Part shown: piece after piece, positions 1-64,000 of the stretch | Numbering within the stretch: the first letter of the stretch is position 1 | Layout of the letters: each line of letters starts with the position of its first letter | Source of the DNA: Oscillospiraceae bacterium | GTDB taxonomy: Bacteria > Bacillota > Clostridia > Oscillospirales > Oscillospiraceae | Assembly: GCA_017439805.1 (NCBI GenBank) | Contig: JAFSIK010000003.1 | Span: forward strand, 8,258-72,257 | Direction: 5' to 3' | DNA: 64,000 bases | Translations under genes and position numbers: made by a program | Notes under the pieces: model-generated | What the model was told of the DNA's origin: nothing | The model's input: the letters and a program-made list of their open reading frames with translations, nothing else | The model's database searches: none

Positions 1-40
1 ATTGCACATACTGTCTGTATCAATTTACAGGCGGTGTGTG

Positions 41-1126
41 ATGAAAAAGATATTTCCGGTGGCGTTGGCAATTATAATGTTATTCACGGCTCTGCCCGCG
101 GCGAATGCGGCGGAGCCGGAGCTTTCAGCCGCCCAGGCGGTGCTTTGCGATGCCCGTACCGGCCGTGTGCTTTACGGAGTGGGGGAGGAGGACACCGCCC
201 TTATTGCCAGCACCACGAAGATAATGACGGCTCTTGTGGTTTTGGAAAACTGTGCCCTTGACGATACGGTTACCGTGGATGCCCGTGCCGCCGGAGCGGA
301 GGGCTCGTCCATATATCTGACGGCGGGGGAGAGCCTTACGGTTGAAACCCTGCTGTACGGCCTGATGCTGGAGTCCGGAAATGACGCGGCAGAGGCTCTT
401 GCCATTCACACCGCCGGAAGCGCAGAAGCTTTTGCGGCTCTGATGAATGAAAAGGCGGCGGAGCTTGGCATGGAAAACACTTCTTTTTCCAATCCCAGCG
501 GCATGGATGATGAAAATCATTATTCCACACCGCTGGACATGGCGCGGCTTATGGCCTGTGCTATGAAAAACGAACATTTCGCCGAAATAACCGGCGCTGC
601 CTCCTACACGGCACAGGGGAAGAGCTTTTATAACCACAATAAGCTCCTTACCACTCATCCCGATGTGGACGGTGGCAAGACCGGGTATACCAAGGCGGCC
701 GGACGTACCCTCGTGTCCACGGCAATGGTGGAGGGACACCGCCTTGTGGCGGTGACTTTCAACGCTCCAAACGACTGGAGCGACCACAGAAAACTCTATG
801 ACTATGCCCGGGAGAATTACACGTGGATAAGCCTGGAGGAAAATTTGCCCCGGATTCCCGTGGTAGGCGCCCTTACAGAGTGGTTAACCCCCACGGCTCG
901 GGATCAGGTCTTTTTCCCCGTGAAGCAGGAGGAAAGGGCGGAGCTGGTTTTTTACCTGCCTCACCTGCTTTTTGCGCCTGTCAGCCGGGGGCAGCACCTG
1001 GGCAGCGCAGCCCTTGAGGCAGAGGGACGCATTGTTGCCGAAATTCCACTTTACAGCCCGGAGGATATCCGTCAATTGGATGTCCTGCCCTGGCACAGAT
1101 GGCTTTATTTTGGAGAGTTTGAATGA
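41..1126 (+). CDS. D-alanyl-D-alanine carboxypeptidase (S11 family, PBP5/DacB-like)
   Basis: The in-frame ATG at 41 inside ORF 2..1126 gives a signal peptide (MKKIFPVALAIIMLFTALPAANA). Active-site motifs SxxK (ASTTK), SxN (ESGND) and KTG (GGKTGYT) are all present. Confidence 0.85.
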   Translation: MKKIFPVALAIIMLFTALPAANAAEPELSAAQAVLCDARTGRVLYGVGEEDTALIASTTKIMTALVVLENCALDDTVTVDARAAGAEGSSIYLTAGESLTVETLLYGLMLESGNDAAEALAIHTAGSAEAFAALMNEKAAELGMENTSFSNPSGMDDENHYSTPLDMARLMACAMKNEHFAEITGAASYTAQGKSFYNHNKLLTTHPDVDGGKTGYTKAAGRTLVSTAMVEGHRLVAVTFNAPNDWSDHRKLYDYARENYTWISLEENLPRIPVVGALTEWLTPTARDQVFFPVKQEERAELVFYLPHLLFAPVSRGQHLGSAALEAEGRIVAEIPLYSPEDIRQLDVLPWHRWLYFGEFE

Positions 1127-1830
1127 AAGAACGTTTGCAGAAGATAATAGCCGCGGCCGGCGTGACCTCCCGCCGCGGCGCCGAGGAGCTTATAGCCCGG
1201 GGGCGCGTTACCGTAAACGGTGTCTGCGCTGTGCTGGGTGACACCGCCGACGGCGCGGCTGACCGCATTGCCATTGACGGAAAAGAGCTTCCCCGGCGGG
1301 AAGAGTTGGTTTACATAATGCTTAACAAACCCAAGGGATACCTTACCGCAATGAGCGACGACAGGGGACGAAAGACCGTGGCGGAGCTTGTGGAGGGCTG
1401 CCGGGCCAGAGTTGTTCCTGTGGGCAGGCTGGATCTCCACTCCGAAGGGTTGCTGCTTATGACCAACGACGGCGATGCGGCCTATCGGGTCACTCACCCA
1501 TCCCATATGATTGAAAAAGAGTATCACGTTTGGGTAAGCGGAGATGCTGAAAGCGCCATCGGGCCAATGAATGCCTCAATGGATATCGAGGGATACACCA
1601 TCAGACCCGGCATTACGAAAATACTCCGCACAGACAGGGGGAAAACAGTCCTGTCCGTCACCATAACCGAAGGCAGAAAAAGACAGGTCAGGCTGATGTG
1701 TGCCGCCTGCGGTCTTACCGTTCACAGGCTTCTGCGTGTGCGGGAGGGAAAATTGCATCTGGCGGATTTGCCGTCGGGAAAATGGCGATATTTAACGGAA
1801 AACGAAATAAATTACCTCAAAGAGCAATAG
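1123..1830 (+). CDS. rluB: rRNA pseudouridine synthase, RsuA/RluB family
   Basis: N-terminal S4 domain (RLQKIIAAAGVTSRRGAEELIARGRVTVNG) and catalytic GRLDLHSEGLLLMTNDG motif. ATGA start/stop overlap with the upstream gene. Confidence 0.85.
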   Translation: MKERLQKIIAAAGVTSRRGAEELIARGRVTVNGVCAVLGDTADGAADRIAIDGKELPRREELVYIMLNKPKGYLTAMSDDRGRKTVAELVEGCRARVVPVGRLDLHSEGLLLMTNDGDAAYRVTHPSHMIEKEYHVWVSGDAESAIGPMNASMDIEGYTIRPGITKILRTDRGKTVLSVTITEGRKRQVRLMCAACGLTVHRLLRVREGKLHLADLPSGKWRYLTENEINYLKEQ

Positions 1831-1867
1831 ATTTTGCAGGATATTAAATCTTTTCTTGCAAAAACTG

Positions 1868-1896
1868 TTGCTTTTTGCATTTTAATATCGTAAAAT
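1868..1896 (+). promoter_or_regulatory. putative sigma-A promoter of the rpiR-like operon
   Basis: TTGCTT (1868..1873), 17-nt spacer, TAAAAT (1891..1896). It overlaps the inverted repeat TGCAAAAA-N7-TTTTTGCA at 1857..1879. Confidence 0.4.
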
Positions 1897-1943
1897 ATGC
1901 ATGTATTTTCAGTTGTTCGAAAGGGCAAACAGGAGGAAAAACG

Positions 1944-2807
1944 ATGCATAAGGATTTCATGGCGCTCATAAACGCCAACATGAAGGACTTTTCCAAGGGC
2001 CAGAGAGCCATTGCAAAATATATAATGGAAAATTACGACAAGGCCGCATTCATGACAGCCAGCCGTCTGGGCAAGGCGGTGGATGTCAGTGAGTCAACAG
2101 TTGTTCGTTTTGCGTCACAGCTGGGCTTTGGCGGCTATCCCGGTATGCAGAAGGCTATTCAGGAGATGATCCGCAATAAGCTGACCAGTATTCAGCGTAT
2201 TGAGGTTACCAATGACCAGATCGGCGATCAGGACATTCTTACTTCTGTTCTCCAGTCCGACGTGGACAAGATCCGCACCACCCTTGAAAACGTTGACAAG
2301 GCAGCCTTCAACGAAGCTGTGGATACCCTTATGAGTGCCCGCCGCATCTTTATTATGGGCGTGCGTTCCTCTGCCACCCTTGCAGGTTTTATGGGATTTT
2401 ATTTCAATTATCTTTTCGATGATGTGCATGTTGTGCAGAACGATGCCGGCGGCGAATTTTTCGAGCAGCTGATGAAGGTTTCCGACCAGGACGTCATAGT
2501 TGCTTTCAGCTTCCCCAGATATTCCAGCGACACTGTAAAGGCCGTGGAGTTCTGCCGCCGCAAAAATGTAAAGGTTATCGTCATCACTGACTCCGGTTCC
2601 TCTCCGCTGGCGACAAAGGGAGACGTGGTGCTCTATGCCAGCAGCAATATGGTTTCTTTCGTTGATTCTCTTGTTGCTCCCATGAGTGTTGTCAACGCCA
2701 TCATCGTGGCTGTCAGCCGAAAAAAGGGTGCCGATGTGGCCCAGACCTTCAGCCAGCTTGAAAAGATTTGGGAAGAATACAAGGTATACGAGATAAATGA
2801 CGACTGA
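1944..2807 (+). CDS. MurR/RpiR family transcriptional regulator (HTH + SIS domain)
   Basis: ATG at 1944 is preceded by AGGAGG (1931..1936). N-terminal HTH_6-like region (ASRLGKAVDVSESTVVRFASQLGFGGY) and C-terminal SIS region (RIFIMGVRSSATLAGF ... VIVITDSGSSPLA). Confidence 0.85.
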   Translation: MHKDFMALINANMKDFSKGQRAIAKYIMENYDKAAFMTASRLGKAVDVSESTVVRFASQLGFGGYPGMQKAIQEMIRNKLTSIQRIEVTNDQIGDQDILTSVLQSDVDKIRTTLENVDKAAFNEAVDTLMSARRIFIMGVRSSATLAGFMGFYFNYLFDDVHVVQNDAGGEFFEQLMKVSDQDVIVAFSFPRYSSDTVKAVEFCRRKNVKVIVITDSGSSPLATKGDVVLYASSNMVSFVDSLVAPMSVVNAIIVAVSRKKGADVAQTFSQLEKIWEEYKVYEINDD

Positions 2808-4044
2808 CAGAAATGTTCTTGTGATAGGTGCGGGAGCCGCCGGAATGATGGCGGCAATCACCGCGGCGGAGCAGGGCGCGAAAGTCACTGTGCTTGAGCG
2901 AATGAACCGCCCCGGCAGAAAGCTGCTTATCACCGGCAAAGGCCGCTGCAATATAACAAACGACTGCCCCTGGCGCGATGCCCTTTCCAGCATCCCCGTG
3001 GGCAGCCGCTTCCTGTTCAGCGCCATGAGCCGATTTACTCCCGCAGATGCCATGGAATTTTTCGAAAACCTTGGCGTGCCGCTGAAAACCGAGCGGGGCA
3101 GAAGGGTATTCCCCGTTTCCGACAAATCAATGGACGTTGTGGACGCCCTTGACAGAAGAATGAAAAAACTGGGTATAAAAAGGGCGGAGTGCCGCGCCAA
3201 CGGCCTTATCATTGAGGACGGCCGTGCGGTGGGCGCACATACGGACAAGGGAGATTTTCGCGCCGATGCGGTTATCGTTGCAACCGGCGGAATGTCCTAC
3301 CCGGCCACAGGCTCAGACGGCGATGGTTATGAATTTGCCAAAGCCGCAGGCCACACCGTAATCGAACCCAAACCCTCTCTTGTACCTCTGGAATCCGATG
3401 ACCCCTGCTGCGCTGAAATGATGGGACTTGCCCTTAGAAACGTGGGCATTAAAATCTGTGAGCAGGGAAAGACGAAGCCCGTTTATCAGGACTTCGGCGA
3501 ACTACTTTTCACTCATTTCGGACTTTCCGGCCCCACCATACTCAGCGCCAGCGCCCATATGCGGGATTTTGACAAAAAATCCTGGAAGGTTTCTATAGAT
3601 TTAAAGCCGGCTCTTGATGAAAAAACTCTGGATGCCCGTATTCTCAGGGATTTTGAAAAGTATGCAAACCGGGATTTTGAAAATGCACTTGGAGACCTTT
3701 ACAGCCGCACAATGATACCCGTGATTGTGCGCCGCAGCGGAATTCCCGGCAATCTGAAAGTAAACTCCGTAACCAAGGCCCAGCGGCGAAAGCTGCTGGA
3801 AATTACCAAGGCCTTCGACATAGACGTCACCGGCCCACGGCCTATCGCCGAGGCCATTATAACCTCCGGTGGCGTAAAGCTGTCGGAAGTGGAACCGTCC
3901 ACTATGGCCTCCAAAATCCTGCCCGGACTGTATTTTGCAGGGGAGGTTCTGGACGCAGACGCCTACACGGGCGGTTTCAACCTGCAAATCGCCTGGTCAA
4001 CGGGCAGAGCCGCCGGTATCGCCGCGGCAGAAAAAACTATTTGA
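2797..4044 (+). CDS. NAD(P)/FAD-dependent oxidoreductase, HI0933/YhiN/BaiN-like flavoprotein
   Basis: Dinucleotide-binding motif VLVIGAGAAGMMAAITAAEQG. The family-typical length and C-terminal GLYFAGEVLDADAYTGGFNLQIAWSTG are present. It overlaps the regulator gene by 11 nt. Confidence 0.8.
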   Translation: MTTDRNVLVIGAGAAGMMAAITAAEQGAKVTVLERMNRPGRKLLITGKGRCNITNDCPWRDALSSIPVGSRFLFSAMSRFTPADAMEFFENLGVPLKTERGRRVFPVSDKSMDVVDALDRRMKKLGIKRAECRANGLIIEDGRAVGAHTDKGDFRADAVIVATGGMSYPATGSDGDGYEFAKAAGHTVIEPKPSLVPLESDDPCCAEMMGLALRNVGIKICEQGKTKPVYQDFGELLFTHFGLSGPTILSASAHMRDFDKKSWKVSIDLKPALDEKTLDARILRDFEKYANRDFENALGDLYSRTMIPVIVRRSGIPGNLKVNSVTKAQRRKLLEITKAFDIDVTGPRPIAEAIITSGGVKLSEVEPSTMASKILPGLYFAGEVLDADAYTGGFNLQIAWSTGRAAGIAAAEKTI

Positions 4045-4054
4045 GGAGAGTTTT

Positions 4055-4741
4055 ATGGAAAAGCACATAAACATCGCCATCGACGGCCCCAGCGGCGCGG
4101 GCAAAAGCACCCTTGCAAAGCGCCTTGCGGCTCAGCTTAATTTTATTTACATCGACACCGGTGCTCTGTACCGCACTGTTGGTTACCACGTGCGCAAAAA
4201 CAACGCCGACCCCACAAGCGTTGAGCAGGTGGTACCCCTGCTGCCCTCTGCCGCCATCGACCTTATCTATGATGAGCAGGGCCGCCAGCGCATGATATTA
4301 AACGGCGAGGATGTCAGCGATTTTATCCGTACACAGGAAATTTCCCGCTACGCCTCCGACGTTTCCGCATTGCCTCCCGTGCGCGAGTTTCTGCTGGATA
4401 CCCAGCGCCGTCTTGCCGCGGAAAACAACGTCATCATGGACGGCCGTGACATCGGCACCGTTATCCTGCCCAACGCCCAGGTAAAAATATTCCTTACCGC
4501 CACGCCGGAGGTACGCTCTCATCGCCGCTATCTGGAGCTTATCGAAAAGGGCGAAAAAACCGATTATGAAACCGTCCTGAAGGAGATAAATCAGCGCGAT
4601 TACAACGACAGCCACCGTGCCACAGCACCCCTGCGCCCCTCCGAAGACAGCGTTATCGTTGACACCAGCGAGATGGACCTTGAGCAGGCAAACAAGGCGC
4701 TCCTTGACGTTATCGCCGAGAAAACCGGTGTGCAGAAGTGA
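4055..4741 (+). CDS. cmk: cytidylate kinase
   Basis: The internal ATG at 4055 gives MEKHINIAIDGPSGAGKST (P-loop). Typical Cmk length and a DGRDIGT motif. Confidence 0.9.
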   Translation: MEKHINIAIDGPSGAGKSTLAKRLAAQLNFIYIDTGALYRTVGYHVRKNNADPTSVEQVVPLLPSAAIDLIYDEQGRQRMILNGEDVSDFIRTQEISRYASDVSALPPVREFLLDTQRRLAAENNVIMDGRDIGTVILPNAQVKIFLTATPEVRSHRRYLELIEKGEKTDYETVLKEINQRDYNDSHRATAPLRPSEDSVIVDTSEMDLEQANKALLDVIAEKTGVQK

Positions 4742-5379
4742 GTGAACTTATACTCAGCCCCAAACTGGATATAAAGACCCGCACCACCCGCTGGTACAGG
4801 CTGATTTATATTCTGGTCTGGATATTTACAAGAGCTAAAAATTTCCCCGTTTATCACGGCAGGGAGAATATCCCTGCCGCTGATGGTATGCTCATTTGTG
4901 CAAACCACACGGTATTCCTTGACCCCATGCTTCTTATGGTGGCTCTCACACGCCGCCGCCAGGCTCACTTCATGGCCAAGGCGGAGTGGTTTGAAAACAA
5001 GCTTTTCAAATTCGTTCTCAACAAAATGGGAATGTTCCCCGTAAAAAGGGGAGAGAGCGATATGAAGGCGGTCAAAACCGCCCTTGGGTATCTGAAAAAC
5101 GGCGAAAATGTTGCCATTTTCCCCCAGGGCACCCGCAGCGACGACGATGAACGCATTGAGGGTAAAACCGGCGCGGCAATGTTTGCCCTGCGCACCGGAG
5201 TTCCGGTACTGCCGGTGTTTATCCAAAGCCCGAGAGGACGCTTTTTAAAGCGTGTCCATGTTGTTATCGGCGAGCCCTTTGTACCCGAATGCGACGGCAA
5301 ACCCACCCATGACGACTACCGCCGTGTGGCCGACGAGATAATGGAACACATCTGGGAGCTGGAGGAAAAGGTAAAATGA
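4738..5379 (+). CDS. plsC: 1-acyl-sn-glycerol-3-phosphate acyltransferase
   Basis: HxxxxD acyltransferase motif (NHTVFLD) and FPQGTRS block. The GTG start overlaps the cmk stop (GTGA). Confidence 0.85.
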   Translation: MSELILSPKLDIKTRTTRWYRLIYILVWIFTRAKNFPVYHGRENIPAADGMLICANHTVFLDPMLLMVALTRRRQAHFMAKAEWFENKLFKFVLNKMGMFPVKRGESDMKAVKTALGYLKNGENVAIFPQGTRSDDDERIEGKTGAAMFALRTGVPVLPVFIQSPRGRFLKRVHVVIGEPFVPECDGKPTHDDYRRVADEIMEHIWELEEKVK

Positions 5380-7433
5380 AGATAACCCTTGCACAGACTG
5401 CCGGCTTTTGCCGCGGCGTGGACAAGGCTGTGAATATGGCTCTTGACGCCGGAAAAAGCGGTAAAAAATATGTAACTCTGGGTCCCATAATTCACAATGC
5501 CGACGCGGTGGCAATGCTTGAAAAAAACGGTGTGCGCGCGGTTGAATCCATCGATGAGGTTCCCGAGGGGTACGGGGTCATAATCCGCTCACACGGAGTG
5601 GGGGACAGCATCTACCGTCAGCTGGAAAGCCGGGGCATTGAATACCTGGACGCAACCTGCCCCTATGTCACCCGGGTGCACAACATTGTAAAAGAGCAGT
5701 CCGCAGCCGGTCGTTTCTGTGTAATAATGGGCAAAAAAGACCACCCGGAGGTGGTGGGGATTGCCGATTGCGGACATGAAGTCAAAGTCGCGGAAAGCGC
5801 CGAAGAGTTTGAACAGTTTGTGAAGTTTGATACGGAAGTGTCAAATAAACCTCTGTGTGTTGTTTTTCAAACTACCAACGCAAAAAAAATACTTGAAAAT
5901 TGCTCCAAAATAGTAAAAAAAGATTGCAAAGATGCACTGATATTTGATACAATATGCAGGTCAACGGAAAAACGACAGGAAGAAGCAGCGGCTCTTGCCA
6001 AGGAAAATCAGACAATGATTGTACTTGGCGACAGGAGCAGCTCAAACACAGGCAAGCTTTATGAAACTTGCCGCGGGATATGTCCGCAGGTAGTGTTTGC
6101 ATCAAACGCTTCCGAGCTGGACATTAATTCATTTGCCGGCACCGATTCCGTTGCTATCACCGCGGGCGCGTCGACGCCCGGGTGGATAATCAAGGAGGTT
6201 TGTGAAAAAATGAGCGAAGAAATTATCAGAGCAGCGGAAGAAACCGCCGAGGAAATTGTCGAGGAGGTCGTGGTTGATAACACTATCGCCGAAGACGATA
6301 GCTTTGAAACCATGCTCAACAAATCCTTCAAAACCCTCACCAGCGGCGAGAAGGTTACCGGCATTGTTACTGCCGTAAATTCCGGCGAGGTTTGCGTAGA
6401 CCTGGGCACCAAGCACGCAGGCTACATTCCTCTCAGCGAAATCAGCGACGATCCCTCTGTCAAGCCCGAGGACCTGTTCAAGGTGGGCGACGAGGTTGAA
6501 TGCTTCACCGTACGTGTAAACGACGCCGAAGGCACCGCTATGCTCTCCAAGAAGCGCCTTGACACCGTCAAGACCTGGGAGACCATCGAAAATGCCGTAG
6601 AGTCCAGAGAAATCATGGAAGGTACCGTTACCGAGGAAAACAAGGGCGGCATCGTGGTTTCCGTCAAGGGCGTGCGCGTATTCGTACCCGCTTCCCACAC
6701 CGGCCTTGCCAAGGGCGAGGATCTTTCCACCATGCTCAAGACCAAGGTTCGCCTGCGCATCACCGAGGTCAACAAGGCTCGCCGCCGCGTTGTCGGCAGC
6801 ATCCGCGACGTCCTGCGCGAAGAGCGCAAGGCCGCTTCCGAGGCCCTGTGGAGCACCATCGAAGCCGGCAACAAGTACACCGGCACCGTTAAGAGCCTGA
6901 CTTCCTACGGCGCATTCGTAGACATCGGCGGCGTTGACGGCATGGTTCACGTTTCCGAACTGAGCTGGAGCAAAATCAAGAACCCCGCTGAGGTTCTGTC
7001 TGTTGGTCAGCAGGTTGATGTTTATGTCATCGCTGTTGATACCGAGAAGAAAAAGATCTCCCTGGGTTACAAGGATCCCAACGGCAACCCCTGGACCATG
7101 TTTACTACCCAGTATAACGTTGGTGATGTTGCCAATGTTAAGATCCTCAAGCTGATGACCTACGGCGCCTTTGCCCAGATCCTGCCCGGCGTTGATGGCC
7201 TTATCCACATTTCCCAGATCGCCGACAAGCGTATCAACAAGACCGAGGACGTTCTGACCGTTGGCCAGGAAGTAGACGCCAAGATCACCGACATCGATTT
7301 CGACAAGCATAAGGTCTCTCTGAGCATCCGTGCTCTGCTGGCTCCCGAGGCTCCCGCCGAGGAAGCTGCCGAGGCTCCCGCTGAAGACGAAGTCGTAGCC
7401 GTATTTGATGGCGAGACCCCCGTTGAGGAGTAA
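5376..7433 (+). CDS. ispH: bifunctional 4-hydroxy-3-methylbut-2-enyl diphosphate reductase (IspH/LytB) / ribosomal protein S1-domain fusion
   Basis: The N-terminal ~280 aa is IspH-like (GFCRGVDKAV, ATCPYVTRVH, DTICRSTEKRQ cysteine ligands). The C-terminal half carries four S1 repeats (e.g. GTVKSLTSYGAFVDIGGVDGMVHVSEL). Confidence 0.9.
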   Translation: MKITLAQTAGFCRGVDKAVNMALDAGKSGKKYVTLGPIIHNADAVAMLEKNGVRAVESIDEVPEGYGVIIRSHGVGDSIYRQLESRGIEYLDATCPYVTRVHNIVKEQSAAGRFCVIMGKKDHPEVVGIADCGHEVKVAESAEEFEQFVKFDTEVSNKPLCVVFQTTNAKKILENCSKIVKKDCKDALIFDTICRSTEKRQEEAAALAKENQTMIVLGDRSSSNTGKLYETCRGICPQVVFASNASELDINSFAGTDSVAITAGASTPGWIIKEVCEKMSEEIIRAAEETAEEIVEEVVVDNTIAEDDSFETMLNKSFKTLTSGEKVTGIVTAVNSGEVCVDLGTKHAGYIPLSEISDDPSVKPEDLFKVGDEVECFTVRVNDAEGTAMLSKKRLDTVKTWETIENAVESREIMEGTVTEENKGGIVVSVKGVRVFVPASHTGLAKGEDLSTMLKTKVRLRITEVNKARRRVVGSIRDVLREERKAASEALWSTIEAGNKYTGTVKSLTSYGAFVDIGGVDGMVHVSELSWSKIKNPAEVLSVGQQVDVYVIAVDTEKKKISLGYKDPNGNPWTMFTTQYNVGDVANVKILKLMTYGAFAQILPGVDGLIHISQIADKRINKTEDVLTVGQEVDAKITDIDFDKHKVSLSIRALLAPEAPAEEAAEAPAEDEVVAVFDGETPVEE

Positions 7434-7440
7434 TTGAAGA

Positions 7441-7476
7441 AAAGAAATCCCCCACCGTCCGGTGGGGGATTTTTTG
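7441..7476. terminator. bidirectional intrinsic terminator (ispH-S1 / glnS)
   Basis: Hairpin ATCCCCCACC-GTCC-GGTGGGGGAT, flanked by an A-tract on the 5' side and a T-tract on the 3' side. Confidence 0.8.
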
Positions 7477-7484
7477 TTAAGTTT

Positions 7485-9149
<1,665 letters not shown>

Positions 9150-9223
9150 AAAACACAGTCCTTCAGAAGTTAGTCGCCTTAAGGCGCAGGGCGAAAACCG
9201 CCCAAAACAGATATTATTGGCAT

Positions 9224-9252
9224 AGTATACACTATATTTTGTTAAATTTCAA
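9224..9252 (-). promoter_or_regulatory. putative sigma-A promoter of glnS
   Basis: On the minus strand: TTGAAA (9247..9252), 17-nt spacer, TATACT (9224..9229). Confidence 0.45.
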
Positions 9253-9343
9253 ATAACTTAGCGCAGAAAATAGAAAATACTCTTTCCAAAACGGCCCAAA
9301 TGTATTAAAATATAATGTGTTTTAATAAGGAGAGTGGTTTTCT

Positions 9344-10060
9344 TTGAAACCTGAATACAAAAGAGTGCTGATAAAGGTCAGCGGCGAGGCTCTTGCCGGC
9401 GAGAAAAAGACCGGTCTGGATTTTGATTTTATCGGCCGCGTCAGCCGCACCATAAAGCAGTGCGTGGATATGGGCGTACAGGTGGGCGTGGTTGTTGGCG
9501 GCGGCAATTTCTGGCGCGGTGTCAAGGACGGCGGCGGCCATATGGAGCGTTCCCGCGCGGACCATATGGGTATGCTGGCCACCGTTATGAACTGCCTTGC
9601 CCTTGCCGAGGGTATTAATCAGGCCGGCGGCAGCGCCGCGGTGCTTACCGCCGTGGATATGCCCAAGATTGCTGAACCCTACACCTACGCCGGAGCTGTT
9701 GAGCATCTGGAAAAGGGTGACGTTGTTATCTTTGGCTGCGGCACCGGCAGTCCCTATTTCTCCACCGATACCGGCGCTGTGCTCAAAGCCGTGGAGATTC
9801 ACGCGGATATGCTGCTTCTTGCAAAGAACGTGGACGCCATCTACTCCGATGACCCGGCGAAAAATCCCGAGGCAGTACGCTATGACGAAATAACCTATCA
9901 GGAGATACTTACAAAGCGTCTTGCGGTTATGGACCTTACCGCCACCTCTCTGGCGGCGGAAAACGGCCTGCCTTTGATGCTCTTTGAGGTAAAGCAGCCT
10001 GAAAACATATTAAAAGCATTGACCGGCGAAAAAGTCGGAACTGTTGTAAAGGAGAGTTAA
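9344..10060 (+). CDS. pyrH: UMP kinase
   Basis: TTG start after AAGGAGAG. Begins KRVLIKVSGEALAG, with the typical PyrH body (VVVGGGNFWRG, FSTDTGA). Confidence 0.9.
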   Translation: MKPEYKRVLIKVSGEALAGEKKTGLDFDFIGRVSRTIKQCVDMGVQVGVVVGGGNFWRGVKDGGGHMERSRADHMGMLATVMNCLALAEGINQAGGSAAVLTAVDMPKIAEPYTYAGAVEHLEKGDVVIFGCGTGSPYFSTDTGAVLKAVEIHADMLLLAKNVDAIYSDDPAKNPEAVRYDEITYQEILTKRLAVMDLTATSLAAENGLPLMLFEVKQPENILKALTGEKVGTVVKES

Positions 10061-10064
10061 GAAA

Positions 10065-10619
10065 ATGAGCGACGACTACAAGGTATTTGAAGACAAGATG
10101 AAAAAATCCATCGAGGTGCTGAAGACTCAGTTCGCCAGCGTCCGTGCCGGCAGAGCCAACCCCGCCGTTCTCGACCAGATCAGCGTGGATTACTACGGCA
10201 CCCCCACTCCCATCAACCAGGTGGGCTCCATCGCGTCTCCCGATCCCCGCAGCCTGCTCATCCAGCCCTGGGACAAGGGTCTGCTGAAAGCTATCGAGAA
10301 AGCCATTCAGGAGTCTGATCTGGGCATCAACCCCCAGAATGACGGCACCGCTATCCGCCTGGCTTTCCCCCAGCTCACCGAGGAGCGCCGTAAGGATCTG
10401 ACCAAACAGGTACGCAAGTACGCCGAGGATACCAAGGTTGCCCTGCGCAACATCCGCCGCGACGCCGTTGACAAGGCCAAGGCTGACAAGAAAAAGTCCG
10501 TCATTACCGAGGACGATCTGAAAATCGCCGAAAAGGACCTGCAGAACCTTACCGACAAGTACATTAAGGAAGTCGACAACGTTCTTGCCGGCAAGGAAAA
10601 GGAACTTATGGCGGTTTGA
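10065..10619 (+). CDS. frr: ribosome recycling factor
   Basis: 184 aa with RAGRANPAVLDQISVDYYG and LTEERRKDLTKQVRK blocks. pyrH-frr synteny. Confidence 0.92.
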   Translation: MSDDYKVFEDKMKKSIEVLKTQFASVRAGRANPAVLDQISVDYYGTPTPINQVGSIASPDPRSLLIQPWDKGLLKAIEKAIQESDLGINPQNDGTAIRLAFPQLTEERRKDLTKQVRKYAEDTKVALRNIRRDAVDKAKADKKKSVITEDDLKIAEKDLQNLTDKYIKEVDNVLAGKEKELMAV

Positions 10620-10644
10620 GCCGATAAACCGGTTGATTCGCCCA

Positions 10645-10675
10645 GGGGGTCGTCCGTCGGGCGACCCCCTTTTAT
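10645..10675 (+). terminator. intrinsic terminator after frr
   Basis: GGGGGTCG ... CGACCCCC hairpin followed by TTTTAT. Confidence 0.6.
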
Positions 10676-10695
10676 AAAACTTAGGGAGTCCTGTC

Positions 10696-11439
10696 ATGGT
10701 TTTTAAGAAGAAAGCCGGAGCGCCTGCGGCTACCGACCGCGCCGTTCCGCAGCATATTGCCATAATCATGGACGGCAACGGACGCTGGGCCCAAAAGCGT
10801 GGTCTGCCACGCACCGCAGGTCATGCGGCAGGAGGGGAGACTTTCCGCACCATCGCCCGTTACTGCAACTCCATCGGAGTTAAATATTTCACGGTATACG
10901 CCTTCTCCACCGAGAACTGGAAGCGTCCTGCGGAGGAGGTTAAGGCCATAATGTCCCTTTTTAACCGTTATCTCCGTGAAGCTATCGAGATAATGGAAAA
11001 GGAAGGCATAAGTCTGCGCGTTTTCGGAGACCTTGCTCCCATCGACCCGGAACTGCGCGAGCTTGTGGGCAGGGTAAACCTCATTTCCGACCATGTTGAG
11101 GGAATGCAGGCCAGTCTTTGCATAAATTACGGCGGCAGGGACGAAATAGTACGCGCCGCCCGGGAGTTTGCCCGCCGCTGCGCCGAGGGAGAGGCAGATC
11201 CTGACAGCCTTACCGAGGAAAATTTCAATTCCTATCTTTATACCGACGGCGTGCCGGATCCGGAGCTTATTATCCGCCCCGGCGGTGAAAAACGCACCTC
11301 CAATTTCCTTATGTGGCAGAGCGCTTACAGCGAATACTACTTCACCGACGTGCTCTGGCCGGACTTCACCGGAGAGGTGATTGAAGAAGCCATAGCCGAT
11401 TTTAACCGCCGCCAGCGCCGCTTTGGAGGTGTGGTATGA
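10696..11439 (+). CDS. uppS: isoprenyl transferase (undecaprenyl diphosphate synthase)
   Basis: HIAIIMDGNGRWA and YAFSTENWKRP motifs, plus the C-terminal RRFGG. Confidence 0.92.
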   Translation: MVFKKKAGAPAATDRAVPQHIAIIMDGNGRWAQKRGLPRTAGHAAGGETFRTIARYCNSIGVKYFTVYAFSTENWKRPAEEVKAIMSLFNRYLREAIEIMEKEGISLRVFGDLAPIDPELRELVGRVNLISDHVEGMQASLCINYGGRDEIVRAAREFARRCAEGEADPDSLTEENFNSYLYTDGVPDPELIIRPGGEKRTSNFLMWQSAYSEYYFTDVLWPDFTGEVIEEAIADFNRRQRRFGGVV

Positions 11440-12248
11440 AATCAAGGCTTATCGTTTCTGCCATAGGCGTACCCATTCTTATAATCGTGCTGCTTTTTGC
11501 CCCGGCACAGCTGTTTTCAATAATTCTTGCGGCAATGTGCGTGGTGGCAATGCACGAGGTGCTGTCCGTAACGGGCTTTGTCAAAAACCGCAGGATTCTT
11601 GTGACTTCCATGGTCTACGCGGGAATTATTCCCTTTTGGGCCTGCTACGGAAAATCCTATCCCGTGCTTCTGGTGCTCACCTTTGCCTACGTTGTGATAC
11701 TTGCCCTATTTATGATGGCTTCAAAAGGTGAGATACAGTTTACACAGGTGGCCACCGCTTTTTGCGCGGCATTTTTCATACCCATGTTTCTTTCTGCCCT
11801 GCTTGCGCTTATGGATGCCAGGGAAGGCAGATTTTTGCTGTTTTTCCCCTTTATTATCGCCTTTTCCAGCGATACCGGCGCTTTTTTTACCGGAAAATAT
11901 ATGGGCAGACGCAAACTTGCGCCCCTGCTCAGCCCCAATAAGACCGTTGAGGGCAGTATTGGCGGCATAGTTGCCAGTGTTATTGCCATGCTCATATACG
12001 GCATTATAATGATGCTGCCTTTCGGACTTTACGTCCGAATAGGCTCTATAATTATCTGCGCGGTGATTGGCGCAGTGGCGGGTCAATTCGGCGACCTTGT
12101 GTTCTCCTGCATAAAAAGGCAGGCGGGCATCAAGGACTACGGAAATCTTATGCCCGGACACGGTGGCATACTTGACCGCTTTGACAGCGTGATATTCGTA
12201 ACGCCTCTGGTTGCGGCCATAATGTATTTTTACTATCCTTTCCTGTAA
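11436..12248 (+). CDS. cdsA: phosphatidate cytidylyltransferase
   Basis: Multi-pass membrane protein with the CdsA signature region (SDTGAFFTGKYMGRRKLAPLLSPNKTVEGSIGG ... KDYGNLMPGHGGILDRFDS). Confidence 0.9.
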   Translation: MKSRLIVSAIGVPILIIVLLFAPAQLFSIILAAMCVVAMHEVLSVTGFVKNRRILVTSMVYAGIIPFWACYGKSYPVLLVLTFAYVVILALFMMASKGEIQFTQVATAFCAAFFIPMFLSALLALMDAREGRFLLFFPFIIAFSSDTGAFFTGKYMGRRKLAPLLSPNKTVEGSIGGIVASVIAMLIYGIIMMLPFGLYVRIGSIIICAVIGAVAGQFGDLVFSCIKRQAGIKDYGNLMPGHGGILDRFDSVIFVTPLVAAIMYFYYPFL

Positions 12249-12261
12249 AAGAGGAGAAATT

Positions 12262-13410
12262 ATGAAATTGTCTGTTCTGGGCTCCACCGGCAGCATTGGG
12301 CGGCAGAGTCTTGAAGTAATAGAAAAACTGGGCCATCAGGTCATCGCCCTCACGGCAGGAACAAATGTGGACCTGCTGGAACAGCAGGCGCGAAAATTCA
12401 AACCCCGTCTTGCTGTTATGAGCGACGAAAGCGCCGCGGCTGAGCTTAAAATCCGCCTTGCCGACACCGGCATCGAGGTGCTGGGAGGCGATGAGGCCGT
12501 CTGTGATGCGGCTCGGCTTTACGATGCCGATTGCGTCATCGGTGCCGTGCTTGGCATGGCGGCGCTGAAGCCTGTTTTGTCCGCAGTTGAGGCAGGCAAG
12601 CGCATTGGTCTTGCAAACAAGGAGAGCCTTGTATGCGCGGGAGAGCTGATAATGGAAAGCGCCCGCAAAAATAATGCACAGATTATTCCCGTGGACAGCG
12701 AACATTCCGCTATATTCCAGTGCCTTCAGGGGAATACTGACAGGGGAGAGGTTAAGCGTCTTATCCTTACCTGCTCCGGCGGACCTTTCTTTGGCAGAAG
12801 CAAAACCGACATTGAAAAAGTCACAGCCGCTGATGCGCTGAAACACCCCAACTGGAACATGGGTGCCAAAATAACCATAGATTCCGCCACTCTTATGAAC
12901 AAGGGTCTGGAATTTATCGAAGCCATGCGCCTGTACGCCGTGGAACCGGAAAAAGTCAGCGTGGTCATCCACCGTCAGAGCATTATCCACTCTCTTGTTG
13001 AATATCGTGATAATGCCATGCTGGCTCAGCTGGGCGCGCCCGATATGCGTGTGCCTATCCAGTATGCAATAACCTATCCCAACCGCTTTGTGTGCCCCGC
13101 GCCGGAGGTAGACCTTTTAAAATGCGGAGATATGACCTTTGCCGCACCTGACCTGGAGGCATTTCCCTGCCTTGCCATCGCCATGGAAACTGCGCCGAAA
13201 GGCCAGCTTGCCTGTACGGTCATGAATGCCGCTAATGAGGTGGCTGTGGCGGCGTTTTTAAAGGGAGAAACAGGCTTTTACGGCATTTCCGACGGCATCG
13301 CCCACACACTTTCAAAGGTTGATGCCGCAGGAGAGGCAACCCTTGAAAATATTTTTGCCGCCGACAGTGAGGCGAGACAAGTGGCACGGGAGTATTTCGG
13401 GAGAACCTAA
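12262..13410 (+). CDS. dxr: 1-deoxy-D-xylulose-5-phosphate reductoisomerase
   Basis: LGSTGSIGRQSL NADPH motif, LANKESLV, and PVDSEHSAIFQCL. Confidence 0.93.
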   Translation: MKLSVLGSTGSIGRQSLEVIEKLGHQVIALTAGTNVDLLEQQARKFKPRLAVMSDESAAAELKIRLADTGIEVLGGDEAVCDAARLYDADCVIGAVLGMAALKPVLSAVEAGKRIGLANKESLVCAGELIMESARKNNAQIIPVDSEHSAIFQCLQGNTDRGEVKRLILTCSGGPFFGRSKTDIEKVTAADALKHPNWNMGAKITIDSATLMNKGLEFIEAMRLYAVEPEKVSVVIHRQSIIHSLVEYRDNAMLAQLGAPDMRVPIQYAITYPNRFVCPAPEVDLLKCGDMTFAAPDLEAFPCLAIAMETAPKGQLACTVMNAANEVAVAAFLKGETGFYGISDGIAHTLSKVDAAGEATLENIFAADSEARQVAREYFGRT

Positions 13411-14480
13411 TGAAGGTACTTTATGTCATCATAGCAATAATAATTTTCGGCATACTTATCGCCGTGCATGAATTCGGGCATTTTGCCTCCGCCAAGAGCC
13501 TTGGCGTGCGGGTAAACGAATTTTCCATCGGCATGGGACCCGCCATTTTCAAGCGCAGCAGGGGGGAAACCCTGTACTCCCTGCGCGCGTTTCCCATCGG
13601 CGGTTTTTGCGCCATGGAGGGAGAGGACGACCGCAGCGACGACCCCCGGGCGTTTACAAACAAACGCGCCTGGCGCCGGCTTATAATTCTCATTGCGGGT
13701 TCCTTTATGAATTTCCTGCTGGGATTTATCATTGTTTTGATAATTTATGCCAACGCCGGCGGTTTCCGCACGGCGGAGATAACCGCCGTTGACCCTGCTC
13801 TGCCTGCGGTCACCCGTCAATCCGTAATGGCCGGCGACGTGGTCAGGGAAATAGACGGTCACCGCATTCACCTTTACAGCGATATTCCCCTGTTTTTAAA
13901 CCGGGGTGACGGCGACGGATACGACATTACCGTCATAAGAGGCGATGAAAAACTGACTTTCGAAAACCTGCCTCTGACTTTCGAGTACGAAACAGAGGAC
14001 GGTCAGAGGGCTATGCAGTCGGGTCTGTCCTTTGACGGCGTTATTAAGGGTACTGTGGGCGTGAAGCTGAAGGTGTCCTTTTGGCAGTGCATTGATTTTG
14101 TCCGCATGATAATTATGAGCTTCCGTGACCTTTTCAGCGGCGCCGCGGGGTTTAAAGACCTTTCCGGACCGGTGGGCATAGTGGGAATGATAGCTGATGT
14201 GGGTCAGGGCTCTGCAAATATCAAGGCAGCTTTCGGGAATATCGCCTATATAGCCGCATTCATCGCGGTGAATCTGGCGGTTGTAAATATGCTGCCTCTG
14301 CCCGCTCTTGACGGCGGCAGGGTTTTCATTCTTGTGGTTACCACCGTTATTGAAAAGATTCGCCGCCGGCGCATCGACCCCAAGTATGAGGGATATATTC
14401 ACACGGCAGGCCTTGTTTTCTTTTTCGGCCTTATGATAGTCGTGGCATTTCAGGATGTTTTTAAACTTATAGTGAAGTAG
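13410..14480 (+). CDS. rseP: RIP metalloprotease RseP/RasP (site-2 protease)
   Basis: HEFGH zinc motif in TM1, a central PDZ-like segment, and the LPLPALDGG motif. Confidence 0.9.
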   Translation: MKVLYVIIAIIIFGILIAVHEFGHFASAKSLGVRVNEFSIGMGPAIFKRSRGETLYSLRAFPIGGFCAMEGEDDRSDDPRAFTNKRAWRRLIILIAGSFMNFLLGFIIVLIIYANAGGFRTAEITAVDPALPAVTRQSVMAGDVVREIDGHRIHLYSDIPLFLNRGDGDGYDITVIRGDEKLTFENLPLTFEYETEDGQRAMQSGLSFDGVIKGTVGVKLKVSFWQCIDFVRMIIMSFRDLFSGAAGFKDLSGPVGIVGMIADVGQGSANIKAAFGNIAYIAAFIAVNLAVVNMLPLPALDGGRVFILVVTTVIEKIRRRRIDPKYEGYIHTAGLVFFFGLMIVVAFQDVFKLIVK

Positions 14481-14487
14481 GTTTTTT

Positions 14488-15528
14488 ATGACACGAAGGA
14501 TATTCGCAGGCGGCGTGGCAATAGGCGGCGGCGCACCGGTAACGGTGCAGTCCATGTGCTCCACGCCCACCTCAGACGCAGAAAAAACAGCCGCGCAGAT
14601 ACTCCGTATGGAGGCTGCCGGCTGTCAGATAGTCCGTGTGGCGGTGCCCGATATGGAGAGCGCCGCAGCAATTGCGCGCATAAAGGAAAAAATACATATT
14701 CCTCTGGTGGCGGATATTCACTTTGATTACCGTCTGGCTCTGGCGGCTCTTGAGGCAGGGGTGGATAAAATACGCATAAACCCCGGAAATATCGGCGGCC
14801 GTGAAAACGTCCGCGCCGTGGCAAAGGCCTGTGCGGAGAGAGGAGTCCCCATCCGTATCGGCGTAAACGGCGGCAGCCTTGAAAAGGAACTGCTGCATAA
14901 ATACGGCGGCGCGGCACCGGAGGCCATGGTGGAAAGCGCTGTCGGACAGGCTGCGATGCTTGAAGAATTCGGATTCGGCGATATTTGCATTTCAATGAAA
15001 TCCTCCTCCGTTGCAGACACGGTGACAGCTTACAGACTTATGGCAAAAAAGTACGACTACCCTCTGCATATAGGCGTTACAGAGGCGGGAGGGGAGTATA
15101 TGGGTCTGGTGAAATCCGCCGCAGGTCTGGGAGCGCTGCTGCTGGACGGCATAGGCGACACAATGCGCGTGTCCCTCACGGCGGAGCCGGAAAAGGAAAT
15201 TACCGCCGCAATATCCATTTTGAAATCTGTGGGACTGCGAAAAGGAGTTAACATAATATCTTGCCCTACCTGCGGCCGCACTCAAATAGACCTTATAGGC
15301 CTTGCAGGGCAGGTGGAGGCGGCTCTTGCCGACTACAAGGGCGACCTTACCGTGGCGGTAATGGGTTGTGTTGTAAACGGCCCCGGCGAGGCCTCCCACG
15401 CCGATTTCGGCATTGCCGGCGGCAGAGGAGAGGGCGTGCTCTTCGCCCACGGTGAAATAGTGAAAAAAGTGCCTTATGACAGGCTTTTAAGCGAATTACT
15501 CACGATGATAAGGGAAAGTAATAAATGA
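14488..15528 (+). CDS. ispG: 4-hydroxy-3-methylbut-2-en-1-yl diphosphate synthase (flavodoxin)
   Basis: GcpE family: VQSMCST, RINPGNIG, CPTCGRT ... GCVVNGPGE cluster ligands. Confidence 0.93.
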   Translation: MTRRIFAGGVAIGGGAPVTVQSMCSTPTSDAEKTAAQILRMEAAGCQIVRVAVPDMESAAAIARIKEKIHIPLVADIHFDYRLALAALEAGVDKIRINPGNIGGRENVRAVAKACAERGVPIRIGVNGGSLEKELLHKYGGAAPEAMVESAVGQAAMLEEFGFGDICISMKSSSVADTVTAYRLMAKKYDYPLHIGVTEAGGEYMGLVKSAAGLGALLLDGIGDTMRVSLTAEPEKEITAAISILKSVGLRKGVNIISCPTCGRTQIDLIGLAGQVEAALADYKGDLTVAVMGCVVNGPGEASHADFGIAGGRGEGVLFAHGEIVKKVPYDRLLSELLTMIRESNK

Positions 15529-18500
15529 CGGAAAAGATACCTTTTTTGAAGATGTTCTCGCTGCTTGCACCTCAGGGAAAAGCAGCGGAACTTCTGAAAA
15601 AAACCTATATTGAAAGCGCAGAGATACTCCAGAAGGAAAGGCAGATAAACGTCAGCCTTTCCTTTCCGTGCTGTTTGGAGGAGGTAGACCTGCGTGATCT
15701 CGAGGGGAAAATCAGAGGCGCATACGGCCTTAATGTGGTTAACATAACACCGATATATCCCGCCCCGGAAATCCTCGCGGAGGACAAGCCTGTATCAGTT
15801 GAGGAAAAACCTCCCATTGAAGATATTGCTCCGGAAGAACAGCCCCCCTGGTGGCAGGCGCCTCCCGTGTGCGAACCCTGCTGTGACGCGCCGGCTCAAA
15901 CCGATGATGATGCGCCTCCCGCCCCCGCGCAGGATGCGCCGGACATTACTGCCGCGGAGCTTGAGCTCAGACGCAAAAAAGCACAGGCAATGGCCCGTAT
16001 GGCGGCGGAAAACAAAAGCAAAAAATCCTCCGCCTCCAATGTTATTCTCGGCAAACCTATCACAGGCGACCCCATCCCCATCAGCGATATTGAGATGGAC
16101 AGCGCCAGAGTAATCATAGAGGGTGACATTTTCTCCGTTTCCCACAAGGAACTGCCCAAACGCAGAGCCATCGTTATAAGCTTTGACGTTACCGACTATA
16201 AAAACTCCGTCCATGTAAACCGTTTCTTTGACGAAAAGGACGCGGTGGGACTTGTTGAAAAACTCAAACCCGGTATGCGGGTGAAAGTTCAGGGACGCAT
16301 GACCAAAAACCGCTTTGACAACGAGGATGTTCTGGAGCCGTACCACATTATGGCGACGGAAAAGCCTCCAAAGCGAATGGATAATGCCCCGGAAAAGCGT
16401 GTGGAGCTTCATCTTCACACCAAAATGAGCACTATGGATGCCACCACCGATGCAAAGGCGCTGATAAAACGCGCAATCGAGTGGGGGCACGAGGCCATCG
16501 CCATCACCGACCATGGCGTGGCCCAGTCCTTCCCGGACGTTATGAGCGCCGCCAAGGACAAAATAAAAGTTATATACGGCGTAGAGGGCTACTACATAAA
16601 CGACGTGGACGACCGCCAGTGCTATATGGGCGAAACCGTCCGCGACCTTTCCGCGCCTTTCGTTGCCTTTGATATTGAAACCACCGGTCTGGATGCCCAC
16701 AGGGAAAAAATTACCGAGATAGGCGCAGTAATTTTTGAAAACGGCGTTGAAAAGGACCGTTTCCAGACCTTCGTAAACCCAGAAAAACCTATTTCCTTTG
16801 AAATTACCCGTCTCACCGGCATTTCCGATGCGGATGTGAAAAACGCCCCCTCTCAGGAGGAGGCTGTGCGAAGCTTCCTTAAATTTGCCGGTGACCTGCC
16901 CCTTGCTGCCCATAATGCCAGCTTTGACCTTGGCTTTATCAGCGAGGTATGCGACAGACACGGTATTGATTTTGAGCCGGAATGCTTCGACACCCTGCCT
17001 ATAAGTCAGGCTTTCTGCCCCGGTCTGAAGCGGTACAAGCTGGATGTGGTTGCAAATCATCTGGGACTGCCGGAATTTTCCCACCACAGAGCCAGCGATG
17101 ACGCCTATACCTGCGGTCTTATGCTGTGCAATTTCATTGAACAGCTGAAAGAAGACGGCGTAACCGATACCGCCGGTCTGAACGAAAAGCTGCAGGAACG
17201 CCGTGTGAAATCCGGCGTTAAGCGCCGCCCCCGCCATATAACCATTCTGGCCAGCAACCAGACCGCCATTAAAAATCTCTACCGGCTCATTACCAAGAGC
17301 CATCTGGAGCATTTCAGCCGCTATCCCATCATTCCCAAGAGCCTTATTCTGCAGCACCGGGAAGGTCTCCTGCTGGGTACCGCCTGCGAAGCCGGCGAAG
17401 TTTACGCCGCCGTGGTGGACCACCGCAGCCGCCGCGAACTGCGCCGCATGGCGTCTTTCTACGATTTTCTTGAAATAATGCCCCTGTGCAACAATGACTT
17501 TATGCTTCAGGGCGAAAATCCCAAGGTGTCCGATATAGAGGAACTGAAGGAGTTCAACAGACGCATCGTCCGTATTGGCGAGGAGCTTGGAAAGCCTGTG
17601 GTTGCCACCGGTGACGTGCATTTCCTTGACCCGGAGGACGAGATTTACCGCCACGTGCTGCTGAAAGCCAAAGGCTACGAGGACGGCGACAAGGAACTGC
17701 CTCTGTATCTTCGTACCACCGAGGAAATGCTGGCGGAATTTGACTATCTTGGGCCGGAAAAAGCCTATGAGGTCACCGTAACCAACACCCGTAAAATTGC
17801 TCAGATGTGCGATGCGGTGCGTCCTCTGCCCCCGGCAAAGACCCTCTTTGCCCCAAAAATCGAAAACAGCGCCCAGCAGCTTAAAGACCTGGTTTACGGC
17901 AAGCTTCACGAGCTGTACGGTGAAAATCCCCCGGAAATCGTCCAAAAGCGCGTAGACACCGAAATGAACGATATTTTGGGACGAAATTACGACGTTATCT
18001 ATATGTCCGCACAGAAGCTGGTGTCCGACTCTCTTGAACACGGCTATCTGGTAGGCTCCCGAGGCAGCGTAGGCTCCAGTATGGTGGCGTATTTTTCCGG
18101 AATTACCGAGGTAAATGCCCTGCCGGCCCACTACCTGTGCCCGAAATGTAAGTATTCCGATTTTGACAGCGGCCACGGTTTCGGCTGCGGCGCGGATATG
18201 CCGGATAAAAACTGCCCCGTCTGCGGCGAGCCTTTGGGAAAGGCCGGTTTTGACATTCCCTTTGAAACTTTCCTCGGCTTCGGCGGCGACAAGGTACCCG
18301 ATATCGACCTTAACTTCTCCGGCGAATACCAGGCCAATGCCCACAAAAAAACCATCGAACTTTTCGGCAAGGAGCACGTTTTCCGTGCCGGCACCATCGG
18401 AACTATCGCGGAAAAGACCGCTCACGGCTACGTCAAAAAATACATGGAGGAAACGGGGAAGCAGCTTTCCAAGGCTGAAGAGAACCGTCTTGCCCTGGGC

Positions 18501-19742
18501 TGTGTAGGCGTAAAGCGTACCACCGGTCAGCATCCCGGCGGTCTGGTGGTAATCCCTCAGGATATGGAAATTGCCGATTTCTGCCCGGCACAGCACCCTG
18601 CAGACGATTTCGGCAGCGATATAATCACAACCCATTTCGAATATCACTCCATGGAGGACAATCTGCTCAAACTGGACGAGCTTGGTCATGATGACCCCAC
18701 CATGATCAAGATGTTGGAGGACATGACCGGCGTCAATGCACGGGAAATCAAGCTGGACGACCCTCAGACAATGGGAATTTTCAAGTCAGCCACCTTCCTT
18801 GGACTTACGGAGGACGACCCCATTATCGGCAAAACCGGCTCCATCGGCATACCGGAGTTCGGTACCGGATTTACCAGACAGATGCTGGTGGATACCCAGC
18901 CGGAACAGTTTGACACTCTTGTGCGTCTTTCCGGCTTCTCCCATGGCACCGACGTGTGGCTGGGAAATGCAAAGGACCTTATCCTCTCCGGCACGGCCTC
19001 CGTCAATGAGACCATCGGCTGCCGAGATGATATTATGCTCTATCTTATATCCATGGGCATGGATGAAAAGCGAGCCTTCAAATTCATGGAGGCCGTCCGT
19101 AAGGGTGCTATTCACAAGGGCAAACCCTGGCCCGATGGTATAGTTGAGGAAATGCAGCAGCTGGGCGTACCCGAGTGGTATATAGACTCCTGCCGCAAAA
19201 TACAGTATCTTTTCCCCAAGGCTCACGCCGTGGCTTACGTTATGATGGCGTTCCGAATTGCATGGTTCAAGGTGCATGAGCCGCTGGCATTTTACAGCGC
19301 CTATTTCTACCGCCGCAGTCAGAAGGACAGCTTTGATGCAACCATTATGACCCGCGGCAAGGACAAGGTGAAAAACACCCTTAAGGTAATAAAAGAAAAC
19401 CCCGACGCCACCGCCAAGGAGCAGGACCTTTTCGTAACGCTTGAGGCCTGTTACGAATTTTACCTGCGCGGTTTTGAATTTGCCAATGTGGACATTTACA
19501 AATCCGACGCCACAAAATTCATCATCGAAGGCAACAAACTTATACCCCCTCTCACCTCCGTCCCCGGTTTGGGCGAGGCCGCTGCTGCGGATATTGTCAG
19601 CGGCAGGGAAGGGCGCGTGTTTGTGGCGGTTGATGAATTTTCCGCTGCCTGTCCAAAAGTGACCAAAGGCCACATTGAAAAGCTCTCCGAATGCGGAGCT
19701 CTTGGTGACCTGCCCGAAACCAGCCAGATATCCCTGTTTTAA
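15525..19742 (+). CDS. polC: DNA polymerase III, PolC-type alpha subunit
   Basis: 1405 aa. PHP domain (VELHLHTKMSTMDA), internal DnaQ-type exonuclease (FVAFDIETTGL ... AHNASFDLGF ... HRASDDA), Zn finger (CPKCKY...CPVCGEPL), and polymerase core. Confidence 0.95.
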   Translation: MTEKIPFLKMFSLLAPQGKAAELLKKTYIESAEILQKERQINVSLSFPCCLEEVDLRDLEGKIRGAYGLNVVNITPIYPAPEILAEDKPVSVEEKPPIEDIAPEEQPPWWQAPPVCEPCCDAPAQTDDDAPPAPAQDAPDITAAELELRRKKAQAMARMAAENKSKKSSASNVILGKPITGDPIPISDIEMDSARVIIEGDIFSVSHKELPKRRAIVISFDVTDYKNSVHVNRFFDEKDAVGLVEKLKPGMRVKVQGRMTKNRFDNEDVLEPYHIMATEKPPKRMDNAPEKRVELHLHTKMSTMDATTDAKALIKRAIEWGHEAIAITDHGVAQSFPDVMSAAKDKIKVIYGVEGYYINDVDDRQCYMGETVRDLSAPFVAFDIETTGLDAHREKITEIGAVIFENGVEKDRFQTFVNPEKPISFEITRLTGISDADVKNAPSQEEAVRSFLKFAGDLPLAAHNASFDLGFISEVCDRHGIDFEPECFDTLPISQAFCPGLKRYKLDVVANHLGLPEFSHHRASDDAYTCGLMLCNFIEQLKEDGVTDTAGLNEKLQERRVKSGVKRRPRHITILASNQTAIKNLYRLITKSHLEHFSRYPIIPKSLILQHREGLLLGTACEAGEVYAAVVDHRSRRELRRMASFYDFLEIMPLCNNDFMLQGENPKVSDIEELKEFNRRIVRIGEELGKPVVATGDVHFLDPEDEIYRHVLLKAKGYEDGDKELPLYLRTTEEMLAEFDYLGPEKAYEVTVTNTRKIAQMCDAVRPLPPAKTLFAPKIENSAQQLKDLVYGKLHELYGENPPEIVQKRVDTEMNDILGRNYDVIYMSAQKLVSDSLEHGYLVGSRGSVGSSMVAYFSGITEVNALPAHYLCPKCKYSDFDSGHGFGCGADMPDKNCPVCGEPLGKAGFDIPFETFLGFGGDKVPDIDLNFSGEYQANAHKKTIELFGKEHVFRAGTIGTIAEKTAHGYVKKYMEETGKQLSKAEENRLALGCVGVKRTTGQHPGGLVVIPQDMEIADFCPAQHPADDFGSDIITTHFEYHSMEDNLLKLDELGHDDPTMIKMLEDMTGVNAREIKLDDPQTMGIFKSATFLGLTEDDPIIGKTGSIGIPEFGTGFTRQMLVDTQPEQFDTLVRLSGFSHGTDVWLGNAKDLILSGTASVNETIGCRDDIMLYLISMGMDEKRAFKFMEAVRKGAIHKGKPWPDGIVEEMQQLGVPEWYIDSCRKIQYLFPKAHAVAYVMMAFRIAWFKVHEPLAFYSAYFYRRSQKDSFDATIMTRGKDKVKNTLKVIKENPDATAKEQDLFVTLEACYEFYLRGFEFANVDIYKSDATKFIIEGNKLIPPLTSVPGLGEAAAADIVSGREGRVFVAVDEFSAACPKVTKGHIEKLSECGALGDLPETSQISLF

Positions 19743-19755
19743 AATCATAACGGCA

Positions 19756-19802
19756 ATCCCCCTTTCATAGACTTGTTGTACAAGCATGGAAGGGGGATTT
19801 TC
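19756..19802 (+). terminator. long hairpin after polC (possible terminator) that also contains the spoIIIAA Shine-Dalgarno sequence
   Basis: ATCCCCCTT (19756..19764) pairs with AAGGGGGAT (19790..19798). There is an inner CTTGT/ACAAG hairpin, followed by TTT. The 3' arm is the GAAGGGGGA RBS of spoIIIAA. Confidence 0.4.
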
Positions 19803-20693
19803 ATGTGCGAAAATAACCGGGCCGCAGCCGCGTTTGACCGGGCCGCGGCTTTTTTGCCCAGAAATCTGCGGCTTATGACCGAGGTTCTGGGAGATGATAT
19901 AAAATCCGCGGCGGAGGAAATTCGGCTGCGCTGCGGTATGCCGCTGACGGTTTCGACCCTTTCGGGAGAAGTGCCTCTGGGACGCACTGCCGTAACCTCG
20001 GAGGATATTGAAACACTTCTTGAAATATCCACCGGAGCTTCTGTTTACGCCCGGGAGGAAACGGTAAAAAGGGGATATGTCACCGTGCGTGGAGGCCATC
20101 GTATCGGCGTCTGCGGCACGGCGGTAGTAAAGGGCGGCGAAATTGCAAATCTTAGGGAGCTGTCCTCTGCCGCAGTGCGCATCGCACGGGAGCACCGGGG
20201 GGCGGCAAATGAAATATTTGACCAAACGGCAGAAGAGAGCCTTGTGATAATCGCCCCTCCGGGAATTGGAAAGACCAGCCTGCTTCGCGACCTTGTCCGC
20301 CTTACATCCGACAGCGGGCAGAGGGTGTCACTGGCAGATGAAAGGGGAGAGGTGGCGGCCTGCGTATCTGGACGCGCCCAGATGGACGTGGGTCAAAATA
20401 CAGACATTCTTACAGGCGCGCCCAAGGCGCAGTCGGCGCTTATGCTGCTGAAAACCATGAATCCCAAAGTTCTGGCGATGGACGAAATAACCTCTCCGGA
20501 GGATGTGCGTGCAATTTTGGCGGCAGCAAACTGCGGCGTGCGTATTTTCGCCACGGCTCATGCCGGAAATGTAAAAGAGTTCAAGTGCCGCCGGGTTTAC
20601 GCACCTCTTATAAACGCTGGGGTGTTCGATGCTGCGGTAACGATAAGCATAGAAAAGGGCTCGCGCGTATACAGGAGGGAAAAACTATGCTGA
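19803..20693 (+). CDS. spoIIIAA: stage III sporulation protein AA (AAA+ ATPase)
   Basis: The internal ATG at 19803 follows GAAGGGGGA. EEIRLRCGMPL N-domain and Walker A IIAPPGIGKTSLLRDL. It is followed by the other spoIIIA genes. Confidence 0.88.
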   Translation: MCENNRAAAAFDRAAAFLPRNLRLMTEVLGDDIKSAAEEIRLRCGMPLTVSTLSGEVPLGRTAVTSEDIETLLEISTGASVYAREETVKRGYVTVRGGHRIGVCGTAVVKGGEIANLRELSSAAVRIAREHRGAANEIFDQTAEESLVIIAPPGIGKTSLLRDLVRLTSDSGQRVSLADERGEVAACVSGRAQMDVGQNTDILTGAPKAQSALMLLKTMNPKVLAMDEITSPEDVRAILAAANCGVRIFATAHAGNVKEFKCRRVYAPLINAGVFDAAVTISIEKGSRVYRREKLC

Positions 20694-21202
20694 GTGTAAT
20701 CGGAGCCGGTCTTCTTATATGCGGAACATCGGCGTGGGGATTTTCGGCGGTACTGCGTTTGAAAAAACGTACCCAGATACTTGCCGCCCTTATTTCGGCG
20801 CTGGAGCTTCTGGAATCGGAACTTACTTTCAAACTTGCCGCTCTGCCGGAATTGATGGAAACTCTCTCAAAAACTGCGCCGCCCGCTGTCAGAGGACTTT
20901 TTGTCAGATGCGCCGCACAGATGCCGCGCCTGGGCAATTGCAGCTTCAGACGCATATGGAACGAGTGCATTTCCAATTCTCCCGAGCTTCTTTTAAAGGA
21001 GGACGAGCGTGAATGTCTTGAGGAACTTGGAACAGTCCTTGGCCGGTACGAATTGTCACAGCAGCGGCGGGTTTTGCATTACACGCGGTCGCGGCTTTAT
21101 ACTTTTCTCGATAGGGCGGAAAATGAGCGCTCGCGCCAGAGCCGGCTTTACGGGACTCTTGGCGTAGCATCGGGCGTAATGGCGGTGCTTATACTTATAT
21201 AA
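20687..21202 (+). CDS. spoIIIAB: stage III sporulation protein AB
   Basis: ATG at 20687 (RBS AGGAGGGA) overlaps the spoIIIAA stop. 171 aa with an N-terminal TM segment and the LLESELTF / ELEELG-type SpoIIIAB pattern. Confidence 0.85.
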   Translation: MLSVIGAGLLICGTSAWGFSAVLRLKKRTQILAALISALELLESELTFKLAALPELMETLSKTAPPAVRGLFVRCAAQMPRLGNCSFRRIWNECISNSPELLLKEDERECLEELGTVLGRYELSQQRRVLHYTRSRLYTFLDRAENERSRQSRLYGTLGVASGVMAVLILI

Positions 21203-21275
21203 AAAGCAAACGAATGAATATACAGCAAAAATATTCACTTCACAAAAAATAGTATAAAAATATTCAAAAAATTCA

Positions 21276-21290
21276 AGTTTTCTGAAAAAT
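21276..21290 (+). promoter_or_regulatory. candidate CodY box
   Basis: AGTTTTCTGAAAAAT matches the Firmicute CodY consensus AATTTTCWGAAAATT at 13 of 15 positions. It lies 5 nt upstream of the -35 hexamer of the ABC cassette promoter. Confidence 0.4.
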
Positions 21291-21295
21291 TTCTC

Positions 21296-21324
21296 TTGAC
21301 TTTGGAAAACTAAAGTTTTATACT
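21296..21324 (+). promoter_or_regulatory. sigma-A promoter of the ABC importer cassette
   Basis: TTGACT (21296..21301), 17-nt spacer, TATACT (21319..21324), within an AT-rich intergenic region. Confidence 0.6.
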
Positions 21325-21370
21325 CCAAAACATAAATATTCCAAAATTCAGGCAAGAAAGGAGAAACATT

Positions 21371-21487
21371 ATGAATAAGCGTTACGATGTCCATTATGAG
21401 TTCTCCTTTATTAAGACCCGTCTGTATGCGGGTCTCTATTGCCGTGCTTCTATAGCTCCTGCAGCTGAACCGCCTGTAGGATTATAG
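21371..21487 (+). CDS. 38-codon leader ORF (MNKRYDVHYEFSFIKTRLYAGLYCRASIAPAAEPPVGL), candidate leader peptide
   Basis: ATG is 7 nt after GGAG (AAGAAAGGAGAAACATTATG). It lies between the promoter and an intrinsic terminator. It has 4 Tyr, 2 Phe and 1 His codons. Third-position GC is much lower than in neighbouring genes, so stable protein coding is doubtful. Confidence 0.35.
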   Translation: MNKRYDVHYEFSFIKTRLYAGLYCRASIAPAAEPPVGL

Positions 21488-21521
21488 GGCGTTTTTTGGC
21501 GTATTTTTGTGTTGTATAGAG

Positions 21522-21556
21522 AGCGGTTCTGCCTAAAGGCAGGACCGCTTTTTATT
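21522..21556 (+). terminator. intrinsic terminator / attenuator upstream of the ABC substrate-binding gene
   Basis: AGCGGTTCTGCC-TAAA-GGCAGGACCGCT hairpin followed by TTTTTATTT, 40 nt upstream of the SBP start codon. Confidence 0.7.
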
Positions 21557-21596
21557 TGAAAAACAAAGCAAACAAATGTGAAAGGAAGAACCCAAA

Positions 21597-22685
21597 ATGA
21601 AGAAAACACTTACACTCGTACTCGTACTTGTGATGGTATTAGCACTTGCCGCCTGCGGCACCACAACCACTACTCCTCCTGCAGATCCCGGCACTGCTGC
21701 TCCTCCCGCCGACGCCGGCACCACCACTCCTCCTGCAGATCCCGGCACTGCCGCTCCTCCCGCCGACGCCGGCACCGCCGCTCCTCCCGCCGATTCCGCT
21801 GAGCCTGCACAGTCCTGGGTTGTCGGTATCTGCCAGCAGATGACCCACGTTGCCCTTGATGCCGCCACTCAGGGCTTCAAGGATGCTCTTACCGAAGAAC
21901 TGGGCGATGCCGTGACCTACAAGGTACAGGACGCCGGCGGTGAATACACCAACTGCGGCACCATCATGGACGGCTTTGTTGCTGAAAACGTTGACCTTAT
22001 CCTGGCCAATGCAACCTATCCTCTCCAGGCCGCAGCCTCCGCCACCAGCGATATTCCCATTCTGGGAACTTCCATTACCGACTACGCCACTGCGCTGACC
22101 ATCGAAGACTGGACCGGCACCGTTGGCGGAAACATCTCCGGCACCTCCGACCTGGCTCCTCTGGATCAGCAGGCTGCCATGATTTTGGAACTGTTCCCCG
22201 ATACCAAGACCGTTGGTCTGCTCTACTGCTCCGGCGAGCCTAACTCCGTTTACCAGATTACCGTTGTTGAAGGCTATCTCAACGATATGGGTGTTACCTG
22301 CGAGCGTTTTGCTTTCACCGACGTAAATGACCTTGCCGCCGTTACCCAGGCTGCCTGTGACAGCGCTGACGTTCTGTACGTTCCCACCGACAATACTGCC
22401 GCCACCTATTCCGACACCATCGGCAACGTAGCCGTTCCCGCCAATACCCCCATCATCTGCGGTGAATCCGGCACCTGCACCGGCTGCGGCGTTGCAACTC
22501 TTTCCATCGACTACTACGACCTTGGCTACACCACCGGCAAGATGGCGGCTCAGGTTCTCACCGGCGAGGCTGACATTTCCACCATGCCCGTTCAGTTCGC
22601 TCCCGAAGTCACCAAGATGTACAATGCGTCCATCTGCGAGGCTCTCGGTCTGACCATGCCTGAAGATTACGTAGCTATCGGCTGA
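21597..22685 (+). CDS. ABC transporter substrate-binding lipoprotein (ABC_sub_bind / TrpX-like family)
   Basis: Lipobox LALAAC. A Pro/Ala/Thr-rich tether is followed by VVGICQQMTHVALDAATQGFKDAL ... VDLILANATYPLQAAA, typical of the PF04392-type family annotated as putative Trp/Tyr uptake systems. Confidence 0.8.
   Translation: MKKTLTLVLVLVMVLALAACGTTTTTPPADPGTAAPPADAGTTTPPADPGTAAPPADAGTAAPPADSAEPAQSWVVGICQQMTHVALDAATQGFKDALTEELGDAVTYKVQDAGGEYTNCGTIMDGFVAENVDLILANATYPLQAAASATSDIPILGTSITDYATALTIEDWTGTVGGNISGTSDLAPLDQQAAMILELFPDTKTVGLLYCSGEPNSVYQITVVEGYLNDMGVTCERFAFTDVNDLAAVTQAACDSADVLYVPTDNTAATYSDTIGNVAVPANTPIICGESGTCTGCGVATLSIDYYDLGYTTGKMAAQVLTGEADISTMPVQFAPEVTKMYNASICEALGLTMPEDYVAIG
21672..21794 (+). 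repeat. in-frame tandem repeat (2 x 54 nt plus a partial copy) encoding the (TPPADPGTAAPPADAGTT) linker
   Basis: 21672..21725 and 21726..21779 are near-identical. A further GCTCCTCCCGCCGA copy follows. Confidence 0.85.
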
Positions 22686-22770
22686 TAAAAACCGAACCGG
22701 TGGGAAGCCTTTGCTTCCCGCCGGCTGACCCTGTTATCGGAAAAATATCTCATTCATTCGGAGGAAACAA

Positions 22771-23709
22771 ATGGACGGTTTGCTTGCATTCATAAACTCT
22801 CTGCCCGGTGCTTTCGGACAGGGTTTTGCCTGGGGCATAATGGCCATCGGCGTGTATATAACCTACCGCATTCTTGATATTGCCGACCTGACCGTTGACG
22901 GCTCGCTGGCCACCGGCGGTGCGGTTTGTGCCGTGTGCATAACAATGGGCTGGAATCCCTGGCTGGCTCTTTTGATGGCTGTTGTGGCGGGACTTCTGGC
23001 GGGTCTTATAACAGGCCTTCTTCACACCGCCTGCGGCATACCCGCGATTCTGGCCGGTATACTTACCCAGCTTGCCCTTTATTCCATAAACCTGCGTATT
23101 ATGGCAATAGGCTCCGAATCCACCACAAAAGCAACCCTGGCTCTCAGTGTGGACAAGCAGAACCTAATTCTCTCCTCCCGTTACGTAAGAGAGCTGGGGC
23201 TAAACAACCCTCTCATAGTGCTTGTTATCGCGGTTATTGTGGTAATTGCTGTTCTGTACTGGTTCTTCGGACGTGAGATTGGTTGCTCCCTGCGTGCAAC
23301 CGGTGCCAATGTAAACATGGCCCGTGCACAGGGCATAAATACAAATTTCAGCAAGGTGCTGGCGCTTGTCATTTCCAACGGACTTGTGGCTCTTTCCGGC
23401 GCTCTTCTTGCCCAGTATCAGGGCAGCGCCACCGTTGACATGGGCCGCGGAGCCATTGTCATAGGCCTTGCCGCCGTTATCATCGGTGAAGTTCTCTTCA
23501 GCAAGGTGTTCCTCAACTTCGCGCTGAAGCTCCTTTCTGCGGTAATCGGCGCCATTATCTACTACATCGTTATCACTCTGGTTCTGCGTCTGGGCCTTGA
23601 AGCCACCGACCTTAAACTGCTTACCGCTGTGGTCGTTGCAATCTTCCTTGCCATACCCCACATCAAAAATCAATATTTCGGCAAACGGGGAGGTAAGCAT
23701 CATGCTTGA
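22771..23709 (+). CDS. ABC transporter permease (same TrpY-like uptake family)
   Basis: 312 aa with about 8-9 hydrophobic helices. It lies directly between the cognate SBP and ATPase genes. Confidence 0.8.
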   Translation: MDGLLAFINSLPGAFGQGFAWGIMAIGVYITYRILDIADLTVDGSLATGGAVCAVCITMGWNPWLALLMAVVAGLLAGLITGLLHTACGIPAILAGILTQLALYSINLRIMAIGSESTTKATLALSVDKQNLILSSRYVRELGLNNPLIVLVIAVIVVIAVLYWFFGREIGCSLRATGANVNMARAQGINTNFSKVLALVISNGLVALSGALLAQYQGSATVDMGRGAIVIGLAAVIIGEVLFSKVFLNFALKLLSAVIGAIIYYIVITLVLRLGLEATDLKLLTAVVVAIFLAIPHIKNQYFGKRGGKHHA

Positions 23710-24496
23710 CGTAAAAAATATCTGTAAAACTTTCAATGCAGGAACGGTAAACGAGAAGCGTGCCCTGAACGGTGTTTCCGTGCATATAAACGACGGTGAG
23801 TCTATAGCGGTGATCGGCGGCAATGGTGCCGGTAAATCCACACTCCTTAACGCAGTGGCAGGTGTCTGGACAGTTGATGAAGGTACCATTTCCATTGGCG
23901 GCGTGGACGTTACCCACCTGCCGGAACACAAGCGCGCCGCATATATCGGTCGCGTGTTTCAGGACCCTATGATGGGTACCGCCGCCACCATGCAGATAGA
24001 GGAAAATCTGGCTCTGGCAGCCCGCAGAGGCAAAAAAAGAGGCTTCCGTGCGGGCATAACCAAGGCTGAACGGGAGGAATACCGGGAACTGCTTCGCACC
24101 CTTGATCTTGGCCTTGAAAACCGTATGACCTCTAAAGTAGGTCTCCTTTCCGGCGGACAGCGTCAGGCTCTTACTCTGCTTATGGCAACCCTGCAAAAGC
24201 CCAAACTGCTGCTTCTGGACGAGCACACAGCCGCCCTTGACCCAAAAACTGCGGCAAAAGTTATGGAGACCACCCGCACTCTGGTAAACCGCGACAGACT
24301 TACAACCCTTATGATAACCCACAATATGAAAGACGCCATTGAATACGGCGACAGGCTTATTATGATGAACGAGGGCAAAATCGTTCTGGACATAGCCGGC
24401 GAAGAAAAGCAGAAACTAACCGTAGAGGATCTTCTGGCCCGTTTCTCTGTGGCGTCCGGCGGCGCGATGCTGTCAGACAAAGCCATCCTTTCATAA
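23702..24496 (+). CDS. ABC transporter ATP-binding protein
   Basis: The internal ATG at 23702 overlaps the permease stop. Walker A GGNGAGKST, signature LSGGQRQ, Walker B LLLLDEHTAALD. Confidence 0.88.
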   Translation: MLDVKNICKTFNAGTVNEKRALNGVSVHINDGESIAVIGGNGAGKSTLLNAVAGVWTVDEGTISIGGVDVTHLPEHKRAAYIGRVFQDPMMGTAATMQIEENLALAARRGKKRGFRAGITKAEREEYRELLRTLDLGLENRMTSKVGLLSGGQRQALTLLMATLQKPKLLLLDEHTAALDPKTAAKVMETTRTLVNRDRLTTLMITHNMKDAIEYGDRLIMMNEGKIVLDIAGEEKQKLTVEDLLARFSVASGGAMLSDKAILS

Positions 24497-24506
24497 CACA
24501 TACGAA

Positions 24507-24538
24507 ATCCCCCGAAGGAAACTTCGGGGGATTTTTTG
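24507..24538 (+). terminator. intrinsic terminator of the ABC cassette
   Basis: ATCCCCCGAAG-GAAA-CTTCGGGGGAT followed by TTTTTT. Confidence 0.8.
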
Positions 24539-24539
24539 T

Positions 24540-24568
24540 TCATATACGCTGGCTCCCAAACATAAATT
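24540..24568 (+). promoter_or_regulatory. candidate sigma-E-type sporulation promoter for spoIIIAC-AH
   Basis: TCATATA (24540..24546), 14-nt spacer, CATAAATT (24561..24568), compared with the B. subtilis sigma-E consensus ZHATAxx-N14-CATACAHT. It lies 33 nt upstream of the spoIIIAC ATG. Confidence 0.4.
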
Positions 24569-24601
24569 TGGACAAGACCACAAAAGACGGAGGGGAGTCA
24601 A

Positions 24602-24796
24602 ATGGAAGTTGACCTTATCTTTAAAATCGCGGCTATCGGCATACTGGTGGCGGTTTTGAATCTGCTGCTGGTACGAAGCGGCAGGGAAGAGCAGGCGATG
24701 TTGACCACACTGGCGGGTCTTATAGTGGTGCTGGTGATGCTTTTGCAGGAGATAAGCAATCTCTTTGACCTTGTAAAGCGGCTTTTTGATTTCTGA
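24602..24796 (+). CDS. spoIIIAC: stage III sporulation protein AC
   Basis: 64 aa, two TM helices, IFKIAAIGILVAVLNLLL...GREEQA pattern. RBS GGAGGGGAG. Confidence 0.88.
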   Translation: MEVDLIFKIAAIGILVAVLNLLLVRSGREEQAMLTTLAGLIVVLVMLLQEISNLFDLVKRLFDF

Positions 24797-25182
24797 TGGA
24801 TAGCATATTTTCCGTATCAGCTCTGGCGGTAACCGCCGCGCTGATGGCCCTGCTGGTAAAAAAGCACGAAAAATCTATGGGGCTTCTTATTTCCATAGCC
24901 GCGGCGATGATAATTTTTTTGCTCTGCGCGGACATGCTGAAAACCGCCGTGGACTTTATGGGGGAACTTTCAAGCCTTGCCGGAATGTCCCGTGAGATAC
25001 TGTCGCCGGTGCTGAAAACCGTGGGAATCGGGATTGTGACAAAACTCTGCTCGCAGGTCTGCCGTGACGCGGGGGAGGGGGCGATAGCCACTCTGACCGA
25101 ATTTGCCGGAGCAGCCGGTGCAATAGCGGTGGCGATACCTCTTATGCGAGCGGTGGTTGATATGGTGAGGGACATACTGTGA
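24796..25182 (+). CDS. spoIIIAD: stage III sporulation protein AD
   Basis: 128-aa membrane protein in the conserved position. Contains KTVGIGIVTKLCSQVCRDAGE. Confidence 0.85.
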   Translation: MDSIFSVSALAVTAALMALLVKKHEKSMGLLISIAAAMIIFLLCADMLKTAVDFMGELSSLAGMSREILSPVLKTVGIGIVTKLCSQVCRDAGEGAIATLTEFAGAAGAIAVAIPLMRAVVDMVRDIL

Positions 25183-26255
25183 AGATATTTAAAATTATGC
25201 TGTGCGCCTTTTTTGCGCTGACCTTCTGCACAGTCACCGCCGGCGCCGACCTTGAAAAACAGGCGGGGCAGCTGAAAAATGCTCTGCCCAATGAGACCCG
25301 ACATATTATGCAGGAAATTGAGCCCACTGGGGCAGACCTGCAATCGGGGCTGAAAACTGTGGTACAGGACGCCGCTGAAAATATCGGAAACCATATAAAA
25401 AGCGGTGCAAAGACCGCTGTGCTGCTTCTTGCTGTTGTGATTCTGGGCGGCGTGGGAGGAAGCATATCTCCGGAGGGCAATACTGCGGCTGTAAATCTGG
25501 CGGTGGTGTTGTCGGCGGCGCTCATATCCGTGTCGGAAACCGGCTCAATGATAGCCACTGCCACCGATACCATTGAAAATATGACGGATTTTTCACGCAT
25601 AATGCTGCCGGTGCTGGGGTCTTCGGCGGCGGCAGCGGGAAAACCGGCCTCTGCTGCGGTACTGTACGCCGCCACCATGGCCTTTTCCCAGCTTCTCATG
25701 ACCGTCATAAAAAACTACGCACTTCCGCTGACCTACGCCTACATAGCCTGCTGTGTTGCAAACGCGGCAATTGGAGGGAAAGTTCTTGGGCGCATGGCCA
25801 AACTCATAAAACAGGCCATAACCATATCCCTTACGGTTTTGATTTTTATTTACATTGGCTATCTTTCCATCTCCGGCGCTGTCAGCGGTTCTGCGGATGC
25901 TGTGTCTGTAAAGGCGGCAAAGCTGACCATATCCACCCTTGTGCCGGTGTTGGGAGGAATAATCTCCGACGCGGCGGAAACCGTGGTTGCGGGAGCTGGA
26001 ATACTGAAAAACTCCGTGGGTGTGTTCGGACTTCTGGCGGTTCTGGCAATGTGCCTTGGGCCTTTTATCGGACTGGGAATAAAATACCTCGTCTACAAAC
26101 TCACCGCTGCGATTTGCGGCGCTGTGGCCGATGACCGGGTGGTTGCTCTTATAGACAGCATTTCCGGAGCCTTTGCAATGATAATTGGTATGGTTGGCGC
26201 CACGGCGCTGATGCTGTTTGTGTCCATAATCAGCGGCATAAGGATGGTGGCCTGA
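25179..26255 (+). CDS. spoIIIAE: stage III sporulation protein AE
   Basis: 358 aa with a signal peptide plus a polytopic membrane domain. Conserved position in the operon. Confidence 0.85.
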   Translation: MKIFKIMLCAFFALTFCTVTAGADLEKQAGQLKNALPNETRHIMQEIEPTGADLQSGLKTVVQDAAENIGNHIKSGAKTAVLLLAVVILGGVGGSISPEGNTAAVNLAVVLSAALISVSETGSMIATATDTIENMTDFSRIMLPVLGSSAAAAGKPASAAVLYAATMAFSQLLMTVIKNYALPLTYAYIACCVANAAIGGKVLGRMAKLIKQAITISLTVLIFIYIGYLSISGAVSGSADAVSVKAAKLTISTLVPVLGGIISDAAETVVAGAGILKNSVGVFGLLAVLAMCLGPFIGLGIKYLVYKLTAAICGAVADDRVVALIDSISGAFAMIIGMVGATALMLFVSIISGIRMVA

Positions 26256-26722
26256 TGGCGGAGTTTTTAAGAAACTGGATAATCACAGTAACCGCAGCGG
26301 CAACCCTTGCCGCCATTGCTACGGCGCTGATACCTGAGGGTAATGTAAAAAAAGCGTCCTCGCTGGTTTTGGGACTTGTGCTGATGCTGGCGGTAATCAG
26401 TCCTGTAAAAAGGCTGACCGGAGAGGATGTGGGCCGTCTGACGGAAGAATTTATGGTGGAAATGGAAGAAAGCGCGGCCTTTAATTTTGCCGGTGAAGAA
26501 ATGATGACGGAAATCATAGAGCAGGAACTTAGGACATATATATTGGACAAAGCGGACAGCCTTGGAGCCGATATACGTGTTCAGGGATTTGAATTTCAGA
26601 CCCTTGAGGGCGGTGTTTCGGTGCCGGTGAAAGTTTATCTGAGCGGTCAGCTTACGCCTGCGCTGTCTGCCGTAATTGAGCAGGACCTGGGCATTGGAAA
26701 GGACAGCCAGATATGCAGCTGA
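26255..26722 (+). CDS. spoIIIAF: stage III sporulation protein AF
   Basis: 155 aa. LRNWIITVTAAATLAAIATALIP start and two N-terminal TM helices. Confidence 0.8.
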   Translation: MAEFLRNWIITVTAAATLAAIATALIPEGNVKKASSLVLGLVLMLAVISPVKRLTGEDVGRLTEEFMVEMEESAAFNFAGEEMMTEIIEQELRTYILDKADSLGADIRVQGFEFQTLEGGVSVPVKVYLSGQLTPALSAVIEQDLGIGKDSQICS

Positions 26723-27240
26723 AGAATGTTTTTGAAAAGGTAAAAGCGCCGGATTTTTTAAAAAAATATAAATACCTGCTGATTGCCGTGCTGGCGGGGG
26801 TCATACTGCTGTGCCTGCCCACAGGCGAAAAGTCTGACCGCCATACCACCGCAGCCAAGGAGGTGGCCACATATGATTTGGAGGAAACAGAGCGAAAACT
26901 GGAAAACGCCATATCCAAAATTGACGGGGCAGGGAAGGCGACGGTGATACTTACCCTTAAAAGCGACTGGGAGAGCGTGGTGGCCTCCGATACACAGGCG
27001 GAGTATTCCCGGGGAGAGGAAACCAATGAGAGCCTGAACGTCACTACCGTGGTGATAAACGGAGAAAACGGCGAAGAGGTAGTTGTACTTGAAAAAATAT
27101 ATCCCAAATATCAGGGGGCACTGGTCATATGCCAGGGCGGAGACGACCTGTGGGTAAAGAGCGAGGTTTTAAACGCGGTGTCAAGGCTCACGGGCCTTGG
27201 CACGGACAAAATAACGGTAACCAAAATGAAACGAGATTAG
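26713..27240 (+). CDS. spoIIIAG: stage III sporulation protein AG
   Basis: 175 aa with a single TM helix. The C-terminal ring-building region has YPKYQGALVICQGG and LTGLGTDKITV. Confidence 0.82.
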   Translation: MQLKNVFEKVKAPDFLKKYKYLLIAVLAGVILLCLPTGEKSDRHTTAAKEVATYDLEETERKLENAISKIDGAGKATVILTLKSDWESVVASDTQAEYSRGEETNESLNVTTVVINGENGEEVVVLEKIYPKYQGALVICQGGDDLWVKSEVLNAVSRLTGLGTDKITVTKMKRD

Positions 27241-27253
27241 GGAGGACGAAGTT

Positions 27254-27787
27254 ATGAAAGCGTGGAAGAGGAATGCGGTTTTGCTGACGGTGCTGGTTTT
27301 TGTGTGCGCGGCGGTGTATCTTAACTGGTCGGCCGAGCGAAACGATGCAGCAGCGGCGGACGAAGCCATGGACCAGCAGATGCAGGAGGCACTTGCCGAG
27401 CAGGAGAGTGAAGCTGCTGCCGAACAGGAGGCGGTGGTTGTAAATGCAGAATATTTTGCTCAGGCCCGCCTTGACAAGCAGGAGAGCCGCGACGCAGCCC
27501 TGAGCCTTCTTGCGGAGGCCTCCGCCATGGATACCGACACTGCCGACACGGCGGCGCGCATGGAGGAAATAGCAAACCGCACCCTTCAGGAGAGCAATAT
27601 CGAGACCCTCATTATTGCAAAAGGTTTCGCCGACTGCGTGGCCACCATCAGCGAAAACGGGATAAACATAATGGTGCCCGCAGGGGAGACGGGGCTTCAG
27701 AGCGACCAGGTAGCCAAAATCTCAGACATCGTGGTCAGCGAGACCGGCTGCGGCCTTGAGGACATCGTTGTAATTGAAATCAAGTGA
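27254..27787 (+). CDS. spoIIIAH: stage III sporulation protein AH (SpoIIIAH-like)
   Basis: 177 aa with an N-terminal TM helix, YFAQARLDKQESRD, and a YscJ/FliF-like C-terminal part. It is the last gene of the spoIIIA set. Confidence 0.8.
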   Translation: MKAWKRNAVLLTVLVFVCAAVYLNWSAERNDAAAADEAMDQQMQEALAEQESEAAAEQEAVVVNAEYFAQARLDKQESRDAALSLLAEASAMDTDTADTAARMEEIANRTLQESNIETLIIAKGFADCVATISENGINIMVPAGETGLQSDQVAKISDIVVSETGCGLEDIVVIEIK

Positions 27788-27790
27788 AGG

Positions 27791-27819
27791 TTGTAAAGCA
27801 TTTCGGAGTGTGGTATAAT
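27791..27819 (+). promoter_or_regulatory. putative sigma-A promoter (extended -10) for asp23
   Basis: TTGTAA, 17-nt spacer, TATAAT, preceded by TGg. Confidence 0.5.
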
Positions 27820-27887
27820 ATATGAGATCAATCAGAAACAATCGCCGCCGTCGCGGCCCGTATAACCACACTAAGGAGGCAAAAACC

Positions 27888-28250
27888 ATGGCCGACACCA
27901 AGGGTTACATCGTAAAAACAATGGACACCGGATCCATCAATATTTCCGAGGAAGTTATCATTACTCTCGCCGCTGCGGCTGCCGCCGAAGTTGAGGGTGT
28001 TAAGGAACCTGCTGTGGGCGATGACAACAAGGTACGCAAAAATCTTTCCCGCTACGTCAAGGCCGATTGCTCCCCCGACGGAATCAAAATAGACATCAGC
28101 ATTACCCTGGCCTATGGCTGCCAGCTGAAAACCGTTTCCGCCGCAGTTCAGGAAAACATCGAAAATAAAATAACCACCGTTACCGGCATTGCGGTAAAAT
28201 CCGTAAACGTAAACGTTGTTGGCGTGGCATTTGAAAAGGAAAAGAAATAA
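27888..28250 (+). CDS. Asp23/Gls24 family envelope stress protein
   Basis: ATG at 27888 follows AAGGAGG. GSINISEEVIITLAAAAAAEVEGV and VNVNVVGV are typical of Asp23. Confidence 0.85.
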   Translation: MADTKGYIVKTMDTGSINISEEVIITLAAAAAAEVEGVKEPAVGDDNKVRKNLSRYVKADCSPDGIKIDISITLAYGCQLKTVSAAVQENIENKITTVTGIAVKSVNVNVVGVAFEKEKK

Positions 28251-28260
28251 GAAGAAAATT

Positions 28261-28291
28261 AAACCCCCGACTTTTGTCGGGGGTTTCTTTT
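28261..28291. terminator. bidirectional terminator (asp23 / obg)
   Basis: AAACCCCCGAC-TTTT-GTCGGGGGTTT followed by a T-run. Confidence 0.8.
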
Positions 28292-29563
28292 TTAGTGCAG
28301 ATATTCAAATTCCAGATTATAGATGCTGACGGTGTCGCCATCCTTAATGCCCATCTCTTCAAGACGCTTGAAAATACCGCTTTCGCGAAGCTGCTTGTCG
28401 AAATGCATAAGAGATTCGTGGTCTCCGAAGTTGGTGCTTGCCACAAGATGCTCCAGCCAGCCACCGGAGAGAATGTAAGTGTCGTCATCAACCTCAATGC
28501 GAACGTCCTCCGCCTTGCCGCCGGTGGGCAGGGGAGCAACGTAATCGGCCTCGTAAACGGTAATGGGAGGAAGTTTTGTGAGCTTTTCGTAAATCTTCAT
28601 AATGAGCGCACGGACATTATCGCCGGTGGCGGCGGAAATTTCCATATACTCATAACCCATATCCTCCGCCAGCGCTTTCAGCGCATCTGGGGCCTCGCGG
28701 TCATAGGCTATGTCGCCCTTGTTGCCTACAACGATCTGGGGACGCGTGGACAGCTCCCTGGAATATCCTGCAAGCTCTGCGTTGATGGCTTTGAAATCCT
28801 CAACGGGATCGCGGCCCTCACAGCCGGAAACGTCCACCATATGCACCAGCAGGCGGCAGCGGTCAATGTGACGCAGGAAATCGTGACCCAGGCCTGCGCC
28901 TTCGCTGGCGCCTTCGATAATGCCGGGAATGTCCGCCATTACGAAGGAAGCGCCCTCCTGAGCGTAAACAACGCCCAGATTGGGGAACAGGGTGGTGAAG
29001 TGATAGTTGGCGATTTTGGGACGGGCGTTGCTGGCGGCGGCCAGCAGGGTGGACTTGCCCACGTTGGGGAAGCCGACCAGACCCACGTCGGCCAGAAGTT
29101 TAAGCTCCAGAATTACCTGGCGGCTCTCACCGGGCAGACCGGGTTTTGCAAATCTGGGTACCTGACGGGTGGGGGTGGCAAAATGCTTGTTGCCCCAGCC
29201 GCCTCTGCCGCCCTTTGCCAGAACGAAGGGTTCGCCGTCGGACATATCCTTGATTATGGTGCCGGTCTCGGGATCGCGTACCACGGTGCCCACGGGAACC
29301 TTGATTATCAGATCCTGACCGTCCTTGCCGAAAAAGCGCTTGCTTGCGCCGTTGGCTCCGTCGCCGGCCTGATATTTTCTTTTGTAGCGGAAGTCCATAA
29401 GAGTGGACATATTGTTATCGGTGCGAAGGATAATATCTCCGCCGCGACCGCCGTCACCGCCGTCGGGACCGCCGGCGGCCACATACTTTTCACGGTGGAA
29501 GGATACGCAGCCGTCGCCGCCCTTGCCGGCCTTGACGGTAATGGTAGCTTTATCAACAAACAT
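28292..29563 (-). CDS. obg: GTPase ObgE/CgtA
   Basis: MFVDKATITVKAGKGGDG start, G-domain GFPNVGKST, and a C-terminal OCT (TIGR03595-like) domain. Confidence 0.93.
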   Translation of the reverse strand: MFVDKATITVKAGKGGDGCVSFHREKYVAAGGPDGGDGGRGGDIILRTDNNMSTLMDFRYKRKYQAGDGANGASKRFFGKDGQDLIIKVPVGTVVRDPETGTIIKDMSDGEPFVLAKGGRGGWGNKHFATPTRQVPRFAKPGLPGESRQVILELKLLADVGLVGFPNVGKSTLLAAASNARPKIANYHFTTLFPNLGVVYAQEGASFVMADIPGIIEGASEGAGLGHDFLRHIDRCRLLVHMVDVSGCEGRDPVEDFKAINAELAGYSRELSTRPQIVVGNKGDIAYDREAPDALKALAEDMGYEYMEISAATGDNVRALIMKIYEKLTKLPPITVYEADYVAPLPTGGKAEDVRIEVDDDTYILSGGWLEHLVASTNFGDHESLMHFDKQLRESGIFKRLEEMGIKDGDTVSIYNLEFEYLH

Positions 29564-29619
29564 TTCAGTACCTCACAAAAAATCGGGCGCATCAAAAATG
29601 CGCCCGACCTGTTTTCGGA

Positions 29620-29880
29620 TTATTCGGTAACTTCGTAAACAGAAACTTTCTTTCTGTCCTTGCCCATGCGCTCGAAACGAACGACGCCGTCCTTAACTGC
29701 GAACAGGGAGTCGTTATGAGCTCTCTTAACGTTGGTACCGGGATGGATGGAGGTACCGCGCTGGGTTACGATGATGTTGCCGGCGAGAACGAACTGACCA
29801 TCAGCGCGCTTGACGCCAAGTCTTTTACTTTCGCTGTCGCGACCGTTTTTGGTAGAGCCAACACCTTTTTTATGTGCCAT
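29620..29880 (-). CDS. rpmA: 50S ribosomal protein L27 (no N-terminal propeptide)
   Basis: [24 protein letters not shown]. It starts directly at the mature AHKK sequence. Confidence 0.95.
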
Positions 29881-29898
29881 TTATAATACCCTCCTAAC

Positions 29899-30210
29899 TT
29901 AGACGGAGATCTTTTCGATCTGAACCTTAGTGTAGGGCTGTCTGTGGCCCTGCTTCTTGCTGTAGCCCTTCTTGGGGATGTACTTGTAGACGATGATCTT
30001 CTTGCCCTTACCGGACTTAACAACGGTGGCCTCAACGGAAGCGCCGCTGACGGTGGGAGCGCCGAAGGTGGAATTTTCGCCGTCGATAACAGCGATAACT
30101 TCGTCAAAGGTGACCTTTTCGCCGGCCTCTACGTCCAGCTTCTCGATGAAGACGATGTCGCCTTCCTTGACGCTGTACTGCTTGCCGCCGGTCTTGATAA
30201 CTGCGTACAT
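29899..30210 (-). CDS. rplU: 50S ribosomal protein L21
   Basis: [18 protein letters not shown]. The start was moved to the second ATG, preceded by GAGGAG. Confidence 0.93.
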
Positions 30211-30298
30211 TTTGTAACTCCTCATTTTGTAAGACTCGCTGTCGTGGGCGGACGAAAAACCGTCACTTTATACAAAGCCCATTCAAAGCGGCCTTGAC

Positions 30299-30327
30299 AG
30301 TATAACATTTAAAAATTCCAAAGTCAA
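30299..30327 (-). promoter_or_regulatory. sigma-A promoter of rplU-rpmA-obg
   Basis: On the minus strand: TTGACT (30322..30327), 17-nt spacer, TATACT (30299..30304). This leaves a 5' UTR of about 80 nt, which may be an L21-leader-type element (not verified). Confidence 0.55.
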
Positions 30328-30396
30328 TAGTATTTTCCAATAAAAAATCCTTTTGGTGACGATAAATAACAAATTTTCACAATGTCGGAACATTCG

Positions 30397-30425
30397 TTGA
30401 AAGCGTGCGTCAAAGATGGTATAAT
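30397..30425 (+). promoter_or_regulatory. sigma-A promoter (extended -10) of the NAGPA/SLH gene
   Basis: TTGAAA, 17-nt spacer, TATAAT with an upstream TGg. Confidence 0.55.
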
Positions 30426-30468
30426 CCTGTCATAAATACACATAAAAACACACCCAAAGGAGGACGCC

Positions 30469-32937
30469 ATGAAGAAAATAATCAAACTCTCCACCGTCAT
30501 CGTTCTGGCATTGCTGATAGTGCTTACGGCAGCACCCTTTACCTTTGCCGCCGATGACGTTTCCACCGGAACGGAGTACATTTCAAACTACCTTACATAC
30601 ACCGAGAAAGGCTTCACCGCATCCTCCGACCCTCAGCAGGCATTTGTACTTAATTATACTCCCGGCGGGGATATAATGCCTGTTGTTACCTACGGCAGTG
30701 CGGTATATGGCGGTCAGAGCATCTCCGGCGCCGCCACCGACTGGGAAAAAACCGGCAATAAGGTTATCGCGGCCGTAAACGCCGACTTTTTCTCCACCAC
30801 CAGCGGCATTCCCATGGGTATCCTTATTACGGAAGGCAAGCTGCGTGCCTACGGCGGTCAGTCCACTGTAGCGGGCTTCTATGCCGCAGGCGGCGGATTT
30901 ATCACCACCGCAGATATTGATATTACCGTAAAAAATATGACTGTGGCTTCCCAGAGCTGGGGCAACACCGCCACTATTGATGTTCTGGCCTTTAACCACC
31001 TGCGCCAGAGCGGCGGAGTGTATCTTTTTGACAGTGAGTTTTCCACCACCACCCGTACCACCACCGACGGCGTGAATGTGGTGCTTAAAGTTGATACCGG
31101 CGCCATGACCGTCGGCGGCGGGGTTACTGCAACCGTAGAGTCCGTGGTATCCGGCGCGGATGCAGTTGAACTCAAGGAAGGCCGCATGGTCCTCAGCGTG
31201 GATTCCGCCTGGAGCGGCGCGGCGGTTTTAAACGGATTTTCAGTGGGTGATAAGGTTGCCATCGGCGTTTCCAGTACCAGCAACGAGCTTAAAACTGCCT
31301 GGTATACCACCGGCGGCGGAGACGTCATTGTCAGCGGCGGCTTCGTTACCACTGAAAGCCTGTGGGACACCACTATTTCCACCACCGCGGCTCCCCGTAC
31401 CGCCATGGGCGTCAAAAGCGACGGCAGTATTGTGTTCTATTGCGTGGACGGCAGACAGAACGGATATAGCACCGGCTTGACCCTCAAACAGCTTGCCCAG
31501 GAAATGATAGCACAGGGCTGCGTCACCGCCATCAACCTTGACGGCGGCGGCTCCACCGCGATAGGTGTAATGGATACTGCCACCGGCAATTTTGTTCTTG
31601 AAAACAAACCCTCCAACGGTACCCAGCGCACCTGCTCCACCTATATTCTCCTTACAGCCGTTTATGCGCCTGACGGAGTGCCCGCCAGACTGCGTTTCGT
31701 AGAAGAGGACATTTGTATCATGGCCGGCGGTACTGCCACTCTCTCCGGCGTGACCGCAACCGACAGAGGCTATAAGCCTGTTGCCCTCAACGAGGATGTT
31801 TCCTACTTCCTTACCGGCAACATCGGTTCCCTCAGCGGCCTTAAATTTACCGCTGCCAATACTGCCGCCAGCGGCACCGTTACCGCCGTTTCCAAAAGCG
31901 GCCTGCGGGGCGTAGGCAGCATTAACGTTGTGAAATCTCCCCAGGCAATCACCATAAACACCGACAGCCAGAAAGACGTAGCCTCCCTTAGCGTTACCAG
32001 CGGTGATGTGGTGAAGCTTTCCGCTTCTGCCACCCATTTCGGCAAAGCGGTCAAGGGAGCGGAAAACGCAAGCTTTGAATATTACATCAGCGGAAATATC
32101 GGCTCAATCAGCGAAAACGGCACATTTACCGCCGCAGACCAGCGTGGCAGCGGTACCATAATGGTACTTTGCGGCAATGCAAGAAAGGAAATCCCCGTCA
32201 CCGTTACCAAGTCCTATTCCGACGTTGCCAAGGACGACTGGTATTATGACGCTGTAAATTTTGCCAGCGAAAAAGGTCTGTTCTCCGGTACCAGTGACAC
32301 TGAATTTTCTCCCAATGCTCCCATGACCCGCGGAATGTTCGTAACCGTTCTGGGCCGTCTGGAGGGGATTGACCCCGAGGCATACGCGCCACCCGTTGAC
32401 TCCTGCACCGTAGCTGTGGGCGAGGCAATCATCCGCAAGGGACCCGGCACCAGCCACGACCTGGTCACCACCGTCAAGCGCGGCGCCGAGCTGGAATGTG
32501 TTGGCAAGATAAATGAATGGTACGCCGTGAAATCCGGTGACCACTCCGGTTATATACGCGAAGACCTTGTAAACGTGGCCTATACGTTCACAGATGTGCC
32601 CGCTGATGCCTATTACGAAGGCTATGTAAACTGGGCGGTAAGCAAGGGTATCGTGGGCGGCTACGGCGAGGGCAAATTCGGCCCCAATGACGTTCTTACC
32701 CGCGAACAGCTTGCGGTTATCCTCTACAACTTTACCCTGCGCACCAAGGGCGCCCAGACCTTTACCCAGTCGATAGGCGCATTCCCCGATGCGGCCAATG
32801 TGTCTGACTGGGCCGTGGATGCCATGAACTGGGCCTGCCACAACAAGTACATTGGCGGTATGGACGGTAGCCTCAATCCCAAGGGCAGCGCCAACCGCGC
32901 ACAGGTGGCCACCATTCTGATGAATTATCTGAAATGA
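30469..32937 (+). CDS. secreted cell-wall-anchored protein: phosphodiester glycosidase (NAGPA)-like domain, Ig-like repeats, SLH repeats interrupted by an SH3b-like domain
   Basis: Signal peptide MKKIIKLSTVIVLALLIVLTAAPFTFA. NAGPA-like region (AAVNADFF ... PRTAMGVKSDGSIVFYCVDGRQ ... AINLDGGGST). SLH repeats (YSDVAKDDWYYDAVNFASEKGLFSGT; FTDVPADAYYEGYVNWAVSKGIVGG; FPDAANVSDWAVDAMNWA). SH3b-like segment EAIIRKGPGTSHDLVTTVKRGAELECVGKINEWYAV. Confidence 0.75.
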   Translation: MKKIIKLSTVIVLALLIVLTAAPFTFAADDVSTGTEYISNYLTYTEKGFTASSDPQQAFVLNYTPGGDIMPVVTYGSAVYGGQSISGAATDWEKTGNKVIAAVNADFFSTTSGIPMGILITEGKLRAYGGQSTVAGFYAAGGGFITTADIDITVKNMTVASQSWGNTATIDVLAFNHLRQSGGVYLFDSEFSTTTRTTTDGVNVVLKVDTGAMTVGGGVTATVESVVSGADAVELKEGRMVLSVDSAWSGAAVLNGFSVGDKVAIGVSSTSNELKTAWYTTGGGDVIVSGGFVTTESLWDTTISTTAAPRTAMGVKSDGSIVFYCVDGRQNGYSTGLTLKQLAQEMIAQGCVTAINLDGGGSTAIGVMDTATGNFVLENKPSNGTQRTCSTYILLTAVYAPDGVPARLRFVEEDICIMAGGTATLSGVTATDRGYKPVALNEDVSYFLTGNIGSLSGLKFTAANTAASGTVTAVSKSGLRGVGSINVVKSPQAITINTDSQKDVASLSVTSGDVVKLSASATHFGKAVKGAENASFEYYISGNIGSISENGTFTAADQRGSGTIMVLCGNARKEIPVTVTKSYSDVAKDDWYYDAVNFASEKGLFSGTSDTEFSPNAPMTRGMFVTVLGRLEGIDPEAYAPPVDSCTVAVGEAIIRKGPGTSHDLVTTVKRGAELECVGKINEWYAVKSGDHSGYIREDLVNVAYTFTDVPADAYYEGYVNWAVSKGIVGGYGEGKFGPNDVLTREQLAVILYNFTLRTKGAQTFTQSIGAFPDAANVSDWAVDAMNWACHNKYIGGMDGSLNPKGSANRAQVATILMNYLK

Positions 32938-33188
32938 TGAGCCAGCCGGGAATTTTAGAGATTGATGTCCACCGTATGACCAAAAGGCAGGCGAAGGTAT
33001 TTATCGAAGGGAAAATACGCTCCGCCGGCCCCGCGGTTTACAGGATAAGGGTGATACACGGCTATAACTCCGGCACGGAGCTGCGCGACCTGGTCCGCCG
33101 TGAGATTGCCAAAAACAGCAAGGTAAAGCGTGTGGAGCTGGGTCTCAATCCCGGCGCCACGGATCTGATTCTGCGTGAATTGTATTGA
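32934..33188 (+). CDS. stand-alone Smr (small MutS-related) domain protein
   Basis: 84 aa. LEIDVHRMTKRQAKVFIE ... RVIHGYNSGTELRDLV matches the Smr pattern (DLHG-like, then the HG motif). ATGA overlap with the upstream gene. Confidence 0.65.
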   Translation: MMSQPGILEIDVHRMTKRQAKVFIEGKIRSAGPAVYRIRVIHGYNSGTELRDLVRREIAKNSKVKRVELGLNPGATDLILRELY

Positions 33189-33190
33189 AA

Positions 33191-33225
33191 AATGCCCCGT
33201 CTTTTGCAGGACGGGGCATTTTTTG
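33191..33225 (+). terminator. intrinsic terminator
   Basis: AATGCCCCGTC-loop-GACGGGGCATT followed by TTTTT. Confidence 0.8.
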
Positions 33226-33233
33226 CGCCGGTT

Positions 33234-33263
33234 GTATAAAAGTTTTTATAACTGCCAAAAATA
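33234..33263 (+). promoter_or_regulatory. candidate forespore (sigma-F/G-type) promoter
   Basis: GTATA (33234..33238), 15-nt spacer, GCCAAAAATA (33254..33263), compared with the B. subtilis sigma-F-type consensus GYATA-N15-GGnnAnAHTR. Confidence 0.3.
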
Positions 33264-33295
33264 CTTCCAAAGCCACACTTTGGGAGGTGACAAAA

Positions 33296-33436
33296 ATGGC
33301 CGACAACAAGAATCAGAACAGCAACTCCAACAGCAATTCCAATTCCGCTTCCAACCGCAAGGTAAAGAGCGTACCCTCCACCATGACCCCCAGCACCCAG
33401 TCCCAGAACAAAAAGGGCAGCCAGAGCTGCAAGTGA
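33296..33436 (+). CDS. 46-aa hydrophilic Asn/Ser/Gln/Lys-rich protein (MADNKNQNSNSNSNSNSASNRKVKSVPSTMTPSTQSQNKKGSQSCK); possible minor SASP-like spore protein
   Basis: ATG at 33296 lies 7 nt after GGGAGGTG. It is bracketed by two intrinsic terminators. The upstream part of track ORF 33185..33436 crosses the preceding terminator and is unlikely to be translated. Confidence 0.55.
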   Translation: MADNKNQNSNSNSNSNSASNRKVKSVPSTMTPSTQSQNKKGSQSCK

Positions 33437-33457
33437 CATAATGTCATGGCAACACCC

Positions 33458-33488
33458 GCCCGGACGCCTGAAGGCGTCCGGGCTTTTC
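33458..33488 (+). terminator. intrinsic terminator
   Basis: GCCCGGACGCC-TGAA-GGCGTCCGGGC followed by TTTTC. Confidence 0.7.
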
Positions 33489-33558
33489 ATAACCATAAAA
33501 AATCAAAAACCCCTTTTCAAAACGTATAAAATATTGTATAATCATTATTCAGAGTTAA

Positions 33559-33854
33559 TCGGGCGTTGGACAGCCCGCGCTAACCGGGGAGCCAGCGGTG
33601 CCCTATACCTGCAATCCGCTACAGCAGGGGCTAATTCCTGCCCCCGGGTACCCGGTGTGTTGTCTGACCGGCGTAAGTAGTGATGATGGGTCGGTCCTGC
33701 GCAACGAAGATCCGTGAACCATGTCAGGCGGGGAACCGAGCAGCATTAAGCGGAACCCTTCGTGTGCCGCGGGACAGCCGTCCCTGAGCCGGCTGCGCCG
33801 GTAACGGGCATATCGTGTATTCAAAGGCAGGTGCGCGGGCTGTCCAGCGCCCGA
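33559..33854 (+). ncRNA. ffs: signal recognition particle RNA, long Bacillus-type (with Alu domain)
   Basis: Terminal helix TCGGGCGTTGGACAGCCCGCGC / GCGCGGGCTGTCCAGCGCCCGA. Internal blocks are near-identical to B. subtilis scRNA (GCGGTGCCCTATACCTGCAATCCGCT; GAACCATGTCAGGCGGGGAACCGAGCAGCATTAAG; GTGTGCCGCGGGA). It sits in the classical position upstream of dnaX. End coordinates are approximate. Confidence 0.92.
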
Positions 33855-33889
33855 ACTCTATCTATCCGACGTGAAAAGGAGGCTGTTTT

Positions 33890-35527
33890 ATGTACCAGGC
33901 TCTTTACAGAAAATGGCGTCCCCGCACCTTTGATGAGGTCGTGGGACAGGAACACATAACCTCCATCCTGAAATCTCAGGTAGACAGAGGCAGGCTTTCC
34001 CATGCCTATCTTTTCACCGGAACCCGCGGCACCGGCAAAACCACCTGCGCTAAAATACTCTCCCGTGCCGCCAACTGCGAAAACCCCGTAAACGGCAGTC
34101 CCTGCAACAAATGCCCCGCCTGTGTGGGCATTGAAAACGGCTCGATTCTGGACGTTTTGGAATTTGACGCCGCCTCCAACAGCAAGGTTGACGACATCCG
34201 CGCTGTGCTGGAGGAAACGGTTTATACCCCGGCTTACGCCAAAAAGCGTGTGTATATAATCGACGAGGTGCACATGCTGTCCAACTCCGCTTTCAACGCT
34301 CTGCTTAAAACTCTGGAGGAACCGCCCGAACACCTGATGTTCATTCTGGCAACCACCGAGCAGCATAAGGTTCCCGCGACCATACTCTCCCGCTGTCAGA
34401 AATTTGCCTTCCGCCGTATCGGCGCGGAGACTCTCAAGGGCAGGCTCAATCAGATTGCCTCCGCCGAAGGTATTCCTCTTACCGATGACGGAGCGGCTCT
34501 TGTAGCCCGTATGGCGGACGGCTCCCTGCGTGATGCACTGTCCCTGCTGGACCAGTGCTCCGGCGCAGAGGGTGAGCTTAACGAGGACACCGTTGCCGAA
34601 TTCGCCGGCATTCCCGCTCAGAGTGAGAGCGCCCGGCTGCTTTACGCCGTTGCCGAAAAAGACGGCGCCGCGGTTCTTGACAGCTTTAACAGCCTGTATA
34701 TGTCCGGCAAGGAGGCCGTCACCATTTTTGACGAGCTTCTGGTTCTTTGCCGCGACCTTCTCATAATGAAAAAAGCGCCGAAAAATTCCGGAGCCATATC
34801 CTCTCCCACGGTGAGAAAAACCATTTCCGAAATTGCCCGCAGCATTTCCGATGCCCGGGCTGAAAAGATTGTTCTCACTCTGCAGGCCGCCCGCCGTGCC
34901 CTGCAGCAGAGTGCCAACCGCCGTGTTGACGGCGAACTTTACCTTGCAATGCTCTGCAGGGAGGAAGAAGAGGCAACTCCCGCGCCCCGCAGGGAGGAGC
35001 GTCCCGCCGGTAAGGCTTCCACAGCCGCATCCGCGGCCCCCTGGGACGAGCCTCCGGCGATAAAAAAGACGGTCGGCGCACCGGATATCGCTGCAAAACC
35101 CGTGGAAAAACCGGCCTCCGTAACTAAAGAAAAGGCCCCCTGGGATCAGCCGCCTTCAATTAAAACGCCGGCAGAGCCTGACCTTGCGGCAAGACCGGCC
35201 CCGCCTCCCGCCGAGCCGGATATACCCTCGGCGGATTGGGATGCAATCCTTGAAAAAGTAGAGTCCAGACTTGGCATAGCCGAGTATTTTACCCTATCCA
35301 ACCCCGCCCTTGCAAAGCCCCGCTTTGTATCGGGCAAGCTCGTCATCGAGGTGGATTCCGAATTCAATCTCACAACCCTCAATGACCCGCGAATCGTTGA
35401 AACGCTCAAACAGGCCGCCGGTATGCCGGTGGAAATAAATCTGCCCGGAGCCTCAAAGGGCACGGACGGACTTGAAGAGCTGATGCGGTTCGGCAGGGAA
35501 AACCCCAACAAAGTAAAAATATTCTGA
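33890..35527 (+). CDS. dnaX: DNA polymerase III subunit tau (DnaX)
   Basis: MYQALYRKWRPRTFDEVVGQEHI, Walker A GTRGTGKTT, Zn module CNKCPAC, SRCQKF. The C-terminal half is Pro/Ala-rich. Confidence 0.93.
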   Translation: MYQALYRKWRPRTFDEVVGQEHITSILKSQVDRGRLSHAYLFTGTRGTGKTTCAKILSRAANCENPVNGSPCNKCPACVGIENGSILDVLEFDAASNSKVDDIRAVLEETVYTPAYAKKRVYIIDEVHMLSNSAFNALLKTLEEPPEHLMFILATTEQHKVPATILSRCQKFAFRRIGAETLKGRLNQIASAEGIPLTDDGAALVARMADGSLRDALSLLDQCSGAEGELNEDTVAEFAGIPAQSESARLLYAVAEKDGAAVLDSFNSLYMSGKEAVTIFDELLVLCRDLLIMKKAPKNSGAISSPTVRKTISEIARSISDARAEKIVLTLQAARRALQQSANRRVDGELYLAMLCREEEEATPAPRREERPAGKASTAASAAPWDEPPAIKKTVGAPDIAAKPVEKPASVTKEKAPWDQPPSIKTPAEPDLAARPAPPPAEPDIPSADWDAILEKVESRLGIAEYFTLSNPALAKPRFVSGKLVIEVDSEFNLTTLNDPRIVETLKQAAGMPVEINLPGASKGTDGLEELMRFGRENPNKVKIF

Positions 35528-35543
35528 AAAGGAGATTTGTGAT

Positions 35544-35891
35544 ATGGCAAAGGGAGGATACCGCGGAGGTATGCCCACTGGCGGCATGAACATGAATATG
35601 ATCAAGCAGGCCCAGAAAATGCAGCAGGATATGCTGAAAATGCAGCAGGAAATGGAAGAGAAGGAATATACCGCTACCAGCGGCGGCGGAATGGTGACTG
35701 CCGTTGTCAGCGGCAAGCGCACCGTAACTTCCATCAGCATTGAGCCTGACGCTGTTGATCCCGATGATATTGAAATGCTGGAAGACCTGGTAGTGGCCGC
35801 TGTTAACGCAGCTCTTGCCGCAGCCGAGGAGGACAGCGCAAAGAGCATGAGCAAGCTCACCGGCGGACTGAACCTTGGAGGTATGTTTTAA
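35544..35891 (+). CDS. ybaB: YbaB/EbfC family nucleoid-associated protein
   Basis: 115 aa. NMNMIKQAQKMQQDMLKMQQEMEE ... GGMVTAVVSGK. dnaX-ybaB-recR synteny. Confidence 0.9.
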   Translation: MAKGGYRGGMPTGGMNMNMIKQAQKMQQDMLKMQQEMEEKEYTATSGGGMVTAVVSGKRTVTSISIEPDAVDPDDIEMLEDLVVAAVNAALAAAEEDSAKSMSKLTGGLNLGGMF

Positions 35892-36491
35892 TTGAGATCT
35901 TTTCCCGCCGCCGTGGAGCGGCTCACGGAACAGTTCAATAAACTGCCCGGCGTTGGCTTCAAATCAGCCCAGCGTATGGCTTTCCATGTTCTTGGCATGA
36001 ACGACGCTCAGGCGGAGGCCTTCGCACAGGCAATTCTGGACGCAAAGCACACCGTGAAGTGCTGCGAAAAATGCCAGAACCTTACGGACATGGAGGTTTG
36101 CTCCATCTGCTCTGACCCGGGCCGCGACCAGAACGTTATCTGCGTCGTCACTGAGCCCCGTGATGTGGCTGCCATGGAGCGCGCCCGCGAGTACAAAGGT
36201 CTTTACCACGTGCTCCACGGCGTAATTTCCCCCATAAATCACGTGGGACCCGACGATATCCGCGTAAAGGAACTTCTTGGGCGCCTTTCCGACGGCACTG
36301 TGACCGAAATAATAATGGCCACCAACCCCGACACCGAGGGCGAGGCCACCGCAATGTACATATCCCGCCTCATTCGCCCTCTGGGTGTAAAGGTTACCCG
36401 TCTTGCCTACGGCATACCTGTGGGCAGCCAGCTTGAATATGCGGACGAGGTGACCCTCATGCGCGCGCTGGAAGGCCGCCGGGAGATTTAA
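35892..36491 (+). CDS. recR: recombination protein RecR
   Basis: TTG start. LPGVGFKSAQRMAFH helix-hairpin-helix, CxxC...CxxC zinc finger (CEKCQNLTDMEVCSIC), and a Toprim region. Confidence 0.92.
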   Translation: MRSFPAAVERLTEQFNKLPGVGFKSAQRMAFHVLGMNDAQAEAFAQAILDAKHTVKCCEKCQNLTDMEVCSICSDPGRDQNVICVVTEPRDVAAMERAREYKGLYHVLHGVISPINHVGPDDIRVKELLGRLSDGTVTEIIMATNPDTEGEATAMYISRLIRPLGVKVTRLAYGIPVGSQLEYADEVTLMRALEGRREI

Positions 36492-36527
36492 TCTGCGCGC
36501 CGCGGACGGCGCAGAATGGAGAGTTTT

Positions 36528-37064
36528 ATGGGAAAGCTTGACAGAGATTGGGGCAAAGGCATCCCCGAGTATAATGAAAGCGACATTATGACCTCTGATG
36601 AACTTCTCAACTTTGCAATGGACATTGTTGAAAAGTATATCATTGAGGAAAACAACTACGAAAAGGTATTTGAAACCAGCGAACCCGGCGAATATCCCAA
36701 CTTTATCGTTCAAGTGGAGGACGGCGTGCTGTGGTTCATCATCGTCAAGGCAGCAATTGCTCCCCGTGAGCCTTATCTCATTCCCGAGGTAAAGCAGCTT
36801 ATTCTTGAGCATGGCGAAAAGCACAACGCCGTATGCTTTTTTGCTCCCGTTTGCTTCGGTTCTCAGGACGAAGAACGCTTCAAGGCCTCTCTGGCCCTGC
36901 GCGGCGACGGTTTCTACACCAACTTTAAAAACCTTGAGGAGATCGTTCTCACCGAAGAGGACATCAAGTACCTGAAAAAACAGGCTAACAAGGCCTCCAA
37001 GGAAGCCAAGAAAAAGGCAAAGGCCGAGGCGGCCGCTCAGAGTGAAGAAGAGATAAAACACTAA
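36528..37064 (+). CDS. hypothetical protein with a Lys/Ala/Glu-rich C-terminal tail
   Basis: ORF 36516..37064. ATG at 36528 has the better RBS spacing (GGAGAG-N4). I recognise no family. The core contains PNFIVQVEDGVLWFIIVKA, and the tail is KKQANKASKEAKKKAKAEAAAQSEEE. Confidence 0.5.
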   Translation: MGKLDRDWGKGIPEYNESDIMTSDELLNFAMDIVEKYIIEENNYEKVFETSEPGEYPNFIVQVEDGVLWFIIVKAAIAPREPYLIPEVKQLILEHGEKHNAVCFFAPVCFGSQDEERFKASLALRGDGFYTNFKNLEEIVLTEEDIKYLKKQANKASKEAKKKAKAEAAAQSEEEIKH

Positions 37065-37066
37065 AT

Positions 37067-37100
37067 TAAAAAGACGGAGCTTTTATGCTCCGTCTTTTTA
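37067..37100. terminator. bidirectional terminator (orphan gene / feoAB)
   Basis: AAGACGGAGC-TTTTAT-GCTCCGTCTT flanked by A and T runs. Confidence 0.8.
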
Positions 37101-37105
37101 ATTTT

Positions 37106-39499
37106 TTAAATAAACAGACTGCCGATCTGGAATACCAGCAGTGATATGACGTAGGCCACTGCCAGCTGCCAGCATACGCTGAAAAGAGTCCATTTTCCGC
37201 TGTTCATTTCCCGGCGCATGGTGGAAATCGACGCAACGCAGGGAACGTAAAGCAGAATAAAGATAAGGAAGGACAGTGCGTTAAGATTGCCGGGGAAGGA
37301 ACCGGAGAGGGAAGCCGCGATAACCGCTCCGCCGTCCAGTGTGGAAAAACCGTACAGTACCGCAAGGGAGGATACTACGGATTCCTTAGCGATTATGCCG
37401 CTGATAAGCGCAACCGCTGCCTGCCATGTGCCGAAGCCAAGGGGCTTGAAAATGGGAGCGATGAAGCTGGCCACAATACCGATTATGCTCTGAGCGCTGT
37501 CGGTGACCATTTCCAGCCGGAAATTGAAACTCTGTAAAAACCACAGTACAATGCTCATGAGCAATATGATGGTGCCGGCGCGGGACAGAAAATCCTTGAC
37601 CTTCAGCCACATATGCTTAAGTGTGTTTTTCAGCACCGGCATACGGTAGGGAGGCAACTCCATAATAAAGGGAGCGGCGACCTCTTTAAACAGGGTCTTT
37701 TTGAAAATAAATCCGGAAATTATGGCCATAACCATGCCCAGTATGTACAGCCCGAACACCAGCAGTCCCTTGTGTCCGGCGAAAAATGCTGCGGCAAAGA
37801 GGGCGTAAACGGGCATTCTTGCCGAGCAGCTCATAAAAGGCACCAGAAGCATGGTCATTTTGCGGTCTTTTTCGTTTTCCATGGTGCGCGCTCCCATAAT
37901 TGCGGGAACGGTGCAACCAAATCCCATTATCATGGGGATGAACGCTTTTCCGCTCAGACCGAAGCGCTGAAGCAGTCTGTCCATAATAAAGGCGGCTCTT
38001 GCCATATAACCGCTGTCCTCCAGAAGACCGAGGAAGAAAAACAGCAGCGCGATCTGAGGCAGAAAGACAAGAACACCACCCACGCCGGCGATAATGCCGT
38101 CGGTGATAAGGCTGATCAGCCATTCCGGAAGCACCAGCGAAGCCAGAAGACGGGATATCCAGTCGAGGAAAATGCCGTTAATAAGCGTATCCACCAGACC
38201 GGTCAGATAATTTCCCGGCGGCCCGAAGGTTAAAAGGAAAATTATCAGCATTATGATTATAAAAAGGGGCACTGCGATTATCCGGTGGGTGGCGATGCGG
38301 TCGATTTTGTCGGAAACGGTTTCTTTGGGTTTTGCCTTTTTTACCGACTCACCGATGACCTTTTCAATAAAAGCATAGCGACTGTCGGCAATAAGAGTTT
38401 CGCGGTCACCCAAAGAGGTGCTGCTTTCATACTGTGTGATTATATCTTCCACATGGGTCTTTGTGCTTTCGCTCAGTTCAAGTGCTTTAAGCACCAGAGC
38501 ATCACCTTCGACCAGCTTGATGCTGGCCCAGTGCGCGGGGATACCGGCGGCGTAGGCGCTGTCGTGAATGATCTCGCCAACCATGTGGTGAATCTCGTGA
38601 GTAAGGTCATCGTAAAGATCATCCGGCTCAAGAGTAAAGCCGATATGCATCTGTCTGTGAGCGGCGTGGAGCAGATCGCCGATGTTCTTTCCCTCTCTGG
38701 CAGAAATGGGTATAACAGGCACGCCCAGATCCTTGCTCAGATGCTCCGCATCTATTACATCACCGCGCTTTTCAACCTCGTCCATGAAGTTCAGCGCCAG
38801 TACCATGGGGCGCTCCAGCTCCAGCAGCTGGGTGGTCAGGTACAGATTGCGCTCAATATTGCTGGCGTCGATGATATTTATAATTGCATCGGGTTTTTCC
38901 TTTAAAATAAAATCACGGGAAACGATTTCCTCGATGGAATAGGGAGAAAGGGAATATATTCCCGGAAGATCCACGATGGTGATCTTGCTGTTGCCGAGCT
39001 GTGCGACGCCTTCCTTTTTCTCAACAGTAACGCCGGGCCAGTTGCCCACGTACTGATTTGCGCCGGTAAGGGCGTTGAAAAGGGTGGTTTTGCCGCTGTT
39101 GGGATTGCCTACAAGTGCGATTTTCATGGCCTGACCGTGGCCTTCCGCGGCAATAAAATGCTCGTCCAGTTCATGCAGGTGGTTTGCCTGCATACGCTTC
39201 AGGGTTTCCTCATCAAGACGGTGAGTGTGGCCGTGAGTGGGAGCGGATTTTGCGGCTTTTTTATACTGTGAAGGGGGGATGATGGTTATTTTCGCAGCAT
39301 CGTCCTTTCGCAGCGACAGTTCGTATCCTCGCAGGTTGACCTCTATAGGGTCGCCAAAGGGAGCGACTTTTCTTATTTTGATTTCGGTGCCCGGAGTAAG
39401 ACCCATGTCGATGAGCCTGCGCTTGACCGCGCCGGGAATATTTTTGCCAACTGTTTCAATAACGCCGGACTGTCCGGGGCGCAGGGAATCAAGTGTCAT
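37106..39499 (-). CDS. feoB: FeoA-FeoB fusion, ferrous iron transporter
   Basis: Start at M16 of the track ORF (RBS AAGGAGGTG). FeoA/SH3-like N-terminus (LRPGQSGVIETV...IRKVAPFGDPIEV), a His-rich linker (PTHGHTHR), G-domain GNPNSGKTTLFNALTG, and a polytopic C-terminus. Confidence 0.9.
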   Translation of the reverse strand: MTLDSLRPGQSGVIETVGKNIPGAVKRRLIDMGLTPGTEIKIRKVAPFGDPIEVNLRGYELSLRKDDAAKITIIPPSQYKKAAKSAPTHGHTHRLDEETLKRMQANHLHELDEHFIAAEGHGQAMKIALVGNPNSGKTTLFNALTGANQYVGNWPGVTVEKKEGVAQLGNSKITIVDLPGIYSLSPYSIEEIVSRDFILKEKPDAIINIIDASNIERNLYLTTQLLELERPMVLALNFMDEVEKRGDVIDAEHLSKDLGVPVIPISAREGKNIGDLLHAAHRQMHIGFTLEPDDLYDDLTHEIHHMVGEIIHDSAYAAGIPAHWASIKLVEGDALVLKALELSESTKTHVEDIITQYESSTSLGDRETLIADSRYAFIEKVIGESVKKAKPKETVSDKIDRIATHRIIAVPLFIIIMLIIFLLTFGPPGNYLTGLVDTLINGIFLDWISRLLASLVLPEWLISLITDGIIAGVGGVLVFLPQIALLFFFLGLLEDSGYMARAAFIMDRLLQRFGLSGKAFIPMIMGFGCTVPAIMGARTMENEKDRKMTMLLVPFMSCSARMPVYALFAAAFFAGHKGLLVFGLYILGMVMAIISGFIFKKTLFKEVAAPFIMELPPYRMPVLKNTLKHMWLKVKDFLSRAGTIILLMSIVLWFLQSFNFRLEMVTDSAQSIIGIVASFIAPIFKPLGFGTWQAAVALISGIIAKESVVSSLAVLYGFSTLDGGAVIAASLSGSFPGNLNALSFLIFILLYVPCVASISTMRREMNSGKWTLFSVCWQLAVAYVISLLVFQIGSLFI

Positions 39500-39534
39500 T
39501 TCGGCACCTCCTTTTTTACTGCATCTAAACCCAT

Positions 39535-39563
39535 ATATTAACACATAATACTCGACGTTTCAA
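39535..39563 (-). promoter_or_regulatory. putative sigma-A promoter of feoAB
   Basis: On the minus strand: TTGAAA (39558..39563), 17-nt spacer, TAATAT (39535..39540). Confidence 0.5.
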
Positions 39564-39565
39564 CA

Positions 39566-39597
39566 TAAAAAGACCGCGCCCGAATAAGCGCGGTCTT
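39566..39597 (-). terminator. intrinsic terminator after ackA
   Basis: AGACCGCGC-loop-GCGCGGTCT hairpin with a T-run on the minus strand. Confidence 0.7.
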
Positions 39598-39614
39598 TTA
39601 ATATGTTTAAAATC

Positions 39615-40817
39615 TTATTTGCTGATGATTTCCAGAGTGTCGCGGGCAATAACCAGCTCTTCGTTGGTGGGGATAACGAGCATCTTTACCTTGCTGTCGG
39701 CGGTGGAGATGACGTTGTCGCTGCCGCGCTTCTTGTTGGCCTCGGCGTCCAGCTCAGTGCCCAGGTAGGTGAAGTAAGCGGCGATGTCAGCGCGGGTGGA
39801 AGCGGAGTTCTCACCGATGCCGGCGGTGAAGATGATGGCGTCGACGCCGTTCATGGCAGCAGCATAGCCGCCTACGGTCTTGGCAACCCAGTAGTTGAAG
39901 ATGTCCAGAGCCAGACCGGCACGCTCGTTGCCGTCTTCGGAAGCGTTGTCCAGATCACGGAAGTCGGAGGAAACGCCGGAAACGCCCAGAACGCCGGACT
40001 TCTTGTTGAGGATGTTGAGCATCTCGTCGATGGAGAGGTTGTACTTGTTCATGATGAACTGTACAGCACCCATGTCCATCTGGCCGCAGCGGGTGCCCAT
40101 AGGCAGACCTACCAGGGGAGTGAAGCCCATGGAGGTGTCAACGCTCTTGCCGCCGTCGATGGCGCAGATGGAGGAACCGTTGCCCATGTGGCAGGAGATC
40201 ATCTTCAGCTCTTCGATGGGCTTGCCCAGCATCTCGGCAGCTCTGGTGGAAACATAGCGGTGAGAGGTGCCGTGGAAGCCGTAGCGGCGGATCTTGTCGG
40301 TTTCGTAGTACTCATAGGGGATAGCATAGGTGAAAGCCTTGGCGGGCATGGTCTGATGGAAAGCGGTGTCGAATACGGCAACCTGAGGAACATCCTTGCC
40401 CATGACCTCGATGCAGGCGTTGATACCGGTGATGTTGGCGGGGTTATGCAGAGGAGCGAAGGGTACGCAGTCCTCGATAGCGGCCATAACCTCGGTGTTG
40501 ATGAGAACGGAGGAGGCAAAGCTCTCGCCGCCGTGAACAACACGGTGACCGACAGCGTTGATCTCGCTCATGCTGGCGACAACGCCGTACTCGGCGCTGG
40601 TCAGCTTGTCGATAACTGCGGCAATAGCCTCAGCATGGGTAGGCAGGTTGATGTCTTCGTCGAATACGGGTTTGCCGCCGACGACGGGGGTGTGCTTAAG
40701 ATGACCGTCGATGCCGATGCGCTCGCACAGGCCCTTAGCCATTACGGATTCGTTGGTCATGTCGATGAGCTGATACTTCAGAGAAGAGCTGCCCGCGTTG
40801 ATTACCAGGATTTTCAT
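39615..40817 (-). CDS. ackA: acetate kinase
   Basis: MKILVINAGSSSLKYQL, HRVVHGG, GFHGTSH, FTAGIGENS. Confidence 0.95.
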   Translation of the reverse strand: MKILVINAGSSSLKYQLIDMTNESVMAKGLCERIGIDGHLKHTPVVGGKPVFDEDINLPTHAEAIAAVIDKLTSAEYGVVASMSEINAVGHRVVHGGESFASSVLINTEVMAAIEDCVPFAPLHNPANITGINACIEVMGKDVPQVAVFDTAFHQTMPAKAFTYAIPYEYYETDKIRRYGFHGTSHRYVSTRAAEMLGKPIEELKMISCHMGNGSSICAIDGGKSVDTSMGFTPLVGLPMGTRCGQMDMGAVQFIMNKYNLSIDEMLNILNKKSGVLGVSGVSSDFRDLDNASEDGNERAGLALDIFNYWVAKTVGGYAAAMNGVDAIIFTAGIGENSASTRADIAAYFTYLGTELDAEANKKRGSDNVISTADSKVKMLVIPTNEELVIARDTLEIISK

Positions 40818-40913
40818 TTTGTTGTTTCATCTCCCAAATAAATATGATACAATATCCGCGGCAATATCAGCGCGGACGCCCGGCTTGCCCCCCGGGCATG
40901 GAAATACCTTTTA

Positions 40914-40941
40914 ATTATATAGCAAAATACGAAAAAATCAA
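40914..40941 (-). promoter_or_regulatory. putative sigma-A promoter of ackA
   Basis: On the minus strand: TTGATT (40936..40941), 16-nt spacer, TATAAT (40914..40919). This leaves a leader of about 90 nt. Confidence 0.4.
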
Positions 40942-40959
40942 CATTTGGAGCCGAAAAAT

Positions 40960-42132
40960 ATGAAATTGGCGGGAATAATTTGTGAATATAATCCTTTCCA
41001 TTTTGGTCATATTCACCAGATTGAGGCAACAAAAGCCATTCTTGGTGAAGATACGGCTATAGTGGCGGTTATGTCCGGCGACTTTACCCAGCGTGGGGAG
41101 CCGGCGATTTTTCCTGCCCGAGTGCGCGCCGCAGCCGCACTTGAAAAGGCTGACCTTGTGCTTGAACTGCCTCTTTCCGCGTCCCTTTCCTCCGCCGAGG
41201 GCTTTGCCCGGGGCGGGGTGGAGGTGCTGAAAAATATCGGCGCGGAATTCATTTCCTTCGGCAGTGAGAGCGGCTCGGTTGAAGCTGTGGAAAAAGTGTC
41301 CCGCTGCCTTTTGAGCGATGAATTCACCACCGTGCTGAAACCTGAACTTGAAAAGGGCCTGCCCTTTGCCGCCGCAAGACAAAAGGCGGCCGAGAGGATC
41401 ATCGGCGACGCCGCAAAGATACTTTCTGACCCCAATGACATTCTTGCTGTTGAATATGTAAAGGCCGTTATCTCTTCCGGTGCGGCCATAACCCCTGTGG
41501 CCGTTAAACGTGTCGGCGCGGGACACGACAGCCCGGAAGAGCAAGACGAAATTCTTTCCGCTTCGGCTATTCGTGATAAAATTCTCCGCGGCGAAGAATA
41601 TTCGCCCTGCATTACTGCCAAAGCATACGAAATTTATGCCCGCGCAATATCCGAGGGTTACGGCCCCGTTGCCTTTGAAAAGGCATCTCAAAGCCTTCTT
41701 TACCGCCTGCGTACCATGTCCGATGAAGAATATGCCTGCCTGCCCTACGCCGCGGAGGGACTGCATCTGAAGCTGAAAAAGGCGGCCTTTGAGTGCGGCA
41801 GTATATCCGAACTGATTTCCGCCGTGAAATCCAAACGCTACCCGGAAAGCGGCATCCGGCGCATGCTTCTGCGCGCATGGCTGGGCGCTGCGCCGGAAGG
41901 GGAGTGCGGCTATATCCGTGTGCTGGGATTTAACGAAAGGGGGCAGGCCGCCTTGCGGCAAATTGCAAAAACCTGTCCCGTTCCCGTCATAACAAAGCCT
42001 GCCGCCGCCAGAGGGCTTGACGGAAACGCTTTTGAGCAGTTCCAATACCGGGCCCGTGCCGCGTCCCTCTATGCACTATTGACGGACAGACCCGAATATA
42101 CAATCTGGCGCGAAACGCCCATACACCCGTAA
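40960..42132 (+). CDS. tmcAL: tRNA(Met) cytidine acetate ligase (TmcAL/YlbM, UPF0348 nucleotidyltransferase)
   Basis: MKLAGIICEYNPFHFGHIHQI ... VMSGDFTQRGEPA is the hallmark N-terminus of the YlbM/TmcAL family. Confidence 0.85.
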   Translation: MKLAGIICEYNPFHFGHIHQIEATKAILGEDTAIVAVMSGDFTQRGEPAIFPARVRAAAALEKADLVLELPLSASLSSAEGFARGGVEVLKNIGAEFISFGSESGSVEAVEKVSRCLLSDEFTTVLKPELEKGLPFAAARQKAAERIIGDAAKILSDPNDILAVEYVKAVISSGAAITPVAVKRVGAGHDSPEEQDEILSASAIRDKILRGEEYSPCITAKAYEIYARAISEGYGPVAFEKASQSLLYRLRTMSDEEYACLPYAAEGLHLKLKKAAFECGSISELISAVKSKRYPESGIRRMLLRAWLGAAPEGECGYIRVLGFNERGQAALRQIAKTCPVPVITKPAAARGLDGNAFEQFQYRARAASLYALLTDRPEYTIWRETPIHP

Positions 42133-42190
42133 ATTATTGCGTAATTTCCCCCAAACGGACGGAATACCCTGTCTGTGAGGGGGGATTTTT

Positions 42191-43717
42191 TTGCGTATCG
42201 ACCGGGGAAGCCTGCTTTACGGCGCGTCAATACTTACTGTTTCAAATATAATATCCCAGCTTCTGGGATTCATTTACCGGGTGGCTCTCAGCCGTCTTAT
42301 TACCACCGAAGAACTGGGACTGTATCAGATGATAATGCCGGTTTACTCCGTGGTCACCGCCTTTTGCGTATCAGGTTTTACCGTGGCGGTGTCCAGACTT
42401 TCATCGGAGTATCTGGCTCTGGGAAAAACCGATGCCGTGCGTGCTCTTGTGCGGCGCTGCGTGCGGTTTTTCCTTGTTATAACCATAGTTTTTGCCATGG
42501 CGGTGGTGCTGTTTTCCCACGGAATATCCACCTCCATACTCGGTGACAGCCGCACACGAACTGCTCTTGTATGCCTTATGCCGGTACTGCTTCTGACGGG
42601 CATCGAAAATATTTATAAAAACCACTTTTACGGCGTGGGGCGCATTATCCCTCCCGCCATAACCGAAATTATCGAAATGCTGGCCAGAATGAGCGCGGTC
42701 ATCGGCATGCTTCTGGTGTTTCGTGACCGTGACGCGGGGCATACGGTGGCGCTTATCGTCATCGGTATGATTTTCTGCGAAATTTTCAGTTCGGTTACTC
42801 TGTTTGTTATCTACCGCCGCAGCCGCGGCAGACTGACCGGGCATTTCCCCGAGGGGCTGAGCAGAAAAATATTTTCCGTGGCTGTGCCCATCGCCCTTAC
42901 AAACGTGCTTGGCAATCTTCTTTCCAGCGCAAATTCAATACTTATCCCTGCACGGCTGGTTGCGGCGGGCTGGGAAAGAGCCGACGCCCTGTCTGCCCTT
43001 GGAGTGCTTTTCGGAATGACAATGCCCATGCTGACTCTGCCAATGGTGCTTATAGTTGGTCTTGGTCTTGTGATGGTGCCGAAGCTGTCGGAGAGTATGG
43101 CACGGGGTGATATGAGGGCGGTACGCCGTAAGATTGCGAAGGCCATGCTGGTGGTTTGCACGTTAAGTATGCCGATAGCCGCTGTTTTTGTACCTCTGGG
43201 AGAGGAACTTGGCAGACTGATTTTCGGCAGGAGCGCCGCCGGACAGTATATCGCCCCTTTGAGCATTTGCGTAACACTTTCGGCAATACAGGGAATTTCC
43301 GGTACGGCTCTCAACGGCATAGACAAACAACGGTTTTCTGCGGTGAATTTCATTCTGGGGGATGCGGTGCAGCTTTTCTGCACATACTTTTTTACCGCCA
43401 TTCCCGGCGTGGGCCTGCGGGGATTTATTGCCGGACAGCTGTTTGGAACAGCCCTTACGATGACGCTTAATCTGATATGCGTCCGCCGCCAGACCGGCCT
43501 TGAAATCCGATGGCGCAGCTGGCTTATAACGCCCCTTGTGTCCTCCGCTGCGGCGTATTTTGCGGTGAAATACCTGTTTGCTTTCTTTTCCGCCCGGGGA
43601 CCGGCCTTACCGGCGGTGCTTTTTTCGATGATATTCGGCGTATTGATATACAGCGGCCTTTTGTATCTTCAGGGCATCAGAATAAGCGCCCTTATCCGCT
43701 TGAGGGCGAAAGATTGA
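42191..43717 (+). CDS. MOP-superfamily polysaccharide/lipid II flippase (SpoVB/MurJ-like)
   Basis: 508 aa, about 14 TM helices, TTG start. It has the N-terminal pattern typical of SpoVB-type proteins (GASILTVSNIISQLLGFIYRVALSRLI) and lies immediately upstream of murD. Confidence 0.75.
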   Translation: MRIDRGSLLYGASILTVSNIISQLLGFIYRVALSRLITTEELGLYQMIMPVYSVVTAFCVSGFTVAVSRLSSEYLALGKTDAVRALVRRCVRFFLVITIVFAMAVVLFSHGISTSILGDSRTRTALVCLMPVLLLTGIENIYKNHFYGVGRIIPPAITEIIEMLARMSAVIGMLLVFRDRDAGHTVALIVIGMIFCEIFSSVTLFVIYRRSRGRLTGHFPEGLSRKIFSVAVPIALTNVLGNLLSSANSILIPARLVAAGWERADALSALGVLFGMTMPMLTLPMVLIVGLGLVMVPKLSESMARGDMRAVRRKIAKAMLVVCTLSMPIAAVFVPLGEELGRLIFGRSAAGQYIAPLSICVTLSAIQGISGTALNGIDKQRFSAVNFILGDAVQLFCTYFFTAIPGVGLRGFIAGQLFGTALTMTLNLICVRRQTGLEIRWRSWLITPLVSSAAAYFAVKYLFAFFSARGPALPAVLFSMIFGVLIYSGLLYLQGIRISALIRLRAKD

Positions 43718-43775
43718 TATTGTACTTGGGCAAAAATGGTTATATAATAATTAAGATATTCAAAGGAGGCAAACT

Positions 43776-45122
43776 ATGGATATTAACAGCTATTTTTCCT
43801 CTCTTGCCGGAAAGAGCGTGGCGGTGCTGGGACTGGGCGTCAGCAACCTGCCCCTTGCCCGCAGACTCATTGAGTGCGGCGCGAGAGTTACAATCAGAGA
43901 TAAAAACGAAAACCCTGTCGGAGCTGAAGAATTCAGAGCCGCGGGAGCAAAGCTTGTGCTGGGAGAAAATTACCTTGAAAATATCGACGAGGAAGTAATT
44001 TTCCGCAGCCCAGGTATCCGCCCCGACGTCCCCGGAATCGCGGCGGCGGTGCAGCGCGGCGCCGAGCTTACCAGCGAGATGGAGGCCTTTTTCGTCGTCT
44101 GTCCATGTCCTGTAATTGCCGTTACCGGCTCTGACGGAAAGACCACCACCTCCACTCTTATAAGCGAGTTTTTGAAGGCCGCCGGCCGCACCGTACATCT
44201 TGGCGGAAATATCGGTACGCCGCTGCTTTGCAAGGCGGGGGATATGAGAGAAGATGACTTCGCCGTTGTGGAGCTAAGCTCCTTCCAGCTTATGACCATG
44301 AAGCAGAGTCCTCACATCGCCGTCATAACCAATATTACTCCCAATCATCTGGACTGGCACACCGGTATGGAGGAATACACCGCCGCGAAAATCAATGTTT
44401 TTGCCCACCAGCGTGCAGGGGATATCCTTGTGCTCAATGCCGACGACAGCGCAAGCTGCAACCTTGGCAAAAAGGCCGCGGGAGAGCTTCGCTTTTTCAG
44501 CGCGAAAGAGCGTCCCGAAAAAGGTGTGTGGTATAAAGACGGGGTGATTTACCGCGGCGATGAAAAAGTGGTGGAGACGCTGAAAATCAAAATCCCGGGT
44601 TTCCACAACGTGTATAACTTTATGACCGCCTACTGCGCGGTTTGCGACTACGTTACCGCCGAACAGGCGGCTGAGGTTGCCGAAAGCTTCGGAGGGGTGG
44701 AGCACCGGCTTGAATTTGTCCGGGAAAAGGACGGTGTGCGCTTTGTAAACGACTCCATCGCCTCCAGCCCCACCCGTACCGCCGCGGCGCTGAGCTGTTA
44801 CGGCAAGGAACTTGTTCTGATTGCCGGCGGCAAGGATAAGGGTGTGCCCTTTGACTCCCTTGCGCCCATTATTGCCGAGAAAGTCAATCTGCTTGTGCTT
44901 ACCGGCTTTGCCGCTGAAAATATTAAAAATGCCGTTAAAGATTGGCCCGGATGTCCGGAGATAATAATGGAGCCGGACTTCAAAACCGCCGTTATCGCCG
45001 CCGCAAAGGGAGCCAAAAGCGGTGAAACCGTGCTTTTGTCCCCGGCATGCACCTCCTTTGACCATTTTAAAAATTTCGACCAGCGGGGAAAATATTTCAA
45101 GGAGATAGTAAATGAACTATAA
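43776..45122 (+). CDS. murD: UDP-N-acetylmuramoyl-L-alanine--D-glutamate ligase
   Basis: VLGLGVSNLPLARRL Rossmann start, ATP site VTGSDGKTTT, and NDSIASSP. Confidence 0.92.
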   Translation: MDINSYFSSLAGKSVAVLGLGVSNLPLARRLIECGARVTIRDKNENPVGAEEFRAAGAKLVLGENYLENIDEEVIFRSPGIRPDVPGIAAAVQRGAELTSEMEAFFVVCPCPVIAVTGSDGKTTTSTLISEFLKAAGRTVHLGGNIGTPLLCKAGDMREDDFAVVELSSFQLMTMKQSPHIAVITNITPNHLDWHTGMEEYTAAKINVFAHQRAGDILVLNADDSASCNLGKKAAGELRFFSAKERPEKGVWYKDGVIYRGDEKVVETLKIKIPGFHNVYNFMTAYCAVCDYVTAEQAAEVAESFGGVEHRLEFVREKDGVRFVNDSIASSPTRTAAALSCYGKELVLIAGGKDKGVPFDSLAPIIAEKVNLLVLTGFAAENIKNAVKDWPGCPEIIMEPDFKTAVIAAAKGAKSGETVLLSPACTSFDHFKNFDQRGKYFKEIVNEL

Positions 45123-46143
45123 GGAACTTGTGATAGAGCTTTGCTCCATGAAAGCGCCCTCGGGATTTGAGGCCGCCGCCGGCGAGCGGGTAAAAGAGAT
45201 TTTTAAAACTGTTCTGGGCGAGGCCTGGATTGACGCCATGGGCAATGTTATCGGTGTGCGCCGCTGCGGAAAGGAAAACGCCAAAAAACTGCTCCTTGAC
45301 GCCCATCTGGACGAGATTGGCCTGCTTGTCACCGCGATTGAGGACGGATTTGTGAAAGTTTCGCCTATTGGCGGAGTGGACTCCCGTATCCTGCCCGGTT
45401 CTGAGGTCACTTTTCTTACCCAGCCCGAAATACACGGTATAGTGTGCACTATGCCTCCTCATGTTCTTTCCGAAGAGGACCAGAAAAACACTGTAAAAAT
45501 TCAGGATACCTATATCGATACCGGCCTTTCTCAGGAGCAGGCGGAAAAGCTTATTCCCCTTGGCACCGCTGCCATTCTTGAGGGGGGAGGACAGACCGTG
45601 CTCGGCGAGGACAGAATTTGTTCCAAGGCTCTTGATGACCGCGCCTGCCTTGCGGCCATTATTTGTGCCGCCGACGCGCTGAAGGACGAAAAACTTGACT
45701 TTGACCTTTATCTTATGGCCTCCACTCAGGAGGAACTTGGTATGCGCGGAGCCAAAACAGGCGTGTTTTCCGTTGACCCCGACTGGTGCCTCGCGGTGGA
45801 TGTGACCCATGCCCACACCCCCGATTCAAAGCCCGGGAAAACCATGAAGGGCGGCGAAGGTCCTGCCATCGGTGTGGGTCCCAATATGACCAAAAAGTTC
45901 TCCGACCTTATGATAAAGCTGGCAAAGGAAGCCGAAATGCCCCACCAGATAGAGGTCATGGGCGGCAATACCGGTACCAATGCATGGGTAATGCAGGTAA
46001 GCCGGGGCGGTGTGGCAACGGCACTTGTGTCCATTCCCATAAAGTACATGCACACCCCCTTTGAAACCATGCAGCTTTCCGACGGCGAAAAGACCGTGGA
46101 GCTTATCGTAAAATTCGTAAAGGCGCTGAAAGGAGAGCAGTGA
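45112..46143 (+). CDS. M42 family metallopeptidase (glutamyl aminopeptidase/FrvX-like)
   Basis: LDAHLDEIGLLV, ALDDRAC, QEELGMRGA, and a metal-ligand pattern typical of M42. Confidence 0.85.
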   Translation: MNYKELVIELCSMKAPSGFEAAAGERVKEIFKTVLGEAWIDAMGNVIGVRRCGKENAKKLLLDAHLDEIGLLVTAIEDGFVKVSPIGGVDSRILPGSEVTFLTQPEIHGIVCTMPPHVLSEEDQKNTVKIQDTYIDTGLSQEQAEKLIPLGTAAILEGGGQTVLGEDRICSKALDDRACLAAIICAADALKDEKLDFDLYLMASTQEELGMRGAKTGVFSVDPDWCLAVDVTHAHTPDSKPGKTMKGGEGPAIGVGPNMTKKFSDLMIKLAKEAEMPHQIEVMGGNTGTNAWVMQVSRGGVATALVSIPIKYMHTPFETMQLSDGEKTVELIVKFVKALKGEQ

Positions 46144-46144
46144 T

Positions 46145-47161
46145 ATGATTGAAACCGTAAAAACTCTCTGTGCCTTAAACGGAGTGTCCGGCAGCGAGGA
46201 TGCAGTCCGTGACTATATCCTTACCCGCGTGATGCCCTATGCTGACAAAATCGACACCGATGCCATGGGCAATGTTCTGGTTTTCAAAAAGGGCGCAAAA
46301 GATGCAGGCAAAATCATGCTTGCCGCCCATATGGACGAAGTGGGTCTTATCATCACCCATATCACCGATGAAGGTTACCTGAAATTCTCCGCCGTGGGTG
46401 GCATTGACAGGCGAGTGCTTCTGGGCAAAAAGGTGTTTATCGGTGAAAAAGCCCTGCCCGGAATTATCGGCGTGCGCGCAATACACCTTGTATCCGCCGA
46501 GGAGGAAAAGAAATCCCCCGCAATAGATGAAATGTATATCGACATCGGCGCCCCGGACAGGGACGCCGCGCTGAAGCTGGTTTCACCCGGAGATGTTGCC
46601 GCCTTTGAAGGCAGCGTTTACGAGTACGGCGACGGCTGGATAAAGGCCAAGGCACTTGACGACAGAATGGGCTGCGCCATAATGATAAAGCTCATCGAAA
46701 GCAACCTTCCCTGCGACACCTGGTTTGCCTTCACTGTGCAGGAGGAGGTAGGTGTCCGCGGAGCCGCTACCGCAGCCTATGCATTGGCTCCCGATACCGC
46801 TATCGTTATAGAGGGCACTACTGCCGCCGACTTCCCCTCCGTTTCCGGGGAAAAGCGCATTACAATATGCGGCGACGGCGCTGTTATAAGCCTTATGGAC
46901 GGCGGAGCAATCTACGACAGAAAGCTTTTTGCCGCAATCCGTGACACAGCCGACAAAAACGGCATAAAGTGGCAGATAAAGAGCCGGGTGGCCGGAGGCA
47001 CCGACGCCGCTGCAATACAGCGCGCCGGCGCGGGAGTAACCGTGGGCGGCCTGTCCCTGCCCGTGCGAAATATACACAGCCCCACTTCCCACGCCAAAAT
47101 TTCCGACATTGAGGCAATTTATGCCCTCATCACTAAATATCTGGAGGAGTATTCCGCTTGA
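46145..47161 (+). CDS. M42 family metallopeptidase (paralog)
   Basis: AAHMDEVGLII, ALDDRMGC, QEEVGVRGA. Confidence 0.85.
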   Translation: MIETVKTLCALNGVSGSEDAVRDYILTRVMPYADKIDTDAMGNVLVFKKGAKDAGKIMLAAHMDEVGLIITHITDEGYLKFSAVGGIDRRVLLGKKVFIGEKALPGIIGVRAIHLVSAEEEKKSPAIDEMYIDIGAPDRDAALKLVSPGDVAAFEGSVYEYGDGWIKAKALDDRMGCAIMIKLIESNLPCDTWFAFTVQEEVGVRGAATAAYALAPDTAIVIEGTTAADFPSVSGEKRITICGDGAVISLMDGGAIYDRKLFAAIRDTADKNGIKWQIKSRVAGGTDAAAIQRAGAGVTVGGLSLPVRNIHSPTSHAKISDIEAIYALITKYLEEYSA

Positions 47162-48405
47162 ACGATATAGACAACAAAGTACTTGAACTTTCCCGCCGGG
47201 CGGAGGACAGTCTGGCGGAGGTTTTCAAGCGTACCGATGAGATATCACAGCACAATACCGCCAAGGTGCTGTCCGTGTTCCGTGAAAACCGGGTCTGCGA
47301 GGCGGATTTCGCCGGCAGCACCGGCTACGGCTACGGCGACCGGGGCAGGGACAAGCTGGACAGCGTATGTGCCGGGCTTTTCCGCGCCAAGGACGGCATT
47401 CTGCGTACTACCTTTGTAAGCGGTACCCACGCCATCGCCTGCGCTCTTTTCGGGGTGATGCGTCCGGGGAAGACCCTTGTTTCCGCCATTGGAGCTCCCT
47501 ATGACACCCTGCAGACCGTCATCGGTCTTACTGGCGGCGCCAGCGGAAGCCTTAAGGAGTTCGGTGTTTCTTACGCCCAGGCCGACACCGCCGCCGACGG
47601 CTCACCCGACCACAAGGCCATCGCCGCAGCTGTTTCCGGCAAGGATGTTGGTGCGGTTCTGGTGCAGCGCTCCCGGGGATACAGCACCCGCGACAGCCTT
47701 TCCGTGGATGCCATTGCCGACGTGGTGGACACAATCCGCAAAGCAAACCCCGACGTTCCCATTCTGGTTGACAACTGCTACGGCGAATTTGTTGAGGAAA
47801 CCGAGCCTATACAGGCCGGGGCCGATCTTGTAATGGGCAGCCTTATAAAGAATATGGGCGGCGGGCTTGCCCCTACCGGCGGCTATGTTGCAGGACGTGA
47901 AGATCTGGTTGAAATGACAGCCTCCCGTATGACCGTGCCCGGTCTGGGCAGGGAAGTGGGAGCCAGCCTTGAAACCAACCGCAGTCTGTATCAGGGCCTG
48001 TTTTTCGCGCCTCACGTTACCGCACAGGCGATAAAGACCGCGGCTTTCTGCGCCGCCATGATGGAACAGCTGGGCTATGAAACGCTGCCCCGCTCAACCG
48101 CCGTGCGCAGCGACATTACCCAGATGATAAAAATGGGCAGCGCCGAGGCGCTGAAAAAATTCTGCCTGGGCATCCAGATGGGCGCCCCTGTGGACTCCTT
48201 TGTTACTCCCGAACCCTGGGATATGCCCGGCTATGACGACAAGGTCATCATGGCCGCCGGCGCATTCATTCAGGGCGCCAGCATAGAGCTCAGCTGTGAC
48301 GGTCCAATGCGTGAGCCTTTTATGGCATATATGCAGGGGGGACTTACATACGAGTCCGGCAAGCTTGGGGTAATGCTGGCCGTAAACGAGCTTCTGAAAA
48401 AATAA
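47158..48405 (+). CDS. YnbB-like PLP-dependent enzyme (methionine gamma-lyase / aluminium-resistance family)
   Basis: TTG start overlapping the upstream stop. GYGYGDRGRDKLD and SLIKNMGGGLAPTGGY (Lys for PLP) are characteristic of the family. Confidence 0.8.
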   Translation: MNDIDNKVLELSRRAEDSLAEVFKRTDEISQHNTAKVLSVFRENRVCEADFAGSTGYGYGDRGRDKLDSVCAGLFRAKDGILRTTFVSGTHAIACALFGVMRPGKTLVSAIGAPYDTLQTVIGLTGGASGSLKEFGVSYAQADTAADGSPDHKAIAAAVSGKDVGAVLVQRSRGYSTRDSLSVDAIADVVDTIRKANPDVPILVDNCYGEFVEETEPIQAGADLVMGSLIKNMGGGLAPTGGYVAGREDLVEMTASRMTVPGLGREVGASLETNRSLYQGLFFAPHVTAQAIKTAAFCAAMMEQLGYETLPRSTAVRSDITQMIKMGSAEALKKFCLGIQMGAPVDSFVTPEPWDMPGYDDKVIMAAGAFIQGASIELSCDGPMREPFMAYMQGGLTYESGKLGVMLAVNELLKK

Positions 48406-48418
48406 AAAAATATTAAAA

Positions 48419-48445
48419 AACCGGCTCAAAAAGCCGGTTTTTTGC
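48419..48445 (+). terminator. intrinsic terminator
   Basis: AACCGGCT-CAAAA-AGCCGGTT followed by TTTTG. Confidence 0.75.
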
Positions 48446-48489
48446 TGTTTAATTTAAAATTATGTGTGAATTTTTGTGCGGTTTTGCGC

Positions 48490-48518
48490 TTGAAAATCCC
48501 CTGAAACGGGTATATAAT
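48490..48518 (+). promoter_or_regulatory. sigma-A promoter of carD
   Basis: TTGAAA, 17-nt spacer, TATAAT. Confidence 0.6.
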
Positions 48519-48586
48519 ATTTACAGATATTATAACATAGGGTGAAGTGTAACCATTTTTTGTTTTTGTCAGGAAAGAGGTAAATG

Positions 48587-49066
48587 ATGTTCAAGGTAGG
48601 GGACAAAATCGTCCACCCCATGCATGGCGCAGGCATCGTTGACAGCATCGTCACACGCGAAATAAATAACGAAACCACGGAGTTTTACGTAATGAAACTG
48701 CCTGTGGGCGCAATGGTGGTTATGATACCCGTATCTTCCTGCCAGACTATCGGCGTGCGCGGCGTTGTAAACAGCGACCAGGCCGAAACCGTCATGACAA
48801 GTCTGGACAAGCTTCCCACCGATATGACCAGCAACTGGAACAGACGTTACCGCGAAAATATGCTCAAAATCAAAAGCGGCGACCTTATGGAGGTTGCCAC
48901 GGTCATCAAGGGACTTGTATCCCGTGACCACGAAAAGGGACTTTCCACCGGTGAACGCAAAATGCTCCATACCGCAAAGCAGATACTCATTTCCGAGATA
49001 GTGCTTTCACAGGGCACCACCTACGAGGCGGTGGAGCAGCGACTAAATGAAGCTTTCGCTGTATAA
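48587..49066 (+). CDS. carD: CarD/CdnL family RNA-polymerase-binding regulator
   Basis: MFKVGDKIVHPMHGAGIV... The second ATG was chosen for RBS spacing (GAAAGAGG-N6). Confidence 0.88.
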   Translation: MFKVGDKIVHPMHGAGIVDSIVTREINNETTEFYVMKLPVGAMVVMIPVSSCQTIGVRGVVNSDQAETVMTSLDKLPTDMTSNWNRRYRENMLKIKSGDLMEVATVIKGLVSRDHEKGLSTGERKMLHTAKQILISEIVLSQGTTYEAVEQRLNEAFAV

Positions 49067-49067
49067 T

Positions 49068-49105
49068 TGCCGTAGTTTGGCACACAACTACGGCATATTA
49101 TTTTA
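49068..49105 (+). terminator. hairpin / possible partial terminator between carD and ispD
   Basis: TGCCGTAGTT-loop-AACTACGGCA followed by an AT-rich TATTATTTTA. Confidence 0.45.
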
Positions 49106-49131
49106 TAGTACAGACCATGGCAGGTGATACT

Positions 49132-49899
49132 ATGAATTTTTTAAACAAGCTTTCAAAACGCACGGTAAAAAAAGCTGTGAAAAAGACATATAAAAAAGCC
49201 TATGCCAACAGCGGTCGCTGTGTGGCAGTTGTTCTTGCTGCAGGCAGCTCCAGCCGCTTTGGAGACGAAGATAAGATATTTGCAAATCTTTGGGATAAGC
49301 CTGTCATCGCCCACAGCCTTCTGGCTTTCCAAAACTGTGCGGCGGTGGACGAAATAATTGTGGTTACCCGCGAAGACGCCATAATGAATATTGCGGAGCT
49401 GTGCAAATATCACAGCATATCCAAGGTTAAAAAAATCATTCGCGGCGGCGAAACCCGCCAGCAGAGCAGCTTTATCGGCGTAAATGAGGTTGACAGTGAC
49501 GCACGCATCATTGCCATCCATGACGGTGCCCGCCCCCTCATTACACCCGAAATCATTGAACAGACTGTTGCCGCGGCCAGAGCCGGCATGGCTGCCGTAC
49601 CCGCAGTTCCCGTAAAGGACACGGTGAAGGTTTGCGACGGCAGTGCCGTGGCATCCACCCCGGACAGGAACACTCTCAGAGCGGTACAGACTCCCCAGGT
49701 ATTTGTGGCGGAGCTTATAAAAGGCGCCCTCACAGCGGCGGAAAATGCCGGCGCGCAGTACACCGACGACTGCGCCGCAGCCGAGGCTTTCGGCGTAAAG
49801 ATTACTCTGGTTGAGGGCAGTGAGGAAAATATAAAAATAACGACTCCCATGGATATGACAGTTGCCAATGCCGTTATGGAAAGGAGATGGTGCAGGTGA
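49132..49899 (+). CDS. ispD: 2-C-methyl-D-erythritol 4-phosphate cytidylyltransferase with a Lys-rich N-terminal extension
   Basis: ATG at 49132 follows [19 protein letters not shown]-loop-like motif, IHDGARP, and VQTPQVF. Confidence 0.88.
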
Positions 49900-50369
49900 G
49901 GATAGGACAGGGTTACGATGTTCACCGGCTGGCCTCCGGGCGAAAGCTTATTATCGGTGGAGTGGAAATTCCTTTTGAAAAAGGACTTCTTGGCCACTCC
50001 GACGCGGACGTGCTTCTGCATGCCATTGCCGATGCGCTTCTGGGCGCCGCGGCACTGGGGGATATAGGCAAGCTTTTTCCCGACAGCGACGACAGCTACA
50101 GGGGCATATCCAGCCTGATACTTCTCCGGAGGACGGCACAGGCGGTTCGTGAGGCAGGGTATGAAATTTCCAACGTTGACAGCACTCTCATCGCCCAGAA
50201 ACCCCGCGTCAGTCCGTACACGGCACAGATGCGCGAAAACATCGCAGAGGCGCTTGGAGTTGATGTGTCACAGGTCAGTGTGAAGGCCACCACCGAGGAA
50301 CATCTTGGTTTTACCGGCAGGGGAGAGGGAATCTCCGCTACCGCTGTGGCGCTTATAGAAAACAAATAG
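49896..50369 (+). CDS. ispF: 2-C-methyl-D-erythritol 2,4-cyclodiphosphate synthase
   Basis: The GTG at 49896 (AAGGAG-N9) gives (M)[11 protein letters not shown], followed by [15 protein letters not shown] overlap with the ispD stop. Confidence 0.9.
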
Positions 50370-50401
50370 GTATCATATCCGGGAGGAAAGAGCTAAAAAG
50401 C

Positions 50402-50430
50402 TTGACAACCGCCCGGATTTTTGCCATAAT
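50402..50430 (+). promoter_or_regulatory. sigma-A promoter of T-box leader 1
   Basis: TTGACA, 17-nt spacer, CATAAT. Confidence 0.6.
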
Positions 50431-50436
50431 CTTTTC

Positions 50437-50700
50437 AAATGCGACGACCGGGGAAAAGTAATCCCAGACCATCCTCTCCAGAGAGCCGCCGGCAGGTGAA
50501 AGGCGGCAGAGGAACCGGGGACGAATACACTCCGAGAGCAGCGCGCCCAACGGCAATTTTGCCCAGTAGACCGCGTCGGGTGGCTCCCGTTACAGGGCAA
50601 GGGTGATTTACCCGCTGAGGCCGGCGGCCGTGAGGCGTCGGTGAACTGAGGTGGTACCACGGAATTTTCCGTCCTCTGCTTTTACGGCAGAGGATTTTTT
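50437..50700 (+). promoter_or_regulatory. T-box riboswitch leader, specifier read as UAC (Tyr)
   Basis: Stem I elements (GCGACGA ... AGAGCAGC, CCAGAGAG, GGUGAAAG). Specifier loop CGAA-UAC-A (UAC at 50526..50528) closes on CUCCG. Conserved T-box AACUGAGGUGGUACCACGG (50644..50662). Terminator TCCTCTGCT-loop-GGCAGAGGA followed by TTTTTT (50672..50700). Confidence 0.8.
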
Positions 50701-50720
50701 ATTGCAAAAGGAGACAAAGA

Positions 50721-52373
50721 ATGACTATTGTTGATTTTCTGGAGAAAAACGCCAGACTCTACGGCGCCGAGACCGCTCTGGTAGAACTCAACCCTTCCGA
50801 GGAGCACGACAACGCCATGACCCAGGCGCTGACCTGGCGTGATTTCAGCCTTATTCAGGGCAGCGACCCGGATGCGCCCTACCGCCGTGAAATGAGCTGG
50901 CAGGAATTTGATCGCCGTGCCAACAGATTTGCAAATCTGCTGCTCAGCCGCGGCCTTGAGCGCGGAACAAAGGTTGCCATTCTGCTTATGAACTGCCTTG
51001 AGTGGTTGCCCATATATTTCGGTATTCTGAAGGCCGGCTGTATTGCCGTTCCTATGAATTTCCGCTACTCCAGCGATGAAATCAAATACTGTCTTGAACT
51101 GGCAGATGTTGAGGTACTGGTGTTCGGACCCGAGTTTGTCGGCCGTATGGACGCTATTGCCGATAACATTCCCGGTGTGAGAATGATGTTCTTTGTGGGC
51201 AGGGACAAGCCCGCATATACCGAGGATTGCGGAAAGCTGATGGGCTTCTGCTCCACAGGCGCGCCTCCCGTAGCTCTTGAGGAGGAAGATGACGCCGCCA
51301 TATATTTTTCCTCCGGCACTACCGGCTTCCCCAAGGCTATCCTCCACAACCATCTCTCCCTTGTAAGTTCCTGTCAGACTGAACGCGCTCACCACGGTCA
51401 GACCCGCCAGGACGTATTCCTGTGCATACCGCCCCTGTACCACACCGGCGCAAAAATGCACTGGTTCGGCAGTCTGCTTGCCGGCAGCAAGGCAGTATTG
51501 CTACGCGGTGTAAAGCCCGAGTGGATACTGCGCGCCGTCACCGAGGAAAAATGCACCATCGTATGGCTTCTGGTGCCCTGGACTCAGGATATCCTTGACG
51601 CTATCGACAGCGGCAGCATAAATCTGGACGACTATGTGCTTGACCAGTGGCGTCTGATGCATATCGGCGCCCAGCCCGTTCCTCCCAGCCTTATAAAGCG
51701 CTGGAAAAAAGTATTCCCCGGGCATCAGTACGACACCAACTACGGCCTGTCCGAATCCATCGGCCCCGGCTGTGTGCATCTTGGCGTGGAAAATATTCAC
51801 AAGGTGGGCGCAATCGGCAAAGCCGGCTATCTCTGGCAGACCAAGATCATCGACGAAAACGGCGAAACCGTTGCCCCGGGCGAAGTTGGCGAGCTTTCCG
51901 TCAAGGGGCCCGGTGTCATGACCTGCTATTATAAAAATCCCCAGGCTACAGAGGAAATTCTCAAGGCTGACGGCTGGCTCAATACCGGCGATATGGCCCG
52001 CGAGGATGAGGACGGATTTATTTATCTTGTGGACCGTAAAAAGGACGTCATTATCTCCGGCGGTGAGAATATTTACCCCGTGCAGATCGAGGACTTCCTG
52101 CGTGCCAATATAAAAATCAAGGACGTTGCCGTTATCGGTCTTCCCGACGACAGACTGGGCGAAATTTCTGCCGCAATTATCGAACTGAAAGAGGACGTTA
52201 CCGCCGACGAGGACGAGATCAACACCTTCTGCCTTGAACTGCCCAGATACAAGCGTCCCCGCAAAATTATCTTTGCCAAGGTGCCCCGCAACCCCACCGG
52301 CAAGATCGAAAAACCCCGCCTGCGCGAGATATACTGCGGCGGCCGACTGGTAGAGGTTCAGACCACCAAGTGA
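50721..52373 (+). CDS. ANL-superfamily adenylate-forming enzyme (acyl/aryl-CoA ligase-like)
   Basis: 550 aa. AMP-binding motifs YFSSGTTGFPKA, YGLSE, TGDMAREDEDGFIYLVDRKKDVIISGGENIYP, PRNPTGKIEK. RBS AAGGAG. Confidence 0.85.
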   Translation: MTIVDFLEKNARLYGAETALVELNPSEEHDNAMTQALTWRDFSLIQGSDPDAPYRREMSWQEFDRRANRFANLLLSRGLERGTKVAILLMNCLEWLPIYFGILKAGCIAVPMNFRYSSDEIKYCLELADVEVLVFGPEFVGRMDAIADNIPGVRMMFFVGRDKPAYTEDCGKLMGFCSTGAPPVALEEEDDAAIYFSSGTTGFPKAILHNHLSLVSSCQTERAHHGQTRQDVFLCIPPLYHTGAKMHWFGSLLAGSKAVLLRGVKPEWILRAVTEEKCTIVWLLVPWTQDILDAIDSGSINLDDYVLDQWRLMHIGAQPVPPSLIKRWKKVFPGHQYDTNYGLSESIGPGCVHLGVENIHKVGAIGKAGYLWQTKIIDENGETVAPGEVGELSVKGPGVMTCYYKNPQATEEILKADGWLNTGDMAREDEDGFIYLVDRKKDVIISGGENIYPVQIEDFLRANIKIKDVAVIGLPDDRLGEISAAIIELKEDVTADEDEINTFCLELPRYKRPRKIIFAKVPRNPTGKIEKPRLREIYCGGRLVEVQTTK

Positions 52374-52377
52374 GAAC

Positions 52378-52406
52378 TTGACAAAAATTTAAGCCTGTGG
52401 CATAAT
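52378..52406 (+). promoter_or_regulatory. sigma-A promoter of T-box leader 2
   Basis: TTGACA, 17-nt spacer, CATAAT, starting 5 nt after the ligase stop codon. Confidence 0.6.
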
Positions 52407-52412
52407 ACTTAA

Positions 52413-52675
52413 AAATTAAATCAAAGGCTGTGACGAAGAGGGTCGGGCAATAATGCTCACAGAGAGCCGGCGTATGGTGCGAGCCGGCAGCGGAGTTTCC
52501 CAGTACCTATGGCTTCTGAGCCGGGGGTTCGATATGTAGGGCCTCACGTTTGGCGCCGCGTAAGAGCGCAGGGTTTGAAAGAACCCCTGAGTGGCATCGA
52601 AAGATGCAATTTGAGTGGTACCGCGGGTATTCATCCCGTCTCAAAGATAATTTGAGGCGGGATTTTCATTTTTAC
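52413..52675 (+). promoter_or_regulatory. T-box riboswitch leader, specifier probably AUG (Met)
   Basis: CACAGAGAGCCGG...AUGGUGCGAGCCGG distal Stem I. AUG (52509..52511) followed by G-CUUC closing the helix. T-box AAUUUGAGUGGUACCGCGGG (52608..52627). Terminator ATCCCGTCTCAAA...TTTGAGGCGGGAT followed by a T-run. Confidence 0.75.
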
Positions 52676-52691
52676 CGAAAGGATGAGCCAT

Positions 52692-53978
52692 ATGAAAGAC
52701 TATTCCATCAATACTAAGTGCGTTCAGGCGGGATACACCCCCGGAAACGGCGAGCCCCGTCAGATTCCCATCGTACAGAGCACCACTTTCAAATACAATA
52801 CCAGCGAGGATATGGGAAAGCTTTTTGACCTTGAGGCCAGCGGCTATTTCTATACCCGTCTGCAGAACCCCACCAACGATTATGTGGCCGCAAAGATATG
52901 CGCCCTTGAGGGCGGGACCGCCGCTATGCTGACATCCTCCGGTCAGGCGGCAAACTTCTTTGCTATTTTCAATATTGCCGGCTGCGGCGATCACGTTGTG
53001 GCTTCCTCCACCATCTACGGCGGCACCTACAATCTTTTCGCCGTCACCATGAAGAAGATGGGCATTGAGTTTACCTTCGTTTCACCCGACTGCACCGATG
53101 AGGAGCTTGAGGCGGCTTTCCGCCCCAACACCAAGGCCGTGTTCGGCGAAACTATTGCCAATCCTGCCCTCACCGTTCTGGATATAGAGCGTTTTGCCAA
53201 CGCCGCCCACGCCCACGGCGTTCCCCTCATTGTTGACAACACCTTTGCAACCCCAGTAAACTGCCGTCCCATCGAATGGGGCTGCGACATCGTAACCCAC
53301 TCCACCACCAAGTATATCGACGGCCACGGCGCCAGCGTTGGCGGCTGCATCGTTGACAGCGGCAAATTTGACTGGCTGGCACACGCTGAAAAATTCCCCG
53401 GTCTCACCACTCCCGACGATAGCTATCACGGCATTACCTACGCTGAAAAGTTCGGTCTTGCCGGAGCTTATATAACCAAGGCCACCGCCCAGCTCATGCG
53501 TGACTTCGGCAGCATCCAGTCCCCCCAGAACGCTTTCTATCTGAATCTGGGTCTGGAAAGCCTCCACGTGCGTATGCCCCGCCACTGTGAAAATGGCCTT
53601 GCGGTTGCAAAATATCTGAAAAACCATCCCAAAATCAGCTTTGTCACCTATCCCGGTCTGGAGGGCGACAAGTATTACGAGCTGGCCCGGAAATATATGC
53701 CCAACGGCACCTGCGGTGTAGTATCCTTCGGTTTTAAGGGCGGACGCGCCGCTGCAGAGACCTTTATGAAAAATCTCAAGATTGCCGCCATCGAGACCCA
53801 TGTTGCCGATGCCCGCTCCTGCTGCCTGCATCCTGCCAACGCCACCCACCGCCAGATGAATGACGCCGAGCTTATTGCCTGCGGTATCACCGCCGACCTT
53901 GTGCGCTTCTCCTGCGGCATTGAGGACGCCGCCGACCTTATCGCTGATATTGAGCAGGCTCTTGAAGCCGTGAAATAA
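52692..53978 (+). CDS. metY: O-acetylhomoserine aminocarboxypropyltransferase (sulfhydrylase)
   Basis: PLP-dependent Cys/Met-metabolism family (STTKYIDGHG lysine, QSTTF, GGTYNLF). ATG 52692 is preferred over 52683 on RBS spacing. Confidence 0.88.
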   Translation: MKDYSINTKCVQAGYTPGNGEPRQIPIVQSTTFKYNTSEDMGKLFDLEASGYFYTRLQNPTNDYVAAKICALEGGTAAMLTSSGQAANFFAIFNIAGCGDHVVASSTIYGGTYNLFAVTMKKMGIEFTFVSPDCTDEELEAAFRPNTKAVFGETIANPALTVLDIERFANAAHAHGVPLIVDNTFATPVNCRPIEWGCDIVTHSTTKYIDGHGASVGGCIVDSGKFDWLAHAEKFPGLTTPDDSYHGITYAEKFGLAGAYITKATAQLMRDFGSIQSPQNAFYLNLGLESLHVRMPRHCENGLAVAKYLKNHPKISFVTYPGLEGDKYYELARKYMPNGTCGVVSFGFKGGRAAAETFMKNLKIAAIETHVADARSCCLHPANATHRQMNDAELIACGITADLVRFSCGIEDAADLIADIEQALEAVK

Positions 53979-54008
53979 CCGGCGACCAATTTCAAGGAGT
54001 GAAACAAA

Positions 54009-54941
54009 ATGCCCATTAAGATACCAAATCTTCTCCCGGCCACCAAGGTGCTGGAGCAGGAAAATATCTTTGTCATGACGGAAACCCGGGCCCGCACCCA
54101 GGATATTCGCCCTCTGCAGATACTTATCCTAAACCTTATGCCCCAGAAAATTGTAACCGAGACTCAGCTGTCCCGCCTTCTGGGCAACACCCCCCTGCAG
54201 GTGGAGGTCGAGCTTATAAACACCCGCAGCCACCTGGCGAAAAACACCTCCGCCGAGCATATGCTGGCCTTTTACAAGCACTTTGACGACGTCAAACACC
54301 GCAAGTTCGACGGTATGATAATCACCGGAGCTCCCGTTGAAAAGATGGAGTTTGAAGAGGTGGAATACTGGGACGAGCTGTGTGAGATAATGGAGTGGAC
54401 AAAGACCAATGTTCACAGCACTTTCCACATCTGCTGGGGCGCTCAGGCGGGTCTTTACTACCACTTCGGTGTGCCAAAAAAGGCGTTGAGCCAGAAAATG
54501 TTTGGTGTATTCCCTCATGTGGTTGAGTACCGTCAGTCCATTCTCTTCCGCGGTTTTGACGACAATTTCATGGTGCCTCATTCCCGTCACACCACTTTCG
54601 ACAGGGAAGATGTTGAAAAGCATCCGGAACTGAAAATCCTTGCCTCCTCTGCAGAGGCGGGAGTTTACGCCATATCCACCAAAAACGGCAGACAGATATT
54701 CATCACCGGCCACTCCGAATATGATGCCGATACTCTGAAAAACGAGTATGTCCGCGATGTAAACGAGGGTCTGGAGATCCAGATACCCAAAAATTACTTC
54801 CCCGATGATGACCCTGCAAAAAGCCCACTGGTCAGCTGGAGAGCCCACGCAAACCTGCTCTATACAAACTGGCTCAACTATTTCGTTTATCAGACAACCC
54901 CATACGACATATCCACCATCACTCCTCATGAAAAAGAATAA
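54009..54941 (+). CDS. metA: homoserine O-acetyltransferase (MetA-type)
   Basis: [11 protein letters not shown]...ILNLMP, catalytic FHICWGAQ. The GAPVE motif has Glu at the position reported to specify acetyl-CoA rather than succinyl-CoA. Confidence 0.88.
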
Positions 54942-54946
54942 CGTTA

Positions 54947-54976
54947 AAGCCGCGGCACAGCACCGCGGCTTTTTCT
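54947..54976 (+). terminator. intrinsic terminator after metA
   Basis: AAGCCGCGG-CACAGCA-CCGCGGCTT followed by TTTTC. Confidence 0.75.
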
Positions 54977-55004
54977 TGATTTATGGGCATTTGTAAGGTA
55001 TCAT
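54976..55004 (+). promoter_or_regulatory. putative sigma-A promoter of the AKR-DUF1893 pair
   Basis: TTGATT, 17-nt spacer, TATCAT. Confidence 0.35.
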
Positions 55005-55037
55005 AAAAGATACGAAAAAACCGCCGAGGAGGATACT

Positions 55038-56162
55038 ATGGCTGATAAAAAAATGGGCTTCGGACTTATGCGCCTGCCAGTTCTGGATGAAAACGACCAG
55101 AGCACCATTGATATCGAGCAGACCTGTAAAATGGTGGACAGCTTTATCGAAAAGGGTTTTACTTATTTCGATACCGCCCTTATGTATATGGGTGACAGCT
55201 GTGAGAGCGCGGTAAAGACCGTTTTAACCTCCCGTTATCCCAGAGATAAATATACCCTTGCCACCAAAATGCACGCGGCATACGTAAAAACCGCTGAGGA
55301 CCTGGACAGAGTTTTTGCTGAACAGCTCAGCCGCACCGGTGTGGAGTATTTTGATTATTACCTTATCCACTACGTAGGCCGCACAACCTATAAAAAATAC
55401 AACCGCCTTGACACCTTCAACTGGCTTAAAGAGAAAAAGGCCCAGGGACTTGTAAAAAAGATTGGTTTTTCCTACCACGACAGCGCGGAATTTCTTGAAA
55501 CCGTCCTCAGCGAAAATCCCGGTATGGATTTTGTCCAGCTCCAGATAAACTATCTGGACTGGGACAGCGAGGGAGTGCAGTCCCGCCTGTGCTATCAGGT
55601 AGCCGTTGACCACAACCTGCCCGTGGTGGTAATGGAGCCTGTAAAGGGCGGGACTCTTTCCAAACTTTCCCCTCAGGCCGAGACCGTGCTTAAAGAAAGA
55701 CACCCCGACCTTTCCATCACCAGTTGGGCGATGCGTTTTTGCGCCAGCCTTGAAAACGTGTTTATGGTTCTCAGCGGCTCCAGCAACATAGAGCAGATGG
55801 AGGACAACCTTTCCTATATGTCCGATTTCAAGCCCTTTGATGCGGACGAATTTGACCGGGTGAAAAAGGTTGCGGAAATCATAAATTCCGATGTTCACAT
55901 TCCCTGCACCGGCTGCGGATACTGCCTTGGCCCCTGTCCTCAGGAAATCCCCATTCCCAAGTATTTCTCCCTGTACAACGCCGACAGAAAAGAAGTTTCC
56001 GGCAACGACTGGACACCACAGATGGGTTATTACGACAACACCGTCAAGGTCAGAACCCCGGCGGGACAGTGCATAAAGTGCGGCAAGTGCGAGGAAGCCT
56101 GCCCCCAGCACCTGCCGGTCATAAAGCATCTTGAAGAAGTGGCGGAGTATTTCGGAAGATGA
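55038..56162 (+). CDS. aldo/keto reductase fused to a C-terminal 4Fe-4S ferredoxin-type domain
   Basis: AKR N-terminus (GFGLMRLP, FDTALMY). C-terminal CTGCGYCLGPCP and CIKCGKCEEACP cluster motifs. Confidence 0.85.
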   Translation: MADKKMGFGLMRLPVLDENDQSTIDIEQTCKMVDSFIEKGFTYFDTALMYMGDSCESAVKTVLTSRYPRDKYTLATKMHAAYVKTAEDLDRVFAEQLSRTGVEYFDYYLIHYVGRTTYKKYNRLDTFNWLKEKKAQGLVKKIGFSYHDSAEFLETVLSENPGMDFVQLQINYLDWDSEGVQSRLCYQVAVDHNLPVVVMEPVKGGTLSKLSPQAETVLKERHPDLSITSWAMRFCASLENVFMVLSGSSNIEQMEDNLSYMSDFKPFDADEFDRVKKVAEIINSDVHIPCTGCGYCLGPCPQEIPIPKYFSLYNADRKEVSGNDWTPQMGYYDNTVKVRTPAGQCIKCGKCEEACPQHLPVIKHLEEVAEYFGR

Positions 56163-56584
56163 AAGACCTTGTAAAAGCAAAAACCACCCTTGCGGAGGGC
56201 GGCTATACCTGCGTTTTGTGCAGGGGAGATGCAGTTTACACAAGCCGCGACAGGGGAGTGGCGCCTCTTATAGGTTGGTATGAAAGCGGCGCGGTGGAGA
56301 GCGGCTTTTCCGCCGCTGATAAGGTGGTCGGCAATGCCGCGGCATATCTGTATGTACTTATGGGAGCTGTCCGTGTTCATGCCCTTACAATAAGCGAAAG
56401 CGCCCTTAAAACCCTTACGGAAAACTCGATTGAAACAAGCTGGGAAAATCTCGTGCCCGCCATCAAAAATCGCGCAGGCGACGGATTTTGTCCCATGGAA
56501 ACCGCCGTGCGGAACGCGGAGAGCCCACGCCACGCCCTTGAGCTTGTTAAAGAAACCCTTGCGCGGCTTAAAAACGGTAAATAA
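56159..56584 (+). CDS. DUF1893 (TM1506-like) domain protein
   Basis: 141 aa. GGYTCVLCRGD...ADKVVGNAAAYL...GFCPMETAV pattern. ATGA overlap with the AKR gene. Confidence 0.7.
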   Translation: MKDLVKAKTTLAEGGYTCVLCRGDAVYTSRDRGVAPLIGWYESGAVESGFSAADKVVGNAAAYLYVLMGAVRVHALTISESALKTLTENSIETSWENLVPAIKNRAGDGFCPMETAVRNAESPRHALELVKETLARLKNGK

Positions 56585-56592
56585 AGAATATT

Positions 56593-56628
56593 AAAAAGGT
56601 GCGAGTAATACTCGCACCTTTTATTTTG
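56593..56628. terminator. bidirectional terminator
   Basis: AGGTGCGAG-TAATA-CTCGCACCT with flanking A and T runs. Confidence 0.8.
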
Positions 56629-56631
56629 CTT

Positions 56632-57969
56632 TTAAACCGTCGGCAGGGAATAGGGAATAAATTCGTCAAGGTTGGGCACTTCAATGAAGACATTATCTCC
56701 GTAACCCGTAACATCGGTGGTGATGCTGTAAGTGTAATTTACAACGTGTGTCTCTCCGTCCACCGTCAATGTAAGCACCATTTCCATATAAGTAACGTTA
56801 GTATCCAAATTTCCGTTGTAATCGAAGCTGACGGTGGTCTCGATAACAGGGAAGCTGATTTTCATCTTTGTGCCCGCAGACTCCTGTATTCCCTGCTGTT
56901 CAAGATAGTTGCTCATGAACGCATCCAAAGAGGAGTCGTATCTGAAGGTGTAGCTGCCATTGGGGTTTTTGACGATGGAATCTATCATAAAAAGGGGATC
57001 GCAGGAAGTGGCGGAGCTTTCAACGGTTAAGGAAATCAGCTCCTCGGAACTCATATCACCTGCGTATACACAGTATTTTCCGGTGTTATCGTCTACATAC
57101 AGAATGCCGTCCAGAAGCCATTCTTCCGAAATTTCGCCGTCTGTATCGCTGAATATGTAGCAGTCTGAACTGCCGTCGTCGCCGGCAACAATCCTGACTT
57201 CGCTGAAGGTGGTCTCAACACTGTTTAAAGAGGGAGTTGTTTCACTGTAATATTCCATGATGCTGGTCATTTTCATGGCGACAGTATCCATGGCGGCAAA
57301 AGCGGCGGTGGCGGCAACATACTGACGGTACATGTCTGATTTTTTGATAAAGTCGGCAGCGGCCTCGCTGTCAACGGCGCCGCCCTCAACAAGACTCTTT
57401 ACAAGGGAAGTGTTTTCACCTTTGATGCTTGTGGCCAGAGCCTGATAGGAGAGGGCAACCAAATCGTCGCGGATAAAAGCTTCGCTTATAAAATCGCTGT
57501 TGTAAATGCCCAGCTGAGTGGCCTTTTCAATCGCCTGGTCGTATGTGAAATCTCCCGCTTCCTCGGTATAGCCCAGAGCGCGCAGAATAAAGGTGCAGTA
57601 CATCTGAGCCGTGCAGTCGCCCTTGCCGTACTGGGTGTCGGAAACACCCTTGGTCAGACCGTTGGAGTAAAGCCATGCAATTGCATAATCCGCCCAGGTG
57701 GGAACGTCGTTGAAGGGATGGGATATGTTGCCCTGTTCAAAGTCCATTACAGCGCCGTCTTCAGCGCCGAAAAGGCGAACAAGCATAATCGCCGCCTCAA
57801 CGCGGGTGGCGGGACGGTCAAGCTCAAAGCCGATGTCACTGCCCCGGAAAAGATTCATTTCCTTAAGCTGCTCGGCTGCGGAATCATAATTTGAAGCCCC
57901 GGCAGGCACGGCGAAAAAGCCGACGGCCAAAACGAGACAAAGAATAACAGCTAAAAATTTCTTTTTCAT
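56632..57969 (-). CDS. secreted protein with N-terminal SLH-like repeats and an uncharacterised C-terminal domain
   Basis: Signal peptide MKKKFLAVILCLVLAVGFFAVPAGA. SLH-like segments (LFRGSDIGFELDRPATRVEAAIMLVRLFG; FNDVPTWADYAIAWLYSNGLTKGV). Confidence 0.65.
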   Translation of the reverse strand: MKKKFLAVILCLVLAVGFFAVPAGASNYDSAAEQLKEMNLFRGSDIGFELDRPATRVEAAIMLVRLFGAEDGAVMDFEQGNISHPFNDVPTWADYAIAWLYSNGLTKGVSDTQYGKGDCTAQMYCTFILRALGYTEEAGDFTYDQAIEKATQLGIYNSDFISEAFIRDDLVALSYQALATSIKGENTSLVKSLVEGGAVDSEAAADFIKKSDMYRQYVAATAAFAAMDTVAMKMTSIMEYYSETTPSLNSVETTFSEVRIVAGDDGSSDCYIFSDTDGEISEEWLLDGILYVDDNTGKYCVYAGDMSSEELISLTVESSATSCDPLFMIDSIVKNPNGSYTFRYDSSLDAFMSNYLEQQGIQESAGTKMKISFPVIETTVSFDYNGNLDTNVTYMEMVLTLTVDGETHVVNYTYSITTDVTGYGDNVFIEVPNLDEFIPYSLPTV

Positions 57970-58065
57970 AACAAGACCTCCGGGTAATTATATTTGCCAG
58001 TCTAAATTATACCACTTTCAAAATGGGGAGTCCACGCGTAAAACGACGAATTAAATAAAACTTAA

Positions 58066-58098
58066 TCAAAAGCCCCCGGCGCTTTCGCGCCGGGGGCT
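58066..58098 (-). terminator. intrinsic terminator after groEL
   Basis: GCCCCCGGCGC-loop-GCGCCGGGGGC with a T-run on the minus strand. Confidence 0.75.
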
Positions 58099-58120
58099 GA
58101 TGCATTTTGAGGGGCGCGGA

Positions 58121-59761
<1,641 letters not shown>

Positions 59762-59790
59762 TTATAATTACCTCCAATTAAATACTGTGA

Positions 59791-60075
59791 TTACTCAACG
59801 ATAGCCAGAATGTCGCTCTGACGGACGATGATGAACTCTTCGTCGCCCAGCTTGATCTCGGTGTGGCCGTACTTGGTGGTGACGACCTTGTCGCCTACTT
59901 TAACGGTCATTTCAATCTCGGCGCCGTCTACAAGGCCGCCGGGGCCGACAGCGATAACTTCACCGATGGCGGGTTTTTCCTTGGCTGCGCTGGCCAGAAC
60001 CAGACCGGACTTGGTGGTCTCTTCGGCCTCGGTCATTTTCAGGACAACTTTGTCTGCGAGAGGGATGAGTTTCAT
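59791..60075 (-). CDS. groS: co-chaperonin GroES
   Basis: 94 aa. [13 protein letters not shown]...GEVIAVGPG. Confidence 0.95.
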
Positions 60076-60135
60076 TATATATTGCCTCCTAAAATATTAA
60101 ATAACAAATTAAAAGAGATGGGGGATCTCGACTTT

Positions 60136-60162
60136 TTAGCACTCGAGTACCACGAGTGCTAA
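60136..60162 (-). promoter_or_regulatory. CIRCE operator (HrcA binding site)
   Basis: Perfect TTAGCACTC-N9-GAGTGCTAA between the promoter and the groES start. Confidence 0.92.
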
Positions 60163-60171
60163 CTACCTATT

Positions 60172-60200
60172 ATAATAAGTCAGAACAAACCATATGGCAA
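60172..60200 (-). promoter_or_regulatory. putative sigma-A promoter of groESL
   Basis: On the minus strand: TTGCCA (60195..60200), 17-nt spacer, TATTAT (60172..60177), about 10 nt upstream of CIRCE. Confidence 0.5.
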
Positions 60201-60205
60201 CATAG

Positions 60206-60250
60206 TTTTTGCCTGTTTTTGGTTAAAAAACGGGCAAAAACAGGCAAAAA
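60206..60250. repeat. perfect 15-bp inverted repeat with a 15-nt loop
   Basis: TTTTTGCCTGTTTTT (60206..60220) and AAAAACAGGCAAAAA (60236..60250). It lies between the lipid-kinase stop and the groES -35 hexamer. Confidence 0.8.
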
Positions 60251-60274
60251 ATTAAATTAGCTCTCAAAACATGG

Positions 60275-61216
60275 TTAAATTGCAATTTTTTCCTGGATTT
60301 CTTCGTTTTTCTTATAAGTGACCCCTGCAGGGTAAAATATATTTATCTTCTTATCGGAAATTTTGAAAACCGCCTCATTATCGCACATCAGAACCTCGCC
60401 GTCCACGTTGATTCCGGTGGGGCGGTCAAACCGTACCGTACAGGTATCGTGGCGGTATAGCCGCATAAGTTCGGGGAATTTTTTATACATTCCCTTGGCA
60501 AAACGGCCTATGAGTTTTGCCACGGTAAATCTGGAAACTTTTTCAACCATCAGAATATCCATAAGACCGTCGTCGGGAACTGCGTCCGGGGTGGGGTTGA
60601 AGCTTCCGCCGTAGTACTGTCCGTTGGCAAAAACAATAAGGGAGTAATTGTCGTCAAACTGTCTGTCGGGCATAAAAACCTTGTAGGGCAGATGTATCCC
60701 CTTAATTATATTCACTGCGGCAGAGATGATATACGCGGTTTTTCCGGAAATAAGAGGGGGGTGCTTGTACTTTATCATATCGTGGCCGATGCGGGCGTCA
60801 AACCCAACCGAACAGATGTTTACGGACAGCCTGCCGTTGCAGTCGATAAGATCCATGGTTGAAACCTGACCGTCCATAAGCGCCTCAAGATTTTTGAAAC
60901 TGTCCACATTGCCGAACATTTTCAGAAAATCGTTTCCGCTGCCGCAGGGATACTGGGTCACGGCGGCGTTTTCAAATCCGGCGGCGCCGTTTACAACCTC
61001 GTTAAGGGTGCCGTCACCGCCACAGGCGTAGATTCGAAGTTCTTCTCCGCTTTCACAGGCTTCACGGGCGATCCGGCAGGCGTCCATAGGAGCCTTTGTT
61101 ACGGCACATTCGTAATTTGCTCCGGCCTTTTCCATCACCCGGGAAATCTCACCAAGAAGACGTTCTCCGTTATTACCTTTGCCGGCGATAGGATTGATTA
61201 TAAACAGATGCTTCAT
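60275..61216 (-). CDS. diacylglycerol/lipid kinase family protein (YegS/DagK-like)
   Basis: HLFIINPIAGKG start and the catalytic-domain motif ACGGDGTLNEVVNG. Confidence 0.85.
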   Translation of the reverse strand: MKHLFIINPIAGKGNNGERLLGEISRVMEKAGANYECAVTKAPMDACRIAREACESGEELRIYACGGDGTLNEVVNGAAGFENAAVTQYPCGSGNDFLKMFGNVDSFKNLEALMDGQVSTMDLIDCNGRLSVNICSVGFDARIGHDMIKYKHPPLISGKTAYIISAAVNIIKGIHLPYKVFMPDRQFDDNYSLIVFANGQYYGGSFNPTPDAVPDDGLMDILMVEKVSRFTVAKLIGRFAKGMYKKFPELMRLYRHDTCTVRFDRPTGINVDGEVLMCDNEAVFKISDKKINIFYPAGVTYKKNEEIQEKIAI

Positions 61217-62502
61217 TCATCCAAAACCCCTGTCAATACGTCTTTGTTTATTCCAGTAATTATAACAGTTTTTTCCACATTATGTAAAGAATTTCCCTCA
61301 ACCGCAACTTTCATATAGTTGCCTGCGTGGCCGGTAAAAAACCCCTTTTCCTCGGTCTCAAAAAGTACCTTGAGCCGGCTTCCCACAAGGCTTTGCAGGT
61401 ATTGCGCCTCCATCTGCGCCGCCACCTTGGCGGCCTGTGCCGCCCGCAATTCCTTAACGGAATTTTTAACCTGATTGTCCATCTTCGCCGCCGGAGTGTC
61501 GGGACGTGGGGAATAGGGGAATATATGCATGGAGGAAAAAGCGCAGCGCTTTATAAATTCCAGCGTCTGTTCAAACTCCTCATCGGTCTCACCGGGGAAA
61601 CCCACGATAAGGTCGGTGGTAACGGCGCAACCGGGAAAATACCGGCGCAGCAGGGAAACGGACTCAAAATATCTGCCGGTATCGTACTTTCTGTTCATGC
61701 GTTTTAAAACGCTGTCGCAGCCGCTCTGCATGGAAAGATGAAACTGGGGGCAAAGATTTTCAAAAACCGAAAGCTTTTGGCAAAAATCCTCTGTTACCGT
61801 TCTTGGCTCCAGGGAACCCATACGGAAACGTACCGCCGGCGCGGCCCTGCACAGTTCTTCCGTAAGAGAGACGATGTCCCATCCCTCCAAATCCCGGCCG
61901 TAGGAAGAAATTTCAATGCCGGTCAGAACTATTTCTTTATAACCCTCTTCTGCCAGCCGCTTTGCCTCAGCGATTGCCGCGTCCGGTTTCATGGAGCGCA
62001 CGGGTCCGCGGGCGTAGGGAATAATACAGTAGGAACAGAAATTGCGGCATCCATCTTCTATTTTCAGCATGGCTCTGGTGCGCTGGGAAAGGCCACCGGC
62101 GGGCAGTACCTCAAAATCAAAACGCTTCAGCGCGTCGTCCACGTGGACACTGGGCTGCCTGTCCTCAAAAGCCCTTTCCAACAGGTCGATAAATCCGCCT
62201 CTGTCGCCGGTGCCGCATACCAGCTCCGCACCAAGAGTAGCCGCTTCCTGGGGGTGCAGTTGGGAATAGCAGCCGCAGACCGCCACCACGGCTTCCGGGT
62301 GCAGCCTTTTCGCCCTGCGTACTGCCTGACGGGACTTTTTATCCCCCGTTGCGGTAACGGAACAGGTGTTTATGACATATGCGTCACAGACCTGGTCAAA
62401 TGTGCCAAGTTCGTGTCCGCGCCTGACAATTTCCGCTTCCAGCGCCTGTGATTCATACTGGTTGACCTTGCACCCGAGAGTGCTGATGGCAATTTTCATC
62501 AA
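61213..62502 (-). CDS. mtaB: tRNA (t6A37) methylthiotransferase MtaB
   Basis: TLGCKVNQYES N-terminal cluster region, radical-SAM CRNFCSYC, and a C-terminal TRAM-like domain. Confidence 0.85.
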   Translation of the reverse strand: MMKIAISTLGCKVNQYESQALEAEIVRRGHELGTFDQVCDAYVINTCSVTATGDKKSRQAVRRAKRLHPEAVVAVCGCYSQLHPQEAATLGAELVCGTGDRGGFIDLLERAFEDRQPSVHVDDALKRFDFEVLPAGGLSQRTRAMLKIEDGCRNFCSYCIIPYARGPVRSMKPDAAIAEAKRLAEEGYKEIVLTGIEISSYGRDLEGWDIVSLTEELCRAAPAVRFRMGSLEPRTVTEDFCQKLSVFENLCPQFHLSMQSGCDSVLKRMNRKYDTGRYFESVSLLRRYFPGCAVTTDLIVGFPGETDEEFEQTLEFIKRCAFSSMHIFPYSPRPDTPAAKMDNQVKNSVKELRAAQAAKVAAQMEAQYLQSLVGSRLKVLFETEEKGFFTGHAGNYMKVAVEGNSLHNVEKTVIITGINKDVLTGVLDE

Positions 62503-62606
62503 AAAACCTCACAATTTGCATTTAACCTATTATATCATTAAATAGTGATGGTACAAGGGATAAAATTTTCACTTTTTTCATATCCTTTCTCCGGGAGGGA
62601 TTGAAT

Positions 62607-63737
62607 TTGAAAAAAGCAGTTGCCATCGTACTTTCATTGATACTTCTCACCGCAACGGCATTTGCCGCCGGTGAAATAGAGACTACCGCCGGCTCATATG
62701 TTCTTATGGAAAAGACCACTGGGCAGGTACTTCTTGAGGAGAATTCCCATGAACCCAGGCCCATTGCCAGTGTGACAAAAATCATGACCCTGTTGCTGGT
62801 TATGGAGGCTATAGACAGCGGCGCCCTTACTCTGGACACCACTTTGACCGCCGGTGCCCACGCCTGCTCCATGGGCGGATCCCAGATTTATCTGGAGGAA
62901 GGGGAGCAGATGACCTGCGAGGAGCTTTTGAAATCCGTTGTTGTGGCCTCTGCAAATGACGCCGCCGTGGTGTTTGCCGAGCATATAGCCGGCAGCGAAG
63001 CGTCTTTTGTGGAAAAGATGAATGAAAAAGCAGCGCAGCTCGGTATGGACGACACTACCTTTAAAAACTGTACCGGTCTGCCTGAAGAGGGGCACCTGAG
63101 TTCAGCCATGGACGTGGCGATAATGTCGGCGGAGCTTTTGAAGTATGACCTTATAAAGAATTACACTACAATCTGGATGGATACCGTCCGCGACGGTCAG
63201 TTCGGTCTTGCAAACACCAACAAACTGGTAAAAAGCTACAACGGCATCACCGGACTGAAAACCGGTTTTACCGCCGACGCAATGTTCTGTGTCAGCGCCA
63301 CCGCCCAGCGCGACGGCATGGAGCTTATATCCGTGGTTCTTGGCGCCAGCACCGGCGATGACCGCTTTAGCACCGCCGCCGGCCTTCTGGACTGGGGATT
63401 TGCAAACTTTACCCTGTGCTCCGTAAGCGCGGATACCGTTCCCGAAAGCATTCCTGTATCAATGGGCATAAAGGATGAGGTAAAAACCGCCCTTTCCGGC
63501 CCGAGGGAGATATTAATTGAAAAAAACCGTGCGTCTGCACTTGAAATAAACGCCGAAATATGTGATGATGTATGTGCGCCTGTGGCGGAGGGTCAGGTTA
63601 TCGGTACATTGACTGTAACCTCAGAGGGACAGCTTGTTGCCGCCCTTGATATAGTGGCGGCGGAAAGCGTACCCAGATTGACCTTTTCCGGCATATTCAA
63701 ACAGGGACTGCACGCCCTCTTCACCGGCGTAAAATAG
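62607..63737 (+). CDS. D-alanyl-D-alanine carboxypeptidase (S11, DacF/DacB-like)
   Basis: TTG at 62607 lies 7 nt after GGGAGGG (the track start is 62601). ASVTK (SxxK), SANDAA (SxN), KTGFT (KTG), and a signal peptide. Confidence 0.85.
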   Translation: MKKAVAIVLSLILLTATAFAAGEIETTAGSYVLMEKTTGQVLLEENSHEPRPIASVTKIMTLLLVMEAIDSGALTLDTTLTAGAHACSMGGSQIYLEEGEQMTCEELLKSVVVASANDAAVVFAEHIAGSEASFVEKMNEKAAQLGMDDTTFKNCTGLPEEGHLSSAMDVAIMSAELLKYDLIKNYTTIWMDTVRDGQFGLANTNKLVKSYNGITGLKTGFTADAMFCVSATAQRDGMELISVVLGASTGDDRFSTAAGLLDWGFANFTLCSVSADTVPESIPVSMGIKDEVKTALSGPREILIEKNRASALEINAEICDDVCAPVAEGQVIGTLTVTSEGQLVAALDIVAAESVPRLTFSGIFKQGLHALFTGVK

Positions 63738-63752
63738 AGGAGAAACACATCT

Positions 63753-64000
63753 ATGATAAAAGTGGACCTTACCACTGCGGAAAAGTTCATAACCCGTACC
63801 TCTTTTGAGCAAACCTGGGAGGCCTGCGCCGCCGCCCATGCAAAACTGATGGAGGGCGGAGCCCCCGGCGAAGAATATCTTGGCTGGGTCACCCTGCCGG
63901 AAAATTACGACAGGGAGGAGTTCGCGCGTATTATTGCCACTGCGCAGAAAATCAAAAGCGATTCTCAGGTCCTTGTGGTCGTAGGCATCGGCGGCTCTTA
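63753..64000 (+). CDS. pgi: glucose-6-phosphate isomerase, 5' partial (runs off the window)
   Basis: ATG at 63753 follows GAGGAGAAA. The translation [13 protein letters not shown]...[16 protein letters not shown]...[10 protein letters not shown] matches the N-terminus of Firmicute-type Pgi. Confidence 0.8.

Follow-up and report, generated by a model that had tools for sequence, protein, structure and literature searches.

A predicted tyrosine-specific T-box riboswitch precedes a putative arylacetate-CoA ligase in Clostridia

Introduction

T-box riboswitches turn genes on when their amino acid is lacking, and a T-box reports the purpose of the gene that it controls. In the stretch of Oscillospiraceae DNA analysed here (64 kb, referred to below as the window), a T-box leader with an apparent tyrosine specifier precedes a gene for a CoA-ligase-like enzyme of the ANL superfamily. 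This differs from tyrS-type T-boxes, whose targets are tRNA synthetases, shikimate/tyrosine biosynthesis genes or amino-acid permeases, and it raises the question of what such an enzyme could contribute to the supply of tyrosine. The T-box targets compiled by Wels et al. (2008) include no mention of indolepyruvate/arylpyruvate:ferredoxin oxidoreductase (IOR), phenylacetate or CoA ligases (PMC2494555). Our search of the full-text literature for a link between T-boxes and indolepyruvate or phenylacetate found nothing relevant; such a link may still be published.

Structure of the leader RNA

The leader is preceded by a sigma-70-type promoter on the forward strand (50402–50430), in which TTGACA (50402–50407) and (TG)CATAAT (50425–50430) are separated by 17 nt. 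The promoter agrees with the consensus at 11 of 12 positions and carries the TG extension in addition. The complete T-box leader occupies 50435–50703 on the same strand and comprises Stem I, a Stem II region, Stem III and the antiterminator/terminator. Rfam cmscan matched the T-box model RF00230 to 50435–50679 over its full length (model positions 1–219 of 219) with a score of 108.9 bits (E = 3.8e-23), above the gathering score of 93 bits, and a family HMM aligned to 50435–50703 in nhmmer. A full leader with promoter, Stem I elements and terminator had been proposed in an earlier, sequence-only reading of this DNA, and all of these parts were recovered in the places that it gave.

Stem I (50441–50539, + strand) consists of a GA/K-turn base, the specifier loop, an AGAGA bulge (50480–50484) and the distal loop. 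The distal motifs, read from the sequence, are CCAGAGAG at 50478–50485 and GGUGAAAG, the distal loop itself, at 50495–50502. An independent minimum free energy (MFE) fold recovered the Stem I helices of the Rfam structure line. The T-box sequence and antiterminator helix follow at 50644–50676 (+; model positions about 182–216), with the T-box sequence AACUGAGGUGGUACCACGG at 50644–50662 and a UGGU bulge at 50652–50655, with which an uncharged tRNA having A73 would pair through its ACCA end. The intrinsic terminator (50671–50701, +) has a 10-bp stem (50671–50695), a 5-nt loop and a U-tract. The antiterminator helix and the terminator overlap, the former by its 3' strand and the latter by its 5' arm, with CCUC/GUCCUC common to both, and the two structures are predicted to be mutually exclusive. 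A further MFE fold (−21.9 kcal/mol, z-score −2.96) contained the terminator hairpin. A ribosome-binding site, GGAG (50710–50713, +), was read from the sequence 7 nt 5' of the ATG.

The leader thus combines the features by which T-boxes are recognized, namely a full-model score, a Stem I with specifier loop and motifs, and a UGGN-bulge antiterminator that competes with a terminator, and it reads as a genuine transcription-attenuating T-box riboswitch of the classical type. It resembles Bacillus subtilis tyrS and other Tyr T-boxes (RF00230) in its UAC-bearing Stem I, AGAGA bulge, distal loop, UGGU and competing terminator and antiterminator, and presumably acts as the tyrS T-box does, through transcription attenuation by uncharged tRNA-Tyr. 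The novelty lies in the gene that is regulated and in the pathway to which it is assigned, not in the RNA mechanism, which is ordinary.

The specifier codon (50526–50528, +) is UAC (Tyr), with GAA (50523–50525) before it and A50529 after it, followed by CUCCG (50530–50534). The cmscan alignment, a check that the earlier reading had proposed, gave a full-length match in which the specifier slots of RF00230 are taken by GAA-UAC-A. In the independent MFE fold of Stem I, a 5-bp helix formed by CGGGG (50449–50453) and CUCCG closes the loop directly after UAC-A. When 31 homologous leaders were aligned, the codon columns contained UAC in 24 and UUC in seven, and the bulge was UGGU in all of them. The T-box would be specific for tRNA-Tyr, its GUA anticodon pairing with UAC. 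No tRNA genes were found in the 64-kb window.

The controlled gene

From the terminator to the next promoter (52378–52406) there is a single ORF (50721–52373, + strand), encoding a protein of 550 aa, and the ligase is thus the only gene before that promoter, as had been supposed. A second T-box (Met) starts directly after the 52378–52406 promoter, and the two leaders are separate units.

The protein is an ANL-superfamily adenylating enzyme, or acyl-CoA ligase, with PF00501 (6.9e-71) and PF13193 (1.7e-9). Membership was judged by the presence of PF00501, a small C-terminal domain and the A3 (P-loop), A7 (TGD), A8 (hinge) and A10 (catalytic Lys) motifs; all were found, with SSGTTGFPKA, TGD, DRKKDVIISGGENIYP and PTGKIEK intact. 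The top NCBIfam model was PRK06187 (NF004837), of which the protein is not a member at 393.2 bits against a cut-off of 476 bits; it fell below the cut-off of every curated NCBIfam ligase model, the others by far. The solved relatives ranking best were FadD13 and FadD5, which are fatty-acyl ligases, and feruloyl-CoA synthetase (E values of 1e-57 to 1e-68; 2.7e-68 for 3r44). The protein shares the two-domain ANL fold and motifs with its best sequence matches, FadD13 and PRK06187, but unlike the PRK06187 family it has a genetic context and a regulation that point to aromatic acids rather than lipids.

We also considered the phenylacetate-CoA ligase PaaK (TIGR02155), which is AMP-forming, acts on an arylacetate and shares operons with orthologues of the window gene. 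PaaK proteins have about 430–435 aa and a C-terminal PF14535, whereas the window protein has 550 aa and PF13193 and belongs to another clade of the superfamily, and a PaaK identity was rejected on these grounds. The enzyme belongs to a clade of ANL acyl-CoA ligases that is distinct, widely distributed and uncharacterised, a family that spans at least about 600 species-level genomes. It is most likely an arylacetate (4-hydroxyphenylacetate)-CoA ligase, a prediction that rests on context, since the sequence gives no substrate call and ANL folds are too alike for structure to decide it.

Conservation of the leader

Orthologous loci were collected from 80 species, with ligases 69–82% identical. 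A homologous T-box was present in 28 of the 80 (23 UAC, five UUC and no other codon), preceding either the ligase or a symporter–ligase pair. The sequence-only reading would have been contradicted if orthologues never carried a T-box, and the outcome was the opposite. The 28 species cover several families and the loci lie in differing chromosomal contexts; the T-box of a further close relative with 82% identity (L084) was also Tyr. The family HMM (nhmmer) detected no T-box in the remaining loci, about 50 in number, and a rescan of 13 of these with Rfam upheld the negatives, so that about two thirds of the orthologues are without one. In a common gut relative (L081), a plain promoter precedes the ligase.

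The structure is conserved along with the codon. Over the 31 leaders, 87% of cells in the Rfam structure were paired, compared to 74% in shuffles, and compensatory changes were found at 40 of 48 pairs. Stem I helices 1–5 covary, as does the helix closing the specifier loop (AU/GC/CG), the first pair of which is formed in all 31.

Three loci (L002, L037 and L081) have a T-box on iorAB itself, in each case Phe. In L002 and L037 the ligase sits behind its own Tyr T-box and iorAB behind a separate Phe T-box, while L081 has the Phe T-box on iorAB and none on the ligase. Every T-box that apparently serves the ligase alone, or the ligase and symporter, is Tyr.

Gene neighbourhood

The most frequent neighbours of the ligase are iorA-iorB, encoding arylpyruvate:ferredoxin oxidoreductase. 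Downstream sequence of at least 4 kb was available for 52 loci, and 37 of these have iorA-iorB on the ligase strand. Over all 80 loci, tblastn gave totals of 43 for IorA, 41 for IorB, 31 for a sodium:solute (SSS) symporter, 29 for a PaaK-like ligase, 25 for an ACT-pair protein and 10 for an aminotransferase. (The large cluster “c2” of an earlier ORF-based count was an artefact of GC-rich DNA, made up of long antisense ORFs.) Both oxidoreductase subunits scored over the cut-offs of their models (IorA, TIGR03336, 716 bits; IorB, NF005325, 275 bits). The PaaK-like neighbour in L031 matched TIGR02155 at 556 bits and has PF14535, and the symporter, ACT protein and aminotransferase carry PF00474, PF19571 and PF00155, respectively. 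Independent gene calls reproduced the operon. The orthologous loci encode all steps of the IOR route: an AMP-forming ligase, IorAB and an aminotransferase.

For the purposes of this study, we used “IOR-linked aryl-acid salvage operon” as a working definition, meaning a ligase orthologue co-oriented with iorA-iorB and under the control of an aromatic-specifier T-box, which would act on arylacetates and pass aryl-acid carbon into Tyr or Phe. The window copy has the T-box control (UAC) but stands alone, as do those in L032, L035 and L047. A tblastn search of the 64-kb window for IorA, IorB, the PaaK-like ligase, symporter, ACT protein, aminotransferase and a PaaI-like protein found none of these genes, its sole match being an Fe-S-domain aldo/keto reductase. 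In the source genome, IOR and the other partner enzymes would have to be encoded elsewhere.

Proposed pathway

We consider it reasonably likely that the ligase under the Tyr T-box activates an aryl acid, either 4-hydroxyphenylacetate or one closely related to it, for IOR-based tyrosine synthesis, with the choice of substrate drawn from context. When tyrosine is scarce, uncharged tRNA-Tyr would dock on Stem I, and its free ACCA end would pair with the UGGU bulge and stabilise the antiterminator. RNA polymerase would then pass the terminator at 50671–50701 and transcribe the ligase gene. The ligase would act on an aryl acid from outside the cell, most probably 4-hydroxyphenylacetate, and form its CoA thioester, which IorAB would reductively carboxylate to 4-hydroxyphenylpyruvate, and transamination would yield tyrosine. 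In this way, aromatic amino acids would be salvaged without recourse to the shikimate pathway. Activation of an aryl acid for ferredoxin-dependent reductive carboxylation had been a speculative suggestion of the sequence-only reading, and it gains support from the synteny of the ligase with iorAB, the PaaK-like ligase, symporter, ACT protein and aminotransferase.

The predicted sequence of aryl acid, arylacetyl-CoA, arylpyruvate (through IorAB, reduced ferredoxin and CO2) and amino acid is the same as in the IOR systems of Methanococcus maripaludis and rumen anaerobes. In M. maripaludis, aryl acids are an established source of aromatic amino acids via IOR (PMC3462420), and phenylalanine synthesis from phenylacetate in rumen anaerobes goes back to Allison (1965), as cited in PMC7356843. 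The same route has been proposed for Bacteroides, where iorAB occurs with an AMP-forming arylacetate-CoA ligase, and it was argued for that cluster that AMP-forming ligases favour thioester synthesis (PMC13285125). The ligase described here differs in being a FadD-like ANL enzyme of roughly 545 aa and not of the PaaK type (roughly 435 aa) that is the usual companion of iorAB; the two types co-occur. The need for a second ligase beside the PaaK-like one presupposes a difference in substrate, which we assume. Other points that weigh against the proposal are the lack of partner genes in the window, the fatty-acyl ligases among the best solved relatives, the lack of a T-box in about two thirds of the orthologues and the C that follows the codon in about half of the leaders.

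Alternative explanations

It is possible, if rather unlikely, that the T-box and the role in tyrosine supply are as described, but that the ligase acts on another aromatic acid or does another job. Candidate substrates are 3-(4-hydroxyphenyl)propionate, 4-hydroxyphenyllactate, 4-coumarate and 4-hydroxybenzoate; alternatively, the enzyme might adenylate tyrosine or a precursor, with no CoA ester feeding IOR. The protein sequence does not settle the matter, as one of the best solved relatives is a feruloyl-CoA synthetase and all curated families are missed. Furthermore, an arylacetate ligase of the PaaK-like kind is already present in the operons, and in the window, L032, L035 and L047 the ligase does not adjoin IOR. 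However, the main neighbour is iorAB, the CoA-ester substrates of which are arylacetyl-CoAs, and no enzymes for side-chain shortening or hydration and no lactyl-CoA dehydratase recur across the loci.

The cluster might instead be catabolic, with IOR oxidising arylpyruvates in aromatic amino acid fermentation, the ligase handling or recycling the acids and the T-box incidental. We regard this as very unlikely. A T-box induces upon amino acid starvation, which is the wrong signal for degradation, and the operon that holds the ligase also has an aminotransferase and a symporter of the uptake type. Oxidative operation of IOR and its related oxidoreductases is known from amino-acid fermenters, and the discussion of the Bacteroides study ties IOR of Bacteroides to phenylacetate production; the catabolic clusters in that study, however, conserve ATP through phosphotransacylase and kinase or ADP-forming ligases rather than AMP-forming ligases (PMC13285125). 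The presence of Tyr and Phe specifiers before the ligase and iorAB is regulatory evidence that these genes supply, rather than degrade, aromatic amino acids.

The names of the top NCBIfam and PDB matches, which are fatty-acyl-CoA ligases, might suggest an ordinary fatty-acid-CoA ligase, for which the leader would be a relic or a chance neighbour with no link to tyrosine. This is highly improbable, given that the matches are under curated cut-offs (393 vs. 476 bits) and that the neighbours belong to aromatic, not lipid, metabolism. The leader, moreover, is intact and co-inherited with the gene in 28 species of several families and varied chromosomal contexts, and its specifiers are only Tyr and Phe.

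Finally, a misread specifier, with the codon one base later (ACA/ACC, Thr, in UAC leaders such as this one; UCC/UCA, Ser, in UUC leaders), is scarcely credible: the base 3' of the codon does alternate between A and C like a synonymous third position, being C in about half of the ligase-leader family in place of the usual purine, but cmscan puts UAC or UUC in the codon slots, a shifted codon would touch the closing helix with zero spacer, UAC/UUC is invariant and of the favoured NNC type, and the gene context is aromatic. The Thr/Ser frame would also need a bulge fitting U73 or G73, since tRNA-Ser in bacteria normally has G73; it was rejected on this count too, because the UGGU of every leader needs A73, whereas a tRNA-Thr(GGU) from one related genome has U73 (a related tRNA-Phe has A73). 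The UAC (Tyr) assignment of the sequence-only reading was thus upheld by the covariance-model alignment, the family alignment and the test of the sole competing frame.

Implications

We give about an even chance to a broader form of the proposed tyrosine route, in which tRNA charging gates a salvage pathway that had gone unrecognised in Clostridia of the gut and rumen (Oscillospiraceae, Acutalibacteraceae, Lachnospiraceae and others). The sodium symporter would import 4-hydroxyphenylacetate and phenylacetate, and the two would be converted to CoA esters by the new FadD-like ligase clade, as the tyrosine arm, and the PaaK-like ligase, as the phenylalanine arm. IorAB would run reductively, and the aminotransferase would complete the amino acid.

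That rumen anaerobes make aromatic amino acids out of aryl acids is physiological knowledge dating from the 1960s, but our literature search turned up no gut or rumen Firmicutes genes that had been assigned to this process. Which way IOR runs physiologically in gut bacteria is still under debate (PMC13285125). The Tyr and Phe specifiers give a testable function to a ligase family of at least about 600 species-level genomes. If the proposed pathway is correct, it would act as a microbial sink for the precursors of two host-relevant metabolites, p-cresol and phenylacetylglutamine. These precursors are 4-hydroxyphenylacetate and phenylacetate, and abundant commensals would re-assimilate fermentation products that otherwise become those metabolites. 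The substrate specificity of each gene could then be read directly from its T-box specifier.

The T-Box Leader and Its Specifier Codon

An Rfam scan matched the T-box family (RF00230) to window positions 50435–50679 (+) over the full-length model, with a score of 108.9 bits (E = 3.8e-23; gathering score 93). The leader has a TTGACA-17-CATAAT promoter with a TG extension at 50402–50430 (+) and a terminator, a 10-bp hairpin followed by a T-run, at 50671–50701 (+). The sequence-only reading had described a complete T-box leader with these elements and the motifs CCAGAGAG, GGUGAAAG and AACUGAGGUGGUACCACGG, all of which were found in place. Terminator and antiterminator share a segment: the 5′ arm of the former (GUCCUCUGC) doubles as the 3′ strand of the latter's helix, so that the two structures are mutually exclusive. 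Just downstream of a GGAG ribosome-binding site lies the ligase open reading frame (50721–52373 (+), 550 amino acids, PF00501 and PF13193), which, consistent with the earlier single-gene assignment, is the only one ahead of the next promoter at 52378–52406.

Three lines of evidence identify the specifier codon as UAC (Tyr), at 50526–50528, as originally proposed. The cmscan alignment placed GAA-UAC-A in the specifier-loop positions, with UAC and no other codon in the specifier slot. In the minimum free energy fold of Stem I alone, a 5-bp helix (CGGGG/CUCCG) closes the specifier loop right after UAC-A. Finally, the Rfam structure was mapped onto an alignment of 31 homologous leaders from related genomes, in which, in the same register, the codon columns hold UAC in 24 sequences and UUC in the other seven. 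In this alignment, 87% of the paired cells could pair, compared to 74% in shuffles and 38–49% with slid partners; compensatory changes occurred in 40 of 48 pairs, and the helix closing the specifier loop alternates between A-U and G-C pairs.

The base following the specifier codon in T-boxes is usually a conserved purine. Here (alignment column 99, window position 50529), 15 of the 31 leaders carry C, which may be tolerated owing to the adjacent helix, and the others carry A. A specifier shifted by +1, reading Thr (ACA/ACC) or Ser (UCC/UCA), therefore needed testing. We rejected this frame: cmscan never picks it, and it would leave no spacer ahead of the helix. Furthermore, the UGGU bulge present in all 31 leaders pairs with a discriminator A73, as found in the tRNA-Phe of locus L060, whereas the related tRNA-Thr(GGU) of L006 has U73. 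The UAC and UUC codons are also invariant, and both are of the NNC type favored by T-boxes.

A second T-box unit (52378–54941) lies immediately downstream of the ligase, and no terminator was found between the ligase stop codon and this unit. Its promoter (TTGACA-17-CATAAT, 52378–52406) is near-identical to that of the ligase, and is followed by the T-box (RF00230, 95.2 bits, 52421–52646) and a terminator (52633–52663). The cmscan alignment placed AUG-G in the specifier slots, reading Met, which fits the control of metY (O-acetylhomoserine sulfhydrylase, 52683–53978) and metA (homoserine O-acetyltransferase, 54009–54941). The window also encodes a bacterial large SRP RNA (RF01854, 207.7 bits, 33575–33838).

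The Ligase Family and Its T-Box

The product of 50721–52373, which contains the full set of ANL core motifs, is an intact ANL adenylating enzyme. No curated family was reached, the best NCBIfam match being PRK06187 (393 bits, below the 476-bit cut-off). The closest solved relatives in the PDB are FadD13, FadD5 and a feruloyl-CoA synthetase; a PaaK-type identity was rejected, as the PaaK C-terminal domain differs from that of the ligase. Pfam and PDB alignments begin near residue 55, and the N-terminal stretch VELNPSEEHDNAMTQALTWRDFSLIQGSDPDAPYRREMSWQEF (residues ≈14–63, window 50761–50910), which precedes the aligned region, may be a family-specific insertion.

The family has many members, and their sequences are tightly conserved. 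When a single genome was scanned for each species, about 600 relatives were obtained, the best 80 of which (from Oscillospiraceae, Acutalibacteraceae, Lachnospiraceae, Ruminococcus and others) share 69–81% identity with the window ligase. Metagenomic homologues number in the thousands; not counting the window protein itself, 119 of them were listed, with 80–83% identity.

Co-occurrence of T-box and ligase across genomes, on which the sequence-only reading depended, was found at 28 of these 80 loci by an nhmmer search using an HMM built from the leaders: directly 5′ of the ligase in 25, and 5′ of a symporter–ligase pair in three more. The specifiers were Tyr in 23 and Phe in five. An Rfam scan of 13 nhmmer-negative loci revealed no further T-boxes, indicating that the negatives are real; about two thirds of the orthologues are without T-box control. 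In L084, a closer relative with 82% identity, the ligase has a Tyr T-box despite flanking genes unrelated to those in the window, so leader and gene travel as a unit.

Near-identical ligase genes were seen in metagenome-assembled genomes labelled Spirochaetia, Victivallales and planctomycete (L029, L032, L035 and L064), with a Tyr T-box also in L032 and L035, reflecting either horizontal transfer of the leader–gene unit or mis-binned Clostridia contigs. In L001, the closest species-level relative, an azaaromatic (yjdF) riboswitch aptamer (RF01764, 85.3 bits, 713–813) ≈5 kb upstream of the ligase is probably unrelated to it.

Operon Context and a Predicted Aryl-Acid Route

Crude ORF clustering, family searches, independent gene calls and tblastn counts agreed on a recurrent operon, in the order T-box, ligase, sodium:solute symporter (PF00474), IorA (TIGR03336, 716 bits, above cut-off), IorB, PaaK-like ligase (TIGR02155, 556 bits), ACT-pair protein and class I/II aminotransferase. 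Downstream sequence extends for 4 kb or more in 52 loci; iorA is encoded on the same strand in 37 of these, and either iorA or the symporter is present in 40. In eight loci, the ligase is preceded by a PaaI-like hotdog thioesterase. The predicted functions of the operon (uptake, activation, reductive carboxylation and transamination) make up the aryl-acid route to aromatic amino acids. This route has genetic evidence in Methanococcus maripaludis (PMC3462420), is known physiologically from rumen anaerobes (Allison 1965, as cited in PMC7356843), and has recently been proposed for Bacteroides, involving iorAB and its AMP-forming arylacetate ligase (PMC13285125). Within the 64-kb window, tblastn found neither iorAB nor a PaaK-like ligase, a symporter or a matching aminotransferase; here the ligase stands alone, and its partners are presumed to be encoded elsewhere in the genome.

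Two other genes recur near the ligase. A PF04909 amidohydrolase-2 protein adjoins it in a few loci (L003, L022, L071 and L048), and in L048 (5184–5999) it lies between symporter and ligase, under a Tyr T-box; the PF04909 family includes reversible aromatic-acid decarboxylases. In the window, metA is followed by a 374-residue aldo/keto reductase fused to a 4Fe-4S dicluster domain (55038–56162). Homologues (31–35% identity) occur within ≈6 kb of the ligase in L016, L053, L056 and L061, in L053 directly 3′ of iorB, which could be due to chance or to a functional link.

Tyr and Phe Leaders

Wherever the T-box apparently serves the ligase alone or the ligase and symporter (the window, L084, L032, L035, L047, L017, L058 and L063), the specifier is Tyr. 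A separate T-box leader for iorAB occurs in three loci, and its specifier is Phe in all of them. In L002 and L037 the ligase has its own leader as well, reading Tyr, and in L081 it sits behind a plain promoter without a T-box. These patterns are most simply read as a division of labor, in which the ligase would activate 4-hydroxyphenylacetate, the tyrosine precursor, and the PaaK-like enzyme phenylacetate. Alternatively, the ligase substrate could be another aromatic acid, and tyrosine, not an aryl acid, could be the solute taken up by the operon symporter.

Neither a CoA ligase nor IOR is among the T-box targets of Wels et al. 2008, and a full-text literature search, which did not include the survey of Vitreschak et al. 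2008, returned no paper that connects T-boxes to IOR or to the activation of arylacetates. The novelty lies in the regulon member, a CoA ligase under T-box control, and in the functional assignment that it gives. An old physiological observation, and the current debate over which way IOR runs in gut bacteria, thereby become open to concrete experiments.
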